Below, piece by piece: positions 1 through 64,000 of a stretch of DNA of 64,000 bases. Each line of letters opens with the position of its first letter. Within the stretch, counting starts at the first letter, position 1. The notes below the pieces were generated by a model, which made no database searches, was not told where the DNA came from, and saw only the letters and a program-made list of their open reading frames with translations. This stretch comes from a bacterium (GTDB lineage: Bacteria > Patescibacteriota > Minisyncoccia > Phycocordibacterales > Zambryskibacteraceae). The stretch is from positions 68,623-132,622 of the forward strand of contig JAHFOF010000002.1 of assembly GCA_023266935.1 (NCBI GenBank), read 5' to 3'. The position numbers were made by a program, and so were the translations under genes.

Positions 1-273
1 TATATCAAGACTAAAATTCATATCCTTCATCCAAAATCCGTGCTTGTCCGCAGAAGGAAAAACAAAAAGCATCGCCTGCCCTTCTTCTAAACCCTTGCGA
101 CCACTCAATCCGAGCGTACGCAGAGCATCTGTATCAGCGATTTGGGCGTTCACTTGTGCATCACCAATAGAAACAGTCGTGGTTTTATATTCATTTTGAC
201 TTTTTGGTTCTGGGAAAATAGCTAAAACAAAAAATAGAACGATAATCGTGATAACAGCTACAAGATATTTCAT
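1..273 (-). CDS. DUF192 (COG1430) family secreted protein, 3' end truncated by window edge
   Basis: Minus-strand translation MKYLVAVITIIVLFFVLA...ADTDALRTLGLSGRKGLEEGQAMLFVF...GFWMKDM matches the DUF192 pattern. The frame is open to base 1. Confidence 0.5.
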   Translation of the reverse strand, partial: MKYLVAVITIIVLFFVLAIFPEPKSQNEYKTTTVSIGDAQVNAQIADTDALRTLGLSGRKGLEEGQAMLFVFPSADKHGFWMKDMNFSLDI

Positions 274-379
274 AAATATATTTTAACACATACCTTCGAT
301 CAAATTTAGACAAACAAAAAATCCCGCGTGAGCGAGATTTTTTGACCTTAGATTTTTCCTTGCGGATAAATCGTGGAAG

Positions 380-664
380 TTACATAGGACGTCGATTGTC
401 TCGAGGAGCACGAGGCTCAAGCGGACGAGCGATGTTCACAGTAAGTTTTCGACCTTCGAAATCCTGACCATTGAACATGTTGATTGCTGCATCTGCTTCT
501 GCTTCGTTACTCATCTCAACGAATCCGAAACCTTTGCTTCGACCAGTCATACGATCAATGATGATCGATGCTGAAGTGACAGCACCTGCTTTCGCAAATG
601 CGTCTCGAAGTGCTGCTTCTGTCGTAGTATAAGGAATACCACCGACGTAGAGCTTTGTTGACAT
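380..664 (-). CDS. RRM-type RNA-binding protein
   Basis: RNP-2 LYVGGIPY and RNP-1 KGFGFVEM motifs; 94 aa; Arg-rich C-terminal tail. Confidence 0.85.
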   Translation of the reverse strand: MSTKLYVGGIPYTTTEAALRDAFAKAGAVTSASIIIDRMTGRSKGFGFVEMSNEAEADAAINMFNGQDFEGRKLTVNIARPLEPRAPRDNRRPM

Positions 665-811
665 TACATTTTCTTGCCGGCCTTTATGCTAAGTATGTAA
701 GCGCCGGACTTTTCTCTAGAAACGAAACATTGCGGTTTGACCCTATGTGCCTCTTCCACGAGAACTTACATGCACCTAACCTTAGCAAAATTAAAGCCAT
801 TTGTCAACCTA

Positions 812-1180
812 CTATTTTTCTTTTAGATCGAGGCACACAGAATTGATGCAGTATCTTTGTCCAGTCTTCGTGGGTCCATCATTGAATACGTGGCCCAGGT
901 GAGCCCCACAATTCGCACATTCAACTTCTGTTCGATGTGTGCCCATAGAATTATCTTCCTTTAGAATGATGTTTTTGGTGTTCGCTGGATTATCAAACGA
1001 TGGCCAACCAGTACCTGAATCAAACTTTGCATCAGAATCAAACAATTCTGCTCCACAAACTTTGCAGACATATATGCCTTCATCTTTTGTATGCACAAAT
1101 TCTCCAGTAAAAGGTGCCTCAGTCCCTTTTTCTCGAATCACGTGATATTCTTCTGGTGTTAGTTCGTTGTCTTTTTTCAT
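812..1180 (-). CDS. msrB: peptide methionine (R)-S-oxide reductase MsrB
   Basis: CxxC...CxxC zinc-site pairs, GWPSF motif, catalytic Cys in RYCINS. Confidence 0.85.
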
Positions 1181-1192
1181 TCAATAATTGTA

Positions 1193-1762
1193 TTACATCT
1201 CGACGTCTGTGCCGAGTGAGCCCCAAAGATGAAGGGAGAAGGCGGTTAATTCCCCTTCATACGGTTTGGCCAACCTTCGCATCGTGCGTTCGGCTGGGCG
1301 AGATTTCAGTTTAAAAACTTTTTGGAAACCTTTCACAATCCCCAAATCTCCTACGGGTAAGATATTTGGACGATTCAAAGCAAAGATGAGAAACATGTCA
1401 GCGGTCCACGGACCGATGCCTTTCACCTTCAACAAATGCTCTTTCACTTCTGCATCATTCATTTTTGAAAAATGTCTAAGATGAATCGTCTCATCCAAAA
1501 ACTTTCGAGCGAGGTCGGTGAGATAAGTTTGTTTTTGAGGAGAAAGTCCGGAGGATTTAAGTTGAAGAGAATTCAAAGTCAGAAAATTTTCGGGCGTCAC
1601 CTTTTTCTTTTCAAACAGAATCAAAAATCTTTTAAGAATCGCGTCTCCTGCCTTTAAAGAAATCTGTTGATAAATAATCGCTCGAGCGAGAGACAAGAAA
1701 GCATTCTTCGTCGGTTCAATTCGTCGAAGTTTCTTTTTGTTTATTTTTATTTTTTTCTGCAT
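1193..1762 (-). CDS. alkA: DNA-3-methyladenine glycosylase II, HhH-GPD family
   Basis: HhH motif LKVKGIGPWTADMFL and a downstream catalytic Asp (VGDLGI). Confidence 0.7.
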   Translation of the reverse strand: MQKKIKINKKKLRRIEPTKNAFLSLARAIIYQQISLKAGDAILKRFLILFEKKKVTPENFLTLNSLQLKSSGLSPQKQTYLTDLARKFLDETIHLRHFSKMNDAEVKEHLLKVKGIGPWTADMFLIFALNRPNILPVGDLGIVKGFQKVFKLKSRPAERTMRRLAKPYEGELTAFSLHLWGSLGTDVEM

Positions 1763-2511
1763 TAAGACTCTGGTTGGAGAGTAATGGATTTGATAACCAC
1801 TGGTTCAACCGGCCTGTCGTTCTGATCCGTTGATACAGCATTAATAGCCATCACCACATCCATACCGGAAACCACTTTTCCAAACACCGTGTGTTTAGTG
1901 TCTAAGAAATTATTTGGAGCAGCATTGAAGAAAAATTGGCTACCGTTTGTGTCTGGTCCAGCATTCGCCATCGCAAGTGTGCCTTGATCATTTTTGTTGT
2001 TCGGACCCAACTCATCTTTAAAGGTATACCCCGGACCACCTGTTCCCCATCGAGCCATTTGTGAATCATCTTTTGAAAGAGGATCTCCACCCTGATTCAT
2101 AAATCCTTTAATCACTCTGTGGAACTTGGTCCCATCATAAAAACCTTCGTTAGCAAGTTTAAGAAAGTTTTCAACAGTATTCGGAGTATCAGGATTAAAG
2201 ACGACAGTAATATCTCCTTTGGTGGTATGAAATATGGCGCTCATGATTTTTATGGTTTTAGTGGTAGTTTGCCCCGAATTGGTCGAGGAAGTGGGTTGGT
2301 TATTAATTGGACCAGAGACTACATTGTTCGATGGTGATGAAATGTTGGGTGCTGGCTGGTTAGAAACTGAGTCGTTTGTGGCGGGAGAAACAAGAAGAGG
2401 TTTGTCTGTATTATAAACATTTGCCGTACCCGTGTCCCCCCTCCCGTAGAACCAATACAAACCACCGAGCACCACCACAACTCCAACAAGCATTAACAAT
2501 ACTCTTTGCAT
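1762..2511 (-). CDS. membrane-anchored cyclophilin-type peptidyl-prolyl isomerase
   Basis: N-terminal TM, Ser/Asn/Thr-rich linker, then cyclophilin core ([33 protein letters not shown]). Confidence 0.85.
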
Positions 2512-2515
2512 CGAA

Positions 2516-3676
2516 CTAGTTTACCACATTCGACATTTTCTTCAGCATCTCTCCGGCTTCGTCGGTGTGGATGACAAAAACTTTTACCTTGCCTCCGTTC
2601 GAAATGTCATCTCCATCTACTGCAGAAATATTTTTCTCATTATTTATATTTAAATCGAGCCAACTCAACTCTTTACAAATTTTTTCTCGGATAATAAAAG
2701 ATCTTTCACCGATGGTACCGGAGAAGACAATCGCCTCTACTCCACCGAGCACCGCAGTATACGCCCCGATATATTTTATAATATGATAAACGAAAGCTTC
2801 TACCGCATCTTTCGCTCCTCCATGACCTTCTTTTTCTGCATCCAAGAGAATTCGCATATCATCTGAAAGTCCGCTGATAGCTAACAATCCACTTTGATTA
2901 TAAAAAATTTCTTCTAATTCGTTCGGAGAATGTTTCCTCGTCAGATTAAGCACCGCGCCTACATCGATGTTCCCCACTCTCGAACTCATGATTAAACCTT
3001 CGAGTGGAGAATAACCCATCGAAGTATCTACGCTCTGACCGTCGAGTAATGCGGTGATACTCGCTCCACTCCCGAGGTGACAGACGATCACCTTGCCTCC
3101 GATTACTTCTTTTAATTTTGGATTAGAAGCAATACTCGAGACGGATAATCCGTGGTATCCGAATCTATACAGATCTTCGTTTTCGACCAAAGCTTTCGGG
3201 ATAGCATAATCTCGAGCCACCTTGAGTAAAGTTGAATGAAAGGCACTGTCCGATACAGCTACTATTTGTATATTCGGGAACAAACTTCGAGTTTTTTCCA
3301 TCTCTTGAATCATCGGTCCAATGTGAACCAAATCGTTCTGGGCTATAGCATTTAATCGTTTTAAAAATTCTTCATCTACTGTTCGATCAACAGCAAAAAA
3401 GACTCCAGGAGCAACGATTCTGAACCCGATATTTTGAATGGGTTTGGCCTCGCTTATTAAAGCTTTCTCTCTGGCTTTTTTTATAAAAGTTTCTAGAGCG
3501 TTTTCAAATATGTCTTGTGTCGTGGATAAAGTCGTTTCGTTTGAATAAGAAAGAGCGAAAGAATCTTTATCTCTTTCAAAATGCGCAGTCAACAATAAAT
3601 TATTTCCTGAATACAAAGAATATTTTTTCGAAGCGCTGCCGATGTTTATGACGAGAATTAATTTTTCCATTGCCAT
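2516..3676 (-). CDS. ackA: acetate kinase
   Basis: [17 protein letters not shown]-terminal ATPase motif, [16 protein letters not shown]; adjacent to phosphoketolase. Confidence 0.75.
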
Positions 3677-5985
3677 GAGGTTATGTATTCTGGATCGTCT
3701 CCATTTGTTTCGATATAATCTCGATGCTCGGCCAACAACTTTTCATATTTATTTTTTATCTCATTCGCTTTGTCTTTGCTTATCACTCCTCTCTCACTCA
3801 TAAGATCAACCGCTTCGATAATGAGGTGAAAACGACTAGTTCTGTTTCTCACTTGCATATCGAATGGAGTGGTCGTCGAACCGTGTTCTAAATATCCATG
3901 GATGTAGAAACGCCCAACTGCACTTTCTTCATCGAACAAAATTTGTTTAATCGTTTCTGGATAACCGTGGAAATTCAAAATCACCGGTTTATCTTCAGTA
4001 AAATATTTTTTAAAATCAGACATGAATCCTTTGGGTTTGGTTTCTTCCCTCCCGCTCGAAGAAAGTTCGACGATGTTCACAAAACGAGTTTTGATTTCCG
4101 GAGCGTCTTCTTTTAAAAGAGAAATCGCAGCCAAACATTCTTTGGTCAGATAATCTCCAGCTGAAGAAAAAATGATGTCTGGATTTTCTTCGCTCGCAAA
4201 GTCCCAAATCATCGCTCCTTTATCAAGCGCTTCCTCAGCTTGTTCGAGAGTGAGCCATTCGGGCATATCGGCCTTACCCGAAACCAAAGCATTGATTTGT
4301 TCCTTGGATTCTAAACATTTCTTCAAAGCGACGAGAGTGCTGTTCCTGTCCACGGGGAAATAAACATGAACGAACGAACCGTGTTTCTGAAGTACCGAAT
4401 CGATGAAACCGGGGTTTTGGTGAGAAAAACCGTTGTGCTCTTGTGCCCAACCGGGGCTCGTTAAAATATAGTTAAGCGAAGCCACGTGTCCTCTCCAAGG
4501 TATCTCTCGAGCAACACGAATAAACTTGGCATATTGGTCTGTCATACTGCTCACTATGGGCATAAAGGCTTCATACGAAGGAAAGATAGCGTGTCGACCG
4601 GTCAAAACATATCCTTGCATCAAACCTTGGAGAGAGTGCTCGGAAAGCATCTCTATCACTCGACCGGTACGAGCCATGTCTTCATCTTGATCCAGGTGTG
4701 GCCAAACGAAGGCTCTAGTTGTGGCTTCGAAAATTGCGTTTAATTTATTTGAATAAGTTTCGTCAGGAGAAAAGATGCGAAAGTTTTTTGAAGGTTCGTT
4801 CATATCCAACACTCGTTTGAGATAATGCCCCGCAGATTTCATACTGCTTGCAAGCGTCGCACCAGGAGACGTCACCGCCCCAGCATCTTCGGTCACTTCG
4901 GGCAAAAACAAATCATGGCAAACCTTTTCTCCGCCGAAACATTGTCTGTTGTTTCCTATTCTCCTGTCTTCTTTAGGAATTAATCCTTTGATTTCTTCTA
5001 CGAAACCTTTTTCTTTATCAAAAAGTTCATTGAATTTATACGAACGTAACCAATCTTCAACCGCTTTCAATTCTTCCGGATCACTCTTCGCATTTGTAGC
5101 TACCACTTGATGTGAAGCGAAGTTGCCTTCGATTTTTTTGCCGTGCAATTCTTTTATCCCACTCTCTCCTTTGAGTGTAGTAAGCACAATCATCGGAAAG
5201 TGGGGAGAAACGGGGTTTGATTTTTTAATCTCCAGAATTTCTTCATAGCAATCTTCGAGCGTTTTAGATAATCGTTCGTGCACTCCTTCACCACCTTCGA
5301 CAAAATGCGGTTTGTATCCGTAGCCAACGAACAAAGAATTTAATTCTTCATCAGACATTCGACCAAAAATAGTTGGACCGGAAATTTTATAACCATTCCT
5401 ATGAAGCACCGGTAGAACCGTCCCATTCGTTTTTGGGTCGATGAATTTATTTATATGCCATGCTGTGGCCAAAGGTCCCGTTTCTGCTTCTCCATCACCG
5501 ATGAGAACAGTAGCAATCAAATTTGGATTATCTAAAACTGCTCCATACGCAGTTGAAAGTGAATAACCAAGCTCTCCCCCTTCGAGTATGGCTCCAGGGG
5601 TACCCGGATTAGTGTGGCTAGGAAATCCATACGGCCAGCTGAAAAGCTTTATCATCTCACTAATACCCTTTTCATTCTGCGTGAGGTTCGGGTAATACTT
5701 TGAAAGAGTACCTTCGAGAAAGAGGTTCGCCTGAAGTCCAGCGAAGCCGTGTCCAGGACCCAATACAAAAATCATGTCCAAATCGTGCTTTATCACCAAC
5801 GCATTCAGATGTGCATAGAGAAGGTTCACCCCTGGACAAGTCCCCCAGTGTCCGAGCAAACGGGGCTTTATATCATCAAATGAGAGTGGCCGTTCGAGTA
5901 GAAAATTATCCTTGAGAAATATCTGCGCAGTGGTCATATAGTTCGCCGCCCGAACATACATTTCAAAGTTTTTGTCTTCAATCAT
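3658..5985 (-). CDS. xfp: xylulose-5-phosphate/fructose-6-phosphate phosphoketolase
   Basis: 775 aa; GHWGTCPG and TPP-enzyme motifs; classic xfp–ackA pair. Confidence 0.9.
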   Translation of the reverse strand: MIEDKNFEMYVRAANYMTTAQIFLKDNFLLERPLSFDDIKPRLLGHWGTCPGVNLLYAHLNALVIKHDLDMIFVLGPGHGFAGLQANLFLEGTLSKYYPNLTQNEKGISEMIKLFSWPYGFPSHTNPGTPGAILEGGELGYSLSTAYGAVLDNPNLIATVLIGDGEAETGPLATAWHINKFIDPKTNGTVLPVLHRNGYKISGPTIFGRMSDEELNSLFVGYGYKPHFVEGGEGVHERLSKTLEDCYEEILEIKKSNPVSPHFPMIVLTTLKGESGIKELHGKKIEGNFASHQVVATNAKSDPEELKAVEDWLRSYKFNELFDKEKGFVEEIKGLIPKEDRRIGNNRQCFGGEKVCHDLFLPEVTEDAGAVTSPGATLASSMKSAGHYLKRVLDMNEPSKNFRIFSPDETYSNKLNAIFEATTRAFVWPHLDQDEDMARTGRVIEMLSEHSLQGLMQGYVLTGRHAIFPSYEAFMPIVSSMTDQYAKFIRVAREIPWRGHVASLNYILTSPGWAQEHNGFSHQNPGFIDSVLQKHGSFVHVYFPVDRNSTLVALKKCLESKEQINALVSGKADMPEWLTLEQAEEALDKGAMIWDFASEENPDIIFSSAGDYLTKECLAAISLLKEDAPEIKTRFVNIVELSSSGREETKPKGFMSDFKKYFTEDKPVILNFHGYPETIKQILFDEESAVGRFYIHGYLEHGSTTTPFDMQVRNRTSRFHLIIEAVDLMSERGVISKDKANEIKNKYEKLLAEHRDYIETNGDDPEYITSWQWKN

Positions 5986-6047
5986 GTATATAGAATACCA
6001 TTATTTGACCCTAACCCCCATACTCCTTTCCACCATTATTAATGGTT

Positions 6048-6443
6048 TTATTTGTTAAACTCCAGGTTCAAACTCACGAGTTTGTGGAGTTCAACTTTGA
6101 ATGAAATAGGTCTAAGCACGTTAGACATGCTGTTTGCACCTTCACCAATCGTATAGTTTCCAGGGACTAAATCTTGAGAAAAATATCCGCCTGCATCAGT
6201 TCTCACTATGATTTCTTTAGTTCCACTTCTTATCACCAAAGCAGTTTGTTGGGGTTGACCACCTATGGTCACTATCCCTTCTACTCCTGTATCCACTCTA
6301 CCCGGTCGAGCGACAATCACTTCGTTTGGTTGTTCTTGGCTGATAATATAGTCCACAACTTTCGGCACCCAAGTTTTCTGTGTGAGCAACAATCCAATAC
6401 CAATAATAATTAGAATAAAAAGAAAAATCCGGATGAACTTCAT
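6048..6443 (-). CDS. membrane-anchored CarboxypepD_reg-like domain protein
   Basis: N-terminal TM followed by GRVDTGVEGIVTIGG...TDAGGYFSQDLVPGNYTI pattern; start placed at the MKFIRIF internal Met. Confidence 0.45.
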   Translation of the reverse strand: MKFIRIFLFILIIIGIGLLLTQKTWVPKVVDYIISQEQPNEVIVARPGRVDTGVEGIVTIGGQPQQTALVIRSGTKEIIVRTDAGGYFSQDLVPGNYTIGEGANSMSNVLRPISFKVELHKLVSLNLEFNK

Positions 6444-6557
6444 TTGTGAAGAATTAATCATTCTTATATTTTATCACCAATGTCAACCATTCGACCATTC
6501 GCACAAATTAAAGATGGTTTTTCAAACTTAGAAAAAACTCCGTAGGTTTCTACGGAG

Positions 6558-7181
6558 TTACCAGCGTTTGCGGGTAGTGATAGCTGGGGTAACAACTTTG
6601 CCCTCCTCGGCCAGTTTCTGTCGATACTGGGCTCGTTTGTGACGAGCAATCTTCACATAGAGCTTCATACCCAGAGGCAGTGGGGTATCCCAGTTGCAAA
6701 CAACGAATTTGCGCGTTGGATGTTGGGTCTTGTTCCCACAATACCAGTATCGACTCTTCAGTACCCGCCCGTGGACAACCATCATGAATTCTCCACATTG
6801 CGGACACTTCGGCCGATAACGCACTCGGATTCGAGCAACTCTCGCTTGATTCAGCAAGTTATCCAAAAAGTTCTTCGTCCGATGAATCGGGTGACTCGAG
6901 TAGAGAATCTTGTCATCCCCTACGATGAGCACCCAACCAGCGTCTTCTTCCCTCGCTTCGCCTTCGTCTCGGAGCCAGGTGGTCCAGACATAAACATCCA
7001 GACCGTTGTCCGAATAGACATAGCCGGCTTCCTTGCCCGACCTCTGGCGTGGAGGTTTGAGACCAAACTTCAGGATATCCCTTCCCACTTCTGCAGAAGA
7101 GACTGGCCGAAAACCAAATCCAGTGAGGCGAGATTCAAATATCTCGAACTCGATGGGGTTCGGCAAGATTTTTTTTGGCAC
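6558..7181 (-). CDS. hypothetical zinc-ribbon protein in a GC-rich segment
   Basis: CPQC...YWYCGNK...VCNW Cys cluster. Visibly GC-richer than its neighbours. No family recognised. Confidence 0.4.
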   Translation of the reverse strand: MPKKILPNPIEFEIFESRLTGFGFRPVSSAEVGRDILKFGLKPPRQRSGKEAGYVYSDNGLDVYVWTTWLRDEGEAREEDAGWVLIVGDDKILYSSHPIHRTKNFLDNLLNQARVARIRVRYRPKCPQCGEFMMVVHGRVLKSRYWYCGNKTQHPTRKFVVCNWDTPLPLGMKLYVKIARHKRAQYRQKLAEEGKVVTPAITTRKRW

Positions 7182-7272
7182 TTAAACCTCCGACGAAAAA
7201 ATGAGGAGCAAGATGTGCGTTCCTAAACCATTTATAACCTTTTAAATAAAAAACCACAAGACTAGCTTGTGG

Positions 7273-7494
7273 TTATAACAAATCAATATACGGACGAACT
7301 TTGATGTAGCACTGGAACCACCATGCGACACCACAGAGAACAGTAACGATGCGAAAGTGATTAGCAAACTCCCGTCCGCCGACGGAGAAAAACAGAAATT
7401 CGAACGCTGTGATGATGATGGCCATCCCACCGAACCCGATGAACACAAGATACGTCTTCGGGCGCTGGATGGAGAGAGATCTAAAGAACCCCAT
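7273..7494 (-). CDS. possible small two-TM membrane protein
   Basis: Internal Met MGFFRSL... in a 116-aa frame, starting just after the upstream gene's stop; hydrophobic. Confidence 0.25.
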   Translation of the reverse strand: MGFFRSLSIQRPKTYLVFIGFGGMAIIITAFEFLFFSVGGREFANHFRIVTVLCGVAWWFQCYIKVRPYIDLL

Positions 7495-7511
7495 GTTGTT
7501 TCCTCCTGAAG

Positions 7512-8045
7512 TCACACGGTGATGGTCTGCTTCCCTCGCCTCTGCCTGATTGTTCTCAAACGACCAAACAGAGAAATCGAAGGAATAACAACAAATGTGA
7601 GGACAGCACCAGCAATCAACCAAACCAAGATGAAAGCGATGACCGCCGGACCAAGAATGAAAGCCAGACCGTGCGTGAACCAGAACGAGAAGTGTCCTCC
7701 ATTGAAATCATAGAAGATATCCTCGAAAAGATCCTGTTCGACCGCTTCTTGGTAATTCCAGTTGCGTTTGATGCCGAAAAGATGTCCATTCGAACTATGC
7801 AGTTGCTGGTTTGCCCATCGAATTCGATGCTTCTGACCACCGGGGAGGTAGCATGGAGCGATCTCCCTAAAGCATTCGAAAGCCAAGGTCCATCGCCCAC
7901 GACTGAGTCGGCCACTCCGCAAAGCATAGCCAACGCTCGTCAGAAAGTACCAACCCATAAAACAAATGATTAGGTACCCGATGGTTGAGAGGATGACGAG
8001 CGAGGTGAAAGCCCAGCTGGGCAGATTGAAAATCTGTTCATGCAT
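7512..8045 (-). CDS. hypothetical membrane protein in the GC-rich segment
   Basis: 177 aa with several TM helices; no recognisable family. Confidence 0.4.
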   Translation of the reverse strand: MHEQIFNLPSWAFTSLVILSTIGYLIICFMGWYFLTSVGYALRSGRLSRGRWTLAFECFREIAPCYLPGGQKHRIRWANQQLHSSNGHLFGIKRNWNYQEAVEQDLFEDIFYDFNGGHFSFWFTHGLAFILGPAVIAFILVWLIAGAVLTFVVIPSISLFGRLRTIRQRRGKQTITV

Positions 8046-8126
8046 CGTGACCTCATGCGTTGTGAGAGAGCGAAAGTCTTAAACCATAAAAGCATCTGAA
8101 GTAAATTTTGTCAAATTTTCCGACTT

Positions 8127-8214
8127 TGGCGGAAGCGGAGAGATTCGAACTCTCGGTGGGTTTCCCCACGCCACGTTTCCAACGTGGTGCACTAGACCAC
8201 TATGCGACGCTTCC
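8127..8214 (-). tRNA. tRNA-Ser (GGA)
   Basis: Reverse complement GGAAGCG...CCACG-TTGGAAA-CGTGG...long variable arm...TTCGAAT...CGCTTCCGCCA. Anticodon GGA; CCA encoded. Confidence 0.85.
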
Positions 8215-8236
8215 CGATATTAATTTTGAAAGCTTT

Positions 8237-8297
8237 CACTAGACCACCCATCGCCTTTGGCGAGGTCCCGCCGTAGGCGGTGATATGCGACGCTTCC
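8237..8297 (-). pseudogene. partial duplicate of the tRNA-Ser 5' end (nt 1-14 and 15-25) interrupted by a 36-nt double-hairpin element
   Basis: cactagaccac (8237-8247) and tatgcgacgcttcc (8284-8297) are identical to tRNA positions 15-25 and 1-14. A 36-nt insert lies between them. Confidence 0.7.
8248..8283 (-). repeat. 36-nt double-hairpin motif, copy C (degenerate, compensatory stem changes)
   Basis: TCACCGCC-tac-GGCGG GACC TCGCC-aaa-GGCGA TGG in tRNA orientation. Hairpin 2 is TCGCC/GGCGA versus CCGCA/TGCGG in the other copies. Confidence 0.6.
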
Positions 8298-8314
8298 AGA
8301 ATACAAATACTATA

Positions 8315-8965
8315 TTATTTGGCGATTTCTGAATACACCACCACTTTATTTCTCCCACTTCTTTTCGCTTTGTATAAACATTTATCCGCACGATCGATGA
8401 TATTTTCAAAGGTTACGCCTTCATCTGTCGAGGCCACTCCTGCAGAAATAGTAACTTTGAATCCATCATCTTCATTAAATGCGAGGCGCTCGATTGCTTT
8501 CCTGATTTCTTCGGCTTTCTTCTTCGCCTGCTTCTCATCTGCTCCGAGGAGAGCGACCACGATTTCTTCCCCACCCCATCTGCATACTACGTCTTCATCT
8601 CGCACGCATTCTTCTATAGTATGAGCGACCACTTTCAACACTTCGTCTCCAGTGAGGTGCCCATGCTTATCATTTATTTTTTTAAAATGATCGATATCGA
8701 AAAAAATAAAACTCATGTTCTTTAATCCAAACCATGCTCGTCTCTGTGAATGTCTTTCACCTTCTATAGAATTAAAGTGATTACGCGCTTCAACATTAAA
8801 AAACGCACGAGTCTTTATATGAGTCAACGAATCATGAATGAGGTCTTGTTGGAGAAGTTTAACCTTGTGCTCCAAATCAACGATGCGTTTCCTCATTTCT
8901 TCTGGAGTCTGAATTTCTTTCATTTTATCTAGATTACCATTTTCCTGAAGACCCGCCACCCCCAC
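8315..8965 (-). CDS. GGDEF-domain diguanylate cyclase
   Basis: GGEEI active-site motif, RADKCLYKAKRSGRN, N-terminal coiled coil. Confidence 0.85.
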   Translation of the reverse strand: MGVAGLQENGNLDKMKEIQTPEEMRKRIVDLEHKVKLLQQDLIHDSLTHIKTRAFFNVEARNHFNSIEGERHSQRRAWFGLKNMSFIFFDIDHFKKINDKHGHLTGDEVLKVVAHTIEECVRDEDVVCRWGGEEIVVALLGADEKQAKKKAEEIRKAIERLAFNEDDGFKVTISAGVASTDEGVTFENIIDRADKCLYKAKRSGRNKVVVYSEIAK

Positions 8966-9794
8966 TCATGCCTCCACCGAACCCTCCGAAACCTCCACCA
9001 AAACCACCACCCCCACCTCTGCCTCCTCCAATCCACCAGGGAGGATTCGTACCGGATAATTTATGTTTCTCGTATTGTTTAGAAACAAGATAATCCAATA
9101 GGAGACCGAAGGGAATAAGCACGATGCCCGCGATTATCCCCACAGTTAAGGAGGAAACAAACACCAAAATAATACTAATGATTCCCCCAAGTACTCCACC
9201 CATCCACCAAGATTTGGATCGACCCAAAATAGAAATCAAATAAATGATGAAAAATGGAATGTAAATCCATAATCTAGAAAACAGCGAAAAGTTCAATGTT
9301 TGAGGAGGAGGAAGTGCACCCCCGTTTAATAAATTTGTGATCTGATCCGCACCGAGTCCTAACCCCAAAGCATAATTCCCTTTCTTAAACTCTGGAGTAA
9401 TAATCTCATTTATGATTCTCGAAGTGGTGATATCTGTGAGCGTCGACTCGAGTCCGTACCCAACTTCCATTCTCATTTCCCTGTCATCTACTGAAACAAG
9501 AATAAGGGCGCCGTTGTTTTTGTCTTTTTTTCCAATTCCCCAATCTGCGAACAATTTGACCGCAAAGTTTTCTATCGTATCTCCATCGAGAGATTTTATA
9601 ATCACTATAGACACTTCGTCTCCTGTAGATTTCTCTAGAGCCGAAAGTTTATTTTCTAGAAACGATTTATCCTGAACAGAAAGTATTTGAGCAAAATCGT
9701 TCACAAACCCTGTTGATTGACCGGGATTCGTATAAGCGAAAGACAGGATAGGAATTAAAAGCAACCCAAAAACTGGCGCTACAAATTTCCGCAT
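8934..9794 (-). CDS. TPM-domain (TLP18.3/Psb32/MOLO-1) protein with TM and Gly-rich tail
   Basis: VNDFAQILS...EKSTGDEVSIVIIKSL...GALILVSVDDREMRMEVGYGLE; C-terminal GGGRGGGGGFGGGFGG tail. Confidence 0.75.
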   Translation of the reverse strand: MRKFVAPVFGLLLIPILSFAYTNPGQSTGFVNDFAQILSVQDKSFLENKLSALEKSTGDEVSIVIIKSLDGDTIENFAVKLFADWGIGKKDKNNGALILVSVDDREMRMEVGYGLESTLTDITTSRIINEIITPEFKKGNYALGLGLGADQITNLLNGGALPPPQTLNFSLFSRLWIYIPFFIIYLISILGRSKSWWMGGVLGGIISIILVFVSSLTVGIIAGIVLIPFGLLLDYLVSKQYEKHKLSGTNPPWWIGGGRGGGGGFGGGFGGFGGGMSGGGGSSGKW

Positions 9795-9800
9795 TTGGGT

Positions 9801-10358
9801 TTATTGGAGATTAACCGTCGGAGCTGTAGCCGAACCAGAAGTGGCTTCAAAGTATGTTCGTTCATGAAAACCAAAGAGTCCAACAAATAGGTTTGTTGGG
9901 AATCTTTTCACCACGAGGTTAAAACTTTTAACCATGTCGTTGTATCTCATGCGTTCTACACTGATTCGGTTTTCTGTTCCTTCGAGCGAAACCATGAGGT
10001 CCTTCACATTGTTTGATGATTGAAGTGCAGGATAATTCTCCATCACAACTAATAATCGTGCGAAAGAAGATTCGACTTGGGTAGCCGCTGCTGCTTTGGT
10101 ATCTGGAGTGGTCGCACCGGCGTATTTAGTACGAGCATCAGCGATATCACCGAAAACTTTTTGCTCTTGAGTCATCATCCCTTTCACTGAATTTACGAGG
10201 CTGGGAATGAGGTCAAAGCGCCTCTGATAATTCGACTCAACTTGCGCCCATTGGGCATCCGCATTTTGGTTTAGAGTGACAAGTTTGTTATACGAAGACC
10301 AAACATACAACACCACGAGTACAGCAACACCTAAAACAATCCATTTTGTTTTACTCAT
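9801..10358 (-). CDS. LemA family protein
   Basis: N-terminal TM; NADAQWAQVESNYQRRFDLIP...ENYP LemA signature; conserved LemA–TPM pairing. Confidence 0.85.
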   Translation of the reverse strand: MSKTKWIVLGVAVLVVLYVWSSYNKLVTLNQNADAQWAQVESNYQRRFDLIPSLVNSVKGMMTQEQKVFGDIADARTKYAGATTPDTKAAAATQVESSFARLLVVMENYPALQSSNNVKDLMVSLEGTENRISVERMRYNDMVKSFNLVVKRFPTNLFVGLFGFHERTYFEATSGSATAPTVNLQ

Positions 10359-10405
10359 ATTTTTAATTATTACTTACCTCGATTATACAGGAATTCGAGA
10401 GAAAA

Positions 10406-12742
10406 CTAGAACTCTTTGAAGGTTGGGTTGAAGTTTAGTTGGATGAGACCTCCTGTTCCTCCACCGTTTGGTGTACCACTACACGAACCAGAATTTGAAT
10501 GACCATCAGTCACATAAGCATCAATAACCTTTTGTCCGATGGTTGAATATTTCATAACGAGAGTACTACCCGTCGGTGCTGGGCCTGTTGGAACATTTGT
10601 CCCAGTCCAAGTGTAGTTGTATGGTCCGCCGTCTCCTCCAGAAGCACTCGCTGTCCAGGTGACATTTTGACCTACGAGAGCTGTGGTCGGAGATGCACTA
10701 CAAGAAACTATGATGCCTGTGTAATTTTGAACGTTCAAAGTAAAGCTGGTCGTTTTACCCAATGGATTTCCGGTAACAGTGATAGTGTATTGACCCGCCA
10801 CTGTAGAAGGATCAACAGTAAGGGTGACAGTCGAGGTACAAGTAGGATTCATCGGTGAACATGTAGAAGCAGAAGTGGAAACTCCCACAGGAGCACCAGA
10901 AACAGTCAGGTTAACAGGTTGAGATGCACCAGAAGTAAGAGTTTCAGTAATACGATTTGTTCCCGATGTTGAGGTTTGTCCTTTCTCTATAGTAGTCGCT
11001 CCAGAATTGGAGAGAGAATAGTTGAAAGACGGATAAACCAGAGTGAAACTTTTCGTCTCTGTTGGAGAAACCACCATGGATGTACTGCCTCCATCAGAAT
11101 TGGTAACTGAAGGATAAGAACCGTTCACTGCACCTGCAGAGATAATGTAAGTTTGTCCATTCTTGGATGGATTGACTGTATAAGATCCATCTGTACCAGA
11201 ACCAGAAATATTTTCTGGACTAATAGTCCAAGAACCTTGAGCGCTATTTGAAGACACGTTGATGATAGCGTGGGATTGAGCCGCCACCACAACCGTCGCA
11301 GCCGAAGCTTGCCCCTGACCATTCGCATTTAAACAAGTCAGAGTGTATGTGTAAGTCTTGGCTGTTGTTAGCACTCCCATTGATTGAGAACCTGAAGCGG
11401 CTTTGGTACCCGACCAATCTCCAGAAGCCGTACAAGATGTTGGATTGTTGGCTACACTCCAATTTATAGTTGGATTGATTGTATCTTTTATTCCACTCGA
11501 AGGATCTGCAGAGATTGTCACCACTGGTGTTGGACCAGAAACCGGCACATCCACAGTGGCAGAGCAATTATATGTTTGGCTATCATCACCGGTACAAGAA
11601 GCAGAATAGTTTGTGGTGCTGTATGGATTTTGAATTTGAGAACCGGATGTGCCCGTCGAACCTCCGAGCCACCAAACTGGACTACACGAAACGATACGAG
11701 AAGAAGAAAGGGCAACGGTAGTATTGCCTCCTGCAGAAACAGTTGTTGGGTTGGCTGTCACAGTACATGATGGACCAGAGGAACCAGCACAGGCAGGAAC
11801 AGGAGCATTTACTGTGACACTCTTTGTATCAGAACTACCTCCCGCCCCAGAACAAGTGATTGAATACAAGGTTGTTCCATTTGGAGTCACACTTTGACTT
11901 CCAGATACTGCTGTAGAATTAGTCCAGGGAGCCGAACATGATGTGGTGTTCTCAGAATTCCAAGTGAGGGTTGTGCCAGTGGAACAAGAATACGGATTGG
12001 CTGAAGCCGAAAGGGTAACAGCTATAGATTTTGGTGAATTAGGTGAACAGGTAATATTAAACGAAGCAGAATCTCCAGGATAAACTATCTGACTTGAAGG
12101 AGAAATAGACACGGTATAACCATTGGCAGTAAATGAAGGAGTATAAGTGGTCCCACTAGAAGATGGATATTCTGTCCATGTTTGAGTTTGTCCTGGGGCC
12201 AAAGGAACTCCATCAGGAGACATCAAACCAGAACCAATCGGGCAGGAATTGTTTACAGCCATAGAAGCCGTGGTTGGAGGAGTGATGACCGGCTGAAGAA
12301 TAGTGACTGGGATAACCCCATAGAGAAAAGCACGGTTTTGATCTGTCCCTTGGTAACTAGTAAACTCTGTTCGAGCATAAAACGTATAATTGCCCGGGGG
12401 CAAGGATATATTGTTTTTAAAGGTTAAACATGCACTGTGACAAAATGGAACTGTTCCACTCCAACCAGAAACTGTTGGCGATGACCCCTTTACCACTACC
12501 ACCCCCTCCCAATCATTGGGGACAGGATCTGTGCCTTCAACATAAAGACTGATTTTTGTCGCAGTAGTGGTCAGTGTGGGTGCTGTTGCAGATGAACCAT
12601 TCATATCTACAACGGTAAAACCTCCTTGCCCATCACTAGCACTAAAATTTGCTGACCAAGCTAAAGCTTTCGATGGAGAAAATGAAAATCCAACTCCAGA
12701 CAACACCAAGGTGACAATAAATAAAGATAAGTATTTTTTCAT
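10406..12742 (-). CDS. large secreted Ser/Thr-rich cell-surface protein (putative adhesin, Ig-like repeats)
   Basis: Signal peptide, 778 aa, extreme S/T/G/N composition, repeated ...GS.S.T.T..C motifs. Confidence 0.6.
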   Translation of the reverse strand: MKKYLSLFIVTLVLSGVGFSFSPSKALAWSANFSASDGQGGFTVVDMNGSSATAPTLTTTATKISLYVEGTDPVPNDWEGVVVVKGSSPTVSGWSGTVPFCHSACLTFKNNISLPPGNYTFYARTEFTSYQGTDQNRAFLYGVIPVTILQPVITPPTTASMAVNNSCPIGSGLMSPDGVPLAPGQTQTWTEYPSSSGTTYTPSFTANGYTVSISPSSQIVYPGDSASFNITCSPNSPKSIAVTLSASANPYSCSTGTTLTWNSENTTSCSAPWTNSTAVSGSQSVTPNGTTLYSITCSGAGGSSDTKSVTVNAPVPACAGSSGPSCTVTANPTTVSAGGNTTVALSSSRIVSCSPVWWLGGSTGTSGSQIQNPYSTTNYSASCTGDDSQTYNCSATVDVPVSGPTPVVTISADPSSGIKDTINPTINWSVANNPTSCTASGDWSGTKAASGSQSMGVLTTAKTYTYTLTCLNANGQGQASAATVVVAAQSHAIINVSSNSAQGSWTISPENISGSGTDGSYTVNPSKNGQTYIISAGAVNGSYPSVTNSDGGSTSMVVSPTETKSFTLVYPSFNYSLSNSGATTIEKGQTSTSGTNRITETLTSGASQPVNLTVSGAPVGVSTSASTCSPMNPTCTSTVTLTVDPSTVAGQYTITVTGNPLGKTTSFTLNVQNYTGIIVSCSASPTTALVGQNVTWTASASGGDGGPYNYTWTGTNVPTGPAPTGSTLVMKYSTIGQKVIDAYVTDGHSNSGSCSGTPNGGGTGGLIQLNFNPTFKEF

Positions 12743-12743
12743 T

Positions 12744-13331
12744 TTATTTGCGGGTTACATAAACTAATTGGATTTTGGTACCGCCCGATTCTGGATTGAT
12801 AATGATGTTCAGTTCTTCTCGATCCTTAATTGCTTGATATCTGATTAATGATGCAGATTTGGATTGACTCACAATCGTAAATCCGTTGGTTGATAAATAT
12901 TTACTGTATGCAGAATAAAGTTCTTCTGTTTGTTTTGAAGACATGTACTGCACAGAATACAAGGTTGCTCCTCTGTCTGGATAAGCGAGAACTTCTGATT
13001 TAGAAATATTTTTCGTTTCCACAGGAATGTCTGTTGGGAATCCAGCTGGAAGTTGTTTGACTCCATCGGTGATTTGGACCTTTTCAGTAGTGAAAGATTT
13101 GTTCGGACGATTTGTGTAGTAGAAATATCCAGCCAACAACCCCAAGATGATCGCCAAAACAATAATGGAAATTAAATACGAATGAGGAGTAGGAACATCA
13201 GATGCCTTCTGAGGAGGTGGTGTTGAAATTGGAGCTTGAGGAGGTGGAGTATAAACAGGGGTGGAAGCCACCGCATTTTGCGGGGTCCCGCCAGAGGCGG
13301 TGATTGGGTTTTGGTTTAAATTTGGAGGCAT
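12744..13331 (-). CDS. hypothetical membrane protein (Pro-rich N-terminus, one TM)
   Basis: 195 aa. The N-terminal codons overlap copy B of the 36-nt motif, so the true start is uncertain. Confidence 0.4.
   Translation of the reverse strand: MPPNLNQNPITASGGTPQNAVASTPVYTPPPQAPISTPPPQKASDVPTPHSYLISIIVLAIILGLLAGYFYYTNRPNKSFTTEKVQITDGVKQLPAGFPTDIPVETKNISKSEVLAYPDRGATLYSVQYMSSKQTEELYSAYSKYLSTNGFTIVSQSKSASLIRYQAIKDREELNIIINPESGGTKIQLVYVTRK
13268..13303 (-). repeat. 36-nt double-hairpin motif, copy B
   Basis: Reverse complement tcaccgcctctggcgggaccccgcaaaatgcggtgg is near-identical to copy A. It lies at the 5' end of gene 12744..13331. Confidence 0.7.
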
Positions 13332-13423
13332 ATAAAATGTTTATGACAAATAATCTATGCGTATAAGTGTAGCATTAAAATACCTAGGTCATATATAGAG
13401 TTATTAACACATAAAGATGGGGA

Positions 13424-13453
13424 TTGTTTAAAACTTGACTTTTTACCCATAAC
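13424..13453 (+). promoter_or_regulatory. sigma70-like promoter for the metzincin gene
   Basis: TTGACT, 18-nt spacer, TATAAT about 30 nt upstream of the start. Confidence 0.5.
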
Positions 13454-13484
13454 TATGGTATAATATTGACAGGTCGGCATAGAT

Positions 13485-14924
13485 GTGCCGAATATGTTCC
13501 TCGTCAACTTCAATTCTGGAGGTCGCATGCGTACCAATCTTTCCCGCCTTGGGCAGGTGGTCGCTCTTGTGACCTCCGTGCTCTTCACTTCGGGCTGTAA
13601 CAAAAAGCCCACCGAACCAATTGTAGTGCCACCTCCCCCGACACCCGAAACGGTGTCTGTGAGTGCGGTGGCTCCTGCGTCTGTAAACCAGACACCGAGC
13701 ACCTTCCCCTTCGCGCCTATCACCATCGTGGTGACGGCATCGAGCACCAAGAAGGATGCCACTGTGACAGTCACTTGCACGGTGGATGGACAGAATGCTC
13801 CGTGTTCGACGAATATCCCTGTTGGCACCCATTCGTGGTGTGGCATCGGGACTTCATCGACCGGCATGACCGCGAGTAATTGCGGATCGTCCGTCGTCAA
13901 CCTGATGCTCGACACGAAGAAAGTAGTCGGCTTCGATGCGAACGGGAACGAATATGTTCCTGCCGGATCGTGGGTCATCTACGGAGAAGGAAATGGCAAG
14001 GATTCGACACAAGTCGGGGTTGATGGCTCATACAGCATCAACACTCGATACGTCGGCATGGGCAATGTCCCCGTGGAATTCCGCGGAGACAATGTCATTC
14101 GACCGTCGTTCGGTCGAACGAGTGCAGAGTTCTTCGCTTCCCCAAGCATTATCATGGGTTCGAAGGTCTCGAACACTCCGGTGTGTGCCACGACTGGTCC
14201 GTCGAAAGCGATTTCGATAGATTTGGAAAAGGCATACACTCCGGCTCCAGGTTCGACTCCAGACAACATCCCCTTCTACTATCGCAAGGTAGTGAATGGA
14301 AGTTGGGCTTACGCTGTGGGTGGATACAAAAGCTGGCCAGTGAAAGAAGCTCTCGACCACACCACGAGTTCGAGCCCAATCACAGCGAGTGATTCGACGA
14401 AGAGTTTCACCAACTTGGATTCTCTGACCAAAGCTTTCTGCACGCAGGTTTTCATTCCTGCAAACGAGAGCGATGTACGAGCCAACGGTGGAGTGCTCCT
14501 CGGAGTACACGCAGATGCTGGATACAGTGGAAATACACCCCAACTTTATCAAGGAGATTATCTTTCTGGTCAAGTTGGTTTCGGGAGCAATAACGGCTTC
14601 AATTTCTTTGTTTTTGCTCCACACGAAAGCATTCACGCTCTTGGATTCGGACACACGTGTAGTTGGGTGAGCATCATGCGCTCCAGCTGTCCGTTTGCCA
14701 CCGAAGACAAGATCATGCCCGAGGACGTCGCATACATCCTCTACATGAAACGGGTACGCGAGCTTGAACGCAAGTACAACACTCGCCTCTCGCTGTCGTG
14801 GATGCATCAGGGCGAACGTCGAGCGAAGTTGCTCACCGAAGAGTCAGTCGTGTTTGTCGGCGCCGATGGTTCGTTCGAGACTGCATCAGTCCCCGGCGGA
14901 GCATACGTCGTCCTCAAACCGTAG
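13485..14924 (+). CDS. metzincin-type zinc metalloprotease lipoprotein
   Basis: Lipobox LFTSGC; HESIHALGFGH (HExxHxxGxxH) followed by a Met-turn SIM. Confidence 0.65.
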   Translation: MPNMFLVNFNSGGRMRTNLSRLGQVVALVTSVLFTSGCNKKPTEPIVVPPPPTPETVSVSAVAPASVNQTPSTFPFAPITIVVTASSTKKDATVTVTCTVDGQNAPCSTNIPVGTHSWCGIGTSSTGMTASNCGSSVVNLMLDTKKVVGFDANGNEYVPAGSWVIYGEGNGKDSTQVGVDGSYSINTRYVGMGNVPVEFRGDNVIRPSFGRTSAEFFASPSIIMGSKVSNTPVCATTGPSKAISIDLEKAYTPAPGSTPDNIPFYYRKVVNGSWAYAVGGYKSWPVKEALDHTTSSSPITASDSTKSFTNLDSLTKAFCTQVFIPANESDVRANGGVLLGVHADAGYSGNTPQLYQGDYLSGQVGFGSNNGFNFFVFAPHESIHALGFGHTCSWVSIMRSSCPFATEDKIMPEDVAYILYMKRVRELERKYNTRLSLSWMHQGERRAKLLTEESVVFVGADGSFETASVPGGAYVVLKP

Positions 14925-14969
14925 GCCAAGGGTCCTGAGAGAAGTCGAAGGAATTGAAGTTATAAGTTT

Positions 14970-15003
14970 GCCCCGTTCCGCTAGCGGAACGGGGCTTTTT
15001 CTT
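14970..15003. terminator. bidirectional rho-independent terminator between convergent genes
   Basis: GCCCCGTTCCGC-ta-GCGGAACGGGGC followed by TTTTT, with an A-rich stretch 5'. Confidence 0.7.
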
Positions 15004-15006
15004 TGT

Positions 15007-15765
15007 TTATAAATTATTATTGTTGATTAATTTCTTTAACTCCAGTTCCAAAGCAGAAAGATGTCCACTACCATAAACAATGAAAACACTTTTCTGTGAT
15101 TCCCAAGCTTTTTTTATTTCCAACAATATAAATTCGTTCCTGATTTTTGTTCGACTAGAGACTATGTTGTTTATTAGTGTGTCACCTCTTCGTGGATCTG
15201 ATATTAAATCGAGGAATTGTTTATCTTCTAGAGATTGTTCACCAAATATTTTTTTATGCTGATTCAAAAACCAAGATCCATCAACTACAAACTTATAAAT
15301 GTCCGAAAACTTTGATTCTCTTTCTGTCGATTTATTAATAGCTTCTTCGAACGTAGATTGTCTAATATGACGAAACCATCCGGCAAGGCTCTGAACAATC
15401 ATAGTATAAGCGACATCATTTGTATCGTATAAGCCACAGAGCAATTCACGTTGTTTCCTATCGTCTGGTTCTGGACGTAGCATCTCTATGTCTGACTGTC
15501 TTGCCAACCATTGTATTCCTCCTCCTTCGCCGTATTGATTAATTGATTCTTCATAAGTTGAGAGAGTTTTTTGTATTCGACCCTCAACAAAAACAATCCT
15601 CTCACCTTTAGAATCATTCAAAAACTCTGTCCAGAGTTTTTGAATTTGTTCAAACTGAGGGTGTTTTGGGTTGTTGGTGTGACTAACACCAAAAAAATAC
15701 AAAACTTGATTGTTTGATGTTGGCCCGAGTTTGAAAGTTAAAATTTCTTTGTGTTCACCTTCCAT
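15007..15765 (-). CDS. TraB/GumN-like family protein
   Basis: N-terminal LYFFGVSHTNN and C-terminal VFIVYGSGHLSALELELKKL resemble TraB/GumN conserved blocks. Confidence 0.45.
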   Translation of the reverse strand: MEGEHKEILTFKLGPTSNNQVLYFFGVSHTNNPKHPQFEQIQKLWTEFLNDSKGERIVFVEGRIQKTLSTYEESINQYGEGGGIQWLARQSDIEMLRPEPDDRKQRELLCGLYDTNDVAYTMIVQSLAGWFRHIRQSTFEEAINKSTERESKFSDIYKFVVDGSWFLNQHKKIFGEQSLEDKQFLDLISDPRRGDTLINNIVSSRTKIRNEFILLEIKKAWESQKSVFIVYGSGHLSALELELKKLINNNNL

Positions 15766-15837
15766 TGATTAGTGGTAATTATATAAAAAAACCGGAACTA
15801 AGCTAATTTTTGATTGTGAGCTTTTTGTTAATTTAAC

Positions 15838-15866
15838 TTGACAAAAAGATTTAATGGGTGTATAAT
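15838..15866 (+). promoter_or_regulatory. sigma70 consensus promoter
   Basis: TTGACA, 17 nt, TATAAT upstream of 15883. Confidence 0.6.
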
Positions 15867-15882
15867 GCGAACAGACTGAAAC

Positions 15883-16275
15883 ATGAACCTATGCCCGGGA
15901 GGGCGTATGAAAACCTTGGTGCGGATGCTGTTCGCCTGCTTCATCGTGGTATTCGCCACAGCCTGTAAGAAGAGCGAGATGGTCTCCATCTACAACGGAT
16001 GCATCGGTTCGTGGATGCGCATCACCGATGGACAAAATCGAATCGTCACGGAGAAGCTCACATTCGGCGCTCGGATTTCGGTCGAGTATCCTCGACCGCC
16101 CGAAGGTAGTTACAACCAAAGAGTGCTGAACGCCGACGGATTTCGACTCGACAACAACGAGCCCCTCGGTGCGACAAGCTACACCTTCTCCCTCTACGGT
16201 GATGCGAACATCACCGGTCCAAGGGAAAACGCTTGGAACATCACCAGCCTTCCCCGTGGGTGTCCGACGAAGTAG
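15883..16275 (+). CDS. hypothetical lipoprotein
   Basis: Signal peptide with lipobox FATAC; GC-richer than its neighbours. Confidence 0.45.
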   Translation: MNLCPGGRMKTLVRMLFACFIVVFATACKKSEMVSIYNGCIGSWMRITDGQNRIVTEKLTFGARISVEYPRPPEGSYNQRVLNADGFRLDNNEPLGATSYTFSLYGDANITGPRENAWNITSLPRGCPTK

Positions 16276-16293
16276 TCGGCGCCAAAGAAAAAC

Positions 16294-16330
16294 AAACGCG
16301 TTACCATCCAGTAGCGCGTTTTTCTTTTTT
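16294..16330 (+). terminator. rho-independent terminator
   Basis: AACGCGTTAC...GTAGCGCGTT hairpin followed by TTTTTCTTTTTTT. Confidence 0.55.
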
Positions 16331-16337
16331 TAGTATA

Positions 16338-16583
16338 ATGGAGAACTGTAAAGCAATGGTTCAAATCCTTCCGTATATCCAAATCATCCTCTCCCTCCTC
16401 CTCATCGGAGGGGTACTTCTCCAACAATCTGAAGCCGGACTCGGTTCAGCTTTTGGAAGTGGTTCAGAGAGTTCGATGCACCATACTCGCCGAGGTTTCG
16501 AGAAGTTTCTTTTTTATTTCACCATCCTCGTCTCGATTCTCTTCGCCGTGACTGCTTTCATGAATCTACTTTTCTCTCGATAG
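16338..16583 (+). CDS. secG: preprotein translocase subunit SecG
   Basis: Two TM helices with a Gly-rich loop GLGSAFGSGS. TATAAT just upstream. Start moved to the internal Met of the 116-aa frame. Confidence 0.65.
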   Translation: MENCKAMVQILPYIQIILSLLLIGGVLLQQSEAGLGSAFGSGSESSMHHTRRGFEKFLFYFTILVSILFAVTAFMNLLFSR

Positions 16584-16596
16584 AATTCACTACTAA

Positions 16597-18336
16597 ATGA
16601 AATATTCAGAACTACGCTCCCTCTTGGTGAAGCGTTTCAACATTCCCAAAGAACGACCAGTCAGGAATGCGATTCGACATTTTACTATTGCCGAGAATGC
16701 CGTCTTTTGGTTTTTTGTTTTTATTTTTGTCTTATCTGGAGTAGCTCTTTTGTGGCAAGTGAACAATGCGTTTCTCGTTTCTGTTCCTCTTCGTGGAGGT
16801 AGTCTGACCGAAGGAGTGGTCGGTACCCCTCGTTTCATCAATCCCGTACTCGCCTTCTCTGATGCGGATAAAAACCTTACTGCCCTCGTTTATTCTGGTC
16901 TCGTTCATAACACTTCAGAAAACCAAACAGAAAACGACCTCGCAGATGATGTTTCTTTGTCTCCAAACGGTTTAACTTATACCGTTCATATTAGATCGAA
17001 CGCGAAGTTTCAAGACCAAACTCTGGTTACCGCAGACGATGTCTTGTTCACCATTCAAAAGATTCAAAACACTAATCTAAAAAGTCCCCTATTCGGAAAT
17101 TGGAGCGGTGTGGCGGTGAACAAAATAGATGATCATACTGTCTCTTTCACTCTAAAGAAACCTTATACTCCATTTATGAATAACCTGACGATCGGAATAC
17201 TACCAAAGCATATTTGGAAAAATGTTTCAGATGAAGAATTTTCTTTTAGTCAGTTCAATGTTCTGCCCGTCGGTTCTGGCCACTACAAAATAAATACTGT
17301 TCAAAGAAACTCTGGTGGTATTCCCGACTATTATGACCTTGTTTCTGCAGACAGTGCATATATAGAACATTTTATCTTTAGATTTTATTCGAATAAACAA
17401 GATTTGTTAGATGCTTATTCTAATGGTGAAGTCGGAAGCATGGGAGGCATCTCTCCAGAAGAAGCCATCGCTTTAAAGAAAAATGGATCGAACATTGTCT
17501 CTGTTCCTCTCACCAGAGTGTTTGGAGTTTTCTTTAACCCCAACCATTCTAAAACACTGCTCGACAAAACGACTCGACAAGCTCTCGACCTTGCCACTCC
17601 ACGAGAACAAATAGTAAAAGATGTTCTCCATGGATACGGGACTCCGATTACTGGGCCACTTCCTCCTGGATTATTTAGTTGGACGAATCCAACGAACATT
17701 TCTTCTTATGAAGACAGGGTGAATCAGGCCAAAACTATTTTGAAAAAAGCTGGATGGACTACAAATACTCAGAGCGGGATGCTTGAAAAAAAGACAAAGG
17801 GTGCTACACTAACTTTGTCGTTTACTATCTCTACCGGTGACACCCCAGAACTCAAAGCCGTGGGCAAAGTATTAGTGGATGCCTACAAGCAAATCGGGGT
17901 TAAAGTAGATTTGCTCGTATTTGAAACGGGTGATCTAAACCAAAATGTCATCAGGCCGAGATCCTTCGACGCACTACTTTTCGGAGAAGTAATAGGTCGA
18001 GATGCAGATGTTTATCCGTTCTGGCACTCTTCAGAAAGGAATGCTCCAGGATTAAACATCGCTCTATATGCGAACAGTAAAGTAGACAAACTGCTCGACA
18101 CAGCGAGAACCACCTCGAACGATTCAACTAGAGAACAAAGCTATAAATCATTTGTTTCAGAAATTAAAAATGATGTCCCAGCAGTGTTCCTATATTCTCC
18201 GAGCTTCTTGTATGTCGTTCCCAAATATGTCAACAATATTTCTCTCGGCGAACTGTCAGCTCCTCAAGACAGATTCCTCGGAGTGAAAGATTGGTATATA
18301 GAGACAAATAAAGTTTGGAAACTATTTGTAAAATAA
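16597..18336 (+). CDS. solute-binding protein family 5 (peptide/nickel-type ABC substrate-binding protein), membrane anchored
   Basis: 579 aa, N-terminal TM, SBP_bac_5 fold (VFLYSPSFLYVVPKYV, etc.). No cognate permeases adjacent. Confidence 0.7.
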   Translation: MKYSELRSLLVKRFNIPKERPVRNAIRHFTIAENAVFWFFVFIFVLSGVALLWQVNNAFLVSVPLRGGSLTEGVVGTPRFINPVLAFSDADKNLTALVYSGLVHNTSENQTENDLADDVSLSPNGLTYTVHIRSNAKFQDQTLVTADDVLFTIQKIQNTNLKSPLFGNWSGVAVNKIDDHTVSFTLKKPYTPFMNNLTIGILPKHIWKNVSDEEFSFSQFNVLPVGSGHYKINTVQRNSGGIPDYYDLVSADSAYIEHFIFRFYSNKQDLLDAYSNGEVGSMGGISPEEAIALKKNGSNIVSVPLTRVFGVFFNPNHSKTLLDKTTRQALDLATPREQIVKDVLHGYGTPITGPLPPGLFSWTNPTNISSYEDRVNQAKTILKKAGWTTNTQSGMLEKKTKGATLTLSFTISTGDTPELKAVGKVLVDAYKQIGVKVDLLVFETGDLNQNVIRPRSFDALLFGEVIGRDADVYPFWHSSERNAPGLNIALYANSKVDKLLDTARTTSNDSTREQSYKSFVSEIKNDVPAVFLYSPSFLYVVPKYVNNISLGELSAPQDRFLGVKDWYIETNKVWKLFVK

Positions 18337-18358
18337 AAAAATAATAAAATGAATCCAA

Positions 18359-18394
18359 TCACCGCCTCTGGCGGGACCCCACAAAATGCGGTGG
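18359..18394 (+). repeat. 36-nt double-hairpin motif, copy A (5' leader of rnj)
   Basis: tcaccgcctctggcgggaccccacaaaatgcggtgg. Inverted orientation relative to copy B, about 5 kb away. Confidence 0.7.
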
Positions 18395-18492
18395 CTCCTG
18401 CTCCTACACGCACACATGCTCCGCGTTCTCCACTCATGTCTCGTTCTCTAAAACAAAGAGGGATGAGAAGGGACAATGATCGCCCGATTCCG

Positions 18493-20202
18493 ATGAAAAA
18501 ACCGCACGACATCATTCCCCCACTGGCTCCAGGTAATATTCGCATTGTGCCCTTAGGAGGAGTCGAGGAAGTTGGACGAAACATGACTGCGATTGAATAT
18601 GGAGGAGACATCATCGTTGTCGATTGTGGGATTCAATTCACCGATGCAGAAACTCCAGGAGTAGATTATATCCTCGCAAATACAAAATACCTTGAAGATC
18701 GAGTAAACATGATTCGAGCACTCGTTATCACTCACGGTCACCTCGACCACATAGGTGCGATTCCTTACCTCATCACTCGCCTCGGCAATCCTCCTATATA
18801 TACACGCGAGTTTGGAGCTTTGATGATTAAAAAAAGGCAAGAAGAATTCCCACATCTTCCTCCATTGAATTTTCGAATTGTAGAAACCGCAGACAAGGCG
18901 TCGATTCCCATTACTCCGAATCTGAAAGTGAGGTTCTTTGGTTTGACCCACTCGATCCCTGATTCAACTGGCATTATTATCGAGACTCCATTCGGAGATA
19001 TCGTGAACACCGGGGATGTGCGTGTAGAAAACGAAGATGGCGTGCCTGTAGAAAAAGAAGTTGAACAATACAAAATGTTTAAAGACAGAAATGTTTTACT
19101 CTTCACCATGGATTCGACTGGTATAGAGAAGCCGGGTTTCTCTCCGTCCGAAGCTCATATCCTTAAAAACATAGACAAAATTGTAGCCGAAGCTCCTGGA
19201 CGAGTAGTCATCGCCACCTTCGCCTCTCAAGTCGAACGCATTATCGAATTCATCAACACAGCCAGGAGATATGGCAAGAAAGTGGTGATAGAAGGTCGAA
19301 GTATGCGAAACAACGTAGACATCATCAAACATCTTAACCTCGTGGATACAAGTGGAGTGATCGGGATCGAAGACATCACCAAATTCCCCGAAAACAAAAT
19401 ATTGATGATAGCCACTGGTGCCCAAGGTGAAGAATTCGCTGCTTTGATGCGAATGTCAAACAACACTCACAAATTTATTAAACTCAACCGCACAGATACT
19501 ATCATCCTTTCCTCATCTGTCATCCCCGGCAATGAACGAGCGATAGCCAAACTAAAAGACAACCTCTTTAGACACGATTCACGTATTATCACTTATCTAG
19601 ATTCTGATGTGCATACAAGTGGACACGGCAAACGTGGAGAACTCGAATGGGTTCATAAACAAATTCCTTATAAATTTTTCATGCCTGTGCACGGACATCA
19701 CTACATGTTAAAGCAACACGCAGAACTCGCTCGCTCTCTCGGCACACCGGCAGAAAACATCATCGTGCCAGACAACGGTTCGATTATTGAAATTCGAGAT
19801 GGAGGTAAAACCTTTATTAAACTCTCAGAAAAAGCTCCAAGCGGAGATGTGGTTGTAGAAGGATTCAATGTTGGAGATGTATCCGAAGTATTGATTCGTG
19901 ATAGGAAAATGCTCGCTGAGGATGGGATGTTCGTCATCATCGCGATGGTCAACACTCAAACAGGCCGATTAAAGAAATCTCCAGACATCATTAGTCGAGG
20001 ATTTATTTATCTCCGAGAATCTCAAGAACTGTTGAACGAAGCTCGACACATCATCAAACGTTCGATTGAATCTACAACTGTAGGTATGAACCCAATCAAT
20101 TTTGATTATGCGAAGAATGCTGTAAACGAAGATATCTCTCGTTGGCTCTTCCAAAAGACTGCCAAGAAACCAATAGTTATCCCCGTCATCTTGAGTGTTT
20201 AA
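18493..20202 (+). CDS. rnj: ribonuclease J
   Basis: Metallo-beta-lactamase HGHLDHIG and beta-CASP domains. Start placed at MKKPHD by alignment to RNase J N-termini (IRIVPLGG...). The ORF track begins at 18349, inside the repeat. Confidence 0.85.
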   Translation: MKKPHDIIPPLAPGNIRIVPLGGVEEVGRNMTAIEYGGDIIVVDCGIQFTDAETPGVDYILANTKYLEDRVNMIRALVITHGHLDHIGAIPYLITRLGNPPIYTREFGALMIKKRQEEFPHLPPLNFRIVETADKASIPITPNLKVRFFGLTHSIPDSTGIIIETPFGDIVNTGDVRVENEDGVPVEKEVEQYKMFKDRNVLLFTMDSTGIEKPGFSPSEAHILKNIDKIVAEAPGRVVIATFASQVERIIEFINTARRYGKKVVIEGRSMRNNVDIIKHLNLVDTSGVIGIEDITKFPENKILMIATGAQGEEFAALMRMSNNTHKFIKLNRTDTIILSSSVIPGNERAIAKLKDNLFRHDSRIITYLDSDVHTSGHGKRGELEWVHKQIPYKFFMPVHGHHYMLKQHAELARSLGTPAENIIVPDNGSIIEIRDGGKTFIKLSEKAPSGDVVVEGFNVGDVSEVLIRDRKMLAEDGMFVIIAMVNTQTGRLKKSPDIISRGFIYLRESQELLNEARHIIKRSIESTTVGMNPINFDYAKNAVNEDISRWLFQKTAKKPIVIPVILSV

Positions 20203-20209
20203 AATGCTA

Positions 20210-20239
20210 TTGACATTTGGTCATTAAGTGTGCTATACT
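20210..20239 (+). promoter_or_regulatory. sigma70-like promoter
   Basis: TTGACA, 18 nt, TATACT. This places the downstream gene start at 20285, not 20228. Confidence 0.5.
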
Positions 20240-20284
20240 AGAAGTAGTCTAAGTTGTACAAACCTTCACCAGTTGGAGCAACAC

Positions 20285-20518
20285 ATGAGCACATCGGAGA
20301 AACCCGAGAAAATGATCCACGGAATCGCTTCACCTGGGAAGTTCCAAGTGGTCACCGAATGGCCACTGGATGACAACGAAGAGTCCATCGAGGGCGAGAA
20401 AAATTCTCTCGAAGAAGCCATCGCTTTCGCTAACGGCTTCGTGGAACAGAACCCTTGCACGAACGTAACCATCTACAACGATCGTGGTATGTGTGTCCAC
20501 ATGGCCGGCACGTTCTAG
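20285..20518 (+). CDS. hypothetical small acidic protein
   Basis: 77-aa frame after the promoter; followed by a terminator. Confidence 0.4.
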   Translation: MSTSEKPEKMIHGIASPGKFQVVTEWPLDDNEESIEGEKNSLEEAIAFANGFVEQNPCTNVTIYNDRGMCVHMAGTF

Positions 20519-20520
20519 TA

Positions 20521-20564
20521 ACCCCGTCGCAAGCAAAAGCCCGCTTGTTCACGGGGCTTTTTGT
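20521..20564 (+). terminator. rho-independent terminator
   Basis: CCCCGT...ACGGGG imperfect hairpin followed by CTTTTTGTTT. Confidence 0.5.
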
Positions 20565-20590
20565 TTATTTTGTTTGGTATAATTATTTAA

Positions 20591-21763
20591 ATGCAAGTTC
20601 GTTCTCATATCAGGAGAAAAAGTAGAAAAATATTTCCGATTTATCTCGCGACACTTTTTGTCTCATTTCACTATGCAGCGGTTATCTATATCGGTTCTTC
20701 AAACCTAGAGAGATTTTTCTCCAAAGACATAGTAAGTCTCTTGTTTATTCTTGGGGCAACGATAAACATTTTCCTATTTGTCCTTACCCCCAAAATTTTA
20801 AAAAAAATGAGCGATCGCACGCTCTTGTTTGCTTTTATTTTGCTTGAGATATTGGCTGTGTTTGGTTTGGCCATCTCTCATTCCCCAACCACAATAGCTT
20901 TTATGTTCTTAATACACGAAAGTGTAGTACCAATGATTTATTATTGTCTTGATTTGTTTCTAGAAGATGCCACTCCGGAAAACGAAACTGGTGAAGTTAG
21001 AGGTATTGATTTAACTGTAGTCAATATAGCCATAGCTTGTGGACCGCTCCTCGTTTCGTTCTTGACTCCAGATGGAGACTTTTCTTTACTCTACTTCGCC
21101 TCTACCCTTCTCCTCGTACCCATGCTTTTTGTGGTCTTTTTCTCATTTAGAAAATTAAAAATTGAACCACCAAAGTTGGGCAAATCTGTTTTTGAATTTA
21201 AATTGTGGCTTAAATCTATCGATATCCGTCGAGTCACTATAGCCAGATTAATTTTGCAAATTTTTTATGCCGTGATGGTGATTTATACTCCGATTTATCT
21301 GCACAACACAATGATGTTCAGCTGGAGTCAGATTGGTTTAATCTTCACCGTGATGCTTCTACCTTTTATTTTATTTGAACTTCCTGCAGAAGAGGTGGCC
21401 GAGCATTGGAGTGGAGAGAAAGAGGTTATGACCGTTGGGTTTTTTATTATGGGCATGTCTCTCTTAATCATGCCATTTTTATCTGCAAACATTTTCTCAT
21501 GGATGATTGTACTTTTTGTTTCTCGCATAGGCGCAAGTTTCGTGGAGGTCACCACCGAAGCCTACTTCTTCAAACGTGTTTGGAAAACAGACACAGGTCT
21601 TATTTCTATATTCAGAATCACTGCTCCGGTCTCGATTGTTCTCGGCTCCATGCTCGGAGTGATTGTTTTATCTCTTTTGCCGTTTAAGGCGATTTTCCTC
21701 GTGTTGTCTATCCTCGTTTTCTTCGGGACTCAAATGAGCGCGATTTTGAAGGAAGTTCGTTAA
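20591..21763 (+). CDS. MFS-like multi-TM transporter
   Basis: 390 aa, about 12 predicted TM helices. Confidence 0.5.
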   Translation: MQVRSHIRRKSRKIFPIYLATLFVSFHYAAVIYIGSSNLERFFSKDIVSLLFILGATINIFLFVLTPKILKKMSDRTLLFAFILLEILAVFGLAISHSPTTIAFMFLIHESVVPMIYYCLDLFLEDATPENETGEVRGIDLTVVNIAIACGPLLVSFLTPDGDFSLLYFASTLLLVPMLFVVFFSFRKLKIEPPKLGKSVFEFKLWLKSIDIRRVTIARLILQIFYAVMVIYTPIYLHNTMMFSWSQIGLIFTVMLLPFILFELPAEEVAEHWSGEKEVMTVGFFIMGMSLLIMPFLSANIFSWMIVLFVSRIGASFVEVTTEAYFFKRVWKTDTGLISIFRITAPVSIVLGSMLGVIVLSLLPFKAIFLVLSILVFFGTQMSAILKEVR

Positions 21764-22355
21764 CTACTTCCCCTGCTTTCCTCTCTATTAAATCTGCTCT
21801 GCGTAAATTCTTTATTTGTTTGTTTGAGATAATCTTTATATGGGGAGATTTGTCCAACATTTCTACTAATTTAAACAAATCTTTTTCTGAGTTTCTCCAA
21901 TCTATTTTGATTTTGGACAAATCGAAGGGTTTAGAATAACTCCTTAAGGTTTTTTCTCCATTGGATAAAAAATATTCGTGAAAATAAGATAGGGCCAGCT
22001 CACGGATGGTTTTATAAATCGGCTCTCTGTATCTTAGAACTGCATGGTTGGTTTTGGATATGGCTCCCCAGTATCCCTGCCTACCGGCAGGCAGGCATCT
22101 TTCTCTAAACAAAGTTACTACATGGTCCACATCTTTATCTTCTGTGGTTTTTAAATCAAGTAAAAGTGGTTTGTATCCTTGTTTTTCTAGAGCCAACGCT
22201 GCGATGAGTGCTCCTTCAAAACAATGCGCCCTATTAATTTTTAAAGCTTTAGTCGGAGACATATATGTCTCACCGTCTTTTTCAAAATTAAAAGGTATTT
22301 GATTTATAAAATCCTGAATCTTCTTTGGCGTATTAAGATTAGAAAGTTTAAACAC
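21708..22355 (-). CDS. hypothetical protein, possibly a Cys-His hydrolase fold; carries palindrome copy 1
   Basis: CFEGALIAALALE...DHVVTLF; contains the in-frame LPAGRQG insertion. Confidence 0.35.
   Translation of the reverse strand: MFKLSNLNTPKKIQDFINQIPFNFEKDGETYMSPTKALKINRAHCFEGALIAALALEKQGYKPLLLDLKTTEDKDVDHVVTLFRERCLPAGRQGYWGAISKTNHAVLRYREPIYKTIRELALSYFHEYFLSNGEKTLRSYSKPFDLSKIKIDWRNSEKDLFKLVEMLDKSPHIKIISNKQIKNLRRADLIERKAGEVVNELPSKSRSFESRRKRG
22076..22095. repeat. 20-bp GC palindrome, copy 1 (one mismatch)
   Basis: cctgcctaccggcaggcagg inside CDS 21708..22355, encoding LPAGRQ. Confidence 0.8.
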
Positions 22356-22971
22356 CTTGGAAAAATGTCATGCGATCTTTTTTGAACCAAACCTCCGCAA
22401 TGCAAAATATACTATAAGTGATGAAGAAAGCTGAAACCACGTCTATGGTGTAGTGCAGATGAGAAAGCAAGACAACAACGGCGAAAGTTAAAGATAAAAT
22501 AATAAAGAAAATTCTCAAATATAAATCTTCCCAAAAAAGTAGGGCCATGAGAAATGGCAGGCCAGTATGACCGGAGAAGAATAAATCAGCTCCAAACATA
22601 AAATAACGCAGAAGACTGGTCGGATCTATAGTTATTTGATTTGGAAATGGAGCCAAATGGGTCAAAGTTAAAAAAACCGAACGAATAAAAACAAACAGAG
22701 CTATAGATTTGAGAACAAAAGGCAATCTCTTTGGATGAAGAACGCAGAGAGCAATAATGACCAAAACCAAAAACCAAGTGCCATAAACAAATATTTGATC
22801 TAAATCATAAACCTGTGTATTAGAGAGGACTATATCCGTGACAGAATTTGAAGCGCGTTCGTTCGCATAAACACCAGCATAAAAGTTCACTAGCAAGCTT
22901 CCAAAAAGTAAAACAAAACCAAAAAAGACTGATGTGAGAAAATCTTTATTTTTAAATGGTGAATTTTTCAT
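22348..22971 (-). CDS. PAP2-superfamily membrane phosphatase/transferase
   Basis: SGHTG and SHLHYTIDV match PAP2 motifs 2 and 3; 6 TM. Confidence 0.6.
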   Translation of the reverse strand: MKNSPFKNKDFLTSVFFGFVLLFGSLLVNFYAGVYANERASNSVTDIVLSNTQVYDLDQIFVYGTWFLVLVIIALCVLHPKRLPFVLKSIALFVFIRSVFLTLTHLAPFPNQITIDPTSLLRYFMFGADLFFSGHTGLPFLMALLFWEDLYLRIFFIILSLTFAVVVLLSHLHYTIDVVSAFFITYSIFCIAEVWFKKDRMTFFQGV

Positions 22972-22980
22972 TCGACATAA

Positions 22981-25143
22981 TTATAGCACCTCTTCGTATA
23001 CCCCCATGAGCTTTTTTGAGAGTGATTCTATGCTTTCCTTTTGGGCTAATTCAAGCGATCCACGACTAAGTTTGTCTCTTAAATTCTTATCTTCTAGTAA
23101 CCTCCCAAGTTTAATCTCAAACTCTTCGTCGTTTTTGGCTTTTAGACAATTTTCTCCATCGATTAACCATCCATTATAGACTGGTATATCTCGCACAAGG
23201 ATAGGTAACCCGACCGCTGCGGCCTCTAGAATAACCATGCCCTGATTCTCTTCGTATGAAGGAAAGATGAATATGTCTAAAGAATTAAAAGCTTCTAAAA
23301 CATCTTTGACATACCCGGTGAATTTTATGTTCGCCGATAAGTCTGTGGGCAAAGATTCTACAAGTGCTCCACTATAAATTTTGCCAAACCATCTGAACTG
23401 ATTAGGAAAAAACTTTTGAGCCAGTTTTAAAAAAGTATCTATACCCTTGCGCGGGATAGCTAGGGCCACCGTCCCCACCACTAACCCATCGAGTTTATAA
23501 TCACTTCGTCCAACTTGTCTCTTCTCTTCGCTTTTATAAAACTTTTTTAAATCTACACCATTAGACTGAACTCTGATCTTATTAGGATTAATTTTATAGT
23601 TGATAATTAATTTTCTAGTATATTCACTGGGGCAAAAAATGATGTCTGCTTGGTTATAGGCATAAGCCAAATATATTTTCATAATCGGCGAAAAGATACT
23701 ACTAAATCTAAACACTCCTCTGATATCTTCCGCAGTCACATGAGCCCAAACAATGATTGGCTTGCTCATCCTTCGAGCTTTCCTCATTAGATACAGTGAT
23801 TTGAGCCATGGAGTGTTGGTTTGAAAAATATCACAACTATCATCCCATTTTTCTGTATAACTAATATTCATATGCTCGAGCATAATTTTCTGATTTTTAT
23901 ATGAAGAAAGTAACCCCGTGCCAATATTCTTGAACAAGGCCCCTTTATTAAAATGTAGAAATTCGAGATACAAACAAACCTTTAACTTTTTCTTCGTTAA
24001 TTCAGTATAAATCTCTGCCAACTCCCTCCCCACCCTTTCGTATGAATACTCTAAAGCCAACCCACGAGAAGCGCGGTTCATATCACTCCACAACTTTTTA
24101 TCTTCTTTTAATTTCAATATATTTTTAGCTAAATCAAAAACATCATCTGCTTTGGACAAAAAACCACTTTCTTTCTTCACAATCTCAGATACACCCTTTT
24201 CTCCCACAGCTACTGTTGGGAGCCCAGCACTCATCGCCTCGAGGATAGTCAAAGGCATGTTTTCACTCTTGGAAGCAGTGATGAAAATGTCAGAGGCTTG
24301 ATAGGCTTCGAGCCACTCTTTACCCCTAATAAAACCTGTAAATCTGGCCTTATTTGAAATCTCTAAATCTTTGGCCAAGGTCTCAAGCCTGTCTCTATCT
24401 GGTCCATCTCCACCGATGAGCAGAGTTGTGTCCGGGCTCTCTTTGTGAACTAAAGAAAATGCTCTGAGCACCACGTCCACACTCTTCTCATAGCTCAATC
24501 GTCCAACATAAACGAGAGAAAAATCAGAAAGACCGAGTTTGTGTTTAAGGATTTTTTTATTTTCAGAAGAAGTTTCTACGAAAAAATCTGTATCTATGGC
24601 GTTCGCAAAAATCTTTGTTGGTTTTTTTAGCCCGTTTTTAATAAGTTCATCGGCCAAAGATTGAGACGGGCATAAAACCAAATCACAAAAATTGTAGTAC
24701 CAAACGGTATACTTCCAACTCAAATTTTTCCCAAATGAGTTGTCGAGAGCCACATACTTTAAATAATGGTCGTAGAAAGTATGGTGAGTACCCACGAGTG
24801 GTACTCTGAGTTTTTTTGAAGCCAACACCGCACTCCAACCAACAGAAAACGGAGTATGAGAATGGATGATGTCTGGTTTAAATTTTCTTAATTTGGCCAA
24901 AACTATTGGATCTAGAGGCATAGCCATCCTTTCTCCAGGATAAAATCCTAAAGGTATGGACGGAGAAAAGATAACTTTAAATTTATTATTCTTTTTTAAT
25001 ATTTTTTTATTCTTCTCACTCATCGCTGTCACGACCAATACTTCATGTCCTTGTTTGGTTAAAAATTCAGCCGAATGATACACTCCATAAGCTACTCCGT
25101 TTATTTGAGGAAACAATGTATCTGTGAAAATGGCTATTTTCAT
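22981..25143 (-). CDS. bifunctional glycosyltransferase with two tandem GT4 domains
   Basis: 720 aa; two GT-B family 4 modules (EAMSAGLPTVA and EAAAVGLPILV motif blocks). Confidence 0.8.
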   Translation of the reverse strand: MKIAIFTDTLFPQINGVAYGVYHSAEFLTKQGHEVLVVTAMSEKNKKILKKNNKFKVIFSPSIPLGFYPGERMAMPLDPIVLAKLRKFKPDIIHSHTPFSVGWSAVLASKKLRVPLVGTHHTFYDHYLKYVALDNSFGKNLSWKYTVWYYNFCDLVLCPSQSLADELIKNGLKKPTKIFANAIDTDFFVETSSENKKILKHKLGLSDFSLVYVGRLSYEKSVDVVLRAFSLVHKESPDTTLLIGGDGPDRDRLETLAKDLEISNKARFTGFIRGKEWLEAYQASDIFITASKSENMPLTILEAMSAGLPTVAVGEKGVSEIVKKESGFLSKADDVFDLAKNILKLKEDKKLWSDMNRASRGLALEYSYERVGRELAEIYTELTKKKLKVCLYLEFLHFNKGALFKNIGTGLLSSYKNQKIMLEHMNISYTEKWDDSCDIFQTNTPWLKSLYLMRKARRMSKPIIVWAHVTAEDIRGVFRFSSIFSPIMKIYLAYAYNQADIIFCPSEYTRKLIINYKINPNKIRVQSNGVDLKKFYKSEEKRQVGRSDYKLDGLVVGTVALAIPRKGIDTFLKLAQKFFPNQFRWFGKIYSGALVESLPTDLSANIKFTGYVKDVLEAFNSLDIFIFPSYEENQGMVILEAAAVGLPILVRDIPVYNGWLIDGENCLKAKNDEEFEIKLGRLLEDKNLRDKLSRGSLELAQKESIESLSKKLMGVYEEVL

Positions 25144-25144
25144 T

Positions 25145-25978
25145 TTAGAGTGAGTTAATCGAACTGTTGATTAAAAATTTTATCACTGCTTCGGCTGTGT
25201 TTTGTTGATAATGTGTGGCTACATAATGACCCTCGCCGATTCGAACTGTCTCTGAATTTTTAATATTTGTTCGCATATCGTTCACTTCTTTATCCGAAAT
25301 AAAATTATCATCCGCGCCGACTACAATAAGGGTTGGACAGTTTATTTTATAAATTGTGGCTCTATAATCCATCTTAAAAACCTCGGAGAGCATCCAGTAA
25401 TTTATTGATATGGGCATAGTGGCCAAGCCAGAGAAAGTACTCCTCCAGTATCCGGCATTTGTCTTGGGATTAAAGTAATAATACTTTTTCCTCGTTTGCC
25501 AAACCATAAACCAGCCAAACAAGTTTGTAATAAATCGAATAACTGGATTTAAAGGACCGAGCCAATGATACAGAAACTGGCTAGCATGATTCGTCGAGAT
25601 GAGTACCAACTTTTCTATTAAGTCAGGATTATTTATGGCCAAATCGATACCGATGTATCCACCATACGAATACCCCACTATAATCGCCTTTTCTAATCCT
25701 TCTTTTTTAATGATTTCTACTACATCATTCTTTAATACACCTATTTTGTATAAATTTCTTTTTCTTGTTTTATCAGATACTCCGTGACCGCGCAGATCTA
25801 TGGTCAAGATGTTAAACCCGGCTGATTTATAAAGGGCCAATGTTTCATCCCAAGTAGTGTGGTTTGAAGAAAGTCCGTGCAAAAAAACTATTGTTGATTT
25901 ATTTGTCTGTGGTGAGTTCGTCGAATCCGTCCAATAATAAATTTTGCCGTTTTGAGTTTCTAAATAATGCTCTGTCAT
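25145..25978 (-). CDS. alpha/beta hydrolase
   Basis: HGLSSN oxyanion region, GYSYGG nucleophile elbow, C-terminal His. Confidence 0.75.
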   Translation of the reverse strand: MTEHYLETQNGKIYYWTDSTNSPQTNKSTIVFLHGLSSNHTTWDETLALYKSAGFNILTIDLRGHGVSDKTRKRNLYKIGVLKNDVVEIIKKEGLEKAIIVGYSYGGYIGIDLAINNPDLIEKLVLISTNHASQFLYHWLGPLNPVIRFITNLFGWFMVWQTRKKYYYFNPKTNAGYWRSTFSGLATMPISINYWMLSEVFKMDYRATIYKINCPTLIVVGADDNFISDKEVNDMRTNIKNSETVRIGEGHYVATHYQQNTAEAVIKFLINSSINSL

Positions 25979-26544
25979 GGCTGTTCTTCTTTTTTATTGT
26001 AAAAATATATCCAAGCGAAGATAGAGAGCACTGCGAGGATAATAAAGACTGATGCTATAACATCCATAATGGATTTAATTCGAGTAATAGCATTTGCAAA
26101 GTAAAACCCAATGATGAGGAGACCGAGGGTTTTAGGCAACGTCCCAACTGTGTTCCAATAAATAAATTTTTTAAAAGGCATTTTCACCAGACCAGCAGCC
26201 ACGAGTAATGCTCCCCCAACTCCATGAGCCAGTTTACCCAAGAGAATTGATTTGCCTGGATGAGTATTTAGAACTTTCTCAAGTCTTTCTACATGACTTT
26301 CTTTTATCCTAAAATATTTACCCCAACGACGAACAAAAGGTTCTCCTCCCCATCGACCTATATAATAGTGCAAAGCATCAGACACGAGGTCTCCAAATAC
26401 TATGACCAAGTAAGCCGGCCACCAAGCCAGATAGCCCAAGGATACCCCCGCACCGGCGATAACTGTGATAATAGGCCCTTCTACGAAGGCCGCAAGAAAA
26501 AGCAACCAATACATAACCCCATTGTATGCTACACTCTGAATCAA
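25975..26544 (-). CDS. DedA/VTT-domain membrane protein
   Basis: LGKLAHGVGGALLVAAGLVKMPFKKF VTT motif. Confidence 0.7.
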   Translation of the reverse strand: MIQSVAYNGVMYWLLFLAAFVEGPIITVIAGAGVSLGYLAWWPAYLVIVFGDLVSDALHYYIGRWGGEPFVRRWGKYFRIKESHVERLEKVLNTHPGKSILLGKLAHGVGGALLVAAGLVKMPFKKFIYWNTVGTLPKTLGLLIIGFYFANAITRIKSIMDVIASVFIILAVLSIFAWIYFYNKKEEQP

Positions 26545-27245
26545 TGAAAGACGTCTACCCCATGAGGATAAATAAATATTTGGCTATGAAAAATCACTCC
26601 ACCAGACGAGGGGCTGATGAGCTAATCAAGAAACATCTAGTTTTAATAAATGGTCGCTTCGCTGTCCTTGGAGATAAGGTAGAGGAAGCGGACACTGTAG
26701 AAGTCAGAGCGAATAAAAAAGCATTAATTTATGAATACTATGCTTATAACAAACCAGTTGGCACAGTCACTCTCGCTCCAACATCAGGGCAAAAAGATAT
26801 TAAGGGTTCAATCAACCTCGCTGGAGTATTCCCCGTTGGACGACTTGATAAGGATTCACACGGATTGATTATCCTCACCAACGACGGACGCATCACCGAC
26901 AGACTTTTAAATCCGAAACACACCCACGAAAAGGAATATGTTGTAACTGTGAAAGAAAAACTGCGTGCAAATTTTAAAAATAAAATAGAACCGGGGGTGC
27001 AGATTGAAAATGAAAAAACTCTCCCATGTAAAGTCCAAATCCTCGGCGAGAAAAAATTTAGTATTGTTTTAGGTGAAGGCAAGAAACATCAAATCCGCAG
27101 GATGTGTTCGGCCTTGTTCGCCGAAGTCGAAGATCTGGAGCGAGTGCGGATTATGAATATTAAACTCGGTAAATTGGGTTCAAATCAATATAAAAAGATC
27201 GAAGGTGAAGAACTGGCTATATTTTTAAAATCTTTGGGGCTATAA
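26526..27245 (+). CDS. rsuA: pseudouridine synthase, RsuA/RluB family with S4 domain
   Basis: N-terminal S4 (RINKYLA...), catalytic GRLDKDSHGLIILTNDG. Confidence 0.85.
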   Translation: MLHSESMKDVYPMRINKYLAMKNHSTRRGADELIKKHLVLINGRFAVLGDKVEEADTVEVRANKKALIYEYYAYNKPVGTVTLAPTSGQKDIKGSINLAGVFPVGRLDKDSHGLIILTNDGRITDRLLNPKHTHEKEYVVTVKEKLRANFKNKIEPGVQIENEKTLPCKVQILGEKKFSIVLGEGKKHQIRRMCSALFAEVEDLERVRIMNIKLGKLGSNQYKKIEGEELAIFLKSLGL

Positions 27246-27247
27246 AT

Positions 27248-27691
27248 TTATCTGCTTAAATCTTTAAAAACTTCACCCGGTCTCATGTATTCATCTGTAA
27301 TTTGAGTAATCTTTAAATCATCACCAATATCAAAATTGTGTGTGGCATCTGTCATCACATCATCCAGGTGAGGACCGCATTCCTCTCGAACTTGAACAGT
27401 AAGCGGAATCATTCTTACCCCATGTTTATGAAAAAGTTGAATACGATGGTTGCCAGCTTCTAGGCGAAATTTTTTGTTTTTTAAACCGACGCGCATTATA
27501 AGTGGTTGATGCAATCCTTCTTCTAAAATATTTTCCCAGAGAGTATCCATATCTACAATCGTGCCGTCCATCAAATCCGCTTCTGGAGAAACGTCTCTCC
27601 CCCAATATTTCCAAACCCAATCGGTCGGAACAAGTTCAACCTTACCTTGTTTATATAAAGGATGCTTTTTCCAAAGTTCTCTGATTTCCAT
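27248..27691 (-). CDS. ParB/sulfiredoxin-like domain protein
   Basis: LEAGNHRIQ motif (ParB-type GxHR); 147 aa. Confidence 0.35.
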   Translation of the reverse strand: MEIRELWKKHPLYKQGKVELVPTDWVWKYWGRDVSPEADLMDGTIVDMDTLWENILEEGLHQPLIMRVGLKNKKFRLEAGNHRIQLFHKHGVRMIPLTVQVREECGPHLDDVMTDATHNFDIGDDLKITQITDEYMRPGEVFKDLSR

Positions 27692-27859
27692 ACAAATTTT
27701 TATTTCGCCTTCTTTGCTTTCTTTTTTTCTTTTTTGGGATGGGTATTTCCTTTGGCCATAAATTTAAAATATTTTAACGTCTTTATTATATCAAAAAATA
27801 TGATACATTGAGTATAGAGATAGCTGAAATACGCTTCAACTATCCGTTCACCTCTGATA

Positions 27860-28067
27860 AGGTCATGCGATGGAACCTGTCTTGGTCAGCCGATCGGAGT
27901 CTCCGAGCAAACCCTCGGGTACTGCCCCCTTTCCCACGCCCCAGAAGGGATCAGCCCCTTCCACCCCAACCGAGACCTCTTTCGAGGCCAAACTCGATTT
28001 CCTGCGCATGGCAGGAGTCGGAGCCTCATAAAGTTTCCCCACAGGAAGCAGCAATGCTTCCTTTTTT
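27860..28067 (+). ncRNA. candidate structured GC-rich non-coding RNA (unidentified family)
   Basis: About 200-nt GC-rich intergenic block with multiple hairpins (CCGAG..CTCGG, TCCTGC..GCAGGA). It ends in a GNRA-capped hairpin GGAAGCA-gcaa-TGCTTCC followed by TTTTTT, immediately before a consensus promoter. Confidence 0.35.
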
Positions 28068-28071
28068 ATGC

Positions 28072-28100
28072 TTGACATTATTATAATAATTTGATATAGT
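28072..28100 (+). promoter_or_regulatory. sigma70 consensus promoter for the pgsA-like gene
   Basis: TTGACA, 17 nt, TATAGT. Confidence 0.6.
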
Positions 28101-28138
28101 GGTGGCAAGTGCTCTTTCACTCATACGAGGACACAGAC

Positions 28139-28645
28139 ATGTCAATCAAGTGGATGCCGAACGCAGTGACAATCCTGCGCTTCGTGCTGTCGATTGTAGT
28201 CCTCTTCTATGCCCTACAAGCAGAGTGGACTACGGCAGCAATCTATTCAGCCATTGCTCTTGCGACCGATCCGTTCGACGGATGGCTTGCGGTCAAGCTC
28301 GATGCTCGGAGCAAGTTCGGGATCATCGCAGACCCAATTGCCGACTTTATGCTCACTGCGATGCAAATCGCTGGAGCAGTCTTCACCGAAGTCATCAATT
28401 GGACTACTGTTGGTGTGCTTTGCTTCTTCTTCCTCGCGACATGGCTCCCGGTCGTGCTCACGACTGGCGGAAGCAAGCTGAACAAGCTCGCACTAGGCAT
28501 TAACCGAACATACTATGTGGGAGTGGCGCTATGGTTCATCGGGCTCTACTTCTACATCGCATTCGGTACGGGTGCCTTGTGGCTCGTAGCCCCCGCCCTC
28601 CCGCTTGTGTGGTGGGGTGCTCGAATCAGCATAAGTCATCACTGA
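28139..28645 (+). CDS. CDP-alcohol phosphatidyltransferase (PgsA-like)
   Basis: DPFDGWLAVKLDARSKFGIIADPIAD = D(x)2DG(x)2AR...G(x)3D(x)3D motif; start at MSIKWMPN. Confidence 0.8.
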   Translation: MSIKWMPNAVTILRFVLSIVVLFYALQAEWTTAAIYSAIALATDPFDGWLAVKLDARSKFGIIADPIADFMLTAMQIAGAVFTEVINWTTVGVLCFFFLATWLPVVLTTGGSKLNKLALGINRTYYVGVALWFIGLYFYIAFGTGALWLVAPALPLVWWGARISISHH

Positions 28646-28658
28646 ACAATTTGTACCA

Positions 28659-28690
28659 AACGCGGAGGTCACTACGACTCCGCGTTTTTC
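28659..28690 (+). terminator. rho-independent terminator
   Basis: ACGCGGAG...CTCCGCGT followed by TTTTC. Confidence 0.6.
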
Positions 28691-28740
28691 ATTTCATATT
28701 CTTGAATAAAGCCCAATTCTGGGCTATTCTGTCCCCATCT

Positions 28741-28809
28741 GCCGGATCGTCTAATGGTAGGACACATCCCTCTGGAGGATGTTATCTTGGTTCGAGTCCA
28801 AGTCCGGCA
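28741..28809 (+). tRNA. tRNA-Gln (CUG)
   Basis: Cloverleaf with anticodon stem CATCC/GGATG and loop CTCTGGA; T-loop GGTTCGAGTCC; no encoded CCA. Confidence 0.65.
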
Positions 28810-28811
28810 AC

Positions 28812-29375
28812 ATGAAATTTATATATATAATAAAAAATTTCTTATTGGGACATGACTTTCAGGTTTCTTTTTGGTCAAGTATTGTTGTATCTGCACTTGT
28901 TGGTTTGGTTGTATATCAGTATACTGACGTTTTTAAATCACCAAATCTTAGTTTTGTAGTAAAACAAAATGGATTTTACAGAAATACCATTCTACTTACT
29001 GCAGATGGAGAAAATTATAAAGCAAGGTTTCAATTTGCAATCAAAAATAATGGGAATAAACCATTAAAATCAGGCGAGGGATACTGGCATTTGTATGTTC
29101 AAACAGATTCTCCGACACAATTTTCTGCACCTGAGGAAGAAAATCATAACAGAGGTATAATTTCTGGTACAATTTATCCAAACTCATTCTTAGATATTAA
29201 TCTTGTATACGAATTAATTATAAAAAAAGAAGATGTTAGGAAAAGAGAAATTCCGTATTTCTTTAGTACTGATTACGGGCAATATCCAAAAACAGCGAAA
29301 CTAGATCCAGAATCAGGTAAGGTATTTTTAAAAGATATGAACTATATTAGATTTGAAATACCAGAATCGAAATAG
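28812..29375 (+). CDS. hypothetical protein (AT-rich islet)
   Basis: Starts 3 nt after the tRNA-Gln end. Very AT-rich. The ORF-track start at 28779 lies inside the tRNA. Confidence 0.45.
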   Translation: MKFIYIIKNFLLGHDFQVSFWSSIVVSALVGLVVYQYTDVFKSPNLSFVVKQNGFYRNTILLTADGENYKARFQFAIKNNGNKPLKSGEGYWHLYVQTDSPTQFSAPEEENHNRGIISGTIYPNSFLDINLVYELIIKKEDVRKREIPYFFSTDYGQYPKTAKLDPESGKVFLKDMNYIRFEIPESK

Positions 29376-29383
29376 TTATTACG

Positions 29384-29725
29384 ATGAAGAACTATACTCT
29401 CCGATTCAAAGCGGTTGATAAGAAGAATTTTGATGAAGTTAAGAATGGTTTGAAAATAGTTGAAACTCGTGCAGCAACTGTAAAATATCAACCGATTGAA
29501 GTTGGAGACACTTTAGTCTTTGTTTGTGGAAAATACAGGCTGAAAAAGAAAATTACTAAAAAAGCTCGTTTTAAAAGTATAAACGCAATGGTAAAAAAGA
29601 TTCCATTTAAGAAAATTATGCCTTCAATCAAATCCGTGGCTGAAATGAAGCACGCATATTCATCATATTCAGGCTATGATGAAAAAATAAAAAAGTTTGG
29701 AATACTGGCTTTTTGGATTAAATGA
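29384..29725 (+). CDS. ASCH/PUA-like domain protein
   Basis: GLKIVETR matches the ASCH GxKxxExR motif; 113 aa. Confidence 0.5.
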   Translation: MKNYTLRFKAVDKKNFDEVKNGLKIVETRAATVKYQPIEVGDTLVFVCGKYRLKKKITKKARFKSINAMVKKIPFKKIMPSIKSVAEMKHAYSSYSGYDEKIKKFGILAFWIK

Positions 29726-30297
29726 AAATTTATTTTATAATTTTTGGACTATTGAATCTTTGCGCTCTGCTTGTTCAGTTTGTTCATTCACCCGATATAG
29801 TCGGATTTTTTAGTTTCTTCACTATCCTCGCGAACGCTTGTGCGACGGGGATACTGCTTTATCTTGGACTAAGCCACAAGAAAACTATCTCTATAAAAAC
29901 TGAAAGTTTTTTCGGAGCCACAACAGCTTATATGGTTCTCGTCGGGTTTGGATATTGGATGTTTCTTAGTAATGTGAAATACCCCATGATGCTTCCATTT
30001 GTGAATATTATGATTCATGCGGTCATGCCCATAGTCGTGATTATCGGCTGGTTCTTATATGAACATCAACACCGCCTTAACTTCAAACGAGCCACCAACT
30101 GGCTGATCTTTCCCTTCGTCTGGTTAATCTACACCTTTGTTCGTGGACCACTCGCTCATTGGTACCCTTATCCATTCTTCGACCCTCGAGGAATAAACGG
30201 ATACTCCGGAGTTTTTGAATACATATTAATCTTTACTCTCGTTCTTTACTTTGTCAGTTTGTTTATTATTTGGATTGGAAACAAAAAACAAAATTAA
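29722..30297 (+). CDS. hypothetical multi-TM membrane protein
   Basis: 191 aa, 5-6 TM; AT-rich. Confidence 0.45.
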   Translation: MKIYFIIFGLLNLCALLVQFVHSPDIVGFFSFFTILANACATGILLYLGLSHKKTISIKTESFFGATTAYMVLVGFGYWMFLSNVKYPMMLPFVNIMIHAVMPIVVIIGWFLYEHQHRLNFKRATNWLIFPFVWLIYTFVRGPLAHWYPYPFFDPRGINGYSGVFEYILIFTLVLYFVSLFIIWIGNKKQN

Positions 30298-30714
30298 CTA
30301 TTTGTTTTGAGCTGGGCGAATTTGGATTGATGATGCGTTCACTGTACCATCAGAGTTGGCTGGCCCAGAAACAGAAACACTTTCGTTTGTAGTAAGGTCA
30401 TCAACCGAACCAGGAACACTTTTTATAATTGGGGTTGAGGAGCCGAAGAAAACAATTCTCGAACTACCATCGGTCAATTTTATGGTTAGACTCTTGTCAT
30501 CTTTAGATAAAATATTACCAGAAACAAATCCCCCACCTACCCGACCAGCAAATCTGGTTCCAGACATTTGTCCATTTGTTCCACGAACCGATGTGGTTGC
30601 CGTTGTTCCAGCTGTTTTTGATCCAATAAAAAAGGCTATTACTGCAAGTACTATCGCTCCGACAATTAATTTTTTGTTCATTTGATTATTCATGATTTTT
30701 ATAATAGCCTGCAA
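30298..30714 (-). CDS. hypothetical secreted protein (last gene of the efflux operon)
   Basis: Signal/TM, Gly/Ser-rich. Confidence 0.4.
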   Translation of the reverse strand: MQAIIKIMNNQMNKKLIVGAIVLAVIAFFIGSKTAGTTATTSVRGTNGQMSGTRFAGRVGGGFVSGNILSKDDKSLTIKLTDGSSRIVFFGSSTPIIKSVPGSVDDLTTNESVSVSGPANSDGTVNASSIQIRPAQNK

Positions 30715-30716
30715 GG

Positions 30717-31925
30717 TTATTCATAACGCAAGGCCTCTATTGGATTTAACCCCGCTGCACGTCGTGCTGGATAATATCCAAAGATTATACCAATAGCTGC
30801 AGAAACCCCAAAAGCCAAGAGAACTGAAGAGAGAGAAATGCTGGTTTCGACAATACCCAGTTTAGTAATGGTGAACGACACTGCCCAACCGAGTATCACC
30901 CCTATGACACCACCAATAAAAGTGAGCATCACTGCCTCGATGAGAAATTGTGTATTTATATCTTTCCTTTTGGCTCCGATGGCTTTTCTCAAACCTATTT
31001 CTCTTGTGCGTTCGGTCACAGTAGTAAGCATCATGTTCATAATCCCTATTCCTCCAACAATAAGAGAGATAGAAGCCACAGCCGCGAGGAACATGGTGAA
31101 AGCTCCAGTCACCTGGTTGAGTGTTCCTAAAATATCGGCTTGAGAGATGATAGAAAAGTCGGCTTCACTCACTCGATGTTTGGTGATAAGAAGATTGGTC
31201 GCTTCATCTTTTATCGTAGCCATCTGATCCTTATCAGCCACAGACACAGCTACAGAAGAAAGATAATCAACCCCCGCGAGAACTTTCTGCATAGTAGAAA
31301 GAGGAACAAAAATCATGTCATCAAGATTCGCAAACCCAGAACCACCCTTGGCTTGTAAAACTCCTACTACTCTGAATATCACATTATTAATTTTTACTGT
31401 TTTCCCCATAGGATCGGTGTCTCCAAACAAATCTGTCGCTGCTGTTTGTCCAAGGATTGCAACTTTATTAAAATTATTTTGACCGGGAGTAATGAAGGAA
31501 CCCTCAGCCAGATTCAAATTTCTCACTACTGCATATTCTGGTAGGGTTCCTATAACCGTAGAGTTTGTGTTATTACCCGTAGAAGAAACTATCTGAAATC
31601 GCCGATCTAGCTCGGGTGCCACTACCGACACTCCTTCTATAGACTTTAAAACATCCACATCTTCATTCTTTAAACTTTGAGCTGCCCCTCGTCCAGACGA
31701 AACGATTCCTCTACCCGGTTGAACTGCACCAGGATAAATAGTTAAAAGATTTGAACCCAATCCTTCTATAGAAGTTTGAATTGCATTTTGAGCTCCTTGA
31801 CCAATAGAAACCATGGCGATCACAGAGCTTATACCTATGACAATACCTAGAACAGTCAAAACCGAACGAACTTTGTTCGCTGAGAGGGCGGTATATGTTT
31901 CTTCAAGGATATCTTTAGTGGTCAT
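30717..31925 (-). CDS. ABC transporter permease, MacB/FtsX-like
   Basis: N-terminal TM, large periplasmic domain, C-terminal FtsX-type 3-TM bundle. Confidence 0.8.
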   Translation of the reverse strand: MTTKDILEETYTALSANKVRSVLTVLGIVIGISSVIAMVSIGQGAQNAIQTSIEGLGSNLLTIYPGAVQPGRGIVSSGRGAAQSLKNEDVDVLKSIEGVSVVAPELDRRFQIVSSTGNNTNSTVIGTLPEYAVVRNLNLAEGSFITPGQNNFNKVAILGQTAATDLFGDTDPMGKTVKINNVIFRVVGVLQAKGGSGFANLDDMIFVPLSTMQKVLAGVDYLSSVAVSVADKDQMATIKDEATNLLITKHRVSEADFSIISQADILGTLNQVTGAFTMFLAAVASISLIVGGIGIMNMMLTTVTERTREIGLRKAIGAKRKDINTQFLIEAVMLTFIGGVIGVILGWAVSFTITKLGIVETSISLSSVLLAFGVSAAIGIIFGYYPARRAAGLNPIEALRYE

Positions 31926-32634
31926 GTTTTGTATGGTGAATTACTCTTTTTTGATGAGATTTTGAATCTTCAACCAATCGTCCATCTCGAATAAAAATTA
32001 TTCTGTCTGCGTGTTCAGCCACCTCATGTTCATGGGTGATAAGGATAATGGTTCGTCCAAAATCCCGATTAAGTTTTTGAAATGTCCCGAGCACAATTTC
32101 TCCAGTCTTTGTATCCAGATTTCCTGTTGGTTCATCGGCGAGAATAAGGGTTGGATTATTTACTAGCGCCCTAGCAATAGCCACACGTTGAATCTGTCCT
32201 CCAGAAAGTTGATTCGAAAGGTGAGAAAAATGTTCTTCTTCTAATCCTGCAGCAATCAAAGATTCTTCGGCTCGTTTTTCCCTCTCATGTTTACTCACAT
32301 CAGCATAGACTAGAGGCAACATCACATTGCGAAGGACTGTGGTTCGGGGCAAGAGATTAAACGACTGAAAAACAAATCCAATTTTATCTCTTCGGATATC
32401 AGCGAGCTCATCATCAGAAAGCTTCGAGACATCTTTATTGTCCAAAAAATATTCCCCTGAAGTTGGTGTGTCGAGGGCACCAAGAATATGCATCAAGGTA
32501 GATTTACCCGAACCAGACGGACCCATAATAGCCACAAACTCTCCGTTGTCTATTTTGAAGTTAACATCCTTGAGTGCTTCAAAGGGTGCGGGACCATTCG
32601 TATAAATTTTGCCTACATTTTTTACTTCAATCAT
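31915..32634 (-). CDS. ABC transporter ATP-binding protein (MacB/LolD type)
   Basis: GPSGSGKST Walker [16 protein letters not shown] signature, ILADEPT Walker B. Confidence 0.9.
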   Translation of the reverse strand: MIEVKNVGKIYTNGPAPFEALKDVNFKIDNGEFVAIMGPSGSGKSTLMHILGALDTPTSGEYFLDNKDVSKLSDDELADIRRDKIGFVFQSFNLLPRTTVLRNVMLPLVYADVSKHEREKRAEESLIAAGLEEEHFSHLSNQLSGGQIQRVAIARALVNNPTLILADEPTGNLDTKTGEIVLGTFQKLNRDFGRTIILITHEHEVAEHADRIIFIRDGRLVEDSKSHQKRVIHHTKHDH

Positions 32635-32642
32635 ATTTATGA

Positions 32643-34364
32643 TTAACGACCTGTTGCTCCAGTCACCCTTACGTTTCCTGTTCCAGTTCCTGTTCTTGCC
32701 CCACCCGTGGTTGCCCCGAAGATACTTGGAGCTTGAGTGGTGGCGGTAGTTGGATTTATGGTTCGAGTGACGACCTGATCTCCTTCTGAAAGACCGGATT
32801 TTATCTCTGTAGAAGTATCATTTGAAGCTCCTATTTCTACTGATTTAGAAGTTGGAGGCACAGCAGAAGGGGTGCCTGTATTCATCGGATTAGAAAGAGG
32901 AGGGTTGAAAACTAACACATACGAACCTTGGTCATCGGTCTTCACCGCACTTGAAGAAACATACAAAACATCAGTCAAAACGTTGGTGATTATTTCTGCG
33001 CTTGTACTCATGCCCGAACGAACCCGAATATCGTTTGTATCAAAAACAATTTTAGCTCCATAGTTCACCACACCTTGGTTTGTTGTGCCGACTAAATCAA
33101 GATCCGAAACTACTCCGGTCAGAGTCAATCCTTCGACGGCATCGAACGTCAAAGTAGCCTTGTCACCAACCTTTACCTTGGCTGCATCAACTTCGTTTAA
33201 AGAAACATCGGCCATTTGTTCTTTGGTAATAATGGTAGCCATAACCGTGCCGTTCGAAGCGCTGTCACCAACCTTAACCGGAATCCTCCCTATCACTCCA
33301 TCGAATGGAGCGACAATCGTGTAATCTGAATAAGTTTTATATTTTATATCAACAGCCAATTGTGCTGATTCAATATCTAAAGGATCAGCTCCACGAATAA
33401 GTTTGGCCAAAACAGCTTGTTTATCTGCAATGTTCCCCGAGGATTGAGATAAATCGCTTTTATCTGAGAGCAAAGAAGCCAAACGTGGATTTATTTTGTC
33501 TGTCCAAGTACTTAGATTCGTACTAGCAGAATCCATGGCACTAATTTGGGAAGCTGTCTGATTTGAGTTTTGATTTTTAATATAATCCAAAGCACCTTTA
33601 GTATCCTTTAATGCTTGGGAAACAGCTTTGGCCATATCATAAGTGTGAGAAACCAAAGCTACGACTGAACTGGAGGCGCTGGTTCGAGAAACGGTTTTAT
33701 ATTCAGAAAGGAGAGAATTGTATTTATCCTTGGCCAGATTAAACGACGTTCCCGCTTGGTCACGATACTGTCTGGCTGTGTCTCCAAAATACAAAACATT
33801 GTTTGAAGAAAGGAAACCACCAAGTCCGCCGAGCATAGAATCTAAGCCAGTGATGACATCGGGCACAACCAGAAACGCGCTCGCCACATCATTTAACCCA
33901 TTATCATACGCTTGGCTGTCTGAATTAATCGCATCCGAAAGAGAATTTTGAGCTTGAATCATGTCTGTCTCATCGGCTGCTTGGGTCAATTTTTCTAAAG
34001 ATATTTGAGATGAACGAAGAGCATTATAAGCATCAGTCGAATCTATACGGGCGATAACCTCACCCTTTTTGACCTCTTGGCCACTCTTCACAACGATGCT
34101 GATAATATCTCCAGAAACTTTGCTTTTTAAATCAACCTGGTCTGAAGAAGAGACCGTTCCTGTGCTTGAGACAGAAGACAGGAGGTTCCCCTTCTCCACC
34201 GTACCCACAACATATTTTATTTCCCCACTTGTGTTCCCTAAACCAGAAATTATTTTATATCCAATAAAAATAATTATGAGGAGAACAACCACGCTGATAA
34301 CCTTGTGGGCTAAAACATATGTCTTTATTTTGGGAAAATTAATTTTGGAAATAAATTTTTTCAT
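32643..34364 (-). CDS. periplasmic adaptor (HlyD/MFP family) with extended Ser/Thr-rich C-terminus
   Basis: N-terminal TM, coiled-coil, beta-barrel blocks (VAPFDGVIGRIPVKVGD). Confidence 0.7.
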   Translation of the reverse strand: MKKFISKINFPKIKTYVLAHKVISVVVLLIIIFIGYKIISGLGNTSGEIKYVVGTVEKGNLLSSVSSTGTVSSSDQVDLKSKVSGDIISIVVKSGQEVKKGEVIARIDSTDAYNALRSSQISLEKLTQAADETDMIQAQNSLSDAINSDSQAYDNGLNDVASAFLVVPDVITGLDSMLGGLGGFLSSNNVLYFGDTARQYRDQAGTSFNLAKDKYNSLLSEYKTVSRTSASSSVVALVSHTYDMAKAVSQALKDTKGALDYIKNQNSNQTASQISAMDSASTNLSTWTDKINPRLASLLSDKSDLSQSSGNIADKQAVLAKLIRGADPLDIESAQLAVDIKYKTYSDYTIVAPFDGVIGRIPVKVGDSASNGTVMATIITKEQMADVSLNEVDAAKVKVGDKATLTFDAVEGLTLTGVVSDLDLVGTTNQGVVNYGAKIVFDTNDIRVRSGMSTSAEIITNVLTDVLYVSSSAVKTDDQGSYVLVFNPPLSNPMNTGTPSAVPPTSKSVEIGASNDTSTEIKSGLSEGDQVVTRTINPTTATTQAPSIFGATTGGARTGTGTGNVRVTGATGR

Positions 34365-34365
34365 T

Positions 34366-34803
34366 TTATTTAATATTAGCGGTTATCTTCTTGTTTAGTT
34401 TATAAAATTGTTCAAACTCTTGGTTGTTCAGAACCTTTAGAATATGAGTCATATCTTGGAAAGCTTTTTTCTTCATCATTTCCATATGTTTTCTGCTCTT
34501 GAGCGAAAGGACGAGGGTTGATTCTCTACGGTCTTTAAGGTTTACTTTTTTCGAAACGTAGTTATTTTTAACCAAAGCTTCGACGAGTTGGGACACCGCG
34601 GGCGAAGACATCCGCAGAATATGAGCGACATCCTTCACTGTGGTCTCCTTGAGGTTACCCACGAGACCAAGCACTGCCCACTGCGAAGGAGTTATTTCTA
34701 GCATGTTTGGACGGAACTTTTTCTTCAAGAAAAGCGCTCGACGTAAAGACTGAAAGTTATTAAAGATTTCCTCTATCCGTTCCTTGCGTTTATTATAAGT
34801 CAT
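34366..34803 (-). CDS. MarR family transcriptional regulator
   Basis: Winged HTH: ITPSQWAVLGLVGN...TVKDVAHILRMSSPAVSQLVEALV. Confidence 0.8.
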   Translation of the reverse strand: MTYNKRKERIEEIFNNFQSLRRALFLKKKFRPNMLEITPSQWAVLGLVGNLKETTVKDVAHILRMSSPAVSQLVEALVKNNYVSKKVNLKDRRESTLVLSLKSRKHMEMMKKKAFQDMTHILKVLNNQEFEQFYKLNKKITANIK

Positions 34804-34861
34804 AATGTGTAAGTATCTTACCTAATTTTAGAATATAAAGCAAACAGGCTTATCAACAAGA

Positions 34862-35797
34862 CTAGACTCTGAGGTATCTGCGGATAGCAAGGAAACTTGA
34901 AACAGCACCGAGGAGGACTCCTGAACCGACGATAATGATAAATATTTGTGGGAAGTGAACAAGGTAATAGCTAAACAAATTCAATCCAATGAAAAAGTTC
35001 TGTGTAGTCTGCCCTAACCAATAAGTAATAGGGAGAAAGAGAATCAGAGTCAGTAAACCTGCGACCAATCCATAGATAACTCCCACAACCACGAACGGCC
35101 CTTGGATATAAGTCGTAGAAGCTCCAACGAGACGCATCACCCCTATCTCTTCTTTAGACATATATATGGTGAGACGAACGGTATTAAAAGAAACGAGTAA
35201 AGAAAGAGCGATGAACGCGAGGGTAATAGCAAACCCGAGAGTGTGGGCCGTGTTGATAATTTTTATTAATTTATCTATGGCTGTTTTGTTCTGATAATAG
35301 TTTATGTGGTCAACGATAGTGAGATTATTCGCACTCAAAATATTTTGGCCTTGGAGATAATCGGCCACAGAACCGTACTGTGAAGGGTCCTTCGCCTTCA
35401 CATTTAAGACGGCACCGAGTGGGTTATCGTTTAACTCCCCCAACGCAGCGAGGATTGATTGGTCATCTGCATGCCTTTGTTTAAAAGCTTCTAAAGATTG
35501 TTCGCGAGAAACATAAGTGACCAAAGAAACTTCGGGCAAAGATTCTAGGGATTTTTTTATGTGCAAAATGTCTGATTCTTGGGCATTTGGGATAAAGGTC
35601 ACATTGATATCAACCTTGCTTCGAAGTTCGGTGAGAGATGTGTTGAGGATAGCACTACCAAACAAAATAAATCCGATGACCACGAGAGTGACCATCATAA
35701 TCAAAACTGAAGCGAGTGAAACCGTGCCGTTTCTCCAAAAATTAAAAAGCCCGGTCCTTGAAACTCGTTTTAATTTTGTTTGAAAATTGGCTTTCAT
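34862..35797 (-). CDS. ftsX: cell division permease FtsX
   Basis: FtsX fold, 4 TM, adjacent to ftsE. Confidence 0.85.
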   Translation of the reverse strand: MKANFQTKLKRVSRTGLFNFWRNGTVSLASVLIMMVTLVVIGFILFGSAILNTSLTELRSKVDINVTFIPNAQESDILHIKKSLESLPEVSLVTYVSREQSLEAFKQRHADDQSILAALGELNDNPLGAVLNVKAKDPSQYGSVADYLQGQNILSANNLTIVDHINYYQNKTAIDKLIKIINTAHTLGFAITLAFIALSLLVSFNTVRLTIYMSKEEIGVMRLVGASTTYIQGPFVVVGVIYGLVAGLLTLILFLPITYWLGQTTQNFFIGLNLFSYYLVHFPQIFIIIVGSGVLLGAVSSFLAIRRYLRV

Positions 35798-35800
35798 GTT

Positions 35801-36481
35801 TTAACTAAAATATTTGCCCTCCTTATCATCTCTAATAATCCTGCCTTTATCCATGGCTATCACTCTCTTGCCCAAGGAGTCTATCACCCCTTTGTTGTGA
35901 GTGGTCAGGATAACTGTTGTGCCCAAATCGTTTATTCTTTTTAAAATTTGCACGATATCATGAGTGTTCACTGGATCAAGGTTCCCCGTTGGTTCATCAG
36001 CGATGATGATGTCTGGGTTGTTCACAATCGCCCGGGCAATAGCCACGCGTTGTTTCTCTCCTCCAGAAAGTTCGTGGGGAAAATTCCAAACCTTGTCTGC
36101 TAATCCGACGAGGTCGAGGACGTGAGGCACATCGGCTTCTATCTCTTCGTCACTTCGACCTGCGGCCTCCATAGTGAAGGCGATGTTTTCATAAACCGTT
36201 CTGTCTGGGAGAAGACGAAAATCTTGAAAAATCATCCCTACTCGTTGACGAAATTTGTTTATATCTTGTTTGTGAAGAGAATGAACATCAATTGATTCAT
36301 AAAAAACCCGACCTTTCGTCGGTTTCTCTTCGGCTAGAAACATTTTAAGTAAAGTGGTCTTGCCTGCACCAGATTGACCGACGATAGAGACAAATTCTTT
36401 TGGTTCTATAGAGAAAGTAACATCCTCGAGAGCAACGGAAGAATCCGGATATACCTTGGAGACTTTATCAAAGAAAATCAT
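35801..36481 (-). CDS. ftsE: cell division ATP-binding protein FtsE
   Basis: [31 protein letters not shown]. Confidence 0.9.
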
Positions 36482-36525
36482 TGTTCAATTTTATCATATT
36501 TTATCTCCCTGAGCCAAGAATTTTA

Positions 36526-36558
36526 TAAGAAAAAGATTCCGCGATACTTTGCGGAATC
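36526..36558 (-). terminator. rho-independent terminator of the GC-rich gene
   Basis: GATTCCGC...GCGGAATC hairpin followed on the minus strand by TTTTTCTT. Confidence 0.55.
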
Positions 36559-36568
36559 TATTAAATCA

Positions 36569-37198
36569 CTAACTTGCGAGAACAACAGACGGGCCGTGGG
36601 CGCTCCACACGCTGCCGAGCCAGCTGCAGCTCCAATCCCACCGACCATCGCGCCAGCACAGGCAGAGGACATACCGGCGGCCATCCGGGCGCCGAAGGAC
36701 AGTTCCATCGAAGTAGATGGAGGTTGTGTTGCCGTTCGTCTTCTCCTTCCACTGCTCGGGGATGAGGTGCTTGTTCTCCCAGAGAGTCTGCAAGACCTTC
36801 GCATCCAGACGGATGTGGCCTGCGTTCTTCAGGCGTTGAAGCTTGTCCTCGCCTTTGACCCACGACTCACTTGACTTGAGCATGTGCTCGAAACGAATGG
36901 ACCCAAGATTGACCTCGAAGAGAGCGATTGAACGCTCATCTTGTTCCGCGATCGACCAACCCGAACCGATGAATTCGACTGGGTTGAATGGGGTGGCGCG
37001 GTCAACGGTGACTCTTTCGTAGCTGACCGGCTTGTCCGGTTTCCACGAATTCACGAACACCGACAGATCACGATGGAACTCATCGGCGTTCTCTACGTCC
37101 TTGTTCAACTTGTTCACAACACGCTGAACTGGAACGAGTCGTTCCTGTGGAACACCAACAAGTGCCCGAACGATTCCTGCTAGCTTGTCCTGTGCCAT
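36569..37198 (-). CDS. hypothetical protein encoded in a GC-rich, foreign-looking cassette
   Basis: 209 aa. The locus is markedly GC-richer than its flanks, with overlapping spurious ORFs in other frames. No family recognised. Confidence 0.4.
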   Translation of the reverse strand: MAQDKLAGIVRALVGVPQERLVPVQRVVNKLNKDVENADEFHRDLSVFVNSWKPDKPVSYERVTVDRATPFNPVEFIGSGWSIAEQDERSIALFEVNLGSIRFEHMLKSSESWVKGEDKLQRLKNAGHIRLDAKVLQTLWENKHLIPEQWKEKTNGNTTSIYFDGTVLRRPDGRRYVLCLCWRDGRWDWSCSWLGSVWSAHGPSVVLAS

Positions 37199-37340
37199 AA
37201 GAATTTCTCCTTAGACTGGGAGCCAGGTTGCTAGAGGACGACGGAATGTCGCCATAACAAGGTACTTCTACTTCTTCTTTAATCATACACCTTTTGAGGA
37301 AAAAGTCAAGGAGATTATAAGGACATCAAAACAGCTTTAT

Positions 37341-38243
37341 TTATAGCTCTTTTTCAGCCTCTATAAATTCATCCAAATCACCATTTAGGACTTTTTCTAT
37401 TTGAGAAGTTTCAACGTTGGTTCGGTGGTCTTTGACCATTTTGTATGGATGCAGAACGTACGAACGGATTTGGTTTCCCCATTCAATCTGCGTTGTTTTA
37501 GAAATATACATCCCCTTTTCTTTCGCCTTCCTCTCTTCGTCTCGAAGTTTATAAAGTTTGGCCGAAAGCATCATGAGAGCTTTCTCTTTATTCTGCGCTT
37601 GACTGCGTTCTGTCTCTACATGCACGGCGAGGTTCGTGGGGATGTGGACCACACGCACGGCTGTCTCTCGTTTGTTCACATTTTGTCCACCCGGACCAGA
37701 TGATTTAGAAGTCTCAACTCGAATTTCTTCTGGAGGAATCTTTAGTTCATCTGGTGTTTCAAATTCGGGTATCACTTCAACCATAGAGAAAGATGTGTGT
37801 CGCAAATCCTTGGCACTAAATGGAGAGATACGCACGAGTCGATGCACGCCGGATTCATTCTTCAATGTCCCGTATGGACCTTTTGCCTCCTGCCTGCCGG
37901 CAGGCAGGTCAATCTCAATCGTGATGTTTCTGTATCCACCATGGTCATTCGTATTTTTGTGCAGAGTTTTAAAACTCCAACCTTTCTTCTCTATATATTT
38001 CATATACATTTCTAAAAGTATCCTAGAGAAATCTTCAGCGTCATCTCCACCAGCTCCAGAAAATATAGTCATCACTGCACTGCCCTTGTCATACTTTCCT
38101 CCTCCTTCCTTTTCATCTTTTAAATTTTGAATTTCTCGAATAATCGCTTGGGCCTTATCTTTGTCCAACCAAAAATCCGCCGAGCTCATCTCCGCTTCTA
38201 GTTCCTGAATTTTCTTATCTATTTCATTATTTGAAATTGTCAT
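37341..38243 (-). CDS. prfB: peptide chain release factor 2 (short N-terminal domain, no frameshift site)
   Basis: SPF tripeptide motif, GGQ motif (SGPGGQNVNK), HRLVRISPF. 300 aa. Contains palindrome copy 2, encoding DLPAGRQEA. Confidence 0.8.
   Translation of the reverse strand: MTISNNEIDKKIQELEAEMSSADFWLDKDKAQAIIREIQNLKDEKEGGGKYDKGSAVMTIFSGAGGDDAEDFSRILLEMYMKYIEKKGWSFKTLHKNTNDHGGYRNITIEIDLPAGRQEAKGPYGTLKNESGVHRLVRISPFSAKDLRHTSFSMVEVIPEFETPDELKIPPEEIRVETSKSSGPGGQNVNKRETAVRVVHIPTNLAVHVETERSQAQNKEKALMMLSAKLYKLRDEERKAKEKGMYISKTTQIEWGNQIRSYVLHPYKMVKDHRTNVETSQIEKVLNGDLDEFIEAEKEL
37889..37908. repeat. 20-bp GC palindrome, copy 2 (perfect)
   Basis: cctgcctgccggcaggcagg inside prfB. Confidence 0.85.
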
Positions 38244-39123
38244 GCTGTTTTTTCTTCAATATTGTTATTTTATCTTCATGAACACCATTTGTTCCAATAA
38301 ATGATTTTTCTTCTATCTCAAATAATCCCAAATCTCTAACTCGTTTTGTTGTTTCAGGTCTTGATGCTGGAGGTACAGTGCCTTCACTGTATATTGTGGG
38401 TGAATAAGAATAGTAAAACAACAATCCATCAGGAGTCATAGTTTTATATAATACCTTAAGTAAATCTAACATATCGGCCGTTCTTTCATCTTTTCTGCCA
38501 ACAAAATAATTAAATACATTAGACATATTAATTACATCATAATTTTCTGTTAGAAAACTTGGGGCAATATCTATTATGTTTCCAACAATATATTGTGGCC
38601 CAACATCAAGGAGAATGCGTCTCATTTTTAAGTAAGAGTCTTCATTTATCAAATATGCATTTATATCTGATATGTTAGGTTTAAGAAAAGCTCGATCCCT
38701 GAAATACTCTGATTTTACAATATTACCTCCTGTCGCTTCCCCATAAATCTTATCGAAAAAAGTTTTTGTATTATCCTGCAAACTATTTCTAAATTTTAAA
38801 TATGTATTATGATCTAAATTTCCATTTGCATGAGTATCACCAAAAAACCCTAAAAATACCCCGTAATCCAAATTTTTTATTGCTTGAATCTTTAAATCCA
38901 CAAAAAATGGCGATCTGGTATTTATATCAAAACCCGTAACACTTTCTGCTCCATAAAAATATGCATTTAATATCTGATCTCCTGAACCAATTATTGTCAA
39001 AACTTTCTTGTTTTTAAGATCTAAAAGAGAATAGTAACTACTGACCATCTCAGTGGCATACACATATATTCTTGATTCTGGAGTCATAGACCCCGATTCT
39101 TTTTTTGTAATGTCTATTTTCAT
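38227..39123 (-). CDS. hypothetical protein, possible Rossmann-fold methyltransferase-like
   Basis: VLTIIGSGDQ...FDIN resembles SAM-MTase motif I; weak. Confidence 0.3.
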   Translation of the reverse strand: MKIDITKKESGSMTPESRIYVYATEMVSSYYSLLDLKNKKVLTIIGSGDQILNAYFYGAESVTGFDINTRSPFFVDLKIQAIKNLDYGVFLGFFGDTHANGNLDHNTYLKFRNSLQDNTKTFFDKIYGEATGGNIVKSEYFRDRAFLKPNISDINAYLINEDSYLKMRRILLDVGPQYIVGNIIDIAPSFLTENYDVINMSNVFNYFVGRKDERTADMLDLLKVLYKTMTPDGLLFYYSYSPTIYSEGTVPPASRPETTKRVRDLGLFEIEEKSFIGTNGVHEDKITILKKKQHDNFK

Positions 39124-39127
39124 GCGG

Positions 39128-39200
39128 AGCCAAAGGCCAGGATCGAACTGGCGACCTACCCCTTACGAAGGGGTTGCTCTACCAACTGAGCTACTTTGGC
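39128..39200 (-). tRNA. tRNA-Thr (CGU)
   Basis: GCCAAAGTAGCTCAGTTGGTAGAGC...CCCC-TTCGTAA-GGGG...TTCGATCC. Confidence 0.8.
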
Positions 39201-39224
39201 ATTAAGTAATCATACCAAATACGG

Positions 39225-39297
39225 AGCCAACAATCGGGATCGAACCGATGACCTCTTCCTTACCATGGAAGTGCTCTACCAGCTGAGCTATGTTGGC
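39225..39297 (-). tRNA. tRNA-Thr (GGU)
   Basis: GCCAACATAGCTCAGCTGGTAGAGC...CTTCC-ATGGTAA-GGAAG...TTCGATCC. Confidence 0.8.
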
Positions 39298-39505
39298 ACG
39301 AATAAACGTCTCCGAATAATAATACATCAAATAAGCTTTATCAATTAAGCTTTAATTAGAGATCTAAGTGTTGCGGGTATCCGATTTGCACGGATGCCTA
39401 CAGGTTATGAGCCTGTCGAGGTACTGCTCCTCCAACCCGCTATTCTTCATATTATACGTCTTTATATTCCCAAAAGCAAGATTTAATATTATAGTGTTGT
39501 TTATT

Positions 39506-39577
39506 GCCGGTGTAGTTCAATGGTTAGAACGAAGGACTCATAAGCCTTAGACGGTGGTTCGATTCCACCCATCGGCA
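39506..39577 (+). tRNA. tRNA-Met/Ile2 (CAU), elongator-type
   Basis: GCCGGTGTAGTTCAATGGTTAGAAC...loop CTCATAA...GGTTCGATTCC; lacks the initiator GGG/CCC pairs. Confidence 0.7.
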
Positions 39578-39629
39578 CAAATTGATAAAGAACCAAAAAT
39601 CTGCTACTTTGTATCGGTAAGAAACATTT

Positions 39630-39690
39630 GCGGCTGTACCCGCCCGAACGTGCCGAAGCACCTTCGGTACGGGCGGGGCTCAACGGTAGA
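39630..39690 (+). pseudogene. partial duplicate of the tRNA-Asp 5' end (nt 1-9 and 10-22) interrupted by a 39-nt GC-rich hairpin
   Basis: GCGGCTGTA + CCCGCCCGAACGTGCCGAAGCACCTTCGGTACGGGCGGG + GCTCAACGGTAGA. The flanks are identical to the intact tRNA-Asp at 39926. Confidence 0.7.
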
Positions 39691-39695
39691 TCAAT

Positions 39696-39935
39696 ATGCA
39701 CATTGTATACGTTTTACAAGACGAAAAGGGTAAGTTTTACAAAGGACTTACAAATAACCTTGCAAGACGTTTCAGTGAACATAAAAGAGGAGAAACAATT
39801 ACAACTTCAAAAATGAGTGGGTTGAAAATTGTTTATACTGAAGAATATGACTCCTTCGAAAAAGCCCGAGCAAGAGAAGTGTACCTAAAAACTGCTGCGG
39901 GACGAAGGTTTCTGAAAAATAAATTGCGGCTGTAG
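39696..39935 (+). CDS. small GIY-YIG nuclease-domain protein (UPF0213/YhbQ-like)
   Basis: IVYVLQDEKGKFYKGLTNNLARRFSEHKRG GIY-YIG motif; 79 aa. The stop codon lies inside the first 10 nt of tRNA-Asp. Confidence 0.75.
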   Translation: MHIVYVLQDEKGKFYKGLTNNLARRFSEHKRGETITTSKMSGLKIVYTEEYDSFEKARAREVYLKTAAGRRFLKNKLRL

Positions 39936-40000
39936 CTCAACGGTAGAGCACTCCCCTGTCACGGGAGAGGCCGTGGGGTCAGCACCCATCAGCCGCGCCA
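39926..40000 (+). tRNA. tRNA-Asp (GUC)
   Basis: GCGGCTGTAGCTCAACGGTAGAGC...CTCCC-CTGTCAC-GGGAG...CAGCCGCGCCA with encoded CCA; unusual T-loop GTCAGCA. Confidence 0.75.
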
Positions 40001-40004
40001 AACC

Positions 40005-40170
40005 AAAAAGTCCAGATTTATTCTGGTCTTTTTTATACCTTTGCCGAGCTGAAGAAATGTTTAAATGACATTTCGTTGGGTGCTGAGGGCGCAGGCCGAC
40101 GGGCCGAGCCGGGGTCGCGCAAATCCCGACCACGGGATTATGTGTGATCAGACCACCCATCATCCGCGCA
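40005..40170 (+). repeat. 166-nt direct repeat R1 (cassette-junction element ending in a tRNA-Asp 3'-like core)
   Basis: About 97% identical to 40846..41012. Internal hairpins GAAATGT..ACATTTC and AATCCCG..CGGGATT. 3' end CCACCCATCATCCGCGCA. Confidence 0.85.
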
Positions 40171-40244
40171 TCTGAAAAGACCCTTAGAAATACGGGTCTT
40201 TTTCTGTAGAGAAATGAGACGTTAGAAATGATACACTCAATTAT

Positions 40245-40814
40245 ATGGAAAAAGTACCAGGACAATATGAAACCGAAGGTTTTATACCATTTGAACAATC
40301 CCTTCAAATGGCTCGAAAACTCATGGAAGATCATGAAGACGAATTGATAAATATCCGCGCTGCACTTCCCGAAGAAGATCGAGAGGCAATTAGATTTAAT
40401 GGAAGTTCCATTGAACACCACTTGAATAAGTTTCCTAAAGAAACACTAAAAAGATTTTGGGGACATGGAATTTTCAGAGGCGACGCAGAAAAAAATCTTG
40501 CGGCGCTGATTAATGTTATCCAAAATAAAAGTATAAAAGGTTCTATTGCCACCCTTGTTGATAGTGGTTATTATGATGCCGCAAAGGATGGCGATTTTTT
40601 AGTTCTTTCACACGCAGACACCACGCTCGCTGTGTTGAATGAAAACGGCAAACCTATCTTTAATGAAATCGGTTTAGTTATTAACGCTGGAGCCTATGTG
40701 GTAAATGCGAAGCTTTATCCAATAATTGATGATTTGAAGGTTCTTTTTCCTGATGCAAATATTCTCATGGCAAATGAAGTTCCTGAGTATGTGAATAGTG
40801 AAACTGGAGTTTAG
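40245..40814 (+). CDS. hypothetical protein (cassette 1 cargo)
   Basis: 189 aa, soluble, no family recognised. Confidence 0.45.
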   Translation: MEKVPGQYETEGFIPFEQSLQMARKLMEDHEDELINIRAALPEEDREAIRFNGSSIEHHLNKFPKETLKRFWGHGIFRGDAEKNLAALINVIQNKSIKGSIATLVDSGYYDAAKDGDFLVLSHADTTLAVLNENGKPIFNEIGLVINAGAYVVNAKLYPIIDDLKVLFPDANILMANEVPEYVNSETGV

Positions 40815-40845
40815 TTCTCACTTCATACACTAGCCCGCGCTAGGT

Positions 40846-41012
40846 TAAAAAAGTCCAGATTTATTCTGGTTTTTTTATACCTTTGCCGAGCTGAAGAAAT
40901 GTCTAAACGACATTTCGTTGGGTGCTGAGGGCGCAGGCCGACGGGCCGAGCCGGGGTCGCGCAAATCCCGACCACGGGATTATGTGTGATCAGACCACCC
41001 ATCAGCCGCGCA
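40846..41012 (+). repeat. 166-nt direct repeat R2
   Basis: Second copy; 3' end CCACCCATCAGCCGCGCA is almost identical to the tRNA-Asp 3' end. It is preceded by the 21-nt junction cttcatacactagcccgcgct, which recurs at 41723..41743. Confidence 0.85.
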
Positions 41013-41033
41013 AAACTTGGTATAATTCAAAGA

Positions 41034-41735
41034 ATGATACCTCTGAAGTTTGTTTATCTCGTCGGTCTTGTTCCCATAGGAATTGCATGGCTCGTTCTTT
41101 ATTTTCAGCGCAGTGATTTAAGAAAGGAAATGCTCTGGATGAGTTCTCTGATGGCATTCGGAAGCTTTGTCACTTCGTATTACTTTTGGACAAAAGATTG
41201 GTGGAGGCCGTTAACGATAACTGGTACTAGAGTTGGTATTGAGGATATTCTGCTCGGGTTTGCTATTGGTGGAATTGAGGCGGTTATATATGAGGTGGTA
41301 TTTAAAAAGAAATATTATAAAAGAAAACTTCATCCTCATAATTTTTTGTTGCCGCTTCTGCTCTTAATCCAGCTTATTACTTTTTTATTCTGGGGTGTAG
41401 GGCTAACATCTTTTTGGTCCTGTGTATTGTCCTTAATTTTGGTTTCTACGGGTGTATTTATTATAAGAAGAGATTTGTTAATGAACGGAATCTTATCTGG
41501 AATACTAACTATGTTAATTGCCATGTTAGATTACTACTTCATCATGCTCATTTCTCCCCAATGGATAGATCACACTTATCTTTCATCTTTAAGTGGCGTT
41601 AGAATAACGGGAATACCAATAGAAGAACTAATATTCTGGTTTTTGGCTGGATTGCTGTTTGGCCCTTTATATGAATACTGGCAGGGTAAAAGATTGGTTG
41701 GCATTAAGAAATCCAGTTCCAACTTCATACACTAG
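41034..41735 (+). CDS. multi-TM membrane protein with two lycopene-cyclase-domain-like repeats (tentative); cassette 2 cargo
   Basis: Repeated ...GIEDIL... and ...GIPIEELIFWFLAG... blocks resembling the PxEE motif of CrtYcd-type domains. Start moved past the repeat. Confidence 0.35.
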   Translation: MIPLKFVYLVGLVPIGIAWLVLYFQRSDLRKEMLWMSSLMAFGSFVTSYYFWTKDWWRPLTITGTRVGIEDILLGFAIGGIEAVIYEVVFKKKYYKRKLHPHNFLLPLLLLIQLITFLFWGVGLTSFWSCVLSLILVSTGVFIIRRDLLMNGILSGILTMLIAMLDYYFIMLISPQWIDHTYLSSLSGVRITGIPIEELIFWFLAGLLFGPLYEYWQGKRLVGIKKSSSNFIH

Positions 41736-42158
41736 CCCGCGCTTCCATAATTTAAAACAGAAAAGCCCCACGCAGGTAAGCTATGAGGCTTCTCTGCTTG
41801 GGGCTCAAACCGATCGACCAACTGATGCAACTTCGAGCTTCCAGGTGTGTTTCTTGTCTGGAACGAACATATGACTCACGTGTGCACCTCCAGCAAGAGC
41901 AACCGTCCGAACAAGCCAGCCACCAGGAACCTTCAAGCGATGCGAGAAGGACCTGGAATCCTGGAAGTTTTGGACATCGTCCATCACTTGAATCCTTTCC
42001 CACATAGAGGCTCCTTTTGTCTGAAGTTGTAGTTGAGAACTGACTTTTTATATGATATCACACAATTATTATATAGTCAAGCGTATTGCTAAATCTTTAA
42101 CCTAATTCCAACCTCATACACCCTCGGCCATAGTCTATAGACGAGGCTGACCCGCGCA

Positions 42159-42851
42159 TTAAATAACCTTAAACTCTTTAAACACTGCCTCGTATTGGGC
42201 GATGGTTCCTTTTGCCTCGCGGTCATTCAACTGAAAACTTGCACCATCATGAGCAATGCGATTTCTGATCTTATGAGCATCCCAAGCAGATTGGAGGGAA
42301 AGGAAATCACTTGGTTCAACCGACTGCAGTTTGTCCCCTATTGAACCTTCGTGGTGTCCTGATGCAGTGAGAAGTTCGTCGAGCATGATATCTGCTTCGA
42401 GTATCGCCTGTCTCCAATCTGATTCGTTCGTTGAATTAATAAGTCTTTGGATATTTTCCCACCTTAAATTCTTTACTTCCAATTCAGCTTCACCTGATAA
42501 TGTTTCTGGTTTGCCAAATGTGGTTTCTTCTGTCTTCTCAATCTCCTTTAATTTTTTAGAATTATAATAAATCCCTACAAGACAGAGAACCCCCACAACC
42601 ACCGACAAGATTTTTATAATCGGCCATAGGTAAGTCAAAAAATAATCCACCACCGCAGACCAAATCATAGAAAACGTGTCACCAGTATAAAAAGCTAGAA
42701 GTTGTTGGATACGAGAAATAACCAGCCAGATAAAAAACACCATGAGGACTAGAACCAAAACCTCTATCATTCTATCTGGGCCAACTGCTTTCTTTTTGTC
42801 TTTATCCATAAAATTCTTTGCTAGCTTTGAAAATATTATCCTCTCGACCAA
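42159..42851 (-). CDS. hypothetical membrane protein
   Basis: 3-4 TM N-terminal region plus a soluble C-terminal domain. Confidence 0.4.
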   Translation of the reverse strand: MVERIIFSKLAKNFMDKDKKKAVGPDRMIEVLVLVLMVFFIWLVISRIQQLLAFYTGDTFSMIWSAVVDYFLTYLWPIIKILSVVVGVLCLVGIYYNSKKLKEIEKTEETTFGKPETLSGEAELEVKNLRWENIQRLINSTNESDWRQAILEADIMLDELLTASGHHEGSIGDKLQSVEPSDFLSLQSAWDAHKIRNRIAHDGASFQLNDREAKGTIAQYEAVFKEFKVI

Positions 42852-44199
42852 GATCTCCTATTAATTCTATACCCAAAGGCAAATCGTTTTCCTTTCCGAA
42901 AGGGAGAGTAATACACGGACACCCCGTCACATTCGCAGGCACGGTAAAAATATCTTCAAGATACATATCAAGCGGAGACGACCTCTCTCCAAATTTAAAG
43001 GCACTAGACGGAGTAGTTGGGAGCAAAATCAAATCCACTTTTTTAAACGCTTCCCTAAATTCTTTTCTAATCAAACTCCGAACATTTTCAGCCGTCCCAT
43101 AATACGCATCATAGTATCCAGAAGAAAGCACATATGTGCCGAGAATAATTCTTCGACGAACCTCTTTACCAAATCCAACTCCGCGAGTTTTAAAATAATC
43201 ATCTATCCCATTTTCTCCTCCCACTCGAAGTCCATATTTCACTCCATCAAACCGGGCCATGTTTGAAGAAATTTCTGCTGGCACGATAACATAATAAACA
43301 GCCAATGAGTATTCTATAGTCGGAAATTCGAGGTCTATGACCTTGTATCCGAGAGATTCAAATCTTTTTATAGCTTCCTCCACATTCTTCTTTGTATTTT
43401 CACTGGCTTTGTTTATAAACATCCTCGGCACTCCGATGGTTTTATCAAAATTCTTTTGTTTGGGATAAATTTCTTCGGTGATGGTTGTGCTGTCTAGTGA
43501 ATCAGGGCCTCTTAAAACTTCATATATTAATTCAGCATCTTCAACAGTCTTAGAAAATGGACCAATCTGGTCAAATGAAGAAGTCATGGCCATAAGTCCC
43601 GAACGAGAAATTCGCCCATATGTGGGCTTGAACCCCACCAAACCACAGAATGAGGCAGGTTGTCTGATAGAACCCCCCGTATCTGAACCTAGGGCTCCGA
43701 GGACCATTCCTCCAGCCACAGCGGCTGCCGAACCACCAGAAGAACCCCCAGAAACACGAGTTTGATCCAGTGGATTTTTGGTAGGACCGAAGGCGCTGTT
43801 TTCTGTAGAAGAACCCATCGCAAATTCATCACAATTCGTTCTTCCAAAAATAATTGCTCCAGCTTCTTGAAGTTTATTCACTGCTGTAGAATTCGTCGGA
43901 GAAACAAAATTTTCAAGAATTTTTGAACTCGCGCTCGCATGTTCTCCGGCGACAGTGATGTTGTCTTTCAGGGCGATTGGGATACCGAGGAGAGGTAAAT
44001 CAATTCCCTCTTTGATTTTCTTGTCTGCTTCATCTGCTTGATCCAAAACATTTTTAAAAATTTCTAGGAAGGCATGAATGTTTCCATCCTTATCCTTAAC
44101 TGCATCAATACAAGCTTGAGTTAATTCTCTAGATGAAAACTTTTTGGCTTTCAGAGCTTCTCTGGCCGACTGAATAGTAAGTGTTGAAAGGTCAATCAT
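42802..44199 (-). CDS. gatA: Glu-tRNA(Gln)/Asp-tRNA(Asn) amidotransferase subunit A
   Basis: Amidase signature GGSSGGSAAAVA, Ser-cisSer-Lys triad context. Confidence 0.9.
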   Translation of the reverse strand: MIDLSTLTIQSAREALKAKKFSSRELTQACIDAVKDKDGNIHAFLEIFKNVLDQADEADKKIKEGIDLPLLGIPIALKDNITVAGEHASASSKILENFVSPTNSTAVNKLQEAGAIIFGRTNCDEFAMGSSTENSAFGPTKNPLDQTRVSGGSSGGSAAAVAGGMVLGALGSDTGGSIRQPASFCGLVGFKPTYGRISRSGLMAMTSSFDQIGPFSKTVEDAELIYEVLRGPDSLDSTTITEEIYPKQKNFDKTIGVPRMFINKASENTKKNVEEAIKRFESLGYKVIDLEFPTIEYSLAVYYVIVPAEISSNMARFDGVKYGLRVGGENGIDDYFKTRGVGFGKEVRRRIILGTYVLSSGYYDAYYGTAENVRSLIRKEFREAFKKVDLILLPTTPSSAFKFGERSSPLDMYLEDIFTVPANVTGCPCITLPFGKENDLPLGIELIGDLGREDNIFKASKEFYG

Positions 44200-44486
44200 A
44201 GAATTTTCTTCACTTTTATATAATCACCTTCTCGAGCTGGAGCATTTTCCAAAATTTTTTCTGTATGAATACCAGAATCATGAGCGTTTTCATCTGCACG
44301 CAAAACGTTTTTTAAAGCATAATCTTCTGAATTTTTATCTTTCAGACTTTCTAACTTTGAGACTTGTTTAATTTCCCCAACATAGCCTAAAATGGCTTCG
44401 AATTCGGTCGAAAGTTCCTCCGCTTCTGCATCAGAGATTTCTATGCGCGCCAGCTTGGCCAATTTAAGCACTTCTGCCTTATTCAT
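44196..44486 (-). CDS. gatC: amidotransferase subunit C
   Basis: 96 aa; MNKAEVLKLAKLARIEISDAEAEE; translationally coupled to gatA. Confidence 0.8.
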   Translation of the reverse strand: MNKAEVLKLAKLARIEISDAEAEELSTEFEAILGYVGEIKQVSKLESLKDKNSEDYALKNVLRADENAHDSGIHTEKILENAPAREGDYIKVKKIL

Positions 44487-44490
44487 ATGG

Positions 44491-46984
<2,494 letters not shown>

Positions 46985-46985
46985 T

Positions 46986-47510
46986 TTAGTGCCAATTTAA
47001 AATATTCTCTCTAATCTGAAATTGTCTAGACAAAAGGCCTTGACTCCAACTCATTCTAACCGTAACTGAAATTTCATTGGCATTTATTTGCTCGAGTTGG
47101 ATTTCTCTTCTGAACGGTGTGTTGGCCCACGAGGCTGTATATCCATAAAAACCCGTCCCACTATCCTCTTTCAAGATCGCACAACTTCCGAAGTCTCCTG
47201 AACAAGCGAGGACCTGATTATTAACTGCATCAATAGTACAAGTTTTACCAAAATAGCATGGGTCATTGGAAGTAGAAGCAAATCCGGTCAACCAATTTTG
47301 CTTTTTTAGACCGTTTTCATCTCGCATATTTCTGATTTGTTCTACTCCTTCACCGGCCAAATAGAAAGCGATAATCTGATCCCTAGAAAGAGTAGACAGA
47401 GAAATACCACTTTGAGCTGCACTGAAAGCAGCCGTAATGATAGTAATAAGAATAGTAATAGCTACTAAAGTTTCAATTAAAGTAAAGCCGTTGTGCAGGG
47501 ATTTTTTCAT
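46986..47510 (-). CDS. type IV minor pilin/pseudopilin
   Basis: NGFTLIETLVAITILI class III signal peptide. Confidence 0.75.
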   Translation of the reverse strand: MKKSLHNGFTLIETLVAITILITIITAAFSAAQSGISLSTLSRDQIIAFYLAGEGVEQIRNMRDENGLKKQNWLTGFASTSNDPCYFGKTCTIDAVNNQVLACSGDFGSCAILKEDSGTGFYGYTASWANTPFRREIQLEQINANEISVTVRMSWSQGLLSRQFQIRENILNWH

Positions 47511-47511
47511 A

Positions 47512-48096
47512 CTAGTTGTCTATTAATCTTTGGGAGGCCATGGATTCCAAGGTAAAACTCGTTCGGGTATTAGATTTGGTTCCAGCATCTCCACTAATCT
47601 TGATCAAAGCCTTCGGTTGTAGTGTGTCAGCTGGATAAGAATTCGCCCCGATAACATAAAATGTGAGGCTACTGATATTTATTTCTGGTGCAGTGACTGC
47701 CACATAAGTATTTCCTCCGTCCACTGATTTTTCCATAGATGAACCGTTTAATCTATATACAGTTTGCACTCCTTCACTCGACAGGAAACTAATGAAAGAA
47801 TCTCCAAGTGAACAATTTTGAGGAAGAGACAAAGAACCAGTAGAACCACAATGGTAGTTTCTACCAAAACGAATTTCTCTGGTCATCGTTTCCACAGCAA
47901 AGTTTAGATTATCCATCACAGTCTTCGCTGATTCGGCTTTTTTATTCGCATCAAAGATTCCCAGAAGCGCGCCCATACTAATCATCATCACCACCATAAA
48001 AACCGTGAGGGAAGTCATCATTTCAATAAGAGTAAATCCCTGCCTGCCGGCAGGCAGGCTTTTTTCATTCTTTGGTTTTAAAAATTTTATTTTCAT
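47512..48096 (-). CDS. type IV minor pilin/pseudopilin; carries palindrome copy 3 in the leader
   Basis: QGFTLIEMMTSLTVFMVV; LPAGRQ immediately before the cleavage Gly. Confidence 0.7.
   Translation of the reverse strand: MKIKFLKPKNEKSLPAGRQGFTLIEMMTSLTVFMVVMMISMGALLGIFDANKKAESAKTVMDNLNFAVETMTREIRFGRNYHCGSTGSLSLPQNCSLGDSFISFLSSEGVQTVYRLNGSSMEKSVDGGNTYVAVTAPEINISSLTFYVIGANSYPADTLQPKALIKISGDAGTKSNTRTSFTLESMASQRLIDN
48039..48058. repeat. 20-bp GC palindrome, copy 3 (perfect)
   Basis: cctgcctgccggcaggcagg in the prepilin leader-coding region. Confidence 0.85.
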
Positions 48097-48737
48097 TTAA
48101 CTGATATTTGTCCAGTGGTATAAACCGTCACCGAATGCGTAGCCGCTACGGATAAAAGATCTATCTCTGCTCCCAATACACCAAACGCATTAATGATACC
48201 CCCACCAGCATTAAAAAAAACCATCGTAGCTGAAGTGCTCGGACGAAGAAAGGTAATATCAACACGCTTTACCGTACAATCTTTAGTACCGTTGCTATAC
48301 AAAAGACAAAGTTGATTAATGGTATTCCCGTATGAAGTATTTATTTTCTCTAAACATTCAGAAGAACCTCCAACTGGACAATCCCAAGTCCCATCATAAT
48401 ATCCATTCTTTGAAACTCCTCGATCAGCGAAGAAAAGATAAGAACTATTTGAACCTGTCTCAGAAATATTAAAATCAACCCCATAAGCACTAGTGAAATC
48501 TCCTGAACCCGTTTGCAATTCCTTCACACTCACCCCATATATCTGAGCTTGGCGAATAGAAAGGCTGATGTCGTTAGCCAAATTAGCAATGGAAATACTT
48601 TCTGAATAAGAAGACTGATTAAATAAAACAATAGAAGTAATTACCAGCATAATACCAATAGACATCATCAATTCAATAAGAGTAAAGCCCGTTCGACGGA
48701 GAATCAAAGACTTTTTATTTAAATAAAGAGAGGACAT
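48093..48737 (-). CDS. type IV minor pilin/pseudopilin
   Basis: TGFTLIELMMSIGIMLVI. Confidence 0.75.
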   Translation of the reverse strand: MSSLYLNKKSLILRRTGFTLIELMMSIGIMLVITSIVLFNQSSYSESISIANLANDISLSIRQAQIYGVSVKELQTGSGDFTSAYGVDFNISETGSNSSYLFFADRGVSKNGYYDGTWDCPVGGSSECLEKINTSYGNTINQLCLLYSNGTKDCTVKRVDITFLRPSTSATMVFFNAGGGIINAFGVLGAEIDLLSVAATHSVTVYTTGQISVK

Positions 48738-49464
48738 GAAATAAATCGAGATTTAAAATGAGACTTAGCCATGCGCCCACAATTAAAAACGGTGCAAACG
48801 GTATCTCGCTCTTCATTGTAAGCTTTTTTACCCCTTTGAACAAAGGACTAAACGCCCAGACAATAAACATATAACCCAAACTAACTACACTTCCAATCAC
48901 GAATGCCAACACTAGGGTTGAGAAAGCATTCGGAGCTCCTAAAAGCACTCCGATGGATAACGCGAGCTTCGCATCACCCAGCCCCATGGCTCGACCTCTA
49001 GAAATTAACCAGATTAAACCGAAAAAACCAAACAAGATGGGCCCAGCAAGCCAATCAAGTGTCGTAGAATTTCCAAGCGAGAATCTATAAATCAAAGCGA
49101 TAATCAAAGCTGAATAAGACAAGGCATCAGGGATAACTTTGTGTCGAGCGTCATAAATGGTGATGACCACATAAATACAAAAAACAATTAAAGCGAGATA
49201 ACTGGAGATAGAAATAAAAAGAAATGCGGTCCACAATTCAACCAGTGGATACTGCCAAGAAATTTTGGTTTTGCATCCACTACATTTGCCATTCAAACCA
49301 ATAAAACTAATCACGGGGATTAATTCCCACCAACGAAGTTGTTTATGGCAAGCAACACAAAAAGACCTGCCCCCAATAGTCACGCCCGAATTCCATCTAA
49401 GACCTAGCACATTAAGAAAACTCCCAACGATAAGTCCGAAAACAAAGAGAAATAATATAATCAC
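48715..49464 (-). CDS. pilD: prepilin peptidase (A24 family)
   Basis: N-terminal Cys-x-x-C pairs, GLGDAKL catalytic Asp region, 8 TM. Confidence 0.85.
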   Translation of the reverse strand: MIILFLFVFGLIVGSFLNVLGLRWNSGVTIGGRSFCVACHKQLRWWELIPVISFIGLNGKCSGCKTKISWQYPLVELWTAFLFISISSYLALIVFCIYVVITIYDARHKVIPDALSYSALIIALIYRFSLGNSTTLDWLAGPILFGFFGLIWLISRGRAMGLGDAKLALSIGVLLGAPNAFSTLVLAFVIGSVVSLGYMFIVWAFSPLFKGVKKLTMKSEIPFAPFLIVGAWLSLILNLDLFHVLSLFK

Positions 49465-49478
49465 GAATTAATTATAGC

Positions 49479-49505
49479 AAAAAAGCCCCGATTCGGGGCT
49501 TTTTT
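49479..49505. terminator. bidirectional rho-independent terminator after pilA
   Basis: AAAAAA-GCCCCGATTCGGGGC-TTTTTT. Confidence 0.7.
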
Positions 49506-49521
49506 GAAAACCAAATTGATT

Positions 49522-49956
49522 TTAGTTTTGAAGACAAGGAGTCGCATCCGATGCAGGAGCATCAGCTACTTTTCTTGAGGCACCAAGAGAGTCAACACAC
49601 CAATGTCCTCCTTCAAATGGAAGGTTTCCAGACATCTTGAACGCAGTCGCTGTTGAATGACAAACGAGAGTTACTCCCGTTGGATAGTTAGTAGCCAAAG
49701 TGTACTGGTACATACCAGAAGTGACATCTGCAAACATACCTGTTGCACAGTCATTAGCTACACTGTAGCCACCATTGTTCCCATAATAAATTTCAGCTGA
49801 TCCACGAGCTGAAGAAAGTTGAGCCTTAACCTTTGAGTCATTTCCCTTACCACGAGCAGAGTTAAGCGATGCAAGAACCACTGACGAAAGAACTCCGATA
49901 ATAGCGATAACCACAAGGAGTTCGATGAGGGTAAAACCTTTTTTGTTTGATAACAT
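49522..49956 (-). CDS. pilA: type IV major pilin
   Basis: KGFTLIELLVVIAIIGVLSSVVLASL; 144 aa; own terminator; C-terminal Cys pair. Confidence 0.85.
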   Translation of the reverse strand: MLSNKKGFTLIELLVVIAIIGVLSSVVLASLNSARGKGNDSKVKAQLSSARGSAEIYYGNNGGYSVANDCATGMFADVTSGMYQYTLATNYPTGVTLVCHSTATAFKMSGNLPFEGGHWCVDSLGASRKVADAPASDATPCLQN

Positions 49957-50032
49957 GATTATTTTAATTTTTACTTAACTCGTAAATTATATACCCAAAC
50001 TGCCTATAGACCCTAATATCTGTGGATAACAG

Positions 50033-51235
50033 CTAAGCTGCGTTGGCGATGTTGTAGATAGGGATAAGCACCGAAGCGAGGAGTGTACCAACCCCAAGCC
50101 CCAAAAGGACAATCATCACAGGTTCGATCAAACCGACGAGGGTATCAACAGCATTTATAACTTCTCGTTCATAAAAGTGGGCCATGGTTTTCAAAATACT
50201 ACCAAGCTCCCCCGTTTCTTCTCCCACTCTAATCATTTGAACCAACAATCCTGGAATTTCTGGATATTCGGCGAGAGATTGAGAAAATGAGCTTCCGCTT
50301 TTAACTGCCACCACACTGTTATCCAGTATTTCTTTGTAAACATCGTTACCGACCACCGAAGCGGTCACTTCAATCGCCCGAACCATAGGGATACCAGAGA
50401 GAACCATCGTGTTCATATTGCCAGAAATAATAGAGAGATAAAGTTTTCTATAAAGATCTCCGATATAAGGGATACTCAATTTTAATCGAGCAAAGGCTTT
50501 CTTGCCCTCTGGGGTTCGCAGGAAACGAACCATAAAGAAAACAACCACTACCAAACCGATCAAAATAAATATCCCATAATTTACAAAAAGATTTGAGATG
50601 GCAAAAACTATGGCCGTATAAAACGGCACCGGTTGACCAGAGTCAAGAAGAATAATACTAATTTTAGGAATGATTACCGTAAACATCAATATCATCACCG
50701 CAAAAAACACTCCGATAACGAAAGAAGGATAAATAAGGGCATTCTTGGCTTTGGAAACAACTTCATAAGTACGATCAAGGTGATCCGCGAGGTAAGCAAA
50801 GGTTTCATTTAATTTTCCTGTTTCTTCACCGGCTTTGACCATGTTCACATAAAAATCAGAGAAAATATCTGGATGTTTGGCCAGAGCTTTTGAGATCGAA
50901 CTTCCTGCTTGTAAATCATCAGCTACTTCTGTGAGGGCTCGACGAAGAAATTGGTTTTCTATTTCACTCGAAAGGAGTGAAAAAATTTTCAACGCCGAAA
51001 CCTGAGCATTGAAAAGAGTGGACATCTGCCTCGAGAGGACGACGATATCTTTGTTCGAAACTTTCGCACCAATAGAAAAATTAGTCATCCATGATTCCTT
51101 CTCGGCCGGATCTATTTCGGTAATAATCAGTCCGCGTTTTTGGAGCGAATCAACAGCCACCTCCATGGAGACAGCTTCGATGGTGCCCTCTTTCTTGGCA
51201 CCATTGTTTTCTAGGGCTTTGTATATATAAAGCAT
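50033..51235 (-). CDS. pilC: type IV pilus assembly platform protein PilC (GspF family)
   Basis: 400 aa; duplicated T2SSF domains; 3 TM. Confidence 0.85.
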   Translation of the reverse strand: MLYIYKALENNGAKKEGTIEAVSMEVAVDSLQKRGLIITEIDPAEKESWMTNFSIGAKVSNKDIVVLSRQMSTLFNAQVSALKIFSLLSSEIENQFLRRALTEVADDLQAGSSISKALAKHPDIFSDFYVNMVKAGEETGKLNETFAYLADHLDRTYEVVSKAKNALIYPSFVIGVFFAVMILMFTVIIPKISIILLDSGQPVPFYTAIVFAISNLFVNYGIFILIGLVVVVFFMVRFLRTPEGKKAFARLKLSIPYIGDLYRKLYLSIISGNMNTMVLSGIPMVRAIEVTASVVGNDVYKEILDNSVVAVKSGSSFSQSLAEYPEIPGLLVQMIRVGEETGELGSILKTMAHFYEREVINAVDTLVGLIEPVMIVLLGLGVGTLLASVLIPIYNIANAA

Positions 51236-51241
51236 AAAATA

Positions 51242-52303
51242 TTAAATCATTCGTTCCAAAGTTTTTGGATTATTTGAAAATAGAATCGCATTTTCTGCAG
51301 TAATCTCTCCTGCCCGAACGAGGGTAGCGAGAGAACGATTCAAATCTATCATCCCTTCTGCTGAACTGGTTTCTATGACCGAATCAATCTCGTGAGTTCT
51401 CTTTTCTCTGATGAGATTCCCCACCGCATTATTGTTGATGAGAAGTTCATAGGCAGGAATCAATCCTCCAGAAATTCTCGGGATGAGTCGCTGAGAAAAG
51501 ATTCCTAATAGTGAAGTAGAGAGTTGAATGCGTATCTGATCTTGTTGGTCTGCGGGGAATGAATCTATAATACGATTCACAGTTTGAGAAGCAGTATTGG
51601 TGTGGAGGGTAGAAAGGATAAGGTGCCCAGTTTCAGCTGCAGTTACCGCTGTGGCTATAGTATCTGGTTCTCGCATTTCTCCGATCATCACCACATCGGC
51701 ATCTTGTCTGAACACTCCCCAAAGTGCAGTGTGGAAATCCGGAGTATCTGTCTTCACTTCTCGTTGATCAATCAAAGATTTCTTCGGTTCAAAAATATAT
51801 TCGATTGGATCTTCGATGGTCACAACGTGTTCGAGGCGTTGTTGGTTTATGGCCTCAACCATTGTCGCGAGAGTGGTAGATTTCCCCTGCCCCGCTGGAC
51901 CCACTACTAGGAAAAACCCTTGTTGACGCATTGCGAATGATTCTAGAATCGGAGGAAGATTAAGTTCAGCGAAAGTTTTTATGCTTTGAGGAACTAAACG
52001 CAGAGCAATGGAGATTTTGCCGAGTTCGGTAAAGGCGTTGCCACGAAAACGATCTTTGACTTTGTGGCTATAAGCAAAGTTGACTTCTTTTTTCTCTTTT
52101 AATTCTTTTAAATTTTCTGGAGTCAAGAGAATGGAGAGGAATCCTTCCATATCTTCCTTCGAAGGAGAAGGAATCTTTAAAAGAGGAATAAGAAACCCAG
52201 CTACTCTAATAACCGCTGGACGACCTTCAGAAAGGTGCAGGTCAGAAGCTCCTTCTTTGTCTACTATATCGACGAGTGCATTTAAAATATCTTGAACTGC
52301 CAT
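51242..52303 (-). CDS. pilT: twitching-motility retraction ATPase PilT
   Basis: GPAGQGKSTT Walker A, Asp/His boxes, 353 aa (PilT size). Confidence 0.85.
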   Translation of the reverse strand: MAVQDILNALVDIVDKEGASDLHLSEGRPAVIRVAGFLIPLLKIPSPSKEDMEGFLSILLTPENLKELKEKKEVNFAYSHKVKDRFRGNAFTELGKISIALRLVPQSIKTFAELNLPPILESFAMRQQGFFLVVGPAGQGKSTTLATMVEAINQQRLEHVVTIEDPIEYIFEPKKSLIDQREVKTDTPDFHTALWGVFRQDADVVMIGEMREPDTIATAVTAAETGHLILSTLHTNTASQTVNRIIDSFPADQQDQIRIQLSTSLLGIFSQRLIPRISGGLIPAYELLINNNAVGNLIREKRTHEIDSVIETSSAEGMIDLNRSLATLVRAGEITAENAILFSNNPKTLERMI

Positions 52304-52318
52304 AAATTAATGTATCTA

Positions 52319-54037
52319 TTATAGCGTATTTACTTCTTCAATAGGAATAATCCTGTTGAAAGCTTTGATAATAGCGTCTTCTTTCATCGTCAACATACCT
52401 CTCGAACGAGCCACTTTAAGCAGAGCTTGTTCTGTAGGATCTTTGAGGATAACGGCTTCAACTTCCTTGTCCATCGCGAGCACTTCCATCACCGCCACAC
52501 GACCGATGGTACCATTTGGGAATTCTTTGGTCGGCTGAATTTGGTAAACTTCTTTTCCAAATTCAATTTTCTTTTTAAACTCATCGGGTAAATCAGCAAA
52601 ATTTTTCTCGAGCATGAGTTTCAAACTATCAACCACTGGGACAGGTTTACCTCCATCCTTTGGAAGAGTTCGAACCAAACGTTGAGCGATGGCCAAGATA
52701 AGAGTTGGGGCAATCAAGAATGGATCGACGCCCATGTCTATTAAACGAGGGATAACTCCCAATGCATTGTTGGTGTGAATAGTAGAAAGGACAAGGTGAC
52801 CGGTAAGAGCGGCTTGAACAGCGAGTTGGGCTGTTTCTTTGTCTCTAATCTCCCCAACCATGATGATGTCCGGATCTTGTCTAAGGGTGGTACGAAGACC
52901 TGTGGCAAAGGTATAGTCTATCTCTGGCTGAACTTGAGATTGAGAAACCCCTTTCATGTTGTATTCGATTGGGTCTTCAAGAGAAAGAACGTTTTTGTGA
53001 TCTTTATCTACTTCATTCAACATCGAATATAGAGTGGTAGATTTCCCTGAACCAGTTGGCCCCGAAATCAAAATTAATCCGAAAGGTCTTTTGATAGCTG
53101 AACGAATGAGAGAAAGATTTAGTTCTGAAAGGCCAATATCGTCCAAAGATTTCACTCCCTTGGCTTGATCCAAAATACGCATCACCACCTTTTCTCCATA
53201 GTATGTTGGGAAAGTAGAAACACGAAAATCTATTCTTCGATCATCAATTTTGGTTGAGAATCTTCCGTCCTGAGGTTTGCGTTTCTCGTCCAAACGCATG
53301 TTCGACATAATTTTTATACGAGCGACTACCGCCGAATGCACTTTGGTCGGAAGCACTATCGAAGTATTTAAAACACCATCTACACGGAAACGGACTCTGA
53401 TGTCATCTAACATCGGTTCGATGTGTATGTCCGAAGCGTTACCATCCGAAGCATAAGAAAGGATAGTGGCGACAATTTTTGTTACTGGAGCATCTTCAAC
53501 AATTTTTTGTTCGAGCTTCACACTGCCATCATCGGTTTTTTCCTTGGCTATAATGTTGTCTTTTTCTGAAAGCTCTGTTTCCAAATCAGAAAGGGCCTTG
53601 CTCACTTCTCCAGAAATACCTTTATAAGATTCTATAATTCTGTTGAAATCTTCTTCGGTGATAAGAAAAAGTTTATAAGGTAGTCCAATCCTCGAAGAAA
53701 TAAAATTCAACGCATCTTTGGCTTCTATATCATTTGGATCCACGATGCCCACTTCGAGCACTCCATCTTTTACTTGAATAGGTATGACTTTATAGTGTCT
53801 GGCGGATTCTTCTGGGATATATTGAAGGATTTTGCCTGGAATGGCTGTGCCTTTTAAATCTTTGGTGGGAATATCCAAACTAGAACCCTTGCTCTCTAAA
53901 ATAGCTTCTGGGGAAATTCCTCTAGAAACCAAAACTTGTTCAAGAGAAAGGCCAGAGCTTTCGGCTTCGGCGATAATATTTTTCGCATCAGCCGGTTTGA
54001 GGACTTTTTTCTCTACTAGAGTATCGAGGATGCTCAT
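52319..54037 (-). CDS. pilB: type IV pilus assembly ATPase PilB (GspE family)
   Basis: GPTGSGKSTTLYSML, N-terminal GSPII domains, 572 aa. Confidence 0.9.
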   Translation of the reverse strand: MSILDTLVEKKVLKPADAKNIIAEAESSGLSLEQVLVSRGISPEAILESKGSSLDIPTKDLKGTAIPGKILQYIPEESARHYKVIPIQVKDGVLEVGIVDPNDIEAKDALNFISSRIGLPYKLFLITEEDFNRIIESYKGISGEVSKALSDLETELSEKDNIIAKEKTDDGSVKLEQKIVEDAPVTKIVATILSYASDGNASDIHIEPMLDDIRVRFRVDGVLNTSIVLPTKVHSAVVARIKIMSNMRLDEKRKPQDGRFSTKIDDRRIDFRVSTFPTYYGEKVVMRILDQAKGVKSLDDIGLSELNLSLIRSAIKRPFGLILISGPTGSGKSTTLYSMLNEVDKDHKNVLSLEDPIEYNMKGVSQSQVQPEIDYTFATGLRTTLRQDPDIIMVGEIRDKETAQLAVQAALTGHLVLSTIHTNNALGVIPRLIDMGVDPFLIAPTLILAIAQRLVRTLPKDGGKPVPVVDSLKLMLEKNFADLPDEFKKKIEFGKEVYQIQPTKEFPNGTIGRVAVMEVLAMDKEVEAVILKDPTEQALLKVARSRGMLTMKEDAIIKAFNRIIPIEEVNTL

Positions 54038-54044
54038 AGTTTGT

Positions 54045-54335
54045 TTATTGGCCTATGATATCAAATGGATTTTGTCTGCCTGTGGGCTGTGTTGGTATAG
54101 CCGCGCTAAAATCCATGAGACCTCTGTATATTTGAGAGCTGAACAGACTCTGGTCGAGGGTGGCTGATTGTAAACTTTTATATAAAGCCACGACATCGTT
54201 GCCCACTCCCTCTGTGGCCAGACCTTGATTAATCGTTGTTTGAGTTGGTTTAAGGAAAAAATTGTAAGCCAGAATCGCGATGATAAAAATCACAATCGCG
54301 ATGATCAAACCTTTATTATTTTGGATAGCTTTCAT
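54045..54335 (-). CDS. small single-TM protein in the pilus operon (PilP-like?)
   Basis: 96 aa; TM; position between pilO and pilB. Confidence 0.35.
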   Translation of the reverse strand: MKAIQNNKGLIIAIVIFIIAILAYNFFLKPTQTTINQGLATEGVGNDVVALYKSLQSATLDQSLFSSQIYRGLMDFSAAIPTQPTGRQNPFDIIGQ

Positions 54336-54336
54336 A

Positions 54337-54879
54337 TTATTTTAACCAATAGGTCTTTATAGTAATTTGATATTCATAAAATCCATTGAGAGTTGATTGG
54401 AACGAAACAGCTTGGATATCTGTGATGCGGAGACTGCGTTCTATATCAGACATAAACTTGCGAAAATTTGGGTAAGTCGAAACAAAACTAAAAACAAAAG
54501 ATATAGAATCGTATGTTTTTGTAGAAGCTCCAACTACTATGGTCGAAGAGTTGTTCACATTTTCTTTAACCGTCTGAATACTTTTGAGCGAGATGCCATA
54601 TTTGCTGGCAATAGAATCAAGATTCATAGCCAAGCTGACCGTATCAACGTTGTCTGGGAGAACTTTAGAAAGATCGTCGATTCGTTGTTTGGGAATGTTT
54701 TGGTATTTGACTAAAAGTTCGTCGCGCTTGGCTTCGAGAGCAGAAACATTTTCTAGGATGTTTTGGTATTGAGTTTGAGAGTCTTTGAGTGCGCCGATTT
54801 TGTTGTATTGAGGCAAGATAAAAACATAAAGCAGTCCGGCAGAGATGAGTATTAGGATAAATGCAGTGGAGCCTTTCAT
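54337..54879 (-). CDS. pilO: PilO-like pilus assembly protein
   Basis: TM, coiled coil, then ferredoxin-like domain; conserved order after pilN. Confidence 0.55.
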   Translation of the reverse strand: MKGSTAFILILISAGLLYVFILPQYNKIGALKDSQTQYQNILENVSALEAKRDELLVKYQNIPKQRIDDLSKVLPDNVDTVSLAMNLDSIASKYGISLKSIQTVKENVNNSSTIVVGASTKTYDSISFVFSFVSTYPNFRKFMSDIERSLRITDIQAVSFQSTLNGFYEYQITIKTYWLK

Positions 54880-54880
54880 A

Positions 54881-55576
54881 TCATTGTTTTTTAGTTGAAG
54901 TAGCTGTTGAAGTTGAAACGATAGGGGTAGAAACGATAGAAGTTGAAGTCGAAGTTGAAACCACTGGAACCATTATCGCTGGGGTGCTCTCTAAGGATTT
55001 TTTATAGGACACTATGGACGGATCGAGTGTAGCAAAGAAGGCGAAGGTGACATTGCCTTTGTCATCCAAAATGAGGTTAGAGAAAAGTGGTGATTTGATG
55101 TATTTTGTTTTGTTAAAGATTTCTGCTTGGAGGGCGAGGGCCGAGTAACCACGAGCTTGACCTTCCATGATGAGAGAGAGTCCGTCTTTGGTTGTCGCAT
55201 ATTTGAAACTCGTCCAACGCAAAGATTTTAAAGTTGAACTTTCGAGGAAATCAAAGAACGGAGAAAGGATGGTGTGTTTGGATATTAATTCTTGGGTAGA
55301 GATAATGCGTGAATTTAAACGAGAAATTTGGTTTATGACATCTGGGTCAAGCGAAGCTCGAGCGGTAGTGAGGTCGCTCCCCATCTTCGCGATGTTTGAG
55401 GAGAGATAAAGGTTATAACCAAAGACAGCCAGAGCAGTCACTATGGCCAAAATGAAAATAACCGTAGCTAAAAAGCCGAAAAATCCTCGGCCTTTTTTCT
55501 TTTCGGCAAGACTGGCTACGCCCGAGGTCGTCACTGGGCCTTTAGGTATAAATGATGATTGAAATTTCGGATCCAT
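54881..55576 (-). CDS. pilN: PilN-like pilus assembly protein
   Basis: Cytoplasmic N-terminus, single TM, periplasmic domain, Ser/Thr tail. Confidence 0.55.
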   Translation of the reverse strand: MDPKFQSSFIPKGPVTTSGVASLAEKKKGRGFFGFLATVIFILAIVTALAVFGYNLYLSSNIAKMGSDLTTARASLDPDVINQISRLNSRIISTQELISKHTILSPFFDFLESSTLKSLRWTSFKYATTKDGLSLIMEGQARGYSALALQAEIFNKTKYIKSPLFSNLILDDKGNVTFAFFATLDPSIVSYKKSLESTPAIMVPVVSTSTSTSIVSTPIVSTSTATSTKKQ

Positions 55577-55656
55577 TAGGATTTCTCCTTATAATTATAT
55601 GCCAAGCCTGCAAATAAAACGAGGCGAGATGTGTTTATAACTCAAAGGTATCAAAC

Positions 55657-56769
55657 TTACTCTGATTCTTGGAGTTCCCTCAAAGCGATGCCGATAGCCA
55701 CAGCGAATTCAGGACCCGTTTCGTTCAAAACTTTCTCAAGGAATGCGGGAGTAGCTACTTTGCCGAACGGATTTCCAGCTACAGTCTCAGTATTAAAATT
55801 ATTTTTAGCCAAATCTGAGAGACCTTTCAGCGCCGCTCCCCCACCGACGAGGATAACTTTAGAAACTGTTTTATTAAATTTCTTTTCGAACGAAAGTAAG
55901 GCTCTGTTCGCTTCAGCGAAAATATAATCAAGGGTAAGCACGATCACATCGGTAAATTTTTGGTCTGTTCCTACGAGGCCCACAGACCTTTTCATCGTTT
56001 CGGCTTTATCCAAAGGGAGAGTGAGAGATTTAGAGAGGGTTTGGGTGATGTCTTGTGAACCGCGGTTCACCGTGTGCGAGGCTTTGATCACTCCCCTTTC
56101 AACAATATAAAGTTTGGTCGAAGCTGCACCGAAATCCATAATCATCACCGGAGCAAGGGCTTCGTCGAGTACAGCTCGCATCGTGCTGAATATTTCTATC
56201 TCAAAAAAGCTTGCATCGAGTCCTGCTCCGGTCACCACAGAGTTGTATCGAGCGATAGTGTCTTTATGGATGGCCACGATCATCACATCAATCTTGGGTA
56301 AAGTGGTTTGGGGTTGTTCGCCTTCTGGTTTGTCTTCCATCTTTACTTCTGTTTTGGGGATGACCGACCAATCGAGCATCACTTCAGAAATTGGTACGGG
56401 AATATATTTGCGAGCTTCGAGCGGAACCATGGTCTCGAGTTGTTTAGATGAAACTTGAGGAATCTCTATTACTGATAAGAGGGACGAAGCGAAAGGAATA
56501 GAAATCCCACATTTTTTGGTGGTGATGTTCACTTCTTTCTCTTTCATCAAATCTTTTAGAGCCGTGGCAATTTTGTCTGGGGGTAAAACGGTCGCTTGGC
56601 CAACAGTCGCTCCGGCGTATGGGCCCAGAGCCAATTCACCATAAGTTTCGAGGACGGCTTGACCGTTCTTTCTTTTTAACTGAACTATTTTTATGGCCGA
56701 AGAACCGATGTCTATGCCGAGGACAGAACCTTCTTCTTTCTTGGTAAAAAGATTAGAGAAAAATGACAT
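55657..56769 (-). CDS. pilM: type IV pilus assembly ATPase-like protein PilM
   Basis: Actin/FtsA-like fold (GIDIGSSAIKIV, MDFGAASTK). Confidence 0.8.
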   Translation of the reverse strand: MSFFSNLFTKKEEGSVLGIDIGSSAIKIVQLKRKNGQAVLETYGELALGPYAGATVGQATVLPPDKIATALKDLMKEKEVNITTKKCGISIPFASSLLSVIEIPQVSSKQLETMVPLEARKYIPVPISEVMLDWSVIPKTEVKMEDKPEGEQPQTTLPKIDVMIVAIHKDTIARYNSVVTGAGLDASFFEIEIFSTMRAVLDEALAPVMIMDFGAASTKLYIVERGVIKASHTVNRGSQDITQTLSKSLTLPLDKAETMKRSVGLVGTDQKFTDVIVLTLDYIFAEANRALLSFEKKFNKTVSKVILVGGGAALKGLSDLAKNNFNTETVAGNPFGKVATPAFLEKVLNETGPEFAVAIGIALRELQESE

Positions 56770-56789
56770 AATAGAATTATAACATTTCT

Positions 56790-57449
56790 ATGAACCTAAA
56801 AACATTCGGCGCGTATTGTTTGGATTTTATTTTTCCTAAAAGTGATACGATTTTCGAACTCGAATCGATGCCCATCGGTGAACTTTTGAAGAAACTGCCC
56901 CCGGCTCGAGAAATAGAAGATGAACGATTGGTCGTGTTGTTTGATTATAAAGACGAGAATGTTCGTTCGATGATTTGGGAGTTGAAATATAAAGGTAACA
57001 GAAAAATCGGCAGTCGGTTCGCTGAGATTCTCCTAGATATCCTTCGACACGAACTGGCTGAACGAGCCCTGTTTGAAAAATTTATTAATCCAATATTGAT
57101 CCCCATGCCCATCTCAAACCAACGCAGGAGAGAACGCGGGTGGAATCAGACAGAAATACTTTGTGAAGAAATGCTGAAACTTGAACCAGAAAACTTATTC
57201 ACTTATACACCTTCGTTACTTATTAAACTTGTCCATACTGACAGTCAGGCGCGCACTCATGCGACCAAACGCGAAAGATTGGAAAATTTAAATAATTCTA
57301 TGTCCGTGTGTGAGTCAGAAAAAATTCGTGGTCGATGTATTATCCTGTTGGATGATGTCACCACATCTGGTTCAACTTTCAAAGAAGCGAATCGTGCTTT
57401 AAAAGAAGTTGGAGCAAAAAAGATTTTATTCGTCGCCTTGGCGCATTAG
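56790..57449 (+). CDS. comFC: ComF family phosphoribosyltransferase-domain protein
   Basis: C-terminal PRTase motif ILLDDVTTSGST. Confidence 0.75.
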   Translation: MNLKTFGAYCLDFIFPKSDTIFELESMPIGELLKKLPPAREIEDERLVVLFDYKDENVRSMIWELKYKGNRKIGSRFAEILLDILRHELAERALFEKFINPILIPMPISNQRRRERGWNQTEILCEEMLKLEPENLFTYTPSLLIKLVHTDSQARTHATKRERLENLNNSMSVCESEKIRGRCIILLDDVTTSGSTFKEANRALKEVGAKKILFVALAH

Positions 57450-57484
57450 AAAAAAGGTCAAAAATGTGTTAATTTCATAGGATT

Positions 57485-57573
57485 GGAGACGTGTCAGAGT
57501 GGTCTAACGTACCTCTTTGCTAAAGAGGCAAGCCTCTTAAAGGGCTTCGAGGGTTCGAATCCCTCCGTCTCCG
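57485..57573 (+). tRNA. tRNA-Ser (GCU)
   Basis: GGAGACGTGTCAGAGTGGTCTAACG...CCTCT-TTGCTAA-AGAGG, long variable arm, GGTTCGAATCC. Confidence 0.85.
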
Positions 57574-57585
57574 CATTAAAACTAT

Positions 57586-58491
57586 ATGGATAAAGATAAA
57601 TTTGTAATATATTTTACTGGTGGCACAATGCGGGGAGTATTCGGAGTAGGAGTTGCCAAAGCATTTGAAAATAATAATCTTTATCCAAAAATAAGTGTTG
57701 TTTATGGCGCATCTGCTGGAGTGATGACCGGGGCATATTTTCTCGCAAAACAAACTGAGTTAGGGGCGTCTATCTACTGGGAAGATTTAAGAAAAAAATT
57801 TATATCCCGCAAAGATTTTTTCATTGGCGTGTGGCAACGTTTTCAAGACGAATTTATCAAGACTGTCCCACAAGATGAGTTGCATGACGCCCTAAATATT
57901 GAATATTTAATGAAGGTTGTAAAAGATGAAAAAAGTCTTGATACTCAAAAAATAATTTCACAGGAGATACCTTTAAATGTAAAACTTTTTGATTTAGATA
58001 CTCACGACATAAAATATATTGATGCACGTCGCCCCGATATTTTAGAAATACTCAGGGCCGGTGTTAATGCATTTCCTTATGTTCATGAAATTTCTATGAT
58101 TGACAACAAGAAATATATTGATGCCGCTATTATCGATATTGTCGGCTTTGATTACTTGAGACAAAAGCACCCTACCGAAAAAATAATTATTGTCATGAAC
58201 GGACAAATTGATAGGAAATTTCGTTATAGAGCTAAAAATATTCTTGAAGGGAAGTTTATGCAGTGGATGTTTGATGACCCCGCACTTTATAATTTATATG
58301 CTACTGCAGAAGATAAATTGGCAAAAGATATAGAAAAAATAAAATGTGATTCTAATTCTTTACTTATTACTCAAGACAAAGATGTTTTAGTTCGGTCACG
58401 AACAACAGATGCCAAATTACTTTTAGAGATGTATAATTTAGGTATTAAAGCAGGAAATCGAGCATTACAGAGTTCTTTTATGAACTCTTAA
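57586..58491 (+). CDS. patatin-like phospholipase
   Basis: GGTMRG oxyanion motif, GASAG nucleophile, downstream DGA-type Asp. Confidence 0.75.
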   Translation: MDKDKFVIYFTGGTMRGVFGVGVAKAFENNNLYPKISVVYGASAGVMTGAYFLAKQTELGASIYWEDLRKKFISRKDFFIGVWQRFQDEFIKTVPQDELHDALNIEYLMKVVKDEKSLDTQKIISQEIPLNVKLFDLDTHDIKYIDARRPDILEILRAGVNAFPYVHEISMIDNKKYIDAAIIDIVGFDYLRQKHPTEKIIIVMNGQIDRKFRYRAKNILEGKFMQWMFDDPALYNLYATAEDKLAKDIEKIKCDSNSLLITQDKDVLVRSRTTDAKLLLEMYNLGIKAGNRALQSSFMNS

Positions 58492-58580
58492 TGTCGCCAA
58501 AGAAAAACCTGAAATCGTCCATTCTCCTGCGCCTTAATTCATGGAAAGTGTTAGAATACAAAAATAGCTTTTAACACACC

Positions 58581-58997
58581 ATGCAGAACAATACATACAA
58601 CTGGTACAGCACTTTAATCAAGCCCACTTGGGCACCGCCCTCTTGGCTCTTTGGCCCAGTATGGTCGGTGCTTTATACCATCATCGCGGTGACCTATGGA
58701 GCGGTATTTTATAAAGCGTATACAGGGAAACTTTCATGGGTCGTCGCTCTGCCATTTGTCCTCAACCTCATCTTCAACTTCTCCTTCACCTATTTTCAAT
58801 TCGGGCTCAAAAACAACCTCCTCGCCTCCATCGACATCCTCCTCGTCCTCGGCACCCTCATCTGGGCGTTTACCCGAATTCACTTATTGGGAAGTGAAGG
58901 CGGGCTCCTGTGGATTATTTACGCCAACATCCCTTATCTCCTCTGGGTCTCTTTCGCAACGGTGTTGCAACTGACGATAACGTATTTGAATAAATAA
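58581..58997 (+). CDS. tspO: TspO/MBR tryptophan-rich sensory protein
   Basis: YSTLIKPTWAPPSWLFGPVWSVLY signature, 5 TM. Confidence 0.85.
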   Translation: MQNNTYNWYSTLIKPTWAPPSWLFGPVWSVLYTIIAVTYGAVFYKAYTGKLSWVVALPFVLNLIFNFSFTYFQFGLKNNLLASIDILLVLGTLIWAFTRIHLLGSEGGLLWIIYANIPYLLWVSFATVLQLTITYLNK

Positions 58998-59001
58998 ATT
59001 T

Positions 59002-59814
59002 ATGGCAAAACCCTATTATAAAAAAGATAATTTTAAACTATACCAAGCTGATTGTTTGGATATTCTAAAAGAAATACCAGAAAATTCTGTTGATATGGTC
59101 TTTGCTGATCCTCCATATTTACTTTCAAACGGAGGTTTTACCGTACACGCTGGAAAAATGGTAAGTGTAAATAAGGGAGAATGGGACAAAAGCAACGGTT
59201 TAAAAAAGGATTTTGAGTTTCATCTCGAGTGGATTCGAGCAGTTAGACGTGTTCTTAAACCCTCCGGCACACTTTGGATTAGTGGAACATACCATTCAAT
59301 CTATCAATGTGGTTTTGCACTTCAAGTTGCTGGATTCCACGTGCTCAATGATATTGCGTGGTTTAAACCAAATGCATCACCGAATTTAAGTTGTCGTTTT
59401 TTTACCGCAAGCCACGAAACCCTTGTTTGGGCGAGAAAAGACAAAAAAGCAAAACATATTTTCAATTACGATTTAATGAAAAATGGTACTTGGCCAGAAG
59501 ACGCATTGAAAAAGCCGGGGCTCCAAATGCGCTCGGTTTGGTCAATGGGAACACCAAAACCAATTGAAAAGAAATTTGGAAAGCATCCAACCCAAAAACC
59601 AGAAGATTTGCTAAAACGGGTTGTTCTTGCTAGTACTAATAAAGGGGATATCGTGCTGGATCCATTTACAGGTAGTTCTACCACTGGGATTGCTGCACAT
59701 TTATTCGGTAGAAAATTTATTGGTATTGATTTAGATAAGAAATTTTTAGATGTTTCAATAAAAAGATTTGAAGAATTAGATAAAAATATTAGAAATAAAA
59801 GAGCAAAAATATGA
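59002..59814 (+). CDS. DNA methyltransferase, beta class (N6-adenine or N4-cytosine)
   Basis: FADPPY (motif IV) precedes DPFTGSSTTG (motif I). Confidence 0.85.
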   Translation: MAKPYYKKDNFKLYQADCLDILKEIPENSVDMVFADPPYLLSNGGFTVHAGKMVSVNKGEWDKSNGLKKDFEFHLEWIRAVRRVLKPSGTLWISGTYHSIYQCGFALQVAGFHVLNDIAWFKPNASPNLSCRFFTASHETLVWARKDKKAKHIFNYDLMKNGTWPEDALKKPGLQMRSVWSMGTPKPIEKKFGKHPTQKPEDLLKRVVLASTNKGDIVLDPFTGSSTTGIAAHLFGRKFIGIDLDKKFLDVSIKRFEELDKNIRNKRAKI

Positions 59815-60332
59815 TAGAAAAAGGTAAAGGAGGAGGGAACACCATAACGGGTTTGAATTTTGAAAAGGAAACGGATATCCTGTCACTTCTTAAAAATCAA
59901 AAAGGATACAAAATAAAAGAAAATATTATTTTTTATGACGGAAAAGAAGTCGCAAGGAGCTATAAAAAGAATGGTTTGTATAAATTCTTAGAATCAAAAA
60001 AAGTAGATTATAAAAAAATAATTTCAAAAAAATTACTTCCAGATGAAGCTTTATATGTAATCGTGAACAACACTCTATTTGTTATTGAAGTTAAATTTCA
60101 AAAAGTCGCAGGCTCTGTTGATGAAAAGCTTCAAACATGCGATTTTAAAAGAAAACAATATGCCAAACTTATGGCCCCGCTCAATATTGAAGTTGAATAC
60201 ATTTATATATTAAGCGAATGGTTTAATCATCCAACATATAAAGATGTACGGGATTATATAATTTCAGTTGGATGTCAGTATTATTTTAAATATCTACCGC
60301 TTCAGAAGTTGGGATTACCCATTCCAAAATAA
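59811..60332 (+). CDS. putative type II restriction endonuclease (PD-(D/E)xK)
   Basis: PDEALYVIVNNTLFVIEVKFQK; translationally coupled 3' of the MTase; very AT-rich. Confidence 0.5.
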   Translation: MIEKGKGGGNTITGLNFEKETDILSLLKNQKGYKIKENIIFYDGKEVARSYKKNGLYKFLESKKVDYKKIISKKLLPDEALYVIVNNTLFVIEVKFQKVAGSVDEKLQTCDFKRKQYAKLMAPLNIEVEYIYILSEWFNHPTYKDVRDYIISVGCQYYFKYLPLQKLGLPIPK

Positions 60333-60336
60333 TAAA

Positions 60337-60540
60337 ATGTTAAGGCAAGGAGTTAAATCATCGGATCTGCTATCAGTAGGTTACCATTCTGGTACTTTGG
60401 AAATAGAGTTTAAAAATAATTCAATATATCAATATTTAGATGTTCCAGAATATATATATCATGAATTAGTAAACTCAGATTCTAAGGGGAAATATTTCAA
60501 TCAGAATATCAGAAATATTTTTAGATGTATGAAAATATGA
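60337..60540 (+). CDS. stand-alone KTSC-domain protein
   Basis: GTLEIEFKNNSIYQYLDVPEYIYHELVNSDSKGKYFNQNIR matches the KTSC consensus. Confidence 0.6.
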   Translation: MLRQGVKSSDLLSVGYHSGTLEIEFKNNSIYQYLDVPEYIYHELVNSDSKGKYFNQNIRNIFRCMKI

Positions 60541-62693
60541 AGCAAGTAAATATTAATCTAGAAAATTGTTATGGAATAACAAAATTAAAAAAGGATTTTG
60601 ATTTTTTAAATGGAAACGTTTATGCCATTTATTCTCCAAATGGAACGATGAAGACTTCATTTGCTAATACTTTTAAAGATATAAGTAAAGTTTTATTAAC
60701 TACGGATAGGGTGTTTCGTAGACCAAATGTGCGTGATATAAAAAAAGAGAACAATGTTGATCTTTCTCCAGAAGAAATTTTCGTAATCGAACCATATAAC
60801 GAATACTTCGTTTCGTCTAGAATTTCCACTCTTCTTGTAAATAAGAGATTAAAAAACGATTATGAAAATATTTATATAAAGATTGATGAAGCAAAAGAAA
60901 AATTATTTAAGAAAATATCTAAAATGTCTGGTCTGAAATCTTCGTTAGAGGAAGAAATTTCTATTTCTTTTACCGGGGAAGAGGGTAATTTTTTCGATGT
61001 TTTAGAAACTATTAAACCCTATGTGGCAGATTTATCTGAACCAGTATATTCTCAAGTATCTTATAAGGAAATTTTTAACGAAAAAGTTTTAAATTTTTTG
61101 AACATGGAAAATGTCAAAGAAAATATTTCTAGTTATATAACAAAATACAATGAATTAATTGAATCATCTACCTATTTCAAAAAAGGTGTTTTTAATCATA
61201 ATAACGCATCTGCAGTTTCAAAAAATTTAAAGGATAATGGTTTTTTTGAAGCGGAACATTTCATTTCGTTACATGGTCAAAGCGAAGATCAAAGAGTTAA
61301 TAACAAAGAAGAATTCGATAGGATTATAGAACAAGAGAAAAATATTATTTTAAACAATACAGAATTATTAGCTTCCTTTGAAAACATAGATAAAATTCTT
61401 ACTAAAAATGAAGAGTTACGTAGTTTCAGAGAATTTTTAACAAATAATACGGGTATTATTCTAGAACTACTTGAAATTGAAGAACTTAAGAAAAAAATAT
61501 GGTTATCATATTTTAAAACTCACAAAGATTTATATATAAATCTGATTACAGAATATGAAGAAGCTAAAGAAAATTTAAAAAATATAATTGCTCAAGCAAA
61601 ATTGGAAATAACTCGATGGAGAAAGGTGGTTGATATTTTTAACAAAAGATTTTTTGTACCATTTAAGTTAGAAATAGCAAACCAAGAGGACGTTATCTTA
61701 AAGCAAGTGGCTCCATTTATATCATTTGTTTTTAAGGATTTTATTTCTGAGACTCCAATTGAACAAGCCGAGTTAGTTACGATATTAAGTACTGGAGAAA
61801 AGCATGCTTTATATATACTTAACGTAATTTTTGAATTTGAAGGGAGAATTGAAACGGGACAAGAAACACTTTTTATTGTGGATGATATCGCTGATTCTTT
61901 TGATTATAAAAACAAGTATGCAATCATAGAATATTTAAAAGAAATTTCTAATATTAATATATTTAATCAGATTATTCTAACTCACAATTTTGATTTCTTT
62001 AGAACTATACAGAGTAGGCTTAATCTATCTCGAGATACAAAAGTTTTAATGGTTGAAAAAACTCTCAGCGGCGTGAATCTAGTCAAAGCAGAATATTTCA
62101 ACCCTTTTAATTACTGGATGGATCATTTGAACGAGGATAAAAAATTTATAGCATCTATAGCTTTTTCAAGAAATATTATTAATTATATAGTTGGAGAGGA
62201 TGATCAGGACTATCTTAAACTGACGTCTCTTCTACATATAAAATCAGATACAGATTCAATAACCAAAATAGATGTAGAAAGTATATATAAAAAATTTTTT
62301 CCAAAACAATCAAACTTAAATCTATTGAAACCAAACGATAAAATTATAGATTTGATATTTTCATTGGCTGAAGTTTGTTTATTAGATCCAGAAGGAATAA
62401 ATCTTGAAAATAAAATAATTCTTTCTATTGCAATAAGACTCAAGGCCGAAAAGTTCATGCTAAGCAAACTAACAGATAAGAATTATGCAAATAAAAATCA
62501 AACTAGAGAATTTTTTGATAGATATAATGTAGAGTTTGGGAATACAGAACTAGAGAAAGTTAAAATTCTAGAGAGAGTTAATTTGATAACTCCTGAAAAT
62601 ATACACCTGAATTCTTTTATGTACGAGCCAATTCTAGACATATCAGATGTTCATCTCAAGGAATTGTATAATGATGTTAAGGTGATGCAATGA
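60525..62693 (+). CDS. PrrC/RloC-like (AAA_13-type) ABC ATPase with coiled-coil insert and C-terminal effector-like domain; degenerate Walker A
   Basis: N-terminal VNINLEN...NVYAIYSPNGTMKTSF (PrrC-like IYGxNGSGKTT with GK changed to MK). Coiled-coil middle, ABC signature LSTGEK, Walker B LFIVDD, H-loop ILTHN, about 250-aa C-terminal domain with R-x3-E. Confidence 0.5.
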   Translation: MYENMKQVNINLENCYGITKLKKDFDFLNGNVYAIYSPNGTMKTSFANTFKDISKVLLTTDRVFRRPNVRDIKKENNVDLSPEEIFVIEPYNEYFVSSRISTLLVNKRLKNDYENIYIKIDEAKEKLFKKISKMSGLKSSLEEEISISFTGEEGNFFDVLETIKPYVADLSEPVYSQVSYKEIFNEKVLNFLNMENVKENISSYITKYNELIESSTYFKKGVFNHNNASAVSKNLKDNGFFEAEHFISLHGQSEDQRVNNKEEFDRIIEQEKNIILNNTELLASFENIDKILTKNEELRSFREFLTNNTGIILELLEIEELKKKIWLSYFKTHKDLYINLITEYEEAKENLKNIIAQAKLEITRWRKVVDIFNKRFFVPFKLEIANQEDVILKQVAPFISFVFKDFISETPIEQAELVTILSTGEKHALYILNVIFEFEGRIETGQETLFIVDDIADSFDYKNKYAIIEYLKEISNINIFNQIILTHNFDFFRTIQSRLNLSRDTKVLMVEKTLSGVNLVKAEYFNPFNYWMDHLNEDKKFIASIAFSRNIINYIVGEDDQDYLKLTSLLHIKSDTDSITKIDVESIYKKFFPKQSNLNLLKPNDKIIDLIFSLAEVCLLDPEGINLENKIILSIAIRLKAEKFMLSKLTDKNYANKNQTREFFDRYNVEFGNTELEKVKILERVNLITPENIHLNSFMYEPILDISDVHLKELYNDVKVMQ

Positions 62694-62760
62694 TCCTACT
62701 TATATGAATCAAATCAAACTCGGTTTATACAAACATACAAAGGAAATAAAATAAAAAATT

Positions 62761-63099
62761 ATGCGCGTTTGGGACATTCATCCAAAACATTTGTGTAGGA
62801 AACATCTACTCGCCGAACATCGCGAGCTTCATGGGTTGTGGAACATTCTGACCAAACACAAGGCGAAGGGTGGATATTCAAGGCATCCGGAGACCTTGCG
62901 CTGGGTGGGCAAAGAGCGCGCACTCTACGAGAGGCACGAGGCCTTGGTGAAGGAGTTCATGAAGCGGGGATACAAGCACCACACTCCACTGGATAAACGG
63001 CTGGCCAAGGGTGTGGGTGGTCAGAAAGTTTTCATAAACACCGTAGCCGAGCAAAGAATAATTTTAAGAGCCAAGCCGTGCGAGTGTTTTATGGATTGA
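62761..63099 (+). CDS. pyrimidine-dimer DNA glycosylase (T4 endonuclease V-like, Pyr_excise) family protein
   Basis: MRVWDIHP...LLAEHRELHGLW resembles the T4 endoV N-terminus (LMAEYRELPRV); GC-rich relative to its neighbours. Confidence 0.5.
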   Translation: MRVWDIHPKHLCRKHLLAEHRELHGLWNILTKHKAKGGYSRHPETLRWVGKERALYERHEALVKEFMKRGYKHHTPLDKRLAKGVGGQKVFINTVAEQRIILRAKPCECFMD

Positions 63100-63123
63100 A
63101 CCGTAGTCGGTGAGTAAAAAATT

Positions 63124-63624
63124 ATGCAAAATAATATGATTAAAAAAATAGTATTGGCAGGTGGTTGTTTTTGGGGACTGGAGGATTTAATCAGAAAACA
63201 ACCCGGAGTGGTGAACACTACGACCGGCTACACCGGCGGAGCGGTCATTAACCCAACATACGAGAACCATGAGGGTCATGCAGAAGCAGTAGAAATAGAA
63301 TACGACCCGCTCGAAACCTCCCATAAAAAATTGTTGGATTTTTTCTTTCAGATTCATAACCCCACGACCTTGAATCAGCAGGGTAATGACCGAGGCACTT
63401 CCTATCGTTCAGCTATTTTTTATGGGAGCAATGAAGAAAAGAAGGAAGCCGAGGATTTTATTGTGCTGGTAAATGAATCCAAACGCTGGAAGGACCCTGT
63501 GGTGACCACACTCGAACCACTAGGAAAGTTTTACCCCGCAGAGGAATATCATCAAGATTATTTACAGAAAAACCCCGGCGGATATACGTGCCACGCCATA
63601 TATTTTGACAGCTATCTAAAATAA
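63124..63624 (+). CDS. msrA: peptide methionine (S)-S-oxide reductase MsrA
   Basis: GGCFWG active site. Confidence 0.9.
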
Positions 63625-63650
63625 TCTTCACAACTTCGTCGTCAGCTTAA

Positions 63651-63902
63651 TCATCTCCCCCACCTCCACTTCGGCTTCTCGCCTTTCAAATAACAAATAA
63701 TAATTAATGGGATGGAGAGAATAATAAAATAAAATCCAAAGTTGATAAGAAAATCGCTCCCAGAATGAGACCAAACATTAAAATACATCCCAACCTTTAA
63801 TAGAGCGAGAACATACAGCAAGATTATAACCCAGCCTTGCCAGGAAACCGGGTACCACCCCCAACCATACATCTTCGCCCTAAACCAAAGTTTGTTTTTC
63901 AT
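63651..63902 (-). CDS. small membrane protein
   Basis: 83 aa, 2 TM. Confidence 0.35.
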   Translation of the reverse strand: MKNKLWFRAKMYGWGWYPVSWQGWVIILLYVLALLKVGMYFNVWSHSGSDFLINFGFYFIILSIPLIIICYLKGEKPKWRWGR

Positions 63903-64000
63903 AGATTAATCATACCAAATAGAAAAGTGTAGAATGGGTATATGAATTTAAATGACAATCTCTCTAGTGCCTTTAGGATTTTGCCGACCCAAGAGAAAGC

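Follow-up and report, generated by a model that had tools for sequence, protein, structure and literature searches.

Here, we have analysed a 64,000-nucleotide stretch of a Patescibacteriota genome (hereafter the window) and describe a small GIY-YIG nuclease gene that lies between a split partial copy of a tRNA-Asp gene and the intact tRNA-Asp gene. On balance, we think that this locus is probably one copy of a family of ~0.3-kb cassettes, widespread in Patescibacteria, that spread by homing-type cutting and replacement. The evidence suggests that the family is a selfish cassette replacing the tRNA gene that it destroys. The best reading is that the cassette is built on a UPF0213/Slx1-like nuclease core. 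The features of the tRNA-Asp locus and of a second, related locus are listed in Table 1.

Table 1. Features of the two tRNA loci, numbered from the first letter of the window.
Feature	Position	Strand	Remarks
Promoter-like site	39467-39495	+	consensus match only, 9/12
tRNA-Met(CAT)	39506-39578	+	
5' leftover, tRNA-Asp nt 1-9 (acceptor 5' strand and U8 A9)	39630-39638	+	9/9 identical to 39926-39934
Palindromic element, 39 nt, GC-rich, between tRNA nt 9 and 10	39639-39677	+	orientation A
5' leftover, tRNA-Asp nt 10-22	39678-39690	+	13/13 identical to 39935-39947
GIY-YIG nuclease gene, 79 aa, UPF0213/YhbQ/Slx1 type	39696-39935	+	catalytic core only
Intact tRNA-Asp(GTC)	39926-40000	+	ARAGORN; Rfam 59.3 bits
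Intrinsic-terminator-like hairpin and T run	40012-40035	+	terminator scan
75-nt GC-rich structured insert, then 3' leftover #1	40078-40169	+	
Second copy of block 40005-40170	40848-41012	+	97-98%; ends in 3' leftover #2
tRNA-Ser(GGA) locus, whole	8127-8297	-	without ORF
tRNA-Ser(GGA)	8127-8214	-	
5' leftover of tRNA-Ser(GGA), nt 1-14	8297-8284	-	
5' leftover of tRNA-Ser(GGA), nt 15-25	8247-8237	-	

In the cassette layout, the ORF extends in frame beyond the start of a complete tRNA gene and so overlaps its 5' end. At the window locus, the last 10 nt of the ORF are nt 1-10 of tRNA-Asp and the TAG stop codon (39933-39935) is nt 8-10. The split 5' leftover is identical to tRNA-Asp over nt 1-22 (22/22); its second piece, which spans the 5' strand of the D stem and the D loop and reaches one base into the 3' strand, ends 236 nt ahead of tRNA-Asp. 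The initial annotation had reported the ORF, its stop codon within the first ten nucleotides of tRNA-Asp, the upstream copy and the 39-nt split, and these coordinates hold. Between the 5' repeats are 257 bp with the GIY-YIG ORF as sole content. The tRNA-Asp gene encodes its CCA end and has an unusual T loop (GTCAGCA). The promoter-like site and tRNA-Met are the probable start of a unit that reads through the leftover, the ORF and tRNA-Asp, and the terminator-like site at 40012-40035 closes this unit of tRNA-Met, ORF and tRNA-Asp. The spacer between tRNA-Met and the leftover (39579-39629) is conserved with locus L005.

Remnants of the 3' part of tRNA-Asp are also found downstream of the intact gene, where the initial annotation had none. 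Nucleotides 58-73 recur at 40154-40169 (15/16 identical) and again at 40996-41011 (16/16), and the CAGCCGC of the latter can pair with GCGGCTG in the 5' leftover. In ~200 fetched loci, the 75-nt insert that precedes the first 3' leftover has no relative except for one 19-nt match in L146. An orphan ORF at 40245-40814 has one homologue and no Pfam or NCBIfam match. A scan of the window at Rfam gathering thresholds returned eight tRNAs and nothing else, with no intron at the locus. As Rfam finds tRNAs only and tRNA-Asp is uninterrupted, a group I intron in the tRNA gene is ruled out; the group I intron of a Patescibacteria tRNA described in a recent preprint (10.1101/2025.07.03.662931) is a different feature.

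The initial annotation had also pointed to the same kind of lesion at tRNA-Ser(GGA), at 8.2 kb, and the split 5' copy there is confirmed at 8237-8297. In this copy, the two leftover pieces are separated by a 36-nt double hairpin (8248-8283) of a family that differs from the tRNA-Asp palindrome, and the leftover is followed by a 22-nt spacer with no ORF. A double hairpin related to that of tRNA-Ser is found at 13268-13305.

The 79-aa protein matches the Pfam GIY-YIG family PF01541 over residues 1-69 with 47.2 bits (cut-off 22.6; E 2.8e-12). Seven residues, Y5, Y15, K16, G17, R25, H29 and E61, are invariant among 39 sequences, and the motif set of the GIY-YIG superfamily (GIY Tyr, YIG Tyr-x-Gly, Arg, His/Tyr and Glu) is fully present. 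We take Y5, Y15, G17, R25, H29 and E61 to be catalytic-type residues, with roles transferred from I-TevI and UvrC. The AF2 model (pLDDT 92.6) places strands at residues 2-8, 14-19 and 44-51 and helices at 22-31, 54-65 and 67-78. The predicted fold is a three-stranded sheet with flanking helices (beta-beta-alpha-beta-alpha core), as in the GIY-YIG superfamily. Foldseek matched the model to 1ZG2, 1YWL and the nuclease domain of Slx1 (6SEH), and a profile search against the PDB returned 1YWL (E 3.2e-8) and 1ZG2 (E 3e-6), so that the nearest solved relatives are uncharacterised UPF0213 proteins and Slx1.

Both the sequence relationship and the single domain of 79 aa (type size ~80-110 aa) fit membership of UPF0213/YhbQ. 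The protein has the same size and single-domain build as the stand-alone URI nucleases UPF0213, YhbQ, YazA and Slx1. It lacks the C-terminal zinc-finger domain of Slx1 and has no known Slx4-like partner; its end at residue 79, within the tRNA gene, leaves no room for a second domain. Slx1 is structure-selective and not sequence-specific. The stand-alone UPF0213/YhbQ-like family comprises 12,215 clusters at 50% identity (E <= 1e-3), with structures solved since 2005, and we found no report of tRNA linkage for UPF0213 in the literature. No NCBIfam model matched the ORF, and an exact database look-up of its protein returned no record. The ORF has a dN/dS of 0.05-0.12 over a dS of 0.4-0.9, indicating strong purifying selection, which also fits a gene useful to the host.

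The recurrence of this architecture was examined in a homologue set of 80 Patescibacteria loci (56-78% identity), all from metagenome assemblies. The initial annotation had proposed asking whether homologues also adjoin tRNA genes, and they do: 74 ORF matches in the 80 loci lie no more than 45 nt from a tRNA on the same strand, and these tRNAs are for Ala, Thr, Asp, Val, Ile, Phe or Lys, seven amino acids in all. TAG is present at nt 8-10 in every ORF-linked tRNA (74/74), and in 44 loci the ORF stop is at these nucleotides. An exact upstream copy (at least 8 nt) of the 5' part of the locus' own tRNA was found in 64/71 loci, compared with 3/71 and 2/71 in the controls; for copies of at least 12 nt, the counts were 42 loci versus 1 and 0. 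These copies are nearly always split at D-stem boundaries by a conserved palindrome (see below). Without its hairpins, the leftover corresponds to tRNA nt 1 to N, where N is ~22-46 for most loci; it mostly matches the tRNA at 100% identity, and 0-14 nt separate it from the ATG. Leftovers of the 3' part lie downstream in ~20/74 loci, as well as in the window. The family ORFs are 77-83 aa long, although many members are annotated with N-terminal extensions, and in many loci promoter-like sites lie 8-27 nt ahead of the leftover, which is suggestive only. Our literature searches turned up neither the cassette nor the palindrome sequence.

ORF pairs share on average 66.8% identity when their tRNAs carry the same amino acid and 65.1% when they do not. 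The tRNA identity is scattered over the ORF tree, which is star-like and poorly resolved (76-aa protein) and gives a trend only. Single genomes carry cassette copies at different tRNAs. Between species, tRNA-Thr(GGT) has no ORF in the window but has one in L019, L027 and L067, and L049 has a tRNA-Ala(TGC) without ORF. A search for a conspecific empty site by way of a neighbouring gene found none; the window organism has no close relative in the database, and the nearest homologues of the neighbouring DUF3419 gene used in this search were 52-61% identical and lacked an adjacent tRNA cluster. The nearest ORF pairs are all at the same tRNA with syntenic flanks, suggesting mostly vertical transmission with rare jumps. 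The initial annotation had held that mobility would be refuted by a syntenic position away from tRNAs in relatives, with the upstream fragment absent there. Close relatives do share synteny, which agrees with a part of this condition and does not refute mobility. Together with the purifying selection on the ORF, the synteny shows that individual insertions are old and stable rather than recent jumps. Leftovers of the 5' part without any ORF were found at ~10/73 other tRNAs, so partial tRNA duplication can arise or persist without a nuclease gene.

The claim that the geometry marks a GIY-YIG unit which is mobile or has invaded a tRNA gene is supported by this recurrent layout and by the presence of nested older alleles. 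In at least five loci (L018, L023, L026, L062 and L077), the acceptor strands of the 5' and 3' leftovers are complementary to each other, and the pair differs from the tRNA linked to the ORF. When the leftovers of L018, L023 and L026 were re-joined by hand, ARAGORN called tRNAs. Two nested generations are present in L023, in the order A5'-B5'-ORF-T1-A3', where T1 is the intact tRNA that follows the ORF. In L013, L046, L053 and L065, a second tRNA copy, truncated at its 5' end and split by a hairpin, directly follows T1, and in the last three of these it is a diverged allele. Since the leftovers form an older allele unlike the ORF-linked tRNA, the ORF and its tRNA invaded a resident tRNA gene. 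The moving unit thus appears to include the whole tRNA gene and not just the nuclease gene, and we infer from the anatomy of these loci that the flanking tRNA moves together with the nuclease gene, as in Seg-like elements. ARAGORN also calls hairpin-containing pseudo-tRNAs in L026, L046, L053 and L065.

The element that splits the leftover is a member of a separate, dispersed family and not a terminator. In the window, its outer stem, CCCGCCCG/CGGGCGGG, has 8 bp. The hairpin had been called perfect; a 4-nt bulge, AACG, is present between the stems. The inner stem is predicted to have 8 bp with one G-T pair and is covarying, and the DNA fold has a free energy of -15.5 kcal/mol (z -3.8). The conserved CCCGCCCG-AACG...CGGGCGGG palindrome is present in 85 copies in the 80 ORF-homologue loci; the outer stem is identical in 71/81 copies and the bulge is AACG in 78/82. 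The recurrent targeting of the tRNA D arm that the initial annotation had suspected stands for these palindromes, since 66/85 lie exactly at D-stem boundaries (nt 9/10, 13/14, 21/22). Others are found at T-loop or anticodon-loop junctions in older leftovers. The tRNA sequence is unbroken across the insert (9|10 here; 21|22 and 13|14 elsewhere), with no target duplication, which rules out a strict MITE. Copies nest in one another, and some interrupt coding sequence without shifting its frame, their length being divisible by 3.

In the ORF-bearing loci, 71/87 hairpins are found in the 200 nt that precede the ORF, with almost none elsewhere in 373 kb. A palindrome search that was not tied to the ORF found at least 120 matching stretches in metagenome contigs. 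Among the matches listed, 88 copies were found in 80 examined loci, 7/88 near a GIY-YIG homologue and 10/88 near a tRNA; ~90% of the matches listed are near neither. With most copies elsewhere, the palindrome cannot be a cassette-only part. The suggestion that the hairpin acts as a terminator or insulator does not survive either, because the element has no T tract, being followed by GCTCAACGGTAGA, occurs in both orientations (57 versus 25) and belongs to a dispersed family; nor was it called as an intrinsic terminator by the terminator scan.

How the cassette may spread by cutting and replacement can be outlined from these arrangements. We argue that the cassette sits inside an older copy of the same tRNA gene, whose 5' end stays upstream (39630-39690), probably with the old promoter, and whose 3' end can stay downstream (40154-40169 and 40996-41011). 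The nuclease would break a tRNA gene that has no cassette, at or close to the stretch from the D-arm to the anticodon-arm. The break would be repaired from the cassette-bearing allele, with the two leftovers serving as homology arms. Along with the nuclease gene, the repair would copy in a functional tRNA as a replacement, so that the cell would never be without the tRNA. At the window locus, the intact tRNA-Asp would be this replacement. The ORF and the tRNA would be co-transcribed, and RNase P, by cutting at tRNA +1, would sever the ORF message from its stop codon and so would keep the nuclease low. The palindrome would insert at stem-loop junctions of tRNA-like DNA and break up the leftover D-arm; it may shield the leftover from re-cleavage and may stop repeat recombination from losing the cassette. 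Cleavage, the target site and immunity of the new tRNA are putative. We would like to point out that several observations count against cutting and replacement. At this and most other loci, nt 1-22 of the new tRNA and of the leftover are identical, which makes it hard to see how the new tRNA itself would escape cutting. The 79-aa core has no DNA-binding domain of the I-TevI or Seg kind, and its relative Slx1 selects structures rather than sequences. The lack of a conspecific empty site, the syntenic flanks of the nearest ORF pairs, the strong purifying selection and the leftovers without an ORF, all described above, also speak against it.

Other explanations of the locus have to be weighed. 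It is unlikely, in our estimate, that the ORF is a domesticated host nuclease gene under vertical inheritance. Such a small nuclease would be transcribed along with tRNAs and could serve, for instance, in DNA repair or processing, and the partial copies would come from local tandem duplication or palindrome-provoked slippage, after which the redundant tRNA copy decays. The low dN/dS, the syntenic flanks of close pairs, the very large size of the protein family and the existence of leftovers without an ORF all agree with domestication, as does a search of IMG/VR viral contigs, which returned no hairpin and no ORF homologue. What it fails to explain is why the ORF always lies between a leftover and an intact tRNA and adjoins tRNA +1. 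It fails as well on the seven amino-acid identities scattered over the ORF tree, on the ORF-linked tRNA as a different allele nested in an older one and on the two generations of L023. Chance similarity or an assembly artefact has a negligible probability, since the split copy and the palindrome are each present once in the 64-kb window but neither turned up in any of 100 shuffles, and the same architecture is found in ~70 independent assemblies from many studies. The footprint of a conventional integrative element, with an att duplication and a tyrosine or serine recombinase gene since lost, is very improbable. A circle carrying tRNA nt 1 to N and recombining there would yield the order of leftover, insert and intact tRNA, but the repeats enclose the GIY-YIG ORF only, the same 0.3-kb content recurs in 74 loci and the left junction N varies, whereas a crossover site would be fixed. 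Moreover, integrative elements in tRNA genes duplicate the 3' part of the tRNA, and here the 5' part is duplicated.

A further explanation, which we regard as quite unlikely, is a hairpin transposon. A GIY-YIG structure-specific nickase would mobilise the CCCGCCCG palindromes at stem-loop junctions; the hairpin with the ORF would be autonomous, the dispersed hairpins non-autonomous and the tRNA duplications by-products. That fold and profile searches point to Slx1 and UPF0213 as nearest relatives, with structure-selective nucleases among them, favours this idea, as do the hairpins concentrated just upstream of the ORF, their insertion precisely at stem and loop junctions with continuous tRNA sequence, and a near-invariant outer stem and AACG bulge, as for a protein recognition site. 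On the other side, few of the hairpins among the matches listed are near a GIY-YIG homologue or a tRNA, the window has a single hairpin, and the idea on its own leaves the complete tRNA of the ORF unexplained. To our knowledge, no GIY-YIG transposase has been described. It is a tentative and somewhat doubtful proposition that mini UPF0213-type proteins are structure-specific nickases that recognise stem-loop junctions, move the palindromes and drive tRNA replacement. With the same reservation, nuclease, tRNA and hairpin might on the nickase reading form a new class of ultra-small (~0.3-kb) autonomous mobile element, a "cleave-and-rescue" drive of natural origin directed at essential tRNA genes.

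The closest parallel to cutting and replacement is SegB of phage T4, a free-standing GIY-YIG endonuclease encoded in a tRNA gene cluster, which cuts tRNA genes at a conserved tRNA motif and is inherited with the neighbouring tRNA genes (PMC2330249). In both cases the nuclease gene lies next to tRNA genes and outside any intron (between tRNA genes for SegB). The spread of SegB replaces the tRNA region of the recipient, much as proposed for the cassette. SegB is much larger than the bare 79-aa catalytic core of the cassette, and the 27-bp site that it recognises has the T loop at its centre. The SegB ORF overlaps no tRNA, whereas that of the cassette joins tRNA +1 precisely. SegB is phage-borne and has no palindrome-split leftovers; the cassette is chromosomal in Patescibacteria.

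Small mobile palindromes are known from Rickettsia palindromic elements, REP elements and the GC clusters of yeast mitochondria. These are likewise short and GC-rich, with conserved ends and many copies in both orientations, but the sequence family differs, and the palindrome near the cassette prefers tRNA-derived stem-loop junctions. Islands and prophages that integrate into tRNA genes resemble the cassette in leaving an intact tRNA and, beside the insert, a partial copy of it. They are kilobases long, with an integrase and a 3' duplication, whereas the cassette has 0.3 kb, no recombinase and a 5' (often also 3') duplication. A nuclease is tied to a working copy of its target in synthetic cleave-and-rescue drives and in mitochondrial mobile ORFs with a replacement gene end. 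By analogy, the cassette would be a natural, bacterial counterpart of the synthetic drives that acts on a tRNA gene.

If cutting and replacement is true, a function would be assigned to the large, uncharacterised family of stand-alone UPF0213/YhbQ-like proteins. The cassette would be an unusually small invasive unit, in which a nuclease gene of 240 bp takes its stop codon, and probably also its promoter, from the tRNA gene that it replaces, and it could show how a nuclease that consists of a catalytic core only finds its target. The leftovers and palindromes can mislead programs that call tRNAs and genes. In the reduced Patescibacteria genomes, the cassettes suggest a route for the turnover of tRNA genes and for the horizontal exchange of their alleles.

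In the window, a small GIY-YIG ORF ends, as the initial annotation had proposed, within the first ten nucleotides of the tRNA-Asp gene; its TAG stop codon is nucleotides 8-10 of the tRNA. We refer to such an ORF with the complete tRNA gene behind it as a cassette, and to partial copies of the tRNA gene around it as leftovers. The split second copy of the tRNA-Asp 5' end stands as described, its two pieces together matching the intact gene at 22/22 bases. The GC-rich hairpin between them is not perfect as claimed; its outer stem of 8 bp is followed by a 4-nt AACG bulge and a predicted inner stem of 8 bp including one G-T pair. In 100 shuffles of the window, both the split copy and the palindrome were absent. 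We also found two 3' leftovers that the initial annotation did not contain, each being the end of a repeated block of ~165 nt (terminator plus GC-rich insert). The leftovers (GCGGCTG upstream, CAGCCGC downstream) are of the same allele as the intact tRNA-Asp, as would be expected after a conspecific donor had supplied the invading copy. The genes around the locus (RF, GatA, LigA) are bacterial housekeeping genes; a promoter-like site lies 5' of tRNA-Met and a terminator 3' of tRNA-Asp.

Features of the window, of related loci with ORF homologues (L002-L074) and of metagenome contigs from the hairpin search (L100-L162)
Feature	Sequence	Position	Strand	Remark
tRNA-Asp(GTC)	window	39926-40000	+	
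GIY-YIG ORF	window	39696-39935	+	79 aa
5' leftover, tRNA-Asp nt 1-9	window	39630-39638		by sequence identity
GC-rich palindrome	window	39639-39677		39 nt, between the 5' leftover pieces
5' leftover, tRNA-Asp nt 10-22	window	39678-39690		by sequence identity
3' leftover, tRNA-Asp nt 58-73	window	40154-40169		15/16 identical
3' leftover, tRNA-Asp nt 58-73	window	40996-41011		16/16 identical
T arm of tRNA-Asp	window	39974-39986		
Terminator after tRNA-Asp	window	40012-40035		called by terminator scan
Direct repeats	window	40005-40170; 40848-41012		~165 nt
Orphan ORF	window	40245-40814		189 aa
tRNA-Ser(GGA)	window	8127-8214	-	own nt 1-14 and 15-25 copied upstream; whole stretch 8127-8297
Related double hairpin	window	13268-13305		gene boundary
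CCTGCCTGCCGGCAGGCAGG palindromes	window	22073-22103; 37886-37916; 48036-48066		
Second GIY-YIG ORF	L003	1914-2171		
Second GIY-YIG ORF	L006	1883-2143		
Second GIY-YIG ORF	L015	701-970		
Second GIY-YIG ORF	L028	2938-3192		
Second GIY-YIG ORF	L074	3178-3414		
GIY-YIG relative	L131	1552-2137		tRNA-Arg-linked
GIY-YIG relative	L141	4004-4392		tRNA-Arg-linked
Inverted palindrome pair	L021; L031	2448-2484 in each		37 nt
Dispersed hairpin	L100	7841-7876		
Dispersed hairpin	L132	4321-4350		
Dispersed hairpin	L162	2628-2660		
Nested palindromes	L011	2396-2454		
Nested palindromes	L062	2420-2482		
Nested palindromes	L018	2812-2854		
5' copy without ORF	L002	2179		tRNA-Met
5' copy without ORF	L028	1914		tRNA-Met
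5' copy without ORF	L038	2250		tRNA-Pro
5' copy without ORF	L041	2198		tRNA-Val
5' copy without ORF	L051	2297		tRNA-Met
5' copy without ORF	L059			tRNA-Pro

That the arrangement is general came from a homologue scan limited to one genome per species, which gave 80 loci (56-78% identity), nearly all labelled Patescibacteria or CPR lineages. The initial annotation had asked whether homologues also adjoin tRNA genes, and in these loci 74 ORF hits have a same-strand tRNA starting within 45 nt of the stop codon. In 44 of the 74 this codon coincides exactly with tRNA nt 8-10; the others use TAG or TAA further in, at nt 13-15 or 21-23, or stop 2-21 nt 5' of the tRNA. The tRNAs are those for Ala (TGC, GGC, CGC), Thr (TGT, GGT), Asp, Val (TAC, CAC, GAC), Ile (GAT, TAT), Phe and Lys; all 74 carry TAG at nt 8-10 and ~80% carry TAGCTC at nt 8-13. 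In 64/71 loci, the 200 nt 5' of the ORF repeat exactly at least 8 nt of the 5' part of the locus's own downstream tRNA (3/71 and 2/71 in two control regions), and in 42/71 at least 12 nt (1 and 0 in the controls). Without its hairpins, the leftover consists of tRNA nt 1 to N, with N ~22-46 in most loci (median 31); in most cases it matches the tRNA at 100%, and 0-14 A/T-rich nucleotides then separate it from the ATG. Since N varies while the ORF abuts tRNA +1, the right junction is precise and the left one variable. We are all but certain that these loci form one conserved, tRNA-linked cassette family.

Several further observations were made at these loci. The T loop of the window's tRNA-Asp is non-canonical (GTCAGCA, with G at positions 54 and 58); it reads TTCGAGC or TTCAAGT in ten other cassette tRNA-Asp genes, and odd T loops occur in a few other cassette tRNAs (L012, L025, L026, L046, L056, L057). 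The direct repeats, 97-98% identical, flank an orphan ORF, and each holds the tRNA-Asp 3' end copy together with a terminator and a structured GC-rich insert of 75 nt; the sole homologue of the orphan ORF (50% identity) lies ~300 nt downstream of a tRNA-Thr in L206. Extra, more divergent GIY-YIG ORFs lie from a few hundred bases to ~1.8 kb from some main cassettes, most of them not adjoining a tRNA, and may be displaced older generations. Two more distant GIY-YIG relatives (39-43% identity) show other geometries: one ORF is flanked on both sides by T-loop-like leftovers with hairpins (GGGGTTC and GACTCCC around the hairpin), the other lies downstream of tRNA-Arg.

The ORF product is a bare GIY-YIG core that scores 47.2 bits against Pfam GIY-YIG (cut-off 22.6) and matches no NCBIfam model. 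Residues Y5, Y15, K16, G17, R25, H29 and E61 are invariant in an alignment of 39 relatives; among solved structures, a profile of this alignment picks up the UPF0213 proteins 1YWL and 1ZG2 alone. AlphaFold predicts the fold with confidence (pLDDT 92.6), and the model most resembles 1ZG2, the nuclease domain of Slx1 (6SEH) and 1YWL. Slx1, a structure-selective nuclease, has been grouped with YhbQ and YazA in one URI-domain nuclease family (PMC7017083). Clustering at 50% identity gives 12,215 family clusters at E <= 1e-3 and 1,498 at 1e-10; every named ORF homologue comes from a Patescibacteria or CPR MAG.

What moved is suggested by nested leftovers. Downstream of the intact gene, 3' tRNA pieces occur in ~20/74 loci. 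In L018, the 5' leftover starts with GCCAGCG, and three hairpins interrupt the 3' leftover, whose end reads CGCTGGC; the ORF-linked tRNA-Thr between the two leftovers is another allele (GCCGGAG...CTCCGGC). L023 holds two generations, in the order 5' leftover of a first allele (GCCAGCG), 5' leftover of a second (GCCGGAG), ORF, current tRNA (GCCACCC) and 3' leftover of the first (CGCTGGC), the second being the current allele of L018. The same nesting is found in L026, L062 and L077, and ARAGORN calls tRNAs from the hand-rejoined leftovers of L018, L023 and L026, with a shifted anticodon in the decayed L018 reconstruction. In L013, L046, L053 and L065, a 5'-truncated, hairpin-split second tRNA copy directly follows the ORF-linked tRNA, and is a diverged allele in the last three. 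By the logic of nested insertion, the interrupted allele is the older and the interrupting unit is the ORF with a complete tRNA. We argue that cassettes probably invaded resident tRNA genes; the mobile nuclease of the initial annotation is thereby supported and widened to a nuclease with a replacement tRNA.

The cassette is best read as a variant of the free-standing homing-type elements, and no description of it was found in the literature searched. A group I intron is rejected, as an Rfam scan of the window returned tRNAs only; the group I intron described in a Patescibacteria tRNA gene (10.1101/2025.07.03.662931) is a different feature. An integrase-type island is rejected too, because the 257 bp between the repeats hold only the GIY-YIG ORF and the tRNA's 5' part is what is duplicated. 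The closest known system is SegB of phage T4, a free-standing GIY-YIG endonuclease encoded among clustered tRNA genes; it cleaves tRNA genes at the T-loop motif and takes neighbouring tRNA genes along (PMC2330249). Unlike SegB, the cassette protein is a minimal UPF0213/Slx1-like core, and the cassette is chromosomal, has its ORF fused to tRNA +1, and comes with nested leftovers and associated palindromes.

The palindromes belong to one family, with 85 copies in the 80 loci. The outer stem CCCGCCCG/CGGGCGGG is found in 71/81 copies and the AACG bulge in 78/82, and the inner stems vary with complementarity kept (for example ACTGA/TCAGT, TACCG/CGGTA and ACCGA/TCGGT). With a slightly broader pattern, 71/87 matches fall in the 200 nt ahead of an ORF start and most others in 3' leftovers. 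The two orientations number 57 and 25. Their sites are D-stem boundaries, where 51 precede GAGC (nt 21/22), 10 precede GCTC (9/10) and 5 follow GCTC (13/14); in older leftovers they also occupy anticodon and T loops, and the oldest leftovers seen (L018, L023) have two or three. In the syntenic genomes of L021 and L031, the same palindrome occupies one shared D-arm site in opposite orientations, implying inversion in place, plausibly a flip between the 8-bp outer repeats. An unbiased search of metagenome contigs gave at least 120 stretches; among 88 copies examined (contigs L086-L165), a GIY-YIG homologue is close to only 7 and a tRNA to 10, ~90% being away from a tRNA or GIY-YIG gene. The hairpin is thus an independent dispersed palindromic element favouring stem-loop junctions. 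In 9-10 of 48 testable cases it lies in frame within a long ORF, with lengths (27, 30, 33, 36 or 39 nt) that are multiples of three, like the Rickettsia palindromic elements, which are in frame and of such lengths. Yet in ORF-bearing genomes hairpins are nearly restricted to cassettes, with one copy in 64 kb in the window, so a mechanistic link to the nuclease may exist. The initial annotation's reading as a terminator is rejected: the hairpin lacks a T tract and is uncalled by the scan that calls the terminator after the tRNA. In some loci, a CCGCCAGAATGAC...GTCGGGCTGG element is nested within the loop of a CCCGCCCG hairpin.

Single insertions are old. The closest ORF pairs all lie at the same tRNA with syntenic flanks, at 77-86% nucleotide identity for the cassette versus 68-81% for the flanks, and ORF dN/dS is 0.05-0.12 at dS 0.4-0.9, so the protein has been kept functional. 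tRNA identity is scattered across the poorly resolved ORF tree (mean identity 66.8% for pairs at tRNAs of one amino acid versus 65.1% for pairs at tRNAs of different ones), and copies at different tRNAs share a genome, for example in L005/L036, L026/L080 and L041/L066. Shifts between tRNA species have thus occurred, if rarely. The leftovers are preserved far beyond neutral sequence: between L066 and L073, leftover and hairpin are 64/65 identical, whereas ORF synonymous sites differ by 50% and the stretch just upstream is unalignable. In six tRNA-Asp loci with the nt 9/10 hairpin, the leftover tracks the acceptor stem of its own genome through five different alleles. Repeated re-invasion of an occupied locus, shown directly in L023, would account for such preservation, as would gene conversion templated by the intact tRNA, or selective constraint on the leftover.

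Leftovers also occur without an ORF. The claim of a second such lesion at tRNA-Ser(GGA) was confirmed; there, a 36-nt double hairpin from a different family interrupts the leftover. A related double hairpin in the window has compensatory changes in one stem, and the L015 leftover holds a similar pair. A second widespread palindrome family, CCTGCCTGCCGGCAGGCAGG, is also present in L015, L017, L026, L051, L057 and L182, several times within tRNA leftovers. Of 73 tRNAs that have no GIY-YIG ORF next to them, about 10 are preceded by partial copies of their own 5' part, in some cases without a GC hairpin, and partial tRNA duplication therefore seems general in these genomes.

The most likely way for the cassette to spread is the following. 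A cassette-free tRNA gene would be broken by the nuclease and repaired from a cassette allele with the leftovers as homology arms, copying in the ORF and a working tRNA. We consider the chances about even that the first break is made by the ORF product. The weak points of this scheme are that the protein, being a bare core, shows no obvious way to recognise sequence, that a conspecific empty site was looked for and not found, and that the escape of the intact tRNA from cleavage is not accounted for. The tRNA promoter is probably kept with the leftover: many loci have promoter-like sites 8-27 nt 5' of it, and the window has one before tRNA-Met and a terminator after tRNA-Asp. The ORF and tRNA would then be co-transcribed. 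RNase P cleaves at tRNA +1, and this cut could remove the ORF stop codon and so limit nuclease expression. A D-arm split by the palindrome may no longer be a cleavage target, and with the leftover split, deletion of the ORF by recombination between the repeats would leave a dead tRNA.

Follow-up and report, generated by a model that had tools for sequence, protein, structure and literature searches.

The tRNA-Asp gene in the stretch of bacterial DNA analyzed here (64,000 nt, hereafter the window) is followed by two copies of a 166-nt element, R, and comparison with other genomes shows R to belong to a family of structured, tRNA-linked non-coding elements that is widespread in CPR/Patescibacteria, with ~25 loci. 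CPR bacteria are uncultured and have tiny genomes with unusual tRNA and rRNA gene structures. The family is apparently undescribed so far: no description of such an element was found in the literature searched, and Rfam 15 gave no match to R in the window and six related loci at either gathering or permissive thresholds, only tRNAs and noise. The design, one scaffold re-fitted with arms for different tRNAs, was found neither in described bacterial RNAs nor in described mobile elements. It would represent either a new tRNA-directed RNA (mimic, sensor or guide) or a new way in which hot spots of gene acquisition are built and targeted at tRNA genes with no resident integrase, and a family this widespread beside CPR tRNA genes is likely to be relevant to tRNA biology or genome plasticity. 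The explanation that we favor as a whole joins the tRNA-linked family to crossover between copies of R or of the tRNA end and to R acting as a plus-strand RNA; in our judgment it has about an even chance of being right.

R1 (40005-40170) and R2 (40848-41012) are 97-98% identical. An earlier sequence-only reading of this DNA had reported a ~97% repeat after tRNA-Asp, which is real, with R2 bounded as given here. The copies align over a longer block of 142 nt (40029-40170 versus 40871-41012, 98% identity) and a shorter one of 29 nt (40005-40033 versus 40848-40876, 97%) separated by a 1-nt indel, and they differ by T/C, T/C and T/G plus this one indel. Such differences are not adenine-specific, and DGR was rejected as a class. 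The same reading had both copies ending in the tRNA-Asp 3' end, and each does terminate in the last 16 nt of that gene (Table 1). The 16-mer CACCCATCAGCCGCGC is found at 39983 inside tRNA-Asp, at 40154 with one mismatch and at 40996, against a chance expectation of 0.14 matches, and none of 100 shuffles reached three. A covariance-model search detected only these two R copies in the 64-kb window, both at tRNA-Asp.

Table 1. Features of the tRNA-Asp island, in positions of the window
Feature	Position	Strand	Remarks
Pseudo-copy of tRNA-Asp nt 1-25	39630-39693	+	split by a 39-nt hairpin; upstream companion
79-aa GIY-YIG ORF	39696-39935	+	after the tRNA-Asp pseudo-copy
tRNA-Asp(GUC)	39926-40000	+	intron-less; non-canonical T-loop GUCAGCA; ARAGORN; Rfam tRNA 59.3 bits
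E	39979-39998	+	last 16-20 nt of tRNA-Asp, copied downstream; 16-mer search
T1, terminator-like hairpin opening R1	40005-40033	+	stem 40012-40026, A-run/T-run on either side
R1 body	40043-40170	+	cmsearch 89.5 bits
R1 g1	40043-40052	+	degenerate acceptor 5' strand, GCCGAGCUGA
R1 hairpin H1	40054-40074	+	
R1 g2	40077-40086	+	UGGGUGCUGA, complementary to tRNA-Asp T-loop and T-stem 3' strand
R1 type-A scaffold	40087-40153	+	
R1 E'	40154-40170	+	15/16 nt as tRNA end
Second hairpin and T-run, 3' of R1	40175-40203	+	GACCC..GGGTC and T5; by eye, absent from hairpin scan
Gene 1 extended -10	40229-40237	+	TGATACACT; 7 nt to ATG
Gene 1 module	40229-40814	+	ATG at 40245
J1	40813-40841	+	pseudo tRNA-Asp 3' end, AGTTCTCACTTCATACACTAGCCCGCGCT; placed before R2 as the tRNA 3' end before R1
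R2	40848-41012	+	cmsearch 94.1 bits
R2 terminator-like hairpin	40855-40869	+	
R2 g1	40885-40894	+	
R2 H1	40896-40916	+	
R2 g2	40919-40928	+	scaffold thereafter
R2 E'	40996-41012	+	16/16 nt as tRNA end
Gene 2 extended -10	41018-41026	+	TGGTATAAT; 7 nt to ATG
Gene 2 module	41018-41735	+	ATG at 41034
J2	41715-41743	+	93% identical to J1
Small convergent gene, whole unit	41771-42080	-	
Small gene, hairpin and T-run	~41812-41771	-	by eye
Small gene, ORF	42005-41805	-	66 aa, GC-rich
Small gene, promoter-like	42080-42052	-	TTGACT-17-TATCAT with upstream TG
J3	42106-42158	+	J-like; TTCCAACCTCATACAC, 26-nt hairpin insert 42122-42147, TGACCCGCGCA

R is laid out as a 5' arm (g1 and g2, usually with hairpin H1 between them), a covarying scaffold of type A or type B, and E'. 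The 5' arm is antisense to the last ~20 nt of the tRNA: g1 reproduces the acceptor 5' strand and g2 is complementary to the T-stem 3' strand and the T-loop. E' repeats the last 15-20 nt of the neighboring tRNA. Because g1 and g2 pair with E', the fold closes as a copy of the acceptor stem stacked on a T stem, a predicted mimic of a tRNA minihelix with the scaffold in place of the T-loop. It is branched, with two junctions, GNRA-like loops and tandem G-A pairs, and R retains equivalents of the acceptor and T stems only. The internal palindromes remarked on earlier in the repeat correspond to hairpins H1 and H3 of this fold. In the model alignment the paired cells reach 90.3%, compared with 67% in shuffles and 37-42% with the partners slid, both partners have changed in 47 of 54 pairs, and none of 500 shuffles reaches any of the measures; these counts lean towards the structure, the alignment having been fitted to the covariance model. 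The type-B fold was recovered independently by RNAalifold. In a strand test, G-U pairs outnumbered A-C pairs (66 versus 33), and in P1 a U of the 5' strand stands opposite G at three positions. The + strand also folds better than the - strand (z = -3.1 versus -1.0 for the fold with H1 and H3). P1 is weakened in the copies of the window (5 bp, 3 mismatches, 2 bp). Invariant single-stranded motifs are kept in R across distant lineages.

Several other structural assignments were tried and rejected. RNAalifold at first paired UGGGUGCUGA with the 3' end in type A, but the acceptor variants of L130 and L133 covary with g1, not g2. A hammerhead-like reading of CUGAnGA and H1 lacks a GAA after the hairpin, and the H1 loops, considered as an anticodon, are not conserved. 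Size, architecture and absent Rfam matches argue against tmRNA, SRP, 6S and RNase P RNA. ARAGORN and the Rfam tRNA, tmRNA and YrlA models do not detect R and found the true tRNAs alone.

The arms of R change with the tRNA in four cases, namely tRNA-Asp with two T-loops, tRNA-Met and tRNA-Thr. In L133, one scaffold type is found after tRNA-Met and tRNA-Thr and a type-B element after tRNA-Asp, the arms matching each; in L261 and L262, where tRNA-Asp has the canonical T-loop, g2 is UGGGACUUGAA. The acceptor variant CGCCCGC of L130 and L133 is mirrored in both g1 and E'. Contiguous complementarity between g2 and the upstream tRNA runs to 10-15 nt and is greater than that to its own 3' end in every locus with both compared. 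Part of the antisense arm, the anti-T-loop segment, has no partner within R and follows four T-loop types.

A pattern scan identified 18 metagenome loci, to which GTDB genomes added L023 (Parcubacteria) and L006 and L007 (Saccharibacteria), and a covariance-model search returned 27 matches at E<=1e-6 from 20 sources. The 16-mer genome scan yielded mainly chance matches in GC-rich genomes, its useful yield being L006, L007, L023 and intron-bearing tRNA-Asp loci; R or an R-like element is present in 3 of 9 GTDB CPR loci with this tRNA-Asp end. Members share the strand of the tRNA and are found 30-45 nt past the tRNA gene, the previous element or a J site (decayed tRNA ends, described below), and a terminator-like hairpin precedes each. 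Often there is one R per locus; L126 holds identical tandem copies. The suggestion that the repeat might be a conserved non-coding RNA located elsewhere was half right, in that it is conserved beside tRNA genes across CPR lineages and that the order tRNA-Asp - R - gene 2 - J, described below, recurs in L261 and L262. Phage records gave no blastn match to R, and in viral contigs all 80 chance matches to a loose scaffold pattern were negative by the covariance model.

Each copy of R in the window stands ahead of a gene. Gene 1 encodes a 189-aa orphan protein with no match in Pfam, NCBIfam or PADLOC and a single homolog (50% identity), located after tRNA-Thr without R or J. Gene 2 encodes a 233-aa membrane protein with a lycopene-cyclase domain (PF18916, E 3.7e-11), whose homologs in other genomes lie in other places, without J, in ribosomal or trmD neighborhoods. 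One could take R for a cis-regulatory leader (riboswitch or attenuator) duplicated before two genes, or for debris of tRNA-gene duplication: R1 is followed by a hairpin with a T-run and then by gene 1, and the ends of R resemble tRNA fragments. However, extended -10 boxes (consensus matches alone) sit downstream of R, 7 nt ahead of both start codons, and because these promoter-like boxes lie between R and the ATGs, R is not the 5' UTR of genes 1 and 2, whose mRNAs, with the ATG only 7 nt after the box, would be leaderless. The genes downstream of R are moreover unrelated among loci (NUDIX, isochorismatase, EEP nuclease, hydrolase) or, in L133, absent, and no Rfam riboswitch or leader matches R. 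Neutral debris is excluded by the strong covariation and the invariant single-stranded motifs in distant lineages. The leader or debris reading is largely refuted, and we consider it very improbable.

Both genes end in a 29-nt J site. The 21-nt junction that the sequence-only reading had placed after each gene is exact at 40821 and 41723 (0 expected by chance) and lies within a 29-nt match of 93% identity (40813-40841 / 41715-41743); the last 7 codons of gene 2 (SSSNFIH*) come from J2. At the far edge of the island, J3 adjoins the stop codon of a conserved gene encoding a 230-aa membrane protein. J1-J3 are decayed versions of the tRNA-Asp 3' end. Inserted DNA lying between direct repeats of that end, next to an intact tRNA, is seen in the window, in L261 (three copies) and in L262. 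The recurring frame of the region is gatC-gatA-membrane protein ... tRNA-Asp-R ... variable genes ... tRNA-Thr-prfB-ftsE, and the occupancy of the tRNA-Asp site varies: different genes follow tRNA-Asp-R in the window, L023, L126, L139 and L261, and none in L133. The window shares with L261 and L262 the state tRNA-Asp - terminator - R - promoter - lycopene-cyclase-domain gene - J and has in addition the module gene 1 - J1 - terminator - R. The earlier impression that no integrase is visible agrees with the ORF map, which contains no recombinase or integrase in the 64-kb window, and with Pfam, where the sole signal among the unassigned ORFs was a sub-threshold recombinase Zn-ribbon 33 kb away. 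No recombinase is present among the ORFs listed within ~3.5 kb of R at ~25 loci, Pfam having been run on a subset.

From these arrangements we infer that the DNA following tRNA-Asp forms a hypervariable island, probably the mark of recombination events that recurred at the 3' end of the tRNA. Recombination at this point is plausible because every module ends in a copy of the tRNA-Asp 3' end, and the tRNA-end-bounded modules, the hypervariable stretch and the lack of an integrase together make its repetition a fair reading. By comparison with L261 and L262, the extra module of the window would have been added, likely by a Campbell-type or unequal crossover between copies of R or of the tRNA 3' end; after such a crossover, gene 1 is flanked by R as a direct repeat of 166 nt. 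Serial integration at tRNA-Asp, as proposed from the sequence, thus stands as to the modules bounded by tRNA ends and the hypervariable stretch; its integron/attC analogy fell.

The array at tRNA-Asp is not an integron. Like one, it has single genes in alternation with a structured repeat, and a single strand in folded form could serve as the recombination substrate. In an integron each cassette ends in attC, an imperfect palindrome of 57-141 nt that has RYYYAAC / GTTRRRY cores and is conserved in structure and not in sequence, and the cassettes are mostly promoter-less and expressed from a common promoter, Pc. Here no intI or attI lies by the array, in the window or among the ORFs listed around R in ~25 loci, and no RYYYAAC / GTTRRRY (R''/R') cores are seen at the ends of R or J when the sequence is read by eye. 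Unlike attC, R is branched with two junctions, is conserved in sequence across many genomes and ends in copies of the tRNA end. Genes 1 and 2 have their own promoter-like boxes, terminator-like hairpins stand between the units of the array, and in the units as first drawn R precedes its gene. CIME-type tRNA islands are closer. They too have the last 15-20 nt of a tRNA as direct repeats bounding modules with the tRNA intact, hypervariable content at a fixed tRNA, and older repeats (here J) that are more decayed. They differ in that here no integrase lies nearby or at one end, the modules go down to 166 nt, and R is a conserved covarying fold that includes an antisense copy of the tRNA end and places the same scaffold at Asp, Met and Thr. 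As to a MITE or small non-autonomous transposon, defined by terminal inverted repeats, a short target-site duplication and many dispersed copies, g1 with E' makes a terminal inverted repeat of 10-12 bp and E could be taken for a 15-20-bp duplication; every R copy, however, is located at a tRNA 3' end or a J site, and only two are in the 64-kb window.

The same repeats could reflect tandem site-specific integration, the modules, either R by itself or a promoter with its gene, being small integrase-less elements or remnants, CIME- or cassette-like, inserted at the tRNA 3' end by a recombinase encoded elsewhere; pairing of the antisense arm with E, or a long palindrome built from the tRNA end, the terminator and g1, would offer a folded single-strand crossover site like attC. 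Each island has three to six directly repeated tRNA-Asp 3' ends, one closing every module, which fits this reading, as do the island content that differs between relatives, the J that gene 2 has only within this island, the identical tandem units of L126 with the otherwise patchy occurrence of R, and the near-perfect palindrome that the tRNA end and trailer form with g1 around the terminator loop. It is nevertheless unlikely. Besides the lack of a recombinase in the window and among the ORFs listed around R, the 5 nt that separate E or J from the repeat are not the same for R1 and R2, and the duplicated block therefore starts off the presumed crossover core; an R placed after a J site still has arms for the genome's tRNA-Asp, not for J; the branched fold with its GNRA-like loops and tandem G-A pairs is RNA-like and unlike a recombination hairpin; and no copy of R was found in viral contigs.

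In the explanation that we favor, R would act as a plus-strand RNA, made by read-through or by co-transcription with the tRNA, which is the least certain step. No promoter of its own is recognizable and a terminator-like hairpin lies upstream, so its expression is assumed. Since the ends of R mimic a tRNA, we propose that they would be set by RNase P and RNase Z, and by analogy with tRNA-like domains (tmRNA, YrlA, MALAT1 mascRNA, viral TLS), in which paired ends likewise form an acceptor-like stem on a T-stem-like helix, that helix of R plausibly recruits tRNA-processing enzymes. The repeated E copies would double as homology or crossover points for gene addition. Processing misses the most striking feature, however, because a tRNA-like end needs neither a match to the neighbor nor an unpaired anti-T-loop segment. 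The known domains mimic a generic tRNA with a T-loop, whereas R copies the specific neighboring tRNA, with a 60-90-nt scaffold for the T-loop, no D or anticodon arms, and the anti-T-loop segment, which as a single strand would be available for pairing with that tRNA or with the gene encoding it. In Nanoarchaeum, split tRNA genes also set a lone tRNA 3'-part copy beside a complementary segment, but here an intact tRNA is present, and R lacks positions 8-53, a bulge-helix-bulge and the archaeal splicing context.

The retroviral primer-binding site, IS110 bridge RNA and IS200/605 omega RNA have a scaffold with ~20-nt target-matching flanks in which the arms vary and the scaffold does not, and in the first the target is, as here, the acceptor/T-arm part of a tRNA 3' end. 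R might accordingly be an RNA-guided or RNA-templated element targeting tRNAs, with g1 and g2 binding the sense strand of the tRNA gene end or the tRNA 3' half like a primer-binding site and E' the other strand; a recombinase, reverse transcriptase or nuclease supplied in trans would insert, copy or cleave, and a re-targeted scaffold would gain new arms. Arms for Asp, Met and Thr do occur on one scaffold; g2, which covaries with four T-loop types, complements T-loop bases that lack a cis partner; and g1 of L006 fits the tRNA (8/8) more closely than it fits E' of the same element. In placing g1 before g2, R follows the arrangement of a primer-binding site, with a 12-nt tRNA-end match in L136 versus genomic sequence, and tRNA priming is still unlikely because the complementarity stops at C74, short of the mature CCA end. 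In L125 a reverse-transcriptase ORF ends 35 nt ahead of J, terminator and R, but this is the one locus with such a gene, and no effector gene is consistently near R. A retron ncRNA was rejected, the reverse transcriptase of L125 lying upstream of R, and no ORF resembling a DEDD recombinase, TnpB or IscB is seen among those listed at the loci, with Pfam on a subset negative. R further departs from primer-binding sites, bridge RNA and omega RNA in having no adjacent reverse transcriptase, recombinase or TnpB, in omitting CCA, in guide segments that largely pair with each other in cis, and in copies that are not dispersed (two in 64 kb, both at tRNA-Asp). We regard an RNA-guided element of this kind as quite unlikely.

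The patchiness of R, the tandems of L126 and the arms for several tRNAs per genome suit a mobile or recombining element no less than a housekeeping RNA. Judged from sequence, R could possibly, if improbably, be a programmable RNA, a conserved scaffold with swappable arms, one sense and one antisense, for the terminal ~20 nt of whichever tRNA is chosen; it would pair with the 3' half of the tRNA or with the two strands of the tRNA gene. If so, R and a trans-encoded partner protein might direct insertion or recombination of modules at tRNA genes, as an RNA-guided equivalent of the tRNA-specific integrases, or might monitor or control the cognate tRNA. Either would make it a new class of tRNA-directed guide RNA in reduced CPR genomes.

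Two further observations concern the spaces between the modules. Downstream of the GACCC..GGGTC hairpin comes CUGUAGAGAAAUG, which weakly resembles the start of the 5' part of R. The GC-rich segment at 41750-42010, earlier taken to be without a convincing ORF and possibly a decayed recombinase, turned out to hold a small intact gene on the minus strand, whose 66-aa ORF has 170 homologs at E<=1e-3 and is also called as a gene in a Logan contig.

The repeat at tRNA-Asp described in the sequence-only reading is real. Two blocks recur, one of 142 nt at 98% identity and one of 29 nt at 97%, separated by a 1-nt indel, in a low-GC, CPR-type genome with housekeeping neighbours (ftsE, prfB, gatCA and ligA) and a type IV pilus cluster. 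The 16-mer CACCCATCAGCCGCGC, positions 59-74 of the tRNA, also terminates both copies (R1 and R2) of the structured repeat element R, giving three matches versus 0.14 expected. The junction sequence that ends the gene modules, J, has two exact occurrences (J1 and J2) versus none expected and can be lengthened to 29 nt at 93% identity. The modules terminate in copies of the tRNA end, and the earlier guess of the tRNA 3' end as organising site held up. A terminator-like hairpin opens both R1 and R2 and, on reading the sequence, a second hairpin with a T-run follows R1. Extended -10 boxes for gene 1 (a 189-aa orphan) and gene 2 (a 233-aa membrane protein) lie downstream of their R copies. Judging from the sequence and from consensus matches, R is therefore not a 5' UTR and both mRNAs are probably leaderless. 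With the boxes downstream of R and the downstream genes unrelated, a riboswitch or leader identity was rejected; leader or debris readings are, at very low probability, essentially excluded.

Features of the window (window coordinates)
Feature	Position	Strand	Remark
tRNA-Asp(GUC)	39926-40000		
T-loop of tRNA-Asp	39979-39985		GUCAGCA
R1	40005-40170		
R2	40848-41012		
29-nt repeat block	40005-40033; 40848-40876		
142-nt repeat block	40029-40170; 40871-41012		
Extended -10 box TGATACACT	40229		7 nt before gene 1 start
Extended -10 box TGGTATAAT	41018		7 nt before gene 2 start
66-aa gene	42005-41805	-	GC-rich; promoter-like TTGACT-17-TATCAT with upstream TG
J-like third site (J3)	42106-42158		26-nt hairpin insertion inside
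tRNA-Asp pseudo-copy (nt 1-25) with GIY-YIG ORF	39630-39935		pseudo-copy split by 39-nt GC-rich hairpin
209-aa ORF	36569-37198	-	52-61% GC
54-nt inverted repeat	13257-13310; 18352-18405		89% complementary
20-nt perfect palindrome	22076-22098; 37886-37916; 48036-48058		
Stretch after tRNA-Ser(GGA)	6558-8214	-	~1.6 kb, GC-richer, small ORFs
ORF in this stretch	6558-7181		
Methyltransferase-like cluster	59002-62693		

Searching relatives for the repeat, as that reading had suggested, uncovered a family. Genomes scanned for the 16-mer gave chance matches in the main, but also Parcubacteria contig L023, where a terminator and then a 155-nt element come after tRNA-Asp. This element has short motifs in common with R; the hairpin sequences differ and the pairing is retained. 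Saccharibacteria contig L006 has the same layout. In metagenome contigs, a pattern assembled from motifs common to members (TGGGTRCTGA N60-90 CCCATCRSCCGCGCA) gave 18 further loci, all 18 with the element on the tRNA strand and most of them with it directly after tRNA-Asp and a hairpin. Tandem double copies occur in several loci, identical in L126 and divergent in L127, L129 and L136/137. The inner domain is of two types: A, to which R1 and R2 belong (CUGACGGGCGGAG ... CGAGCCGGGGUCG ... GUGACCAG), and B (CUGAAACCGAUUGAG ... CCAAUCGGUGUACUG, then a hairpin with a UGUAA loop). A covariance model made from ten type-A sequences found 27 copies (E<=1e-6) in 20 sources and none in 80 viral loci. The family is widespread and its occurrence patchy: of 9 GTDB CPR loci that share this tRNA end, 3 carry R or an R-like element. 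Rfam 15 gave no match to R at any threshold for the window and six related loci, and nothing comparable was found in the searchable literature.

R has a conserved fold with covariation, which the same reading had proposed looking for. In the model-guided alignment, which is fitted to the model and so biased towards structure, standard pairs occupy 90.3% of cells, compared with 67% when shuffled and 37-42% with partners slid by 1-3 columns; both sides change in 47 of 54 pairs, and 0 of 500 shuffles matched any measure. RNAalifold recovered the type-B fold independently, with compensation in 20 of 43 pairs. There are 66 G-U pairs against 33 A-C pairs, U is frequent in the 5' strand of the closing stem with G opposite, and R folds better on the + strand (z = -3.1) than on the - strand (z = -1.0); the folded strand is thus the tRNA-sense strand. 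The element beside tRNA-Met in L133, R(Met), reaches z = -6.3.

The arms of R match the neighbouring tRNA. Its 3' end, E', copies the tRNA from the T-loop or the T-stem 3' strand to one or two bases past the discriminator, and pairs in a 9-12 bp stem, P1, with the 5' arm segment g1 (e.g. GUGCGGCUGA), which is the acceptor 5' strand plus two or three bases. A second 5' segment, g2 (UGGGUGCUGAC), separated from g1 by hairpin H1 (missing from L261 and L262), is the exact complement of the T-loop and T-stem 3' strand (GUCAGCACCCA). P1 covaries with the tRNA: where the acceptor is GCGGGCG/CGCCCGC (L130 and L133), the change is mirrored in both g1 and E'. The decisive case is L133, where the model finds three elements beside three different tRNAs with arms matching each: R(Met) has g1 GUGCCGAUGA, g2 AUGGAAUUGAAC and E' CCAUUCAUCGGCACA, R(Thr) has g2 GGGGUUUGAAC and E' CCCGGUCUUGGCUCCA, and R(Asp) is of type B. 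In L261 and L262, with a canonical tRNA-Asp T-loop (UUCAAGU), g2 is UGGGACUUGAA. In a systematic comparison, g2 had 10-15 nt of contiguous complementarity to the upstream tRNA but 6-9 nt to the 3' end of its own element. Together with the L133, L261 and L262 arms, this establishes that the arms track the tRNA across four independent tRNA or T-loop types. They include a trans-only anti-T-loop segment, its bases being without a cis partner in R(Met), R(Thr) and every type-B copy, and in L006 g1 fits the tRNA at 8/8, exceeding its fit to its own E'. Where R stands behind J rather than a tRNA (R2, L125 and L135), the arms are those of tRNA-Asp, not of J. The tRNA end, trailer, terminator hairpin and g1 form a long near-perfect palindrome (16 + 5 + 16 nt in L136).

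We put at roughly even chances the joint proposal that R is an RNA, that it closes as a copy of the tRNA acceptor and T-stem, and that the tRNA-end copies are crossover or homology points. R would be made with or after the tRNA, the intervening hairpin leaking as terminators do, and would fold shut into an acceptor-stem copy stacked on a T-stem copy, so that RNase P and RNase Z could set its ends; the repeated tRNA-end copies would serve module addition. This account leaves unexplained why the arms match the neighbouring tRNA and why the unpaired anti-T-loop segment is retained. Both features, along with the patchy distribution, the identical L126 copies and the use of one scaffold for three tRNAs, keep alive two other explanations. 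One, which we consider unlikely, is tandem site-specific integration by a trans-acting recombinase, the antisense arm offering it the site in the form of a folded strand; the other, an RNA-guided or RNA-templated element targeting tRNAs, we rate slightly lower. We rate the fixed scaffold with tRNA-specific sense and antisense arms as new at the design level; in neither Rfam 15 nor the searchable literature could we find a counterpart.

As noted earlier, no integrase is visible in the window. A complete integrative element was rejected for lack of a recombinase there, and none was apparent among ORFs listed within ~3.5 kb of R at ~25 loci, a subset of which was run against Pfam. The analogy first drawn to an integron fails: integrons have intI, attI and attC, whereas the array lacks intI and attI, no attC cores were seen in the repeat, each gene comes with a promoter-like box of its own and the repeat folds into a conserved branched structure. 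Also rejected were tRNA, tmRNA and YrlA identities, a DGR or retron (R1/R2 differences are not at adenines, and a reverse transcriptase occurs in L125 only) and a bridge or omega RNA strictly so called (no IS protein lies beside R). The L125 reverse-transcriptase ORF (3-1250; RVT_1, GNLTSQ motif; best PADLOC and NCBIfam matches generic or group II RT) stops 35 nt short of a J-like site, terminator and type-B R.

R opens a hypervariable island. The frame gatC-gatA-membrane protein ... tRNA-Met ... tRNA-Asp - R - variable genes - tRNA-Thr - prfB - ftsE recurs in L139, L133, L126, L130, L261 and, with its tRNA-Asp segment inverted, the window. Comparing homologous tRNA-Asp loci, another step suggested earlier, revealed that the genes after R differ from locus to locus: two NUDIX genes (L023), isochorismatase, an HNH protein and an unknown gene (L139), an EEP nuclease (L126), a hydrolase (L125) and none (L133). 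Gene 2 has a lycopene-cyclase domain (PF18916) and >140 CPR homologs, nearly all ending ...YEYWQGERLKxxx, the best named ones in Candidatus Nomurabacteria and Paceibacterota. Homologs checked elsewhere, one with smpB and infC on either side and one flanked by trmD and an aminoacyl-tRNA synthetase gene, have no tRNA, R or J nearby. Reading through J (SS[NH][FI][IV]H*) occurs in only three, those of the window, L262 (P0011) and L261 (P0034). Both related loci carry tRNA-Asp - terminator - R - TGGTATAAT - gene 2 - J, and tRNA-Asp - R - gene 2 - J is thus shared synteny; after J come a terminator and a further R-like element in L262 and a NUDIX gene in L261. J can be aligned with the canonical tRNA-Asp 3' end (in L261, tRNA GTTC AAGTCC CATC A CTCGCGCA and J GTTC TCACAT CATC CACTAG CTCGCGCA, the 5-6-nt insertion providing the TAG stop), and we read it as an old, decayed tRNA-end copy. 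Gene 1 has a single homolog (50% identity), in L260, after tRNA-Thr and beside a 16S gene, without R or J.

The window has one extra module, and the simplest history is that recombination or unequal exchange added it to a resident R. Incoming gene 1 - J - terminator - R DNA would have recombined with the resident R, or units of this type would have exchanged unequally; either route would leave R as a 166-nt direct repeat flanking gene 1 - J1. Homologous and site-specific recombination give an identical product.

The segment 41750-42010, initially thought to lack a convincing ORF and perhaps to be a decayed recombinase, contains a 66-aa minus-strand gene with 170 homologs at E<=1e-3, chiefly of 50-70 aa and some of them repeats within large proteins. 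The protein matches no Pfam family, and a hairpin and T-run were read by eye for this gene. A stretch of about 55 nt that runs up to and includes J is conserved (..GGTATATA..CCNTTATGA..GCAGTTCNNAC..CGCGCA) in L125 (1040-1092), L135 (2540-2590), L007 (about 1049-1110, minus) and L123 (about 1887-1950, minus); in L125 and L135 it can be read as an extended -10 box and then a mini-ORF of 10 aa whose last residues are the J peptide (..SSHFVH*, ..GSYVVH*).

The window-lineage tRNA-Asp has a non-canonical T-loop, with G54 and G58 replacing U54 and A58, and many CPR contigs conserve it; elsewhere in the CPR, as in L261 and L262, the T-loop is the canonical UUCAAGU. A group-I-like anticodon-loop intron (~205-700 nt, motif GAAGATATAGTCC) interrupts tRNA-Asp in L006, L020, L038, L070, L096, L123, L126, L128, L130, L131 and L137-L139, sometimes with a LAGLIDADG ORF inside (L139); ARAGORN misses the interrupted genes, and the window gene is intron-less. 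A 79-aa GIY-YIG endonuclease ORF directly follows the tRNA-Asp pseudo-copy, its stop overlapping the intact tRNA-Asp start, which looks like a homing-endonuclease insertion duplicating the tRNA 5' part. The stretch after tRNA-Ser(GGA) has no R and may be a second tRNA-linked island; an ORF in it has a weak match to PF13408, the recombinase zinc-ribbon domain (E 5e-4, short of the cutoff).

The 209-aa ORF between ftsE and prfB is probably a recent foreign gene; the genome is ~38% GC, the two neighbours adjoin without it in L126, L133 and L138, and it matched nothing in Pfam, NCBIfam or PADLOC. The 54-nt inverted repeat is an N-terminal coding segment (..NPITASGGTPQNAVA..) common to two divergently oriented genes. 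The palindrome CCTGCC(T)GCCGGCAGGCAGG lies in frame in prfB, in a pilin-like gene and in a third ORF, all three unrelated, and encodes LPAGRQ; it recalls palindromic elements that insert into coding regions. Finally, a DNA methyltransferase-like gene lies together with a small PD-(D/E)XK-like ORF and an SMC/AAA-like ORF of 722 aa in a possible restriction-modification or defence cluster.

Follow-up and report, generated by a model that had tools for sequence, protein, structure and literature searches.

A type II restriction–modification pair followed by a PDC-S46-family ABC ATPase: a candidate two-layer defence operon in a CPR-type bacterium

The 64,000-nucleotide stretch of DNA analysed here (the window) carries, on its + strand, four co-oriented open reading frames (ORFs) which overlap or nearly do so: a DNA methyltransferase (MTase, 59002–59814), a 173-aa PD-(D/E)xK protein (59811–60332), a stand-alone KTSC protein of 67 aa (60337–60540) and an ABC ATPase (60537–62693). 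All four are present at the positions given in the initial annotation of this DNA. The 173-aa ORF overlaps the stop of the MTase gene by 4 nt, the KTSC gene starts 4 nt beyond the stop of the 173-aa gene, and the KTSC stop and the ATPase start overlap as ATGA; no terminator-like site was found inside the block. The genes are AT-rich, as had been claimed (GC content of 0.358, 0.293, 0.27 and 0.27, respectively, against 0.407 for the window). The block lies downstream of tRNA-Ser(GCU) (57485–57574), as had also been described, but not directly, since genes for a patatin-like protein and for TspO separate the two. Regarding the ATPase, the 722-aa reading first put forward corresponds to an ORF that does exist, from an alternative upstream ATG at 60525, but the start used in public gene calls, and in the alignment of the family, is M5 (60537), which gives 718 aa. 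ATPase residues are counted from 60525 throughout.

The MTase matches Pfam N6_N4_Mtase (2.7e-58) and the PADLOC model MTase_II (4.3e-100). Its DPPY motif stands ahead of the FTGSS SAM motif, the order of beta-class enzymes, in agreement with the initial annotation of a beta-class MTase. We read it as an N6-adenine (or N4-cytosine) DNA methyltransferase from a type II restriction–modification (R–M) pair. It is 71% identical to the MTase of another locus (L037), whose partner is a DpnII-family restriction endonuclease (REase). The window contains 139 GATC sites where 233 would be expected; no depletion of GANTC was found there. Judging from such sequence comparisons, the MTase is probably specific for GATC. 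The 173-aa protein has the motif P77-D78...E93-V-K95 of the PD-(D/E)xK endonuclease that had been proposed, with Pfam matches below threshold only (PDDEXK_11, 2.8e-4; NERD, 7.8e-3) and no sequence relative found in the PDB. It has 6,700 homologues, with 80–90% identity across CPR/Parcubacteria contigs. In two other loci (L081 and L082), its gene lies directly 3' of an N6_N4 MTase gene whose product is 75–78% identical to that of the window, without KTSC or ATPase. We regard the 173-aa protein as the putative REase partner of the MTase.

The ATPase matches the PADLOC model PDC-S46 (PDLC05023) with an E-value of 1.2e-259, its residues 5–720 covering model positions 1–717 of 719, and the same end-to-end match is found in 21 of 21 sampled relatives. 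PDC-S46 is one of 145 candidate "phage defence candidates", a set drawn from genes found inside type I R–M, BREX and DISARM loci (Payne et al., bioRxiv 10.1101/2024.01.29.577857). It is listed there as a single-gene candidate; the searchable text and supplements hold no PDC-S46 experiment, domain description or mechanism, and the listing mentions neither appended type II R–M operons, nor the HEPN-like C-terminal domain, the PrrC-like RNxxE motif and the KTSC partner described below. The family has over 7,400 bacterial and archaeal homologues (clusters) and occurs in at least 426 GTDB species, archaea included. In most genomic loci it stands alone, and it mostly does so on the 29 plasmids that carry it as well, the latter being consistent with a self-contained single-gene system. 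Relatives of the ATPase also match mad8, AriA, AbiLi and PDC-S06, while the match of the window protein to Pfam SMC_N (2e-5, 24.6 bits) is under the 40-bit gathering cut-off. The sequence matches thus support a defence-type ABC ATPase rather than a housekeeping SMC/RecN protein, as the initial annotation had assumed.

The motifs quoted for the head, NGTMKTSF, LSTGEK, LFIVDD and THN, are all present and invariant among 198 relatives, but for one or two sequences at some positions. In the variant Walker A (P-loop) sequence YSPNGTMKTS (residues 36–45, 60630–60659), N39, G40, M42, K43 and S45 are kept in 196–197 of the 198 relatives, where PrrC has AFNGTGKTR. The substitution of MK for GK that had been pointed out is real, but it is not a local degeneration, since it is fixed across the family. 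From the ABC signature S422-T-G-E425 to Walker B, L449-FIVDD454 (61788–61886), S422, G424, D453, D454 and D457 never vary and E425 is kept in 197 of 198; the H-loop histidine H487 (ILTHNFDF, 61983–61985), which aligns to PrrC ITTHSP, is kept in 198 of 198. The best Foldseek matches of the AF2 model (pLDDT 83.8) are SMC heads, including cohesin, Rad50 heads and the PtuA ATPase of retron Ec83/IA. Where a long coiled coil had been suggested, between Walker A and the signature, about 270 aa are modelled as a helical bundle and not as a long coiled coil of the Rad50 type; neither a hinge nor a long coiled coil was found in the model.

Residues 518–722 (62076–62690) form an all-helical, HEPN-like domain, a putative RNase effector. 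Profile alignment (hhalign) of the PDC-S46 family with six real PrrC sequences gives a probability of 78–81% and an E-value of 1e-5; the match begins at the ABC signature–Walker B region, runs through Walker B and the H-loop, and then places PFVRNLIEYT on PrrC HFxLLRNLYEKT. The candidate catalytic motif R549-N550-I-I-N553 (62169–62183) is aligned in this way with PrrC R320-N321-L-Y-E324. This register, R549/N550/E553 on R320/N321/E324, was returned in every region tested, and it is unchanged when the ABC part is left out, with a P of only about 0.01–0.05. The family consensus is R-N-L-I-E: R549 and N550 are kept in 198 of 198 relatives; at position 553, 191 of them have E, while the window copy has N. 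The window copy may be weakened, if E553 corresponds to PrrC E324.

The similarity of this domain to HEPN proteins is weak. Catalytic HEPN domains are defined by a strict Rx4-6H signature, which is absent from the 198 PDC-S46 relatives; the fifth residue after R549, where the His would stand under x4 spacing, is Y or F. A possible [KR]-x5-H counterpart is provided by H571 (LTSLLH, 62235–62237), kept in 198 of 198 relatives, and the preceding K565 (K in 157, R in 10). Their equivalence to PrrC R349-x6-H356 is possible, although hhalign does not align the two. The most conserved stretch of the whole family, T689-P-E-N-I-H694-x-N-S-F-M-Y-E-P702 (62589–62630; each position kept in 187–197 of 198), has no PrrC counterpart. 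R549, N550, H571, K630, R638, E642 and H694 are essentially invariant. The R-x3-E pair noticed earlier, probably R638/E642, is indeed conserved, but it is not the pair that aligns with PrrC.

The initial annotation likened the ATPase to PrrC, RloC and AAA_13 proteins. Membership of these groups is not supported: the PrrC, RloC and AAA_13 HMMs do not match the window ATPase (AAA_13 matches 2 of 10 relatives, in the ABC C-lobe only), the protein has two Cys in all and no CxxC zinc hook, and its size is different. The ATPase resembles these suicide RNases in design and belongs to neither family. EcoPrrC, whose gene lies inside the EcoprrI hsd locus of type Ic, likewise has an ABC-type NTPase at its N-terminus, a HEPN-class RNase at its C-terminus and a link to R–M, and one PDC-S46 locus (L071) has the prr-like order hsdM, hsdS, ATPase, KTSC, hsdR. 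However, PrrC has about 396 aa and no large insertion, whereas the roughly 720 aa of PDC-S46 include a helical insertion of 270 aa and 150 aa more of conserved C-terminal sequence; the P-loop reads NGTGK in PrrC and NGxMK in PDC-S46; and PrrC is linked to type Ic systems, while the linkage of PDC-S46 is facultative and extends to all R–M types. RloC, a Rad50-like, wobble-nucleotide-excising anticodon nuclease with a zinc hook that falls under Pfam AAA_13, shares the ABC head, the inserted helical region, the C-terminal HEPN-type nuclease and its usual occurrence as a single protein without R–M linkage; in contrast to RloC, the insertion in the window protein does not form a long antiparallel coiled coil. 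Fusions of an ABC ATPase to a C-terminal HEPN domain are "often found in R-M operon" and have been proposed to be second-line suicide RNases (Anantharaman et al. 2013, PMC3710099). The R–M-linked HEPN or ABC–HEPN families APECO1_4465 and ERFG_01251 described there are of the same design class, a likeness to PDC-S46 that is drawn from their description.

The proposed restriction linkage holds for the family. Counting as immediate upstream neighbours co-oriented genes at a gap of at most 150 bp, about 18 of the 34 such neighbours in 77 loci with an upstream gene, i.e. in about a quarter of the loci, are R–M genes, and stop and start codons often overlap; on the downstream side, the count is 4 of 25 co-oriented neighbours (78 loci). 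These upstream genes belong to type I, II, IIG/ISP and III systems and encode HsdS, HsdM, HsdR, type IIG/ISP enzymes, N6_N4 or C5 MTases and HpaII, DpnII or PstI REases. The type II R–M operons of close relatives end in the ATPase: C-protein, MTase, DpnII REase, ATPase (L037); C5 MTase, HpaII, ATPase (L001); DpnII, MTase, ATPase (P0027); C5 MTase, HinP1I, ATPase (P0010); and C-protein, Dam MTase, 365-aa protein, ATPase (P0017). The order MTase–REase–KTSC–ATPase was found in no other genome, contrary to the idea of a conserved four-gene linkage. Since L081 and L082 contain the R–M pair alone, and most loci the ATPase alone, functional coupling is not required. Genes for RmuC or DUF2130 proteins also recur beside the ATPase.

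The 67-aa protein is a stand-alone KTSC protein, as had been recognized (Pfam PF13619, 1e-21; PDB 7x8c, 5e-15), a domain whose name comes from the C-terminus of some lysyl-tRNA synthetases. It also matches the last 68 residues of the HerA fusion in 8wiv (4e-14). Among the nearest 80 KTSC loci, there are 24 HerA–KTSC fusions and at least 11 more split HerA and KTSC pairs, and the closest relatives mostly stand beside HerA, with or without Sir2, or beside an OLD-like ABC-TOPRIM protein. In HerA–KTSC systems of the Sir2–HerA or DUF4297–HerA type, KTSC is likewise found beside a defence NTPase, but in the window the partner is an ABC ATPase, which belongs to another fold class, and KTSC is encoded as a protein of its own. 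KTSC is an occasional partner of PDC-S46: it adjoins the ATPase in four cases (the window, L047, L071 and L141), three of which lie within R–M operons of three different types. The KTSC-linked ATPases are scattered and do not form one clade. We consider KTSC a candidate nucleic-acid-binding accessory protein or adaptor of the ATPase.

The initial annotation went further and saw in KTSC a tRNA-Lys-centred sensor or antitoxin of a PrrC/RloC-family anticodon nuclease. PrrC and RloC do cleave tRNA-Lys, the overlapping KTSC and ATPase genes are translationally coupled, and KTSC has been termed RNA-binding in one comparative paper, besides the origin of its name. However, the same group calls it DNA-binding elsewhere, KTSC lies next to the ATPase in 2 of 80 family loci and is absent from the other 78, its position relative to the ATPase gene changes from upstream to downstream between loci, and the ATPase is present in 1 of the 80 closest KTSC loci. 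The nearest KTSC relatives usually accompany HerA–Sir2 or OLD-like ATPases, and these act on targets other than tRNA-Lys, so that nothing supports a role specific to tRNA-Lys; with the negative membership tests this makes the model very unlikely. Even less credit can be given to a housekeeping SMC/RecN/RecF-like chromosome or repair ATPase lying by chance beside R–M genes: the weak SMC_N match and the Foldseek heads speak for it, but the missing hinge and coiled coil, the low GC, the patchy and horizontally mobile distribution (plasmids included), the full-length match to a defence candidate and the R–M and defence neighbourhoods effectively refute it.

Two other explanations deserve more attention. 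It may be that the R–M pair, KTSC and PDC-S46 are independent neighbours, gathered by co-transfer at a permissive site (a defence-island "sink") with no functional coupling. The solitary occurrences of the pair in other CPR genomes and of the ATPase, the difference in GC between the R–M genes (0.36 and 0.29) and the last two genes, suggestive of separate acquisition, and the lack of a KTSC-linked clade all fit such a sink, which Payne et al. (10.1101/2024.01.29.577857) discuss as an explanation for embedding. Contrary to this, R–M genes are found directly upstream far more often than downstream, the same 3'-appended arrangement recurs with many unrelated R–M types, and KTSC and ATPase share the ATGA overlap; we see this explanation as a real contender, but not the likelier one. 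Alternatively, the C-terminal domain could be no RNase at all: PDC-S46 would then be a DNA-sensing or -targeting ATPase, like Rad50, PtuA, AriA and GajA, with a helical sensor or docking platform for a separate effector (an RmuC/DUF2130-type nuclease or the R–M enzyme). Its head resembles DNA-clamping SMC, Rad50 and PtuA ATPases, RmuC and DUF2130 genes are recurrent neighbours, and the weak HEPN similarity, the missing Rx4-6H and the private TPENIHxNSFMYEP motif agree with it. But the family is usually solo, so the effector must be built in, and metal-independent RNase sites typically feature such invariant R, H and E residues, the RNxxE motif aligning with that of PrrC; we find this alternative rather improbable.

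The explanation that we favour, with somewhat better than even confidence, is that this CPR-type bacterium carries a defence operon of two layers. The first layer would be a compact type II R–M pair of a kind common in CPR genomes, composed of the beta-class MTase, probably GATC-specific, and the 173-aa nuclease. The second, appended at the 3' end, would be an abortive-infection module, PDC-S46, in which an ABC ATPase sensor or switch and a HEPN-like effector are fused in one polypeptide. By analogy with PrrC and RloC, the head would keep the C-terminal domain inactive until a sign of infection or of failed R–M, for example an anti-restriction protein or an abnormal DNA or nucleotide state, changes its nucleotide state; the metal-independent RNase would then be freed and cut tRNA or another essential RNA, so that translation stops and the infection is aborted. 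What the genes encode, the family of the ATPase, the fold of its head, the conserved residues and the repeated R–M linkage are shown here; the RNase activity, its RNA target, the trigger, the coupling to the R–M enzyme and the part played by KTSC are proposed. KTSC, which is translationally coupled to the ATPase, may be an optional addition: a small adaptor or regulator, binding nucleic acids but not specific to tRNA-Lys, which would be recruited by different defence NTPases, namely HerA–Sir2, OLD-like ABC-TOPRIM proteins and PDC-S46.

The four genes at 59002-62693 are co-oriented on the + strand and, minor corrections apart, form the block that the initial annotation described. The ORF of the MTase (59002-59814, 270 aa) overlaps by 4 nt, at its stop, that of the 173-aa PD-(D/E)xK protein (59811-60332); the ORF of the 67-aa KTSC protein (60337-60540) starts 4 nt past the stop of the latter and is followed by that of the ABC ATPase, matched by the PDC-S46 model, which ends at 62693. 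The ATPase has 718 aa when read from 60537 (M5), the start used both in the family alignment and in the genes publicly called for this contig, and 722 aa from an alternative ATG at 60525, from which residues are numbered here; with the start at 60537, the KTSC stop and the ATPase ATG overlap as ATGA. The GC content is 0.358 in the MTase gene, 0.293 in the 173-aa gene and 0.27 in both the KTSC and ATPase genes, for 0.407 in the window. A search around the block revealed no terminators, promoters or att-like direct repeats above chance that would bound it.

The block does lie downstream of tRNA-Ser(GCU) (57485-57574), as noted from the sequence, but it is not adjacent to it: a patatin-like gene and a TspO gene intervene. 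The tRNA is not favoured as an integration site, since it is 1.4 kb off and these two genes differ in GC content. The patatin-like phospholipase gene (57586-58491, Pfam 4.7e-12, GC 0.333) begins 12 nt past the tRNA, and TspO, the next gene, has a GC content of 0.48. Patatin-like enzymes are frequent defence effectors, so it may be that the foreign region begins at tRNA-Ser(GCU).

Judged from their sequences, the first two genes form a type II R-M pair whose adjacency is conserved and whose nuclease is putative. The MTase matches Pfam N6_N4_Mtase (2.7e-58) and the PADLOC type II MTase model (4e-100). The 173-aa protein carries a PD...EVK motif; it matches no Pfam family above threshold (PDDEXK_11 and NERD are sub-threshold) and no relative was found in the PDB. 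It has approximately 6,700 homologues, 80-90% identical, on Parcubacteria/Paceibacterota-type contigs from many CPR lineages; this conservation is unusually high for a restriction enzyme. These homologues suggest a CPR host for the window. The 173-aa protein always follows a similar MTase of the beta class. In two of these CPR genomes (L081:5001-5522 and L082:5001-5525), the homologue of the 173-aa protein directly follows a beta-class MTase 75-78% identical to that of the window, and neither KTSC nor ATPase is present downstream, so the pair is an autonomous and widespread CPR module. In an Azambacteria locus, a similar MTase (71% identity) has a DpnII-family REase as its partner (L037:522-1379 and L037:1382-2302), so one nuclease has replaced another beside a conserved MTase. 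GATC occurs 139 times in the window versus 233 expected (0.60), and GANTC is not depleted there; the specificity of the MTase is probably GATC.

The ATPase is a PDC-S46 protein, and is neither PrrC nor RloC. Its residues 5-720 align with positions 1-717 of the 719 of the PDC-S46 model PDLC05023 (861.8 bits, E 1.2e-259), and this model matches 21 of 21 relatives. The 145 PDCs are candidates chosen for their position inside type I R-M, BREX and DISARM loci ('guilt by embedding'; bioRxiv 10.1101/2024.01.29.577857); no mention of PDC-S46 by name was found in the literature, nor in the supplements of this PADLOC embedding paper. Clustered at 90% identity, the family has more than 7,400 clusters (approximately 1,000 at 50%). 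Its members occur in at least 426 GTDB species, Woesearchaeota and Methanohalophilus among them, in 29 plasmid records and in one phage record. Some members bear the public name 'phage infection protein' (L170, on Rhizobium plasmid CP140800.1, and UniRef100_A0A519BFI4), an annotation which has no evident experimental basis. Relatives also match the mad8, PDC-S06, AriA, OLD-type and AbiLi models. NCBIfam and direct PDB sequence searches with the ATPase and with the C-domain profile returned nothing useful.

Both its motifs and its fold identify the protein as an ABC ATPase with an SMC/Rad50-type head. The AF2 model of the full-length protein (pLDDT 83.8) resembles the heads of SMC, Rad50 and cohesin and the retron PtuA ATPases (Foldseek E 2e-6 to 1e-4 against the SMC, Rad50 and PtuA heads). 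The P-loop N39-G-x-M-K43-[TS]-S, the ABC signature S422-x-G-E, the Walker B residues D453-D454 and the H-loop H487 are essentially invariant in 198 relatives; the MK that replaces the usual GK, already noted from the sequence, is therefore a trait of the whole family. The long coiled coil proposed at first is not there: in the AF2 model, approximately 270 aa form a helical bundle inserted between Walker A and the signature, with neither hinge nor long coiled coil. This, and a Pfam SMC_N score of 24.6 bits, under the 40-bit cut-off, agrees with the earlier view that the protein is not a housekeeping SMC or RecN; despite the resemblance of the heads, we consider a housekeeping SMC extremely unlikely.

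The initial annotation also likened the ATPase to PrrC, RloC and AAA_13; the HMM searches do not bear out membership of these families. No PrrC, RloC or AAA_13 model matches the window protein (PrrC and AAA_13 at E <=0.1), and no PrrC or RloC model matches any of 21 relatives at E <=1. AAA_13 (PF13166, gathering score 36 bits) has no match in 8 of 10 relatives; P0090 (43.9 bits) and P0104 (31.6 bits) match it, over model positions 277-589 of 713 only. The architectures also differ. PrrC (approximately 400 aa) sits inside a type Ic locus, flanked by hsdS and hsdR, as in the authentic prr locus that we found in L163, whereas the 718-aa window protein follows a type II pair, and a prr-like order is seen in some relatives only (L071, for example). 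RloC has a long, Rad50-like coiled coil that carries a CxxC zinc hook, whereas the window ATPase has no CxxC and two cysteines in total. In its design the window protein would still fall into the PrrC/RloC class, defined by an ABC head, a HEPN-type C-domain and linkage to restriction, which Anantharaman et al. 2013 (PMC3710099) had already generalised.

The C-terminal domain holds a candidate PrrC-like motif. We compared the family with six real PrrC sequences from plasmids, including one annotated 'anticodon nuclease' between hsdS and hsdR, in whose alignment R320, E324, K325, R349, S355 and H356 are invariant. When the ABC C-lobe is included, hhalign gives a probability of 78-81% (E ~1e-5) over an alignment that spans Walker B, the H-loop and PFVRNLIEYT on PrrC HFxLLRNLYEKT; R549-N550-x-x-E553 is then aligned with PrrC R320-N321-x-x-E324, and PrrC H356 is left unaligned. 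Without the ABC part the register is unchanged, with P just 0.008-0.05; a 25-column match between the C-domain alone and full-length PrrC was discarded as spurious. R549 and N550 are invariant, and 191 of 198 relatives have Glu at position 553. In the window copy residue 553 is Asn (62181-62183), all other conserved residues being intact; it sits where the essential E324 of PrrC aligns, and the activity of this copy may be reduced or changed. The strict catalytic HEPN Rx4-6H motif is absent: five residues past R549, where the His would be at x4 spacing, 165 relatives have Y and 29 have F. The nearest equivalent is K565-x5-H571 (H571 invariant; at position 565, 157 of 198 relatives have K and 10 have R), which we see as loosely like PrrC R349-x6-H356. 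Another 150 aa, without PrrC counterpart, contain invariant E628, K630, R638-x3-E642 and Q659 and a TPENIHxNSFMYEP motif. Foldseek found no significant match of the C-domain in the PDB. Its profile retrieves 1,263 clusters among 1.84 billion representatives, and in the best 150 of these the domain is always C-terminal, in proteins of approximately 720 aa or fragments.

The linkage of the ATPase to restriction, suggested by the window, holds across the family. Among 80 family loci from species-representative genomes, 34 have a co-oriented gene ending <=150 bp upstream of the ATPase, and approximately 18 of these 34 neighbours are R-M components: Methylase_S (4), N6_Mtase (4, including Eco57I-type and type ISP), ResIII/HsdR (4), N6_N4_Mtase (2), and C5 MTase, HpaII, DpnII, PstI-family and Vsr (1 each). 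On the downstream side, R-M genes account for only 4 of 25 co-oriented neighbours. The closest relatives of the ATPase (57-59% identity) also end unrelated type II systems, in the orders C-protein, Dam-type MTase, 365-aa protein, ATPase; DpnII, MTase, ATPase; and C5 MTase, HinP1I, ATPase. In other loci, and in most plasmid copies, the ATPase is solo or amid other defence or mobile genes. The linkage is thus facultative, strong and directional, and it involves all types of R-M. No conserved small ORF lies beside the ATPase in the 80 loci; two KTSC genes apart, the small ORFs seen there have no relation to one another and are probably spurious. Genes of the RmuC family and DUF2130 genes are repeatedly found right beside PDC-S46 ATPases, some with overlapping stop and start codons (L175:5753-7072, L176:6987-8306, L174:3697-4950, and loci in alignments A3, A5 and A6), and may be further accessory components.

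The KTSC protein is identified by PF13619 (76.8 bits for a cut-off of 25, E 1e-21) and by its PDB match to a stand-alone KTSC structure, 7x8c (5e-15); a HerA-KTSC fusion has also been solved (8wiv). KTSC adjoins the ATPase in 2 of the 80 family loci, upstream in L047 and downstream in L071, and conversely the ATPase is present in one (L141) of the 80 closest metagenomic KTSC loci (L083-L162). Three of the four cases, counting the window, are in R-M operons of differing type: that of the window is type II, that of L071 type I (hsdM-hsdS-ATPase-KTSC-hsdR) and that of L141 Eco57I-like type IIG. In L141, a 347-aa ORF without Pfam match (L141:6609-7652) overlaps the ATPase gene at its 3' end and is possibly another component of this Eco57I-KTSC-ATPase operon. 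In similarity to one another, the four KTSC-linked ATPases all rank below 100th among 198, so they do not form a dedicated subfamily and the pairing has arisen repeatedly. In the metagenomic sample, HerA(DUF87+HerA_C)-KTSC fusions occur in 24 of the 80 loci (L089:1982-4207 and L105:2189-4000, for instance), a split HerA-like gene lies just upstream of KTSC in at least 11 more, 6 of which have SIR2_2, and OLD/Gabija-like ABC ATPase and TOPRIM genes (AAA_15, DUF2813, OLD-like_TOPRIM) in 7-9. KTSC thus seems to be a portable module that accompanies defence NTPases, and not a tRNA-Lys-specific device. Comparative papers variously describe KTSC as DNA-binding or as RNA-binding, and the HerA-DUF4297 structure paper does not discuss the domain.

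We favour a two-layer operon, in which the R-M pair would restrict incoming DNA, PDC-S46 would be an ATP-switched, HEPN-like RNase that aborts infection once triggered, and KTSC would be an optional adaptor or regulator; the identities of the genes, the fold of the ATPase head, the conserved motifs and the R-M linkage are shown by the data, and the RNase activity, the RNA target, the trigger and the role of KTSC are what we infer here. The main rival is that the genes are independent neighbours in a defence sink. The R-M pair without KTSC or ATPase in L081 and L082 and the solo ATPases are what one would expect from it, the directional bias of the R-M linkage is not, and we regard it as possible but improbable. 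The ATPase could also be directed at DNA and not be an RNase; the likeness of its head to SMC and Rad50 and the missing Rx4-6H motif would fit, the alignment of RNxxE with PrrC would not, and we find this unlikely. The model of the initial annotation, a tRNA-Lys-centred module with KTSC as sensor or antitoxin, agrees with the overlap of the KTSC and ATPase genes; it fares badly with a PDC-S46 ATPase in just one of 80 KTSC loci, most of which have other defence NTPases, and is very unlikely. As to the favoured two-layer operon, a wider reading would make PDC-S46 a third major lineage of ABC-HEPN RNases, pan-prokaryotic and guarding restriction, and KTSC a portable sensor or adaptor; taken jointly, these two propositions are doubtful. 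PDC-S46 would then be independent of PrrC and RloC and would cut tRNA when restriction of any R-M type is subverted, and KTSC would be common to at least three unrelated classes of defence NTPase-nucleases (HerA-Sir2/DUF4297, OLD-like ABC-TOPRIM and PDC-S46), for which it would define one common input signal.

That PDC-S46 is a candidate defence family was already catalogued, and the PrrC/RloC-type design class was known. What is new is the putative HEPN-like assignment of the C-domain, with its predicted PrrC-like RNxxE motif, the appending of the ATPase at the 3' end of type II and other R-M operons, its sporadic partnership with KTSC and, more widely, KTSC as an accessory of defence NTPases. 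To our knowledge, the KTSC domain was hitherto known by name only, and the latter is its first functional context. PrrC is the textbook RNase guarding an R-M system, with a narrow distribution tied to type Ic enzymes, whereas PDC-S46 is far larger, occurs in bacteria, archaea and plasmids, and is attached to R-M operons of types I, II, IIG/ISP and III. Culturable hosts exist (Acinetobacter baumannii, Vibrio, Providencia, Pseudomonas and Paenibacillus plasmids). Should PDC-S46 prove to be an RNase that guards R-M systems, it would offer a compact, single-protein, ATP-switched enzyme to study, and the backing of restriction by translational suicide would be widespread as a strategy, not a T4/E. 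coli curiosity.
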